From positions 48,319 through 68,318 of the forward strand of contig PPNB01000032.1 in the NCBI GenBank assembly GCA_003707115.1: a stretch of DNA of 20,000 nucleotides, written 5' to 3'. Shown in pieces: positions 1 through 20,000 of this stretch. The stretch is from Tortispora ganteri (taxonomy: Eukaryota). Position 1 is the stretch's first letter. Each line of letters starts with the position of its first letter. The notes under the pieces are model-generated. The model did no database searches and had not been told where the DNA came from. It saw only the letters and a list, made by a program, of their open reading frames with translations. A program made the translations under genes and the position numbers.

Positions 1-360
1 CCATCACCAGATCTCATTGACGAGGCAAGCATCTCGGAGTGCGAGAAAACATCTGCGGCACTAAGCTACGTCGTGCTTATTGTCCAAAACCTGTCGCTCT
101 ACATGGGCATACCTCTCAGATACCCTCTACATTGCAAAGGGTCGAGGTCAATGATACATGACCCCATCAGTACTATCAGAGGTGACACTACATTTCCACT
201 ATACCCGCGCACTCTGGAATTCTACAGGTTCGAATACGGCGTGTACCTGCTTAACAAAGACATAGAGCAGCTATTGGGGATCTTCAAAATACCTATGGCA
301 GATATACGACATACGCTGGCTAATGTCCATTGTTTACTGCTCGCAATAGCGTCCAAATGA
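1..360 (+). CDS. VPS38: 3' end of a Vps38/UVRAG-like (Atg14 family) PI3K complex subunit, 5'-truncated by the window
   Basis: Frame 1 is open from base 1 to TGA 358-360. The translation ...SAALSYVVLIVQNLSLYMGIPLRYPL...IHDPIS...FPLY...RFEYGVYLLNKDIEQL...DIRHTLAN matches the C-terminal BARA-like region of fungal Vps38/UVRAG. Confidence 0.75.
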   Translation, partial: PSPDLIDEASISECEKTSAALSYVVLIVQNLSLYMGIPLRYPLHCKGSRSMIHDPISTIRGDTTFPLYPRTLEFYRFEYGVYLLNKDIEQLLGIFKIPMADIRHTLANVHCLLLAIASK

Positions 361-377
361 AAACAGACTTGATCTGA

Positions 378-1208
378 CTATTTAAACCACAACGGATACA
401 CTTGGCTGATACCTGCAATGGTACCAAAAAATCCAACCTGCACAGGGCTCAGACAGCCCTGAGGCAACGACCAATGCACAGTTAATGGCAGGTAAGCGGC
501 ATTCATAAACATGCTAAGAACCCATGCGCGCGAAGGTACGTCACAGCATCGCTTACTTGACGTCTTCTCGGACACCTCTGATCGTTTCGACTCTTTATAC
601 AGCACATATTCTCGGTACAAGCGCACAAATTCAAGGATAACGTGGGCAGCCCAGAGTTTACAAGATTCGCACCACAAACGCAGCTGTGCGTTTTCAGACA
701 TGGGAATGACATTGTGCGACGCCAGATACGCAACGTTCTCAAGTGGTTGATAGAGAATATTGGCAGCGACTTGGAGGTAGCGAACATATTTAATGACTTG
801 ATCACTTGGAGGATTTTCGATCACTGATACGTACCACTGCAATAGGGGCAACAGACCCCACAATCTATTAAAGATACGCACGTCTGAGACCAACGCCGCA
901 AGCGAGCCTATTCTTTTAGCAGCGTCGAGCGTCTGCTGAACAGATGAAACTTTGCTCGCTAGTTTCATGACAGTATTGAGTGAGACACCCGACGACTGCA
1001 GAATATTCAAGTAGACACGACTCAATTTGGCGAGCTCGATATTCTGCATGGAACTGGAGACAAACTGTAAAGAGTACTGAACCAAGGTGAGATGCGCGTC
1101 TAAGGTGCCGCCATTAGCGGCAAATTCAGCACATTTATCGAGCTTACTGTTTCGTAAATAGATAGCAGCTCTCTGTGCGGTAGACAGCGATGGTTTTTCA
1201 GAAGACAT
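378..1208 (-). CDS. Pex11-family peroxisomal membrane protein (fungal Pex11C-like)
   Basis: 276-aa ORF with DVRIFNRLWGLL, YQPLENVAYLASHNVI, SCKLWAAHVILEFVRL and NAAYLPLTVHWS...VGFFGTIAG, all typical of fungal PEX11-domain proteins. Confidence 0.75.
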   Translation of the reverse strand: MSSEKPSLSTAQRAAIYLRNSKLDKCAEFAANGGTLDAHLTLVQYSLQFVSSSMQNIELAKLSRVYLNILQSSGVSLNTVMKLASKVSSVQQTLDAAKRIGSLAALVSDVRIFNRLWGLLPLLQWYVSVIENPPSDQVIKYVRYLQVAANILYQPLENVAYLASHNVIPMSENAQLRLWCESCKLWAAHVILEFVRLYREYVLYKESKRSEVSEKTSSKRCCDVPSRAWVLSMFMNAAYLPLTVHWSLPQGCLSPVQVGFFGTIAGISQVYPLWFK

Positions 1209-1403
1209 GTGTTAATCGGAAGCTGGGGGGATATGCCTACCTAACGCGGCAATTTTAATAGGAGCCGAGGAACAAGACATATTTGGGAATCAATTGATCA
1301 GGGTTAGGGTCAAATAATCCGGGGTTGAAAGTTAACTGCTAGTGTATGCGCCGGCGCGGTATGGCAATGATGCAAAAGAGAGGAATTATTAGTAGTGATT
1401 CAG

Positions 1404-2441
1404 TTATTCAAAATAAGATTGGCTTGAGGAGCGCTGTTTCTGCGGGGGTGGAGTGGGCTCAAGAGGGTGTATTTCGGCCCACCAATCGGGGACGAATGGT
1501 TTTAGGAGGAGTGTGTTGGAGCCTGTGTGGTCGTCCCAAGAACAAAACAGTTTTCCTGGGGTCAATGCTGCATTTAGCCGTAATGTCGCTAGACCAATAT
1601 TGCCGGCAGTTGTGAGAATATAGCCCCAGGATTTAGCAGGTCTGGTAGTTGGCTGGTCGGGTATGAATTGGATCGGCGTTCCTAGCGGCGGCGGGGTTAA
1701 CACCTGGGAGTCGAAGGCGATGTTGGTAGGCTGTTCGTCGTTAGAGTGGTAGAACTGCACGGGAAAAGTTCTCTTTTTGATGGCGTTCTTGTGAAGAACG
1801 CGCGTAACGAGTTCTTGGCCTAAATAACAGCCCCTATCGGGTTCGATGCCGCCCATGAGATCCACATTTATGTCTGATGAGAGTGTGCGTTGATCTAGCA
1901 TGGGTACGTCTTCGGTGACGCCGTTGACGATGCGTCTGATAGTGTATGATTCGAGTGATGCTTCAGGCAGATCAGGCAGCACTGTAGCTGAGTTTTCGGC
2001 CACTATGCGATATCCCATGTCTGGGGCCCTGTCGTCCAGTGCAATTAGCATGTCATTTGAGAGTGTAGGGGGCGAATCAGGACTAAAGATATTCCACACA
2101 GAGTAACCATCGATTGGGCGAATAGCGGGCTTGCGGCCAATCCGGTAGCGGGTCATGTGATTTATTACAAACTCTGTATGCGAAGACATGCAATCTACTA
2201 GGTATGAGTTCGGAGGAAGGATTTTTTTGAGTGGCGAGTCGGAGGTGGAAACGATCGGATATACAAATATGTCGGCGAGAAAGAAGCCTTGGCTGTTCAG
2301 CATGACAGTGTAGTATCCTAGCGGATCGTCGGCCGGCGGTACACGTCGCGGTAGTATAGCATTCAACAATTTAGACGATTTGGCGCCTTCAACAGCTAGC
2401 AGCGATCGCGGTAGCCGGTATTTGCACGCATTCAGGGCCAT
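1404..2441 (-). CDS. IBA57: Iba57/Caf17 (YgfZ family) mitochondrial Fe-S cluster assembly factor
   Basis: 345 aa. GcvT-like N-terminus (RSLLAVEG; LNSQGFFLADIFVY; DDRAPDMGYR) and the YgfZ signature GCYLGQELVTR, with Arg in place of the usual Lys of KGCY. The true N-terminus is uncertain. Confidence 0.85.
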   Translation of the reverse strand: MALNACKYRLPRSLLAVEGAKSSKLLNAILPRRVPPADDPLGYYTVMLNSQGFFLADIFVYPIVSTSDSPLKKILPPNSYLVDCMSSHTEFVINHMTRYRIGRKPAIRPIDGYSVWNIFSPDSPPTLSNDMLIALDDRAPDMGYRIVAENSATVLPDLPEASLESYTIRRIVNGVTEDVPMLDQRTLSSDINVDLMGGIEPDRGCYLGQELVTRVLHKNAIKKRTFPVQFYHSNDEQPTNIAFDSQVLTPPPLGTPIQFIPDQPTTRPAKSWGYILTTAGNIGLATLRLNAALTPGKLFCSWDDHTGSNTLLLKPFVPDWWAEIHPLEPTPPPQKQRSSSQSYFE

Positions 2442-2832
2442 CGCTCAGTAGTGTGGGTTGCCCTCAATGATGAGGTAAGCGTTGTAAGATGTAAGAATAT
2501 GAAGCCGTTGTCTTAGCAACATACATTCATAAGGTCACTGAGAGTCACTTTTTCTTTTCTGTTTGCTCTTAGTCCTATCCATTTCCATTGATCTAATTGG
2601 TGCGTACTACGTAGTATACGTTCGCTACAATTGTGTTTGTCCTTGAGACTGACTGATTTAGAAAAGATATATTTGTTAAACAGTTCTAGCATCGTTTTGA
2701 GAGGGCAATTTGTTTTGATAAAGCCCAGTTAACAACTAAGGATTTTTGACCCACCTTTTTCCCACCTAAGGAAAACCTTCACGCGACATCTTGAGTGTCT
2801 TTTGCCTCTGCTGCTCCGTCTAACAGTACGAA

Positions 2833-3774
2833 ATGGAACTTATCAAGAAGGAGCAGGAGGCAGGTAGACAAGCTATCCGTAAGTTTCTGCAGTCGAAATC
2901 CTCCTATGATGTACTGCCGGTGAGTTTCAGGTTGATTGTGCTGGACACGTCACTATCCATTAAGAAGAGTTTAGCAATTCTACTTCAGAACGGAATCGTT
3001 TCTGCACCATTATGGAATTCAAGCACTAGCCAGTTTGCTGGACTACTTACTTCGGCTGATTACATTAACGTCATTCAGTATTACTATCAGTTTTCCGAAA
3101 AACTGGGACATATCGAACAGTACCCTCTAGACGGCCTCCGCACTATCGAAAAGGCCCTAAATGTCGAGCCTCCTCAAACAATATACGTACACCCGCTTCG
3201 TCCACTTTATGACGCTTGTCTTATGATGATACAGAGTCGTGCCCGTCGTATACCACTTATTGACCACAACAAGAACTCCGAAGTACTCGTGTCTGTGCTC
3301 ACACAGTACCGCATCCTGAAGTTCGTAGCTCAGAACTGCAAGGAAACCCGTATGTTACGTGTGCCTCTTTCGGTACTGAAAATAGGTTCTTCGGCATCTC
3401 AGCTTGCTACTGCATCAATGTCAACTCCTGTCATCGATGTTATCCACATGCTCGTAGAGCACAATATTTCAAGTGTCCCTATTGTCGACGATGCCGGCGT
3501 TTTGCTCAACGTGTACGAAGCTGTCGATATTCTCACCTTAATTAAAGGTGGAGTCTATGACGATCTTGAGCTTTCTGTTGGCGAGGCACTGCTCAGAAGA
3601 CCTGAAGATTTTGATGGTGTGCATACTTGTACTGACCAGGACCGCCTCGAGACAATCATGGACACTATCAGGAGGTCCCGACTACACCGTCTGATGGTAG
3701 TGGACAGCAATGGCAGACTCACTGGTATTGTTACATTATCGGATATTCTCAGGTACCTACTTACAGACGAATAA
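2833..3774 (+). CDS. SNF4: AMPK/SNF1 complex gamma subunit (four CBS domains)
   Basis: 313 aa. IRKFLQSKSSYDVLPVSFRLIVLDTSL, NGIVSAPLW, SRARRIPLID, SVLTQYRILKFVA, ISSVPIVD and LSVGEALLRRPEDFDGVHTC closely follow yeast Snf4. Confidence 0.97.
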   Translation: MELIKKEQEAGRQAIRKFLQSKSSYDVLPVSFRLIVLDTSLSIKKSLAILLQNGIVSAPLWNSSTSQFAGLLTSADYINVIQYYYQFSEKLGHIEQYPLDGLRTIEKALNVEPPQTIYVHPLRPLYDACLMMIQSRARRIPLIDHNKNSEVLVSVLTQYRILKFVAQNCKETRMLRVPLSVLKIGSSASQLATASMSTPVIDVIHMLVEHNISSVPIVDDAGVLLNVYEAVDILTLIKGGVYDDLELSVGEALLRRPEDFDGVHTCTDQDRLETIMDTIRRSRLHRLMVVDSNGRLTGIVTLSDILRYLLTDE

Positions 3775-3956
3775 ACCGACTGAAAAACTATATTGCATGC
3801 ACTTCTCTTAACTCTCCTTCATATAATATCGACTGCATATAATGTAACTTATTTTGTATTTTACTTTAATCGAAAGTGCAAAAACGAATAATCGGGACGT
3901 AAAACAGATTCTAAGCCGCTGAATCTAACAGACCCTATGCGGTTGATGTTCATGAA

Positions 3957-3964
3957 TATATACA
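3957..3964 (-). promoter_or_regulatory. Possible Puf3-type element (UGUAUAUA) in the TUF1 3' UTR
   Basis: Minus-strand TGTATATA lies about 46 nt downstream of the TUF1 stop. Puf3 targets mitochondrial-translation mRNAs in Saccharomycotina. It could equally be a TATATA polyadenylation efficiency element. Confidence 0.3.
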
Positions 3965-4010
3965 GTATATCGTTCTGTTCCCTTTTAAAATAATTTTAGC
4001 AAGTCTGAGC

Positions 4011-5300
4011 TTAGGCAAGGATCTTGGTAATGAGACCAGTGCCTACAGTACGGCCACCCTCGCGAATATTAAAGCGTTGACCTTCTTCTATGGGAGTAGG
4101 ACGCATAAGTTCGCAAGTTGCCTCGACATTGTCACCAGGCTTGACCTCGAAATCGTCGATGCTAACACCCTCAAGCGGGGTGATAGTCATGGTCTCATCG
4201 GCAGTGCGGACGTACATTTGCGGGCGGTAGTTAGTATGGAAGGGTGAGTGGCGGCCACCTTCTTCACCAGTGAGGATATAGAGGGAGGCAGTAAACTTGG
4301 TGTGGGCCTGGACAGTGTTGGGCTGGCACACCACCATTCCACGCTTGATCTGCTCACGACGGATACCACGAAGCAAGATTCCACAATTGTCTCCAGCCAT
4401 AGCCTCGTCCAGAGACTTGCGGAACATCTCAATACCAGTAACAGATGTCTTTATGGGCTGAGTGTTGTGGCCGACGATCTCGACTTCAGCGCCTTTCTTT
4501 AGCGAACCACGCTCGACCTTACCAGTGACGACCGTACCGCGACCAGAGATAGAGAAGACGTCTTCAACAGGCATAAGGAACGGCTGGTCAAGGTTTCGTT
4601 CAGGAGTAGGGATATGTTCATCGACAGCGTTCAAAAGTTTCTTGATGGCTTCCTCGCCGATCTCGGGCTCCCGGCCTTCGAGAGCACAGAGAGCAGAGCC
4701 CATAATTACTGGGGTTTCGTCACCATCAAATCCATAAACACTTAAAAGTTCACGCATCTCCATCTCGACAAGCTCGAGCATTTCCTTATCGTCGATAGCG
4801 TCGACTTTGTTGACGAATACGACAAGGTTCTTGATACCAACCTGGCGGGCGAGGAGAAGATGTTCACGGGTCTGAGGCATTTGACCATCAGAAGCAGCAA
4901 CGACAATAATAGCACCATCCATTTGAGCAGCACCGGTGATCATGTTTTTGATGTAATCGGCGTGACCGGGACAGTCGACATGAGCATAGTGGCGGTTAGC
5001 GGTTTCGTACTCGACGTGGGCAGTGGAAATGGTAATACCACGATCACGCTCTTCAGGAGCACGATCGATGGCGCTATAATCAAGGAAATTAGCGCCACCT
5101 TGTTCAGACAACACTTTAGTGATTGCAGCAGTTAGAGTGGTCTTGCCGTGGTCTACATGGCCAATAGTACCGACATTGACGTGCGGCTTGGATCTATCAA
5201 AAGCAGAAGCAAGTCCGCGGGCACCATATCCAAAACGAGAGCATGTAAAAACTCGAGAAATATTCGCTTTAGCAGCACTTTGAATGGCTGATCGAAGCAT
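4011..5300 (-). CDS. TUF1: Mitochondrial translation elongation factor Tu
   Basis: 429 aa. Arg/Ser/Ala-rich presequence of about 33 aa, then [33 protein letters not shown] and EGGRTVG motifs. Confidence 0.98.
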
Positions 5301-5468
5301 GATTGTTGTAGTCGAAGAAGTGGTGAGGTATGTGTGGGTTACTGAAATTTAATAAATCTTCTTAAATTTCCTCGACGTCAAAACTCTAATTTTAGTACTT
5401 TCCTATTGGTCAGTTACACTGAGCGGAAGAAAAAGGATTTGGCTGTAATATTCTGTGCGTATTCGAAG

Positions 5469-6917
5469 CTATTCGGTCTTGTATTTCCAGTCAAGGTACG
5501 GTGCTTCCTTAGACACTGTCTTGCGCTCCAATATATCTTTAACCTTCAGAGTGACACCTCTTGTCTTGGATCTTTGACGCTGCACAAAGGCTTCTAAACA
5601 CTCTTTGGCAGTAGCCTTGTAAGAACGATTAGAACCATCATTACCAGTAATATAGTCACTAACTGCAGCTTCTGTAGGAAGTCCAAAGCTGTAGGGCTGT
5701 TGAGTGTAATCAGGTGCAGAAGGGTCTACAGGAAGGGATGGCACGTCGGGTCTTTTGACGAAAAATTCTTCGATGTCGGCTTCCTTGATATCATCCAAAG
5801 ACGCAGGATTCCATTCGGGTTTCTTTGGAGGCTTGTGGATAAGCTTCGATTCAACACCTTCAACGAAATCGCCTGTTAACATGAACTGAGCAGCGACTAT
5901 ATTCTCGAGCTGGAGCACGGCCTTGATGCTGAGTGATCGGCCAAAGTCGTACAGACGGCACGAAACAGCAACAGAAGTAGGTGATCGTTGAAGAATAGTG
6001 GCGAGCGATTTTTGTGCAAATTCAGACTCGTCAGCGCGCAACGCAGCAAGCAGCGAATCAGGACGTCGGCTCTGGAATAAGTGATCGAGTTTCTCCCGAG
6101 TCTCACCCACGAGGAAAGGGGCAGGAGTGTAGTCTTCCGGCACGTCTTCAGCAAACTCTTCGATAGCGTTATTGACTGTCTCAAAGAACTTAGATGACGT
6201 GGGATCTGAAGAGGAGAGCTCCGAAAGGCGCTTTTCGAGGTCGGGTAGACGGTTGGAGGGCACATAGTGGGTAGCGACGCCAGCTAAGACATTATCGTAG
6301 CCTTTGAGGCGAGCAGAAGTCAATGCAAGATATAGACCAACGCGGCCGTCGAGTCTGGGCAAGAAGAATGATCCACCGACGTCCGGGAAGAAACCTATGT
6401 CGGTTTCTGGCATAGCGAACAAAGTCTTCTCGGTAGCGATACGGAACGGTGCGTGCACAGAAAGACCTACACCGCCACCCATAGTGATTCCGTGCATGAT
6501 AGATATGTAGGGTTTAGAGTATGTAGCAATAGAATAATTCAAGGTGTATTCAAGGTTGAAGAAAGCAGCGCTTTTGCGAGCGCCTTCGACACCTGACTTG
6601 TTTTGAGTAGCAAGTTCAGCAATATCACCACCGGCACAAAGTGCCTTATCTCCCGCACCTTTGAGCAATACAATTGCAGCATCTGAAGATTCCCATTCTT
6701 TTAGTCTGGGCAAAATTTTGCCGGCCATTGAGGCGTTAAGCGAGTTGAGTTTCTTTGGACGATTCAAGGTGATCGTTCGCAGTCCGCTGACGGAATTGAA
6801 GAGCACATCATCTTCTTCAGGCGCAGAAACAGTAGAATTCATACGCAGAAAGGTCTGGTTAGTTATTTTACTACGCAATGGCATGGCAGTCCTGCTGAGT
6901 TGCCGCGTTCGGAGCAT
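5469..6917 (-). CDS. EHD3: 3-hydroxyisobutyryl-CoA hydrolase, mitochondrial (crotonase superfamily; yeast Ehd3/mS47)
   Basis: 482 aa. Basic presequence, TLNRPKKLNSLN, LCAGGDI, GITMGGGVGLSVH, FAMPETDIGFFPDVG, DFVEGV, plus the fungal C-terminal extension (FGLPTE...GVTLKVKDILERKT). Confidence 0.93.
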   Translation of the reverse strand: MLRTRQLSRTAMPLRSKITNQTFLRMNSTVSAPEEDDVLFNSVSGLRTITLNRPKKLNSLNASMAGKILPRLKEWESSDAAIVLLKGAGDKALCAGGDIAELATQNKSGVEGARKSAAFFNLEYTLNYSIATYSKPYISIMHGITMGGGVGLSVHAPFRIATEKTLFAMPETDIGFFPDVGGSFFLPRLDGRVGLYLALTSARLKGYDNVLAGVATHYVPSNRLPDLEKRLSELSSSDPTSSKFFETVNNAIEEFAEDVPEDYTPAPFLVGETREKLDHLFQSRRPDSLLAALRADESEFAQKSLATILQRSPTSVAVSCRLYDFGRSLSIKAVLQLENIVAAQFMLTGDFVEGVESKLIHKPPKKPEWNPASLDDIKEADIEEFFVKRPDVPSLPVDPSAPDYTQQPYSFGLPTEAAVSDYITGNDGSNRSYKATAKECLEAFVQRQRSKTRGVTLKVKDILERKTVSKEAPYLDWKYKTE

Positions 6918-7060
6918 TTGCAGTTAGTCGGTCGGTGTGTTGGTTTCGGTGGAGGGAGGGGCAGATTTAGTAAGTAGGGTTAGGTTTCGGTTAGCGATCA
7001 ATTACAAAGTATTGCGACAACAAGGTGTGATACACGTATTAAGACAATAGCGTAAGAGAC

Positions 7061-8299
7061 TCAACGGCCTTCTACGGGTGCCTGGAGGAGCTCAGGGTAC
7101 TTCGAGACAACGTAGTCAAGGTCTTTATCGCCGCGACCGGAGAGGTTGACGAGAATTGAGGCGTCCGGGTACTTTTTAGCGAGCTTGATAGCGTAGGCGA
7201 TGGCGTGCGCTGATTCAAGAGCAGGAATGATGCCTTCAAAACGAGAGAGAGTAAAGAAAGCTTCGGCAGTTTCCTGGTCAGTAGCACCAGCACCCTTTTC
7301 AGTGCGGCCTTCGGTGGCGAGATAAGCGTGCTCAGGACCGACTGACGGGTAGTCGAGGCCTGAAGCGATGGAGTGGACCGGCGCCGGTTCGCCTTCCTTG
7401 TTATGGAGCATGATTGACTTGAACCCGTGCATGACACCGTCAGAACCATGGCTGATGGAGGCAGCGTGGTCACCAAGCTTGCTAGTACCTTTGCCGAGCG
7501 GCTCAACAGCGTGGAGCTTGACAGTAGAGTCGTCAATGAAACCTGAGAAGATGCCCATAGCGTTTGAGCCACCTCCGCAGCAGGCTACAACATGGTCCGG
7601 CAATTCGCCGATCAAGTCGAGAAACTGTTCGCGGGCCTCGATACCTACTATTTTCTGAAACTCGCGCACCATATAAGGGAACGGGTGCGGGCCAACAACA
7701 GAGCCGATACAGTACAAGATATTTTCGGGGTCTTCGAGGTATGCCATGAATGCCTTGTCTACGGCTTCTTTAAGCGTCTGAAGACCTTCAGTTGCAGGAA
7801 TGACTTTTGCGCCAAGGATTTCCATGCGAACAACGTTTGGTTTTTCCTTCTCCATGTCAACGGCGCCCATATATATATCGCATTCGAGACCAAAATAGGC
7901 AGCAGCAGTAGCTAAAGCGACACCATGTTGACCAGCACCAGTTTCAGCGATGACTTTCTTTTTGCCCATGTGCTTTGCAAGCAACACTTCGGCCATACAG
8001 TGGTTCAACTTGTGCGCTCCCATGTGGTTGAGGTCCTCGCGTTTAAGGTAGATGCGACCACCACCGATGTGGTTCGACAATCGTTTAGCGTACGAGATAG
8101 GTGTCGGGCGGCCCTGATAGTTTTTGCGGATAGACCGCAATTCCGCTACGTAGTCGGCAGACTTCGAAATACGCTTATACTCAGCGTAAATTTTGTCCAT
8201 CTCCGTCTGGAGATTTGGCGGGATAAATGAGCCACCATAGTTGCCAAAGTAGCCCTTGTCATTGGGGACGTGCAGCAGATAGGGTTTAGGAAGTGTCAT
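7061..8299 (-). CDS. trpB: Stand-alone tryptophan synthase beta subunit, bacterial type (no fused alpha domain)
   Basis: 412 aa. [30 protein letters not shown] (PLP lysine), AETGAGQHG (catalytic Glu), [44 protein letters not shown] and NLSGRGDKD. No alpha-subunit coding sequence upstream. Confidence 0.96.
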
Positions 8300-8304
8300 T
8301 GCGG

Positions 8305-8325
8305 CTTATCTGATAAGATGATAAC
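8305..8325. promoter_or_regulatory. GATA-site cluster with palindromic CTTATC-T-GATAAG immediately 5' of the trpB ATG
   Basis: CTTATC 8305-8310, GATAAG 8312-8317 and GATAAC 8320-8325. The palindrome reads ATCWGATAA on both strands. Confidence 0.45.
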
Positions 8326-9175
8326 GGTGCAGTACAACGGTGTGAACGTAGTATGGTGGGAGAGGAAAAGCAGACCCCGGGGCACAGAGCGGATAAAAAC
8401 CTTATTAAAAAGTACGTTCGAATTTGACCAATAGTAGCGCGCACTACATTTAAGGGGTCTTGAAGAAAGAAAGCGAACATTGTGTACGTTCGCGTATGTG
8501 ATAGAAGAAAATTTAATCTGATTTCTATTGTTCTCACATGCGTGAAACTACGCGTTCAAGGGTGATTTTGTGATGATAGAGTAATTTATTAGAACCGACA
8601 GCTTTGCCCTAGCTTGGACAACCTCGACTGCTCGGTGTAATGGTGAATGAGATATAATGTAAAGTCATTTAGCTATGCATATATACCTTTATTTAACATA
8701 CCTTCAAATACTATATGTTTTCAGAACCAATCAAAAACTATTACTGAATACCATAAACTAATATTGTCTGGATTCTGAAGTCATCTGTTACGTTTACTAG
8801 AGCAAATAATATGGGATCCGTGATATTTCCTAACTAGTAATTAAAGTTTTCATGTATTCCAACTACCTCTTTTTCTGCAAAGGCCTTTCCCAACCTACCA
8901 ACCACCCCCCTGCCCCTTCACAGATTGAGGACTTCTTTTCACTTCTAGCATTACTCTATCTTTACGTTCCTTCTGCTGTGAATTGCATCGACATATATCC
9001 TGAAGACGTAATCCTCGACAAGCAGACCAGACCCTGGCTATCCCTACTTGCTCCTTCGCGATTCACCGAACTGATTTGCGCTGGTCTGCACTGACCTGCC
9101 CATTTACCCCTTGTACCACTATTCGCCTTTACTCTTCCGCATTGCCGCTCATTTCTACACTTACATTCACTCGAT

Positions 9176-12025
9176 ATGTCATCTGATACAGCGCAACGAC
9201 CCTTGCGCGAAGAAGAGCATTCCTCCCTCAACTCGGCCTTCTTCGGCAGACTCTACCCTTCCTCTACTGCATCCGCCGGTAACCCACCCAGACCCCAGTC
9301 ACCTATGGCTGTTCACAACAGACAGCCGCAGATCCCGCCACTGTCACCTTCACTCAACTTAGACTCTGATCTCCTTCTCAAGTACGCTCAGCGACCACCC
9401 TCACCTCAGCACTCGCACGCTCCGCTCACACATCCACAACGTGACCCGGACCCTGCATTGTACCCATTCATACCAAATGCCCCCTCAATCGACCCGCCTG
9501 ACTCTCGCCGTAACTCCCGTTCGCAGTTCTCTCGCCTTAGTTCAATGTTACCATCATCGAAATCATTTCGCTTCTCGCATAGACCGTCTTCAGCGAATCG
9601 CCAGCGCGAAGTCGACGATTTCGACGACGACGACGACTACCCTAGCAAGGCCGGTAACATGAACTTCCCCTCCTCGAACCTTCAAATCCTCCAGAGTCAT
9701 CAGCACGATCTTGGCAGATACCCGCAGCTCGACGCAACCGGCATGTCCATGCGCTCGATTGATTCTACCGCTCCCTTCATTCCCTCTATTGGCGAGAGCC
9801 ACCTCCCTACCACCCCGCTCCGCCGTGACATCATGGAACACCAGCAGGCAGAGCGCATGATGCGCATGAGGTCCGGTCAGAACTCTAGGCGAAGTAACAA
9901 CGGCGCTGGTTCGTCTGTAGGAATGTACCCGCTTCCTCCTCACAGCGCTCCCCCGGGACCGTACTACCAGCAGCCCAACGCTATGCCGCACTATGGTGCT
10001 GGCTATCATAATGGTCCAGGACCGTCCCCTCAAGTATATCCTCCACAACATTACGCGGCGTACCCTCAGCCTCAAGGTCCTATGCCACGCTATCCTGCAC
10101 CACCACCAAACCAGCAGCTACCGCCTAACGGTTTGCGCCCTAAAATTAGCCCCTACCCACTGCGGCAAAACCCAGCTGTTCCCTACTCAGATTCACCGGG
10201 CAATTCTGAACCACAGGAAAACTTACAGCCCCCGCAGGAACGCCTGAAAACCGAACTCGATGATTCGCCGAAATGTTTCAGTCGCGCCACTGGGCCCAAA
10301 GACGGTCCACGCAAGCCTGATAGTTTAGACAACGTGACTTACAGAGATGACACAAATACAGGCTCGGTTCCTTCTCTGACTACAGCCTCTGTTTCGTCTC
10401 CATCTGTGCCTGAAACATATGAGGAGGATATTCGAAACCTCACAATAGAACTAGCAGACTCTTTGAAGCGCGAAAGTCAGCTGGAAAGCCTCGTACAAGA
10501 ACTTGGTGGTGTGCTTCCTGCATCTTCAGCCCGTCGTAGATCGTTGCTGGATTCTCTGAGCTTACCGTCATCAAAGGGCTCGCCGTTGACTCCAGGTGCT
10601 AAAGACCTTGCGGACGGCGGCTTGAATATGTCACTCTCTGATTCAGTAGAGACTTTCTACTTGAATGAATCTGGCTCGCCTGTCAAGATCTCGTCAAAGT
10701 CTCGCATAGTGTCCTCCAGAGAACTTATCCTGGAAAAGAAATTGCGTCAGGAGGCGCAGGAAAAGTCTCAGATGCGAATTGACCTGCTTGCACGCATTGA
10801 GGAAGAGACAAATGCCCGAAAAGCGCTGGAAGCCAAACTTAAAGACCAGGAAGACCTGAAAACGGTCCCTGTTAATGGCAACTCTGAAGAGTTGTCGGCG
10901 CTTGCATCAATCGAGCTTCAGAAAGAGAACGAGCTTCTTAAAAAGCGCCTAGAGGGAATTGAGATGTATTACAGTGAAGAGTTCCAGACGAAGCTGTATA
11001 ATTCTATCTCCAATGAGAACAGTGGAGAACTGCCGAAGTCTGCCCTTATTACACATTCGAATAACAATAGATCCTCTGCGTCAGTTATGGGACAGATTTT
11101 TGCTAACGCTGAGCCGCCAGTGCTTCTTGAGCACATATCGCAGCTGGAATCAGCTAGACAGTGCTTAAAATCAGTTGTGTTGTCTTGTACAAAGCGCGAA
11201 CAACTGCTAAAGGAAGGTTATGAGAAGCGTTTGGCTCATTACGAGAACGCGCTTGCACTTGAACGAAGTCGCGTTGAATTATACAGCCGAGCGCGGAAGC
11301 CGCCGGCATATGTGCGTGAAGTTTCACTTGCACTGCTTGAAACAAAGAGACTAGTTCAAGCGAGTGCCGCTGATATCGAGATTCTCGCTAGCTTGACAGA
11401 CAAACCGGCAGTTGATTCGTTGTTGGTTGAACAGGTGAAAAGAATCAGGAATGTTGTTGAAGAAACGGGAAAGTATCTGAACGACAAAACTGCTGTGCTT
11501 GAGGGTACTTTGCAAGAGGAAGACCTTGAAGAGATGGAACCTGTACTATTGGAATCCGCATACCGTTTGCTACAGGAAGCGTATGCGAATGCATTAGACC
11601 GGATTGATCTGCTTGAAGGCGGCTCTTCTATTAAAATGGAGTTGCTTCCACCTTCGTTAAGCTCGAATATGCGCAACGAGAAGCGGAGGTCTGCTATTCT
11701 GAAGAGTCCTGCTCTGCAATGGGCGATACAGAATAGCCCAGACCGACGACGTGGATCTAAACGGATATCACGGATGTCCACAGCGATCAACTCAGTACAT
11801 ATTAGTGGCACGACGCCTCCTGTGCCTACTACGCCTAAGGAAGTGTCAGTACTAAAAGAGAGAATTGAAGAGCTCGAAGATAGTTTAAAGAAATCTGAAT
11901 CTGAGATGCGTGAAGTTGTGGAAAGGATGCAAACTGCGCAGATTGAGTGTTTATCGCTTGTGAACGAACGTGATGCTGCAATTATCCATATTCAACAACT
12001 TGTCGCACAACAGCAAGAAGAATGA
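9176..12025 (+). CDS. Uncharacterised fungal protein: Pro/Gln/Ser-rich disordered N-terminal half and coiled-coil C-terminal half
   Basis: 949-aa uninterrupted ORF with a low-complexity N-terminus (PPGPYYQQP, PAPPPNQQLPP). Heptad-like E/K/L-rich segments include EDIRNLTIELADSLKRESQLESLV, EKKLRQEAQEKSQMRIDL and ERIEELEDSLKKSESEMREVVERMQTAQ. Confidence 0.85.
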   Translation: MSSDTAQRPLREEEHSSLNSAFFGRLYPSSTASAGNPPRPQSPMAVHNRQPQIPPLSPSLNLDSDLLLKYAQRPPSPQHSHAPLTHPQRDPDPALYPFIPNAPSIDPPDSRRNSRSQFSRLSSMLPSSKSFRFSHRPSSANRQREVDDFDDDDDYPSKAGNMNFPSSNLQILQSHQHDLGRYPQLDATGMSMRSIDSTAPFIPSIGESHLPTTPLRRDIMEHQQAERMMRMRSGQNSRRSNNGAGSSVGMYPLPPHSAPPGPYYQQPNAMPHYGAGYHNGPGPSPQVYPPQHYAAYPQPQGPMPRYPAPPPNQQLPPNGLRPKISPYPLRQNPAVPYSDSPGNSEPQENLQPPQERLKTELDDSPKCFSRATGPKDGPRKPDSLDNVTYRDDTNTGSVPSLTTASVSSPSVPETYEEDIRNLTIELADSLKRESQLESLVQELGGVLPASSARRRSLLDSLSLPSSKGSPLTPGAKDLADGGLNMSLSDSVETFYLNESGSPVKISSKSRIVSSRELILEKKLRQEAQEKSQMRIDLLARIEEETNARKALEAKLKDQEDLKTVPVNGNSEELSALASIELQKENELLKKRLEGIEMYYSEEFQTKLYNSISNENSGELPKSALITHSNNNRSSASVMGQIFANAEPPVLLEHISQLESARQCLKSVVLSCTKREQLLKEGYEKRLAHYENALALERSRVELYSRARKPPAYVREVSLALLETKRLVQASAADIEILASLTDKPAVDSLLVEQVKRIRNVVEETGKYLNDKTAVLEGTLQEEDLEEMEPVLLESAYRLLQEAYANALDRIDLLEGGSSIKMELLPPSLSSNMRNEKRRSAILKSPALQWAIQNSPDRRRGSKRISRMSTAINSVHISGTTPPVPTTPKEVSVLKERIEELEDSLKKSESEMREVVERMQTAQIECLSLVNERDAAIIHIQQLVAQQQEE

Positions 12026-12091
12026 ATTAACGGCAACTATGAAAATCGCATATACGATACGGTCATGGTTTGAAATGTAATTAATGTATGT

Positions 12092-13222
12092 TTATATTTT
12101 CGACTTATCGAGATTAGGTAGAATTGTATGAGAAATCTGGCTTTCACGAGGGATTTTATCATATTCCTTGAACTTGTCGATGAACTTCTGGATATTGTCC
12201 AGGACAAAAGGTGCGACAAGCTGAGCGTACTTTGTTGGCTGTTCCATAGGTATAAGATGCGATCCATCTTCTAGGAGAAATATAGTGAGATGTTCTGGTG
12301 GTATAACTTTCGTTACGGCTTTAGACATAGGCAAAGCGAAGGATTTAGTGCCATATACAAAACAAACGTTGGTACGTAAGGTGTGCAACTTATTAAACAC
12401 TTCCAATGGTTCAGGACGACGCGAACCGTTTACCGAAAAGTCCAGTTTGTGCTCTTCAAGGATATATCCCCATACTTCTTGTGCCTTTGGATATGTAAGT
12501 ACGAAATTCTGTGGAGTAGCTTCTGGGTGTGCTAGTGTAGGTCCAGGTCGGACACCGTAGGTTTTGTGACGCAACAATACACGTGGATCCCACCGTTTGT
12601 AGAAAGGACGAGAATCAAAAAACCTATCAGATTCTTGTTTTGAAGGCCAGACTTCTCTGCGTAGAGCAGAGTTCCTGCTGGTGGCGTCGGATGGGTTACT
12701 AAAATATTTGTCTGGTGCAATCATTGGTTCACATGCTACGACGCCAGCTAATAGTTGTGGGATATTCACCGCTAGATGAACCATTTGATTACCACCCATT
12801 GAGTGACCAACAGCTATAATTGGTCCAGTTGGACAGTAAGATTGCAAGACAAGGTATGCATCATTTGGCAAATCATCCCATGAAACTACATCGCCGATCA
12901 TGGACTCGTTTAAGCAGTACGATTCTGCAGCGTAAGGCGCATCAAGGATCAATACACGCTCAATTTTAATATCAGGTTTAATAGCTAACATTGCATCAAC
13001 AAGATCATCAAAAAATGGTTCGTATAATTCCTTATGAAATCCATTGGCGTGTGCACATATAAAAGTGACCCCGCCAGGTTGAGATCCATTCTTGGGCGTC
13101 AATTCAGATACAACTAACTTCAAACGATCGCTGTGTTTGCGTGTAGATCGTGCATACTTTCGTGGGTATGATGCATCAAAAACTCGTTTCTTTTTATTAA
13201 AATGTTTTAATGACAGATTCAT
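12092..13222 (-). CDS. Alpha/beta-fold hydrolase (Lpx1-like), probably peroxisomal
   Basis: The ORF track starts at a TTG (13234); the first ATG is at 13222 (MNLSLKHF..., 376 aa). Motifs: HANGFHKELYEP, nucleophile elbow GHSMGG, catalytic His in SHLIPMEQP. The C-terminus -SKI is a PTS1 variant. Confidence 0.85.
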   Translation of the reverse strand: MNLSLKHFNKKKRVFDASYPRKYARSTRKHSDRLKLVVSELTPKNGSQPGGVTFICAHANGFHKELYEPFFDDLVDAMLAIKPDIKIERVLILDAPYAAESYCLNESMIGDVVSWDDLPNDAYLVLQSYCPTGPIIAVGHSMGGNQMVHLAVNIPQLLAGVVACEPMIAPDKYFSNPSDATSRNSALRREVWPSKQESDRFFDSRPFYKRWDPRVLLRHKTYGVRPGPTLAHPEATPQNFVLTYPKAQEVWGYILEEHKLDFSVNGSRRPEPLEVFNKLHTLRTNVCFVYGTKSFALPMSKAVTKVIPPEHLTIFLLEDGSHLIPMEQPTKYAQLVAPFVLDNIQKFIDKFKEYDKIPRESQISHTILPNLDKSKI

Positions 13223-13517
13223 GTCGATTACCAAACAGCGCTGGCATGTACGAAACTAATGCAGGAGATGAGCGGGGGTGGGGGAGATGGTGTTTAATTC
13301 ATTCAGCCGCACACTTTTTACCCGAGGTTATTATTATCTTTCCCACAAATATTCACCTTTTTCTACTAAACTATACCACAACAACAATAATGCAACATAT
13401 TACACAAGCTCATTATTTCTGAACCACTATTATTCATTTTGTACGCTTTTTACAAAAAGCCTTTTAACTCTTATAATGGCTAATATGCCAGCTGCATATA
13501 CTGGTTCGCCACCTTAC

Positions 13518-14160
13518 TGAGTCAACTCGCAAATCACCGCTACAAGAAGCAAACAATACTAAAATCACCGCAGTTAACTATATCGGCATCTTTCATTGTG
13601 TGAAAATAATTACCGAATGTACCGCCTTGCTTCACCTTTCAAAATGCTGAACCATTAGCTGCTCGTTTCCGCAGTTACTATTTAGAGTTTCTATGCAAAT
13701 TTAATGGCACCGCGGCACTTTGGCCGTTTCTGGCACTAATACACATAACTAATGCCTATCGTTGCTACTGCTGCCGCCGCAAACACTATCATCTACTCTA
13801 AATATCTGCAAACTGTTCCCTACCTGGCAATCTTGCCAGCATGAATTCAACTTTACGGGAACTTCAAACTTGACATATCGGTTACCCTCTATACGCGCGG
13901 TATCATCGCTCCTAATATGGTACAGATGCGCTTAATGCGCACGCTCTAGGCTTCGGGATCTACGATTTTAGGCTTGAGGTGTATACTGCCACCTCTTCTC
14001 AACCAATCACACTCCTTTAGTTAGTCCCATCACCGCTCTATACGCGATAAGCGATTATCACGTGACTTTAAAGTTGCCTTAATCTTCACTTTCCGCAGTT
14101 TTGCTCTGAATGGATATCACCGTAGTAGAAGCTTATCGCTCTAATGGAAAACTATAAGTA
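13518..14160. promoter_or_regulatory. Divergent promoter (hydrolase / amine oxidase) with repeated motifs
   Basis: TGAGTCA 13518-13524. ATCACCG at 13533, 13564, 14029 and 14116. CCGCAGTT at 13568, 13669 and 14093. CTCTATACGCG at 13887 and 14036. GATAAG 14046, CTTATC 14132, TCACGTGAC 14058-14066, and TATAAG 14153. Confidence 0.5.
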
Positions 14161-14208
14161 CCCTTCTATCCGCCACTGGTTTTCCTTACTAATCGGCTGT
14201 CTGGAACA

Positions 14209-16194
14209 ATGGTTCATCCTCTATCACCGCTCTCCATCGAAGAGATCAACTACGCGACTTCAATCGTTAAAAAGGCGCACCCGGACAAGCAGGTTCTCAT
14301 CAAGGCATGCTCTCTGGAAGAACCTCCCAAGGCATTCATGGTGCCCTACCTTGAAGCCGAGAAGAAAGGCCGTCCTTTGCTGGCCCCTCCTCGACGCGCT
14401 TATGTGCCTTTCTACTACAAAGGCACTAGTGAGTTCTTTGACTGCATCGTCAACTTGACTTCCGGTCAGCTAGAGACTCGCACTGCCGTTGCTTCCGGCT
14501 TCCACGCTCACTTGGACGTCGACGAGCTTCGCGAGATCGAGGAACTTTGCATGAAACACCCTGATGTCATTGCTCGCATTTCCACTATTGGTCTTCCCGA
14601 CGACTGGGAGGCGACATGCGATCCCTGGATCTTTGGCAATGACGGATCAGAGCTCGCAAAGACCCGTCTTTTCCAGATCTTCATGTACGCTCGCCCCAAA
14701 TCTCAACCTGATGCTAACCACTATGCGCATCCTTTGGCTTTCTCTCCTATTTTTGAGACCGCCACTCAAAAGCTCGTCACCATCCAGGAGCTCCCTACCG
14801 GCATCGACGACACGCTCAAGGCCACTAAACCCTTTGTCCCCAGCTTCGTCACCAACTCTTACCTCCCTGAAGATCAACCCTCTCTTCGCCCCTTGAAGCC
14901 TCTCCGCGTCATTCAGCCAGAGGGTGCCTCTTACACTATCAAGGACGGCCGCATGGAATGGCAGGGTTGGTCCTTCTTTATCTCTCTTAACTACAGAGAA
15001 GGTCCCGTTCTCCACGATATTTCTTTCAAGGGCCGTTCGATTGCCTATCGCATGGCTTTATCTGATATGGCTGTACCCTATGGTGATCCTCGCCAGCCTT
15101 TCCTTCGTAAGGAGGCCTTTGATCTAGGTGATGCTGGTGCTGGTAACACTGCCAACAACCTCGAGCTTGGCTGTGACTGTCTTGGTAATATAACCTATCT
15201 TGATTTGCCCCTAGTCGATGCCAATGGAACTGGTCATCTTTCTAAGAATGTTTTGTGTATCCATGAAGAGGATAATGGTATTGGCTGGAAACATACCAAC
15301 TACAGGACCAACAGAGCATGCGTTGTCCGCAACCGTGAGCTCGTCCTCCAGACGATCATTACTGTCGCCAACTATGAGTACATCCTCATGTTCCGCTTCA
15401 GCCAGGCTGCTGATATTACGTATGAAGTTCGCGCTACCGGTATCCTTTCGACTCAGCCGATTGACGAGGGTATCACTGATTGCCCCTTCGGAACTGTTGT
15501 TCATCCTCAAGTCCTTGCACCAGTTCACCAGCATATCTTCTGTTTGCGTTTAGACCCCGCTATTGATGGCCATCAAAATTCTGTCGTCTACCAGGAAACC
15601 GAGCTGCTACCGTTTGACGAAAATCCTTACCGCACCGGTTACAAGACTGTTACCACTCTTGCCGAGAAGGCTGGTGGATATGACCTCAACTGGGAACGTA
15701 ACCGTACTTTCAAGGTGATAAATCCGAATGTGCTGAACCCTGTTAACAAACAGCCTGTCGCTTACAAGATCCACCTTCCTGTGACGCAACACCTTGTATC
15801 TGACCCTACTTCCTCTCAGTATATCCGTGCTGAGTTTGCTGACCACCATATCTATGTCACCAAGTACCGCGATGGTGAGTTTTACGCTGGTGGAAAGCAC
15901 ACCAACCAGTCGCCCGGTGGTGCTGGACTGAAATCTTTTATTCGTCCAACCGACCGAATCGTCAACGAAGACATTGTTCTCTGGATTCAAATGGGACTGC
16001 AGCACGTTCCGCGCATTGAAGACTTCCCTGTAATGCCCATTGAAGACTTGAAGTGCGTTCTCCGTCCTGTAAATTTCTTCGATAAGAATCCTGCGCTGGA
16101 TGTGCCTCCTAGCTCGCAGACCTTCAATAAAAGTACATTGGAGACTGGTGCCGTCTCTGGTTCTGAAGTGTCCTCGTGCTGCCAGAAGCTATAG
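14209..16194 (+). CDS. Copper-containing (TPQ) primary amine oxidase, probably peroxisomal
   Basis: 661 aa. HPLSPLSIEEI start, MAVPYGDPR, AFDLGD (catalytic Asp), LELGCDCLG, TVANYEY (TPQ consensus), HQH copper ligands and HVPRIEDFPVMP. The C-terminus -QKL is PTS1-like. Confidence 0.96.
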   Translation: MVHPLSPLSIEEINYATSIVKKAHPDKQVLIKACSLEEPPKAFMVPYLEAEKKGRPLLAPPRRAYVPFYYKGTSEFFDCIVNLTSGQLETRTAVASGFHAHLDVDELREIEELCMKHPDVIARISTIGLPDDWEATCDPWIFGNDGSELAKTRLFQIFMYARPKSQPDANHYAHPLAFSPIFETATQKLVTIQELPTGIDDTLKATKPFVPSFVTNSYLPEDQPSLRPLKPLRVIQPEGASYTIKDGRMEWQGWSFFISLNYREGPVLHDISFKGRSIAYRMALSDMAVPYGDPRQPFLRKEAFDLGDAGAGNTANNLELGCDCLGNITYLDLPLVDANGTGHLSKNVLCIHEEDNGIGWKHTNYRTNRACVVRNRELVLQTIITVANYEYILMFRFSQAADITYEVRATGILSTQPIDEGITDCPFGTVVHPQVLAPVHQHIFCLRLDPAIDGHQNSVVYQETELLPFDENPYRTGYKTVTTLAEKAGGYDLNWERNRTFKVINPNVLNPVNKQPVAYKIHLPVTQHLVSDPTSSQYIRAEFADHHIYVTKYRDGEFYAGGKHTNQSPGGAGLKSFIRPTDRIVNEDIVLWIQMGLQHVPRIEDFPVMPIEDLKCVLRPVNFFDKNPALDVPPSSQTFNKSTLETGAVSGSEVSSCCQKL

Positions 16195-16279
16195 TGTGGA
16201 ATATTCGGTTTAGAATGTTTAATATTGGTATATATATATCTTCAACTAATTCATTTAAAAACCCTTACGTTATAGTCTA

Positions 16280-18109
16280 TTATGATACACGGCGTTCCAG
16301 TATGAGATCTCCTAAAGGTGTCTCGCTGAGTCCTGTGGAATGTTCGTAGATGGTTTTTCCGCGAAGTATCGTTTCCATTACGCGGCCTCTTAGACGCATT
16401 CCCACGTACGGGCTGATCTTGTTCTTGTAGTAAACTTGGTCGAGAAGGAGCGGCTCATCAGCGAAAGTCGCGTCGAAAATTACAATATCGGCATCCTTGC
16501 CCTCAGTGAGCGATCCCTTACGGTGGATGAGCCCAGCTTGCACAGATGTATTGTAAGAAGTCCATCTCCATATTGAAAGTAGAATATCGTTTATCTCTGA
16601 TTCAGTGGGCGTTGAGTCGTCGATGAAACTGTACGATCTGCCGGGAGACCGGCCTGGTGATCTTCCCGGTGACGATCCAGGAGATATTCCTAAAGTGTTT
16701 GAGCCCGTAAACATGGAAACACTATCAAAGAAAGCCTTTCGCGGGTTCGGAACTGCTTTCTTCTGCGGTAATGGTGGATGGTAGTGACCAATTCCAGCGC
16801 TCTCTTCACCTATATCTTCCTCGAGACCTGCGCGACGTAAGCATTCAGTCCAAAGAATACGCAGACCAAGGCCTACAGATGATATACCGCCCCATGATGA
16901 AAAAAAGTCACCTTTGCTAAGACCCTTGAGTTCGGGTGTACAAGGGGAATGATCACTGACGACTGTGCGAAGGACAGGGCCAAACGGCTGTTGCAGCTGC
17001 GTCAGACCTGTAGACTGCAATGCGCCGGAGGGGGACGCTGAGCCGTTTGAAAGAGGCGGCGTAAGCGAGGACGGTGAGCCGCTGAACCCTGCTACTGTCT
17101 GCATGTTGGCAAATGACTGTCTGCGACTCAAGATTCCTTTGTTTTCGATGGATCGTATTAGGCCATCCCAGAGAGCTTCCTGATTATCAGCTGTGCGGAT
17201 GGGCGGACAGCATTTAAGATCAGTACGGGAATCCGGGATCGACTCAGCAGCAAATGTAAGGTAATGGAAACATGTTTCTGCAGTAATTCTGACACCATCT
17301 GCACGAGCTTCTTCGAGAGTCTGTAGCGCCTCTGCAGCAGATAGGTGCACTACGTGCAAATTAAGGCGAGGTGCATTCTTTGCTAGCGCACATATCATGC
17401 TAATAGCGTATGTCTCAAAGCTTGGTGGACGTGACTCTAAAAAGGTCTTGTAAGCGGTGATGGGGCCTGTAGGTTGGAGAGGAGGTTGTGAATGCATGAC
17501 AGCGTCACCAACAGAGTTGGAAATTGGCGGTAAAAATTCTGCATGAAACATCAGAATTGTAGGTTGGTCAGCAAGTACTGACATTGCCTCAATAATATCA
17601 TTTTCGTTAACTGCGGGAAACTCGTCTACGCCGGAGTCAATCATGAAACATTTGAACCCGCGGATTCCTGCATCGATCAATGGAAGTAAGTCTTTAGAAT
17701 TACCTGGAACGACACCACCCCAAAAACCGACATCGACCCAACACTGACCCTGAGCTGCGTCAATCTTGCGCTTAAAATTGTCTAAAGTAGTCGTTGGCGG
17801 TATGGCATTCAAAGGCATATCAATGACAGTAGTAACCCCTCCAGCAGCCGCAGACATAGTACCAGTGCGGAATCCTTCCCAGTCTGTACGACCTGGTTCA
17901 TTGAGATGAACATGCGCGTCTACAAGACCAGGCATGACGACATACTCGCCATAGTCATCGAACTTGACCCGATCACCGAGTCGGGCATAATCGGCAGCAG
18001 ATGACCGTTGCGGCAGCACAGCATCTATCTTGCCCGCATCATTTATAATAATAGTTCCAGGTTGAATTTGACCTCCATACAATATACGACGACCGGTTAT
18101 TACTCTCAT
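16280..18109 (-). CDS. DAL1: Allantoinase (amidohydrolase superfamily) with two low-complexity insertions
   Basis: 609 aa. PGLVDAHVHLNEPGRTDWEGF, GGVTTVIDMPLNAIPPT, GFKCFMIDSGVDEFP, HAE, HVVHLS, AETCFHYL, KCCPPIR, SDHSPC, WGGISSVGLG and GKDADIVIFD. Confidence 0.95.
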   Translation of the reverse strand: MRVITGRRILYGGQIQPGTIIINDAGKIDAVLPQRSSAADYARLGDRVKFDDYGEYVVMPGLVDAHVHLNEPGRTDWEGFRTGTMSAAAGGVTTVIDMPLNAIPPTTTLDNFKRKIDAAQGQCWVDVGFWGGVVPGNSKDLLPLIDAGIRGFKCFMIDSGVDEFPAVNENDIIEAMSVLADQPTILMFHAEFLPPISNSVGDAVMHSQPPLQPTGPITAYKTFLESRPPSFETYAISMICALAKNAPRLNLHVVHLSAAEALQTLEEARADGVRITAETCFHYLTFAAESIPDSRTDLKCCPPIRTADNQEALWDGLIRSIENKGILSRRQSFANMQTVAGFSGSPSSLTPPLSNGSASPSGALQSTGLTQLQQPFGPVLRTVVSDHSPCTPELKGLSKGDFFSSWGGISSVGLGLRILWTECLRRAGLEEDIGEESAGIGHYHPPLPQKKAVPNPRKAFFDSVSMFTGSNTLGISPGSSPGRSPGRSPGRSYSFIDDSTPTESEINDILLSIWRWTSYNTSVQAGLIHRKGSLTEGKDADIVIFDATFADEPLLLDQVYYKNKISPYVGMRLRGRVMETILRGKTIYEHSTGLSETPLGDLILERRVS

Positions 18110-18345
18110 TACAATTAGTTAGTGATAATCACAGTTTGCACTAAGACTTTAGTTATGCATACAAAATCACAAAGATAGAATAACAAAAGGAATAGAGGTC
18201 AAAACAGATATAAATAGCTAACTTTGCAATTTATTCAAGCTCAAACTCAGAAATTAAAAACTATAGTATCTGTTAATTTTGAAATTCTTATAAAAAAAGA
18301 ATTCAAAAGCGATTCTAGCAAGTTTTGGCAAAAGAAAAAATCACT

Positions 18346-18416
18346 TCGGAGTTATCCGTTCCTCGATAAGAGTGTTGTTTTCTCAGTTTAACCATAAAAG
18401 TATAATTTCGGATAAA
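18346..18416. promoter_or_regulatory. Putative Zn2Cys6 (UaY/Ppr1-type) site plus GATA sites upstream of DAL1
   Basis: TCGG-AGTTAT-CCGT at 18346-18359 (CGG-N6-CCG) with an overlapping TTATC at 18352-18356. GATAAG 18365-18370 and GATAAA 18411-18416. Confidence 0.55.
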
Positions 18417-18987
18417 GGGTTTACAACTTTACTTTTCTGGTTCCTGTATTACTCTTTACTATTACTAAATATCTATATTAAATTGCCTATAAACCCACTC
18501 TATACAGTCTATTATATATATATTTATTTAAATTAATTCATTTTATTGCTATTCGTTCGCTCAATACAAGAACACGGAGCAAAATTATAAAAACCTTACC
18601 TTCCTGTTAAGGTTCTGTCCAGATATTCTCACATTTTGTTGGTCAAATTGTTTCCTCATTATTTTCATAACAATGTGCTCCTAATCTATTCATCTTTAAA
18701 AGATTATTACAATAAAAAAATATTTATCCACTGTATGGCTTACTTTAAAGGTCACCAATAGCTCTATGTATACTTATTTTGCGCAATATATATGGAGTTC
18801 TCGTTCAAAACCTTGTTCTTTTCTAACAAACGCCGCGGGCGAGTAAACTCTCCTACCAGTGACCGTTGCTATGCAAATCATAAACACCAAAGTTCTGAAA
18901 ATGTTGCAACAGCGATAACGCGAACATTGCAGCGTTGCGAGTGAACTTATAAACGTACAATCCTTTAATTCTACGAATAGATTATCG

Positions 18988-19010
18988 ATAATAATAATAA
19001 TAATAATAAT
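18988..19010. repeat. (ATA)n microsatellite
   Basis: About 7.7 perfect ATA units in the AT-rich intergenic region. Confidence 0.9.
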
Positions 19011-19232
19011 TCTATATATAGATATTTAAGATACTGAAATAGTTCCTGTCAGTTTGACAGACTTTGAGAAATAGCGTGCTCGTCAATGTTTGGACGCCTA
19101 AAGCACAAGCATGTATGAACATTTAACACATGTACTGAACATGAAGTAGCCTAGAGTAAAAGACTTTGCATCTTAGAAATCACACAAATAAGGTTAATAA
19201 TGCTGATTTGCTCAAGATCATGCCAATATTGT

Positions 19233-19292
19233 CTACAAGGACCTGGAAGATGACGATGCTGACGATGATGATGATGAAGACGATGACGACGA

Positions 19293-19334
<42 letters not shown>

Positions 19335-19362
19335 CGATGACGACGACGACGATGACGATGAT

Positions 19363-19411
<49 letters not shown>

Positions 19412-19419
19412 AAGATGAT

Positions 19420-19450
<31 letters not shown>

Positions 19451-20000
19451 AAGAAGACAATGAAGACGATGAAGACGATGACGGCAATGACGACAATGAC
19501 GATGAAGACGATGAAGACGATGACGGCAATGACGACAATGACGATGAAGACGATGAAGACGACGACGACGATGACGATGACAAAGACAATGACAAAGACA
19601 ATGACGAAGAAGGTGTCGCTGAAGACTGGGTTGAGAAGGCCGCAGATATTGAATCTTGCAATATATAGGCATCATGTGATAAACTCTGAGGAGTATTCAA
19701 TAACATATCTGCTAATGAGCTGGAATCTGCAGCAGTCTTAGGAACGGGGTGAACAGTTCCCAACCCAGGGCCAATGAACGTCATGGTGTTGAATGGAAAT
19801 TGGATTTCAATACCTTCAGTATATCCTTCAGAAATGAAAACTAGTCTCATAGGATACCACTCATTAGCCGAAAAATTATAAGAAATTATCCATTCACCTG
19901 TGAAAGACTGTGAATTATTATAGCCGCCTATACCAATTTCACTGATATTTGAACATTGAGCAGCATTTTCACCAATAAACAGGTATCCGTTAGCTTCCAC
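19233..20000 (-). CDS. 3' part of a PA14/GLEYA-like adhesin/flocculin with a poly-Ser stalk, 5'-truncated by the window
   Basis: Open from the window edge. YLFIGENAAQC and NEWYPMRLVF resemble Epa/Flo PA14 motifs, followed by about 120 nearly pure Ser residues. Stop TAG at 19233-19235 with no in-frame GPI signal. Confidence 0.6.
19246..19611. repeat. Imperfect (GAY)n / (TCR)n coding trinucleotide repeat with higher-order duplications
   Basis: About 120 GAC/GAT/GAA triplets. An internal 42-bp unit occurs at 19459-19500 and 19501-19542, with a partial third copy. GACAAAGACAAT is tandemly duplicated at 19579-19602. Confidence 0.97.

What the first reader, a model, noticed from the sequence alone, without database searches (positions are those of the whole stretch)
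7061..8299. Stand-alone bacterial-type TrpB in a fungal chromosome: likely horizontal transfer for indole salvage
Seen: an intact 412-aa beta-only tryptophan synthase with all catalytic motifs. It has no intron, no alpha domain upstream and no mobile-element remnants, and it is flanked by eukaryotic genes (EHD3 only 143 bp away). Known: fungal Trp5 is a roughly 700-aa alpha-beta fusion, and the beta subunit alone condenses free indole with serine. Bacterial-derived TrpB-only genes are described in Cryptosporidium. The signature [45 protein letters not shown] resembles, from my recollection, the orphan non-operon TrpB group of bacteria rather than fungal HKINNA-type beta domains. Inference: this is an old, domesticated HGT, since codon choices look like those of TUF1 by eye. 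It would let the yeast make Trp from, or detoxify, bacterially produced indole, or accept substituted indoles.
Basis: partly seen in the sequence, partly recalled or inferred. Interest (0 to 1): 0.9.

Follow-up and report, generated by a model that had tools for sequence, protein, structure and literature searches.

The report
Bacterial-type stand-alone TrpB in yeast
This yeast chromosome carries an intact, bacterial-type tryptophan synthase beta gene with no alpha partner; several other fungi share it, so it is a real but only moderately unusual old gene transfer.

Summary
Window 7061-8299 (-) is an intact, intron-less 412-aa TrpB1-type enzyme (TIGR00263 511 bits, cut-off 392). It lies between ordinary yeast genes, 143 bp from an EHD3-like gene, and no alpha domain occurs anywhere in the 20 kb. 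The organism is Tortispora caseinolytica or a close relative (98% identical protein).

The protein is 62-72% identical to a discrete bacterial TrpB clade. In 9 of 10 bacterial genomes examined, that clade is a second trpB unlinked to trpA. The protein is only 46% identical to a fungal fused Trp5 beta domain, and an AU test rejects grouping it with Trp5 (p 1e-5).

It is not private to Tortispora. Orthologues in Dipodascopsis, Kuraishia, Komagataella, Ascoidea, Morchella and Rhizina form one ascomycete clade (99/93). This points to an old acquisition with patchy retention. The donor lineage and the number of transfers into fungi are unresolved.

The K. phaffii orthologue is already annotated TRP5-2. 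It coexists with the fused TRP5-1 and has been seen as transcript and peptide.

TrpA-independent synthesis of Trp from indole and serine is the most likely function, but it is untested. The transfer reading is supported; the novelty and interest were overstated.

The parts
7061..8299 (-). Complete coding sequence of a 412-aa stand-alone tryptophan synthase beta subunit (TrpB1 type, orphan-clade member), without intron
7880..8014 (-). Residues 96-140. Holds the Schiff-base lysine K97 (8009-8011), the clade-specific H100, C101, M102 and E104, and the carboxylate-binding loop E119-H125
7562..7576 (-). PLP phosphate-binding loop G242-G-G-S-N246. The preceding C241 is specific to the ascomycete copies
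7352..7354 (-). D316, the active-site aspartate that marks TrpB1 as opposed to TrpB2 enzymes
   Evidence: The TrpB1/TrpB2 criterion is as stated in the Discussion of PMC11917138
8300..9175 (.). 876-bp intergenic region upstream of trpB, shared divergently with the 949-aa ORF at 9176-12025. It has no TGACTC/TGASTCA (Gcn4-type) site and one TATATA at -386
6918..7060 (.). 143-bp spacer between the trpB stop codon and the EHD3-like start codon. It overlaps a two-allele bubble (6997-7115) in the read-derived contigs
5469..6917 (-). Downstream neighbour: EHD3-like enoyl-CoA hydratase family protein (ECH_2, 390 bits). Context only

Best explanation
The ORF is a functional, cytosolic, stand-alone TrpB1-type PLP enzyme. 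It belongs to a discrete bacterial subfamily that, in bacteria, is a second trpB copy unlinked to trpA. An early ascomycete, or an even earlier fungus, acquired it from bacteria. It has since been inherited vertically and kept in only some lineages: Tortispora, Dipodascopsis, Kuraishia, Komagataella, Ascoidea, Morchella and Rhizina. Most likely it condenses free indole with L-serine to give L-tryptophan without an alpha subunit, and it works beside the normal fused Trp5 as an indole-scavenging or indole-detoxifying route.

Shown here: family membership, intact catalytic residues, the bacterial affinity, exclusion from the Trp5 lineage, genuine chromosomal location, and ascomycete monophyly.

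Inferred: the direction and age of the transfer (my odds about 0.85), and the indole + serine stand-alone chemistry and its salvage role (about 0.55).
For: Family and residues.

Sequence affinity:
- 62-72% identity to bacterial and metagenomic proteins.
- In the five bacterial genomes where both copies were extracted, 63-69% to the orphan copy against 46-50% to the canonical TrpB of the same genome.
- 46% to the Penicillium olsonii Trp5 beta domain and 48% to diatom fusions.

Careful ML tree (71 rows):
- The orphan clade has support 100/99. It is separated (99/97) from the canonical TrpBs, the Trp5 beta domain, diatoms and a plant.
- The ascomycete copies form one clade (99/93), made of Pezizomycetes (100/99) plus Saccharomycotina (98/98).
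- AU test: holding the ascomycete clade with Trp5 costs 92.6 lnL, p 1e-5.

Bacterial context:
- 9 of 10 genomes carry two trpB genes above the cut-off.
- In all 9 genomes that have trpA, trpA lies near the canonical copy (within 600 bp in 7; 4.7 kb and 11.9 kb in the other 2). The orphan copy lies on another contig or at least 128 kb away.
- The tenth genome, a 1.6-Mb Cloacimonadales chromosome, has only the orphan-type trpB and no trpA.
- None of 54 neighbouring ORFs in 16 loci is a trp gene.

Genuine yeast gene:
- Read-derived contigs of two runs overlap from EHD3 through trpB to the upstream gene, at depth 73-79 throughout.
- Orthologues sit on 0.57-3.3-Mb scaffolds.
- Codon usage correlates with the other 10 ORFs of the window at r 0.64, within their own range of 0.16-0.81.
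- 7 of 7 nucleotide differences from the run contigs are synonymous.

Coexistence with Trp5 and expression, by orthology: the K. phaffii supplements list TRP5-1, with a peptide at residues 382-393, and TRP5-2, whose peptide at residues 98-109 matches P0008 exactly. The TRP5-2 transcript has log2FC 0.61, p 0.0064, on methanol.
Against: - No enzyme assay, no expression data for Tortispora (no RNA run listed) and no whole genome. The presence of a fused TRP5 in this organism was therefore not checked.
- The donor is unresolved. Placing the ascomycete clade outside all crown bacterial orphans is not rejected (p-AU 0.106). In a first quick tree rooted on a very long TrpB2 branch, the fungi sat near the base of the clade.
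- One origin for all fungal copies is not rejected (p 0.13-0.47), so the number of transfers is open.
- 28 positions differ between the orphan clade and the canonical enzymes. Several of them are invariant in the 17 canonical rows sampled. This could mean changed specificity rather than only TrpA independence.
- Only 2 of the 6 LBCA 'stand-alone' residues are shared.
- There is no Gcn4-type site upstream.
- Only one fungal Trp5 sequence was available for the tree.
Confidence: 0.6

Rival explanations
1. The orphan-clade enzyme has a changed job. It catalyses another PLP beta-substitution, with a different nucleophile or amino-acid donor, or serves specialised metabolism. Tryptophan formation is not its main role.
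For: 28 clade-specific positions, several replacing residues that are invariant in the 17 sampled canonical TrpBs: N to H100, Q to E104, R to K151, W to Y187, A to S313. The Fusarium relatives are predicted as fusions with a fungal transcription-factor domain, a monooxygenase or a hydrolase, which hints at gene clusters. The clade persists beside a complete trpBA pair in 9 of 10 bacterial genomes.
Against: All residues known to be needed for the indole + serine reaction are kept, and the protein scores above the equivalog cut-off for trpB. A Cloacimonadales genome has this copy as its only trpB. The bacterial neighbourhoods show no conserved partner gene.
Confidence: 0.2
2. The protein does not act alone. 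It binds the alpha domain of the fused Trp5, or another partner, and acts as an alternative beta subunit.
For: K. phaffii keeps both TRP5-1 and TRP5-2. The fold and the COMM-domain region are conserved.
Against: In bacteria the copy is never found beside trpA, and one genome has it without any trpA. In a fused Trp5 the alpha domain already has a beta partner in cis (established knowledge of fungal Trp5, recalled).
Confidence: 0.1
3. It is an ancient eukaryotic or fungal paralogue inherited vertically, with no transfer from bacteria into fungi. The bacterial copies would be the recipients, or the similarity would be retained ancestry.
For: The ascomycete gene tree broadly follows the species tree. 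A single clade of all fungal copies is not rejected. The ascomycete clade may lie outside the crown bacterial group (p 0.106).
Against: Bacterial members span many phyla, and bacterial lineages (Roizmanbacteria, Cloacimonadales) branch below the fungi. A clade of all 37 crown bacterial rows that excludes all eukaryotes is rejected at p-AU 0.03-0.04. The fungal distribution is very patchy.
Confidence: 0.07
4. It arose by fission of the fungal fused TRP5 gene, leaving the beta half as a separate gene.
For: None beyond the shared family.
Against: 46% identity to a Trp5 beta domain against 62-72% to bacterial orphans. AU p 1e-5. K. phaffii has an intact fused TRP5-1 as well.
Confidence: 0.01
5. 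It is bacterial contamination or a chimeric assembly.
For: None found.
Against: Contigs of two runs overlap across both junctions at even depth, though those runs may include the source sample. Codon usage is host-like. Orthologues lie on megabase scaffolds of seven other named fungal genera. A peptide is detected in K. phaffii.
Confidence: 0.01

Closest known systems
Canonical bacterial and archaeal TrpB1 (for example Salmonella, Pyrococcus furiosus TrpB1 and the reconstructed LBCA TrpB)
   Same: Same fold-type II PLP family and same catalytic residues. Scores 386-461 bits against solved chains, with the reconstructed LBCA TrpB as the best match. Passes the trpB equivalog model.
   Different: Forms a separate clade (100/99) with 28 diagnostic substitutions. 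In bacteria it is an extra copy away from trpA. Here it sits in a yeast chromosome.
Fungal Trp5 (fused alpha-beta tryptophan synthase; here Penicillium olsonii P0267 and K. phaffii TRP5-1)
   Same: Homologous beta domain and the same expected reaction.
   Different: No alpha domain. 46% identity. Excluded from the Trp5 lineage by the AU test.
K. phaffii TRP5-2 (PP7435_Chr3-0567, F2QVU7)
   Same: Orthologue at 69% identity in the same Saccharomycotina clade. It is stand-alone, 413 aa, and expressed.
   Different: Different species. Its annotation text is copied from S. cerevisiae TRP5. In the passages I saw, its bacterial affinity is not discussed.
TrpB listed among bacterial genes transferred into Neocallimastigomycota (bioRxiv 10.1101/487215, figure legend passage)
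   Same: A bacterial-type TrpB in a fungus. The Neocallimastix protein P0395 falls in the same orphan clade, on a long branch.
   Different: 593 aa with an N-terminal extension and about 50% identity. Its placement is weakly supported, so whether it is the same or a separate event is open.
TrpB2 (indole-salvaging TrpB homologues of archaea and bacteria)
   Same: The proposed role: a high-affinity indole scavenger that works without TrpA, as cited in PMC11917138.
   Different: Not a member. TIGR01415 scores 180 bits against a cut-off of 519, TrpB2 structures score only about 110 bits, and the protein keeps the TrpB1 aspartate.
Pelodictyon luteolum plTrpB, a natural stand-alone TrpB1 (PMC11917138)
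   Same: A TrpB1 with a gene unlinked to trpA and high stand-alone activity. It shows that such enzymes exist.
   Different: That enzyme carries all six LBCA 'Res6' residues, whereas the window protein shares 2 of 6. Its relation to the orphan clade was not tested.

Membership tests
TrpB1 (tryptophan synthase beta, TIGR00263) | Whole-protein score above the curated equivalog cut-off | tested here: met
   511.3 bits against 392.45
TrpB1 (tryptophan synthase beta, TIGR00263) | Schiff-base lysine, catalytic glutamate with the carboxylate loop, PLP phosphate loop, and the serine that contacts the pyridine N | tested here: met
   K97, E119-H125, G242-N246 and S387, aligned to solved TrpBs and invariant in 5 fungal sequences. 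The residue roles are recalled from the literature
TrpB1 (tryptophan synthase beta, TIGR00263) | Active-site aspartate that separates TrpB1 from TrpB2 | tested here: met
   D316 in GLDYP. Criterion as stated in the Discussion of PMC11917138
TrpB1 (tryptophan synthase beta, TIGR00263) | Catalyses indole + L-serine to L-tryptophan | not testable with these tools
   Needs an enzyme assay or complementation
Bacterial orphan (second-copy) TrpB1 clade, unnamed | Falls inside the clade in an ML tree | tested here: met
   100/99 support for the 52-row clade. The 50%-identity cluster representative is P0003, and the next full-length representatives are at most 53% identical
Bacterial orphan (second-copy) TrpB1 clade, unnamed | Carries the clade-specific residues | tested here: met
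   The window has the clade residue at all 28 listed positions, for example H100, C101, E104, K151, Y187, F293, S313
Bacterial orphan (second-copy) TrpB1 clade, unnamed | Encoded away from any trpA | tested here: met
   No alpha-like sequence in the 20-kb window. In the bacteria, 9 of 9 genomes with trpA have it away from this copy
Fungal Trp5 (fused alpha-beta) | N-terminal TrpA domain in the same polypeptide | tested here: not met
   The ORF is 412 aa and beta only. There is no alpha hit in the window and no fused relative above 59% identity
Fungal Trp5 (fused alpha-beta) | Beta domain groups with fungal Trp5 beta domains | tested here: not met
   AU p 1e-5 against one clade with P0267. Only one Trp5 sequence was sampled
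TrpB2 (TIGR01415 / PRK12391) | Score above the family cut-off | tested here: not met
   180.1 bits against cut-offs of 518.85 and 366

The most novel reading that the evidence does not exclude
The orphan TrpB1 clade is a functionally distinct, unnamed subfamily. It would be a TrpA-independent enzyme marked by about 28 fixed substitutions, including replacement of the arginine that (recalled) forms the COMM-domain salt bridge in canonical enzymes. Many bacterial phyla keep it beside trpBA. It would have been captured once by an early ascomycete several hundred million years ago and then lost from most yeasts. Its real role, high-affinity indole scavenging or a different beta-substitution, would then be a conserved and so far uncharacterised piece of both bacterial and fungal amino-acid metabolism. 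It would also be a natural eukaryote-adapted stand-alone TrpB for biocatalysis.
Probability: 0.25. Interest if true: 0.65.

Novelty: new member of a known kind. Interest (0 to 1): 0.45.

Why it matters
The gene is a clean example of a bacterial metabolic gene that became a stable part of yeast chromosomes. It appears to predate the split of budding yeasts and Pezizomycetes and was then lost from most lineages.

It also flags a well-delimited second-copy TrpB subfamily whose physiological role is unknown in bacteria as well.

One carrier is the industrial yeast Komagataella phaffii, where the gene is expressed, so the role can be tested directly by knock-out, indole feeding and kinetics. Stand-alone TrpBs are valued catalysts for making tryptophan analogues, and a natural TrpA-independent, eukaryote-expressed enzyme would be of practical use.

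Tried and rejected
- Whole genome: none is held for the window, so a fused TRP5 in this organism and synteny in relatives could not be checked.
- Earlier findings of this scan: none for this genome.
- RNA evidence: no RNA holder listed.
- Gcn4-type sites: one TGASTCA in the whole window, at 13518, and no TGACTC in the 876 bp upstream of trpB. This gives no support for general amino-acid control.
- LBCA 'Res6' stand-alone residues: the window has D49, R55, T66, S200, F293 and K294, so 2 of 6 are identical. Uninformative.
- Conserved neighbours of the bacterial orphan copies: I scanned 54 ORFs from 16 of the 80 loci. No trp gene and no recurrent partner appeared.
- Protein atlas: the nearest clusters are all bacterial TrpB, which adds nothing.
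- Mobile-element traces: no tRNA genes and only short chance-level repeats.
- Literature:
  - Searches found no paper that describes the yeast stand-alone TrpB or its origin.
  - The hits in PMC7466969 and PMC3532085 were dimethylallyl tryptophan synthases and are irrelevant.
  - The paper I asked for as PMC6291210, a large yeast genome and gene-transfer survey, is not held. Its supplements and those of similar catalogues may list this gene.
- A direct IQ-TREE run on all 71 rows timed out. I repeated it on 52 rows with fast searches and a simpler model.
- The first quick tree, rooted on a very long TrpB2 branch, placed the fungi near the base of the clade. The careful tree without that root did not reproduce this.

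Full report
**Observation**

The window has an ATG-started ORF at 7061-8299 on the minus strand that encodes 412 residues. It matches Pfam PALP (E 2.1e-40). It also matches the NCBIfam equivalog model for trpB, TIGR00263, at 511.3 bits against a cut-off of 392.45. The TrpB2-type model TIGR01415 reaches only 180.1 of the 518.85 bits it needs.

Against solved structures, the best matches are the reconstructed LBCA TrpB (461 bits), Pyrococcus TrpB1 (436 bits) and Salmonella TrpB (about 386 bits). These align end to end with at most one-residue gaps, so there is no intron.

The lysine of the HK motif (K97), E119-H125, the GGGSN loop (242-246), D316 and S387 are all present. All are invariant in five fungal orthologues. 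The roles I give these residues are recalled from the TrpB literature.

The neighbours are ordinary yeast genes: PEX11, CAF17, a CBS protein, mitochondrial EF-Tu, an EHD3-like ECH_2 protein 143 bp downstream, and a copper amine oxidase. tblastn with a fungal and a diatom alpha-beta fusion finds only the beta part and nothing alpha-like in the 20 kb. There are no tRNA genes and no meaningful repeats.

**Whose gene it is, and whether it is real**

The closest database protein is a hypothetical protein of Tortispora caseinolytica NRRL Y-17796, 98% identical and located on a 2.6-Mb scaffold.

Two DNA runs hold the stretch. Their contigs overlap from the EHD3-like gene through trpB into the upstream gene, at depth 73-79 throughout. 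A two-allele bubble lies at 6997-7115, with depths 41.9 and 35. These runs may include the sample the window came from, so this is consistency rather than independent proof.

Codon usage of trpB correlates with the other ten ORFs of the window at r 0.64; their own values range from 0.16 to 0.81. Its GC3 is 0.567. All 7 nucleotide differences between the window and the run contigs inside trpB are synonymous, as are all 7 in the EHD3-like gene. Contamination or chimerism is not a tenable reading.

**Relatives**

A search of 5.8 billion proteins scored 8000 candidates and listed the best 120.
- Seven of the listed proteins are from named fungi: Tortispora 98%, Dipodascopsis tothii 75%, Kuraishia capsulata 73%, two Basidiobolus 73-74%, Komagataella phaffii 69% and Morchella snyderi 69%.
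- The rest are bacterial or metagenomic proteins at 69-73% identity. The named ones are Verrucomicrobiales, Nitratifractor, Sulfurospirillum and Arcobacteraceae.

A profile of five fungal sequences added Ascoidea rubescens and Rhizina undulata.

Among longer proteins, no fused form exceeds 59% identity. The best are Fusarium gene models at 55-59%, in which a TrpB part is merged with unrelated domains. Alpha-beta or other trp-enzyme fusions are 47-52% identical.

In the library clustered at 50% identity, the clade is represented by the Dipodascopsis protein, and the next full-length representatives are at most 53% identical. One of those representatives, P0267, is a 709-aa fused tryptophan synthase of Penicillium olsonii. 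Its beta domain is 46% identical to the window protein.

**What the bacterial relatives are**

In one genome per prokaryote species, 382 of 444 candidate stretches encode a relative. The best 80 loci (54-69% identity) come from many phyla. I examined ten of their genomes.
- Nine have two trpB genes above the TIGR00263 cut-off. One is a higher-scoring canonical copy. The other is the copy related to the window, at 516-538 bits.
- All nine have a single trpA. It lies within 600 bp of the canonical trpB in seven genomes, and 4.7 kb and 11.9 kb from it in the other two. The orphan copy is on another contig or at least 128 kb away.
- The tenth genome, a 1.6-Mb Cloacimonadales chromosome, has only the orphan-type trpB and no trpA.

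In the five genomes from which I extracted both copies, the window protein is 63-69% identical to the orphan copy and 46-50% identical to the canonical one.

I scanned 54 neighbouring ORFs from 16 of the 80 loci. None is a trp gene, and none recurs.

**Phylogeny**

A careful ML tree was built from 71 rows and 409 columns under LG+C20 PMSF. Before building it I dropped rows under 22 id prefixes (listed):
- the TrpB2 outgroup;
- nine long or compositionally odd representatives;
- the near-identical Tortispora reference protein;
- eleven close bacterial duplicates.

The bootstrap had not fully settled when the search ended. The main results are these.
- The orphan clade has support 100/99. It is split (99/97) from the canonical TrpBs, the Penicillium Trp5 beta domain, two diatom fusions and a plant.
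- Within it, the ascomycete copies form one clade (99/93). It is made of Pezizomycetes (Morchella, Rhizina and one unnamed protein; 100/99) and Saccharomycotina (98/98). The Saccharomycotina part contains the window protein, Dipodascopsis, and Kuraishia with Komagataella plus Ascoidea.
- Basidiobolus groups with a Verrucomicrobiales-type set (99/90).
- Fusarium and Neocallimastix sit on long branches.

Several topology tests followed.
- Holding the ascomycete clade together with Trp5 costs 92.6 log-likelihood units, p-AU 1e-5.
- The remaining tests used a reduced 52-row set, fast searches and LG+F+G4.
  - One clade of ascomycetes plus Basidiobolus is not rejected (p 0.45-0.47).
  - One clade of all fungal copies is not rejected (p 0.13).
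  - One clade of ascomycetes plus Fusarium is not rejected (p 0.21-0.22).
  - A clade of all 37 crown bacterial rows that excludes every eukaryote is rejected at p 0.03-0.04.
  - Placing only the ascomycete clade outside the crown bacteria is not rejected (p 0.106).

The bacterial affinity is therefore firm. The number of transfers and the donor lineage are not resolved. The reciprocal monophyly of the two ascomycete subphyla fits one acquisition before their split followed by many losses. A later fungus-to-fungus transfer cannot be excluded.

**Function**

The catalytic apparatus for indole + L-serine is intact, and the protein keeps the TrpB1 aspartate. This is the basis for expecting L-serine rather than O-phosphoserine as substrate. 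The criterion is the one stated in the Discussion of PMC11917138, which I read along with its abstract and the Res6 passages.

TrpA independence is inferred from four points.
- The bacterial members are never found beside trpA.
- One bacterial genome has this copy without any trpA.
- The yeast has no free alpha subunit in this window.
- In K. phaffii both genes exist.

The K. phaffii evidence comes from Russmayer et al. 2015 (PMC4580311). I saw one main-text passage and passages from three supplementary files.
- TRP5-1 (PP7435_Chr2-0601) is listed with a peptide at residues 382-393, a position that implies the long fused protein.
- TRP5-2 (PP7435_Chr3-0567, F2QVU7) is listed with a peptide at residues 98-109 that matches the K. 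phaffii orthologue P0008 exactly.
- The TRP5-2 transcript has log2 fold change 0.61 (p 0.0064) on methanol against glucose.

So the orthologue is expressed and coexists with a normal Trp5. That the same holds in Tortispora is an inference.

The orphan clade, taken as 37 bacterial plus 8 ascomycete rows, differs from the 17 canonical rows at 28 near-fixed positions. Several of these replace residues that are invariant in the canonical rows:
- N to H100;
- Q to E104;
- R to K151;
- W to Y187;
- A to S313.

By recalled Salmonella numbering, K151 corresponds to the arginine of the COMM-domain salt bridge. These changes fit altered regulation or TrpA independence. They equally allow a changed specificity, which is the main rival reading. 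The protein shares only 2 of the 6 LBCA 'stand-alone' residues, so that shortcut gives no answer.

**Comparison with what is known, and novelty**

The protein is a member of TrpB1 by every sequence test. It is not a member of the Trp5 or TrpB2 lineages. Bacterial TrpB is listed among genes transferred into anaerobic gut fungi (bioRxiv 10.1101/487215; figure-legend passage only).

Six literature searches found no paper that describes the yeast stand-alone TrpB or its origin. Large transfer catalogues whose supplements I could not see may list it; one survey I asked for is not held.

The gene is already in public annotation, as 'tryptophan synthase' in several fungi and as TRP5-2 in K. phaffii. 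I therefore rate it a new member of a known kind. What is new here is:
- the delimitation of the second-copy clade;
- its shared presence in Saccharomycotina and Pezizomycetes;
- the link to the expressed K. phaffii gene.

**Verdict**

The transfer interpretation is supported, with the age pushed back well before Tortispora and the donor unresolved. The indole-salvage function is plausible but untested. Interest is moderate (0.45), not 0.9.

Noticed in passing
window 6997-7115: Read-derived contigs of both runs split here into two alleles (depths 41.9 and 35, four differences). The sequenced strain is therefore heterozygous or mixed at the trpB 3' end and EHD3 promoter. The window matches the deeper allele.
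   Followed up: partly
window 9176-12025 (+): 949-aa ORF divergent from trpB, with no Pfam domain at E 0.001 and strong negative GC skew (about -0.33) over its first kilobase.
   Followed up: no
window 18000-19700: AT-rich stretch (GC 0.32-0.38). The 174-aa ORF at 19151-19675 has GC3 of only 0.126 and no Pfam match, and may not be a real gene.
   Followed up: no
P0165 (Heterostelium album, 796 aa): A dictyostelid protein annotated as tryptophan synthase beta, with only a PALP domain, branches at the base of the orphan clade (99/97 for the split from the canonical TrpBs). It is another eukaryote with a non-Trp5-type TrpB.
   Followed up: partly
P0122, P0129, P0130 (Fusarium, 871-1382 aa): Fusarium gene models join an orphan-clade TrpB part (55-59% identity) to a fungal transcription-factor domain, a monooxygenase or hydrolase domains. 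They may be mis-merged neighbours in a gene cluster. They form a long-branch clade of their own.
   Followed up: partly
L074 / G009 (Cloacimonadales chromosome, 1.6 Mb): This genome has a single, orphan-type trpB and no detectable trpA, which suggests tryptophan synthesis from external indole only.
   Followed up: partly
L007:5001-6698: In one Bacteroidales genome the orphan trpB reading frame runs on for about 165 further residues that have no Pfam match.
   Followed up: no
L045:6880-7899: In Arenibacter the orphan trpB lies about 0.7 kb from a 340-aa Beta_elim_lyase family gene on the opposite strand. This was the only amino-acid PLP enzyme seen among the 54 neighbours.
   Followed up: no
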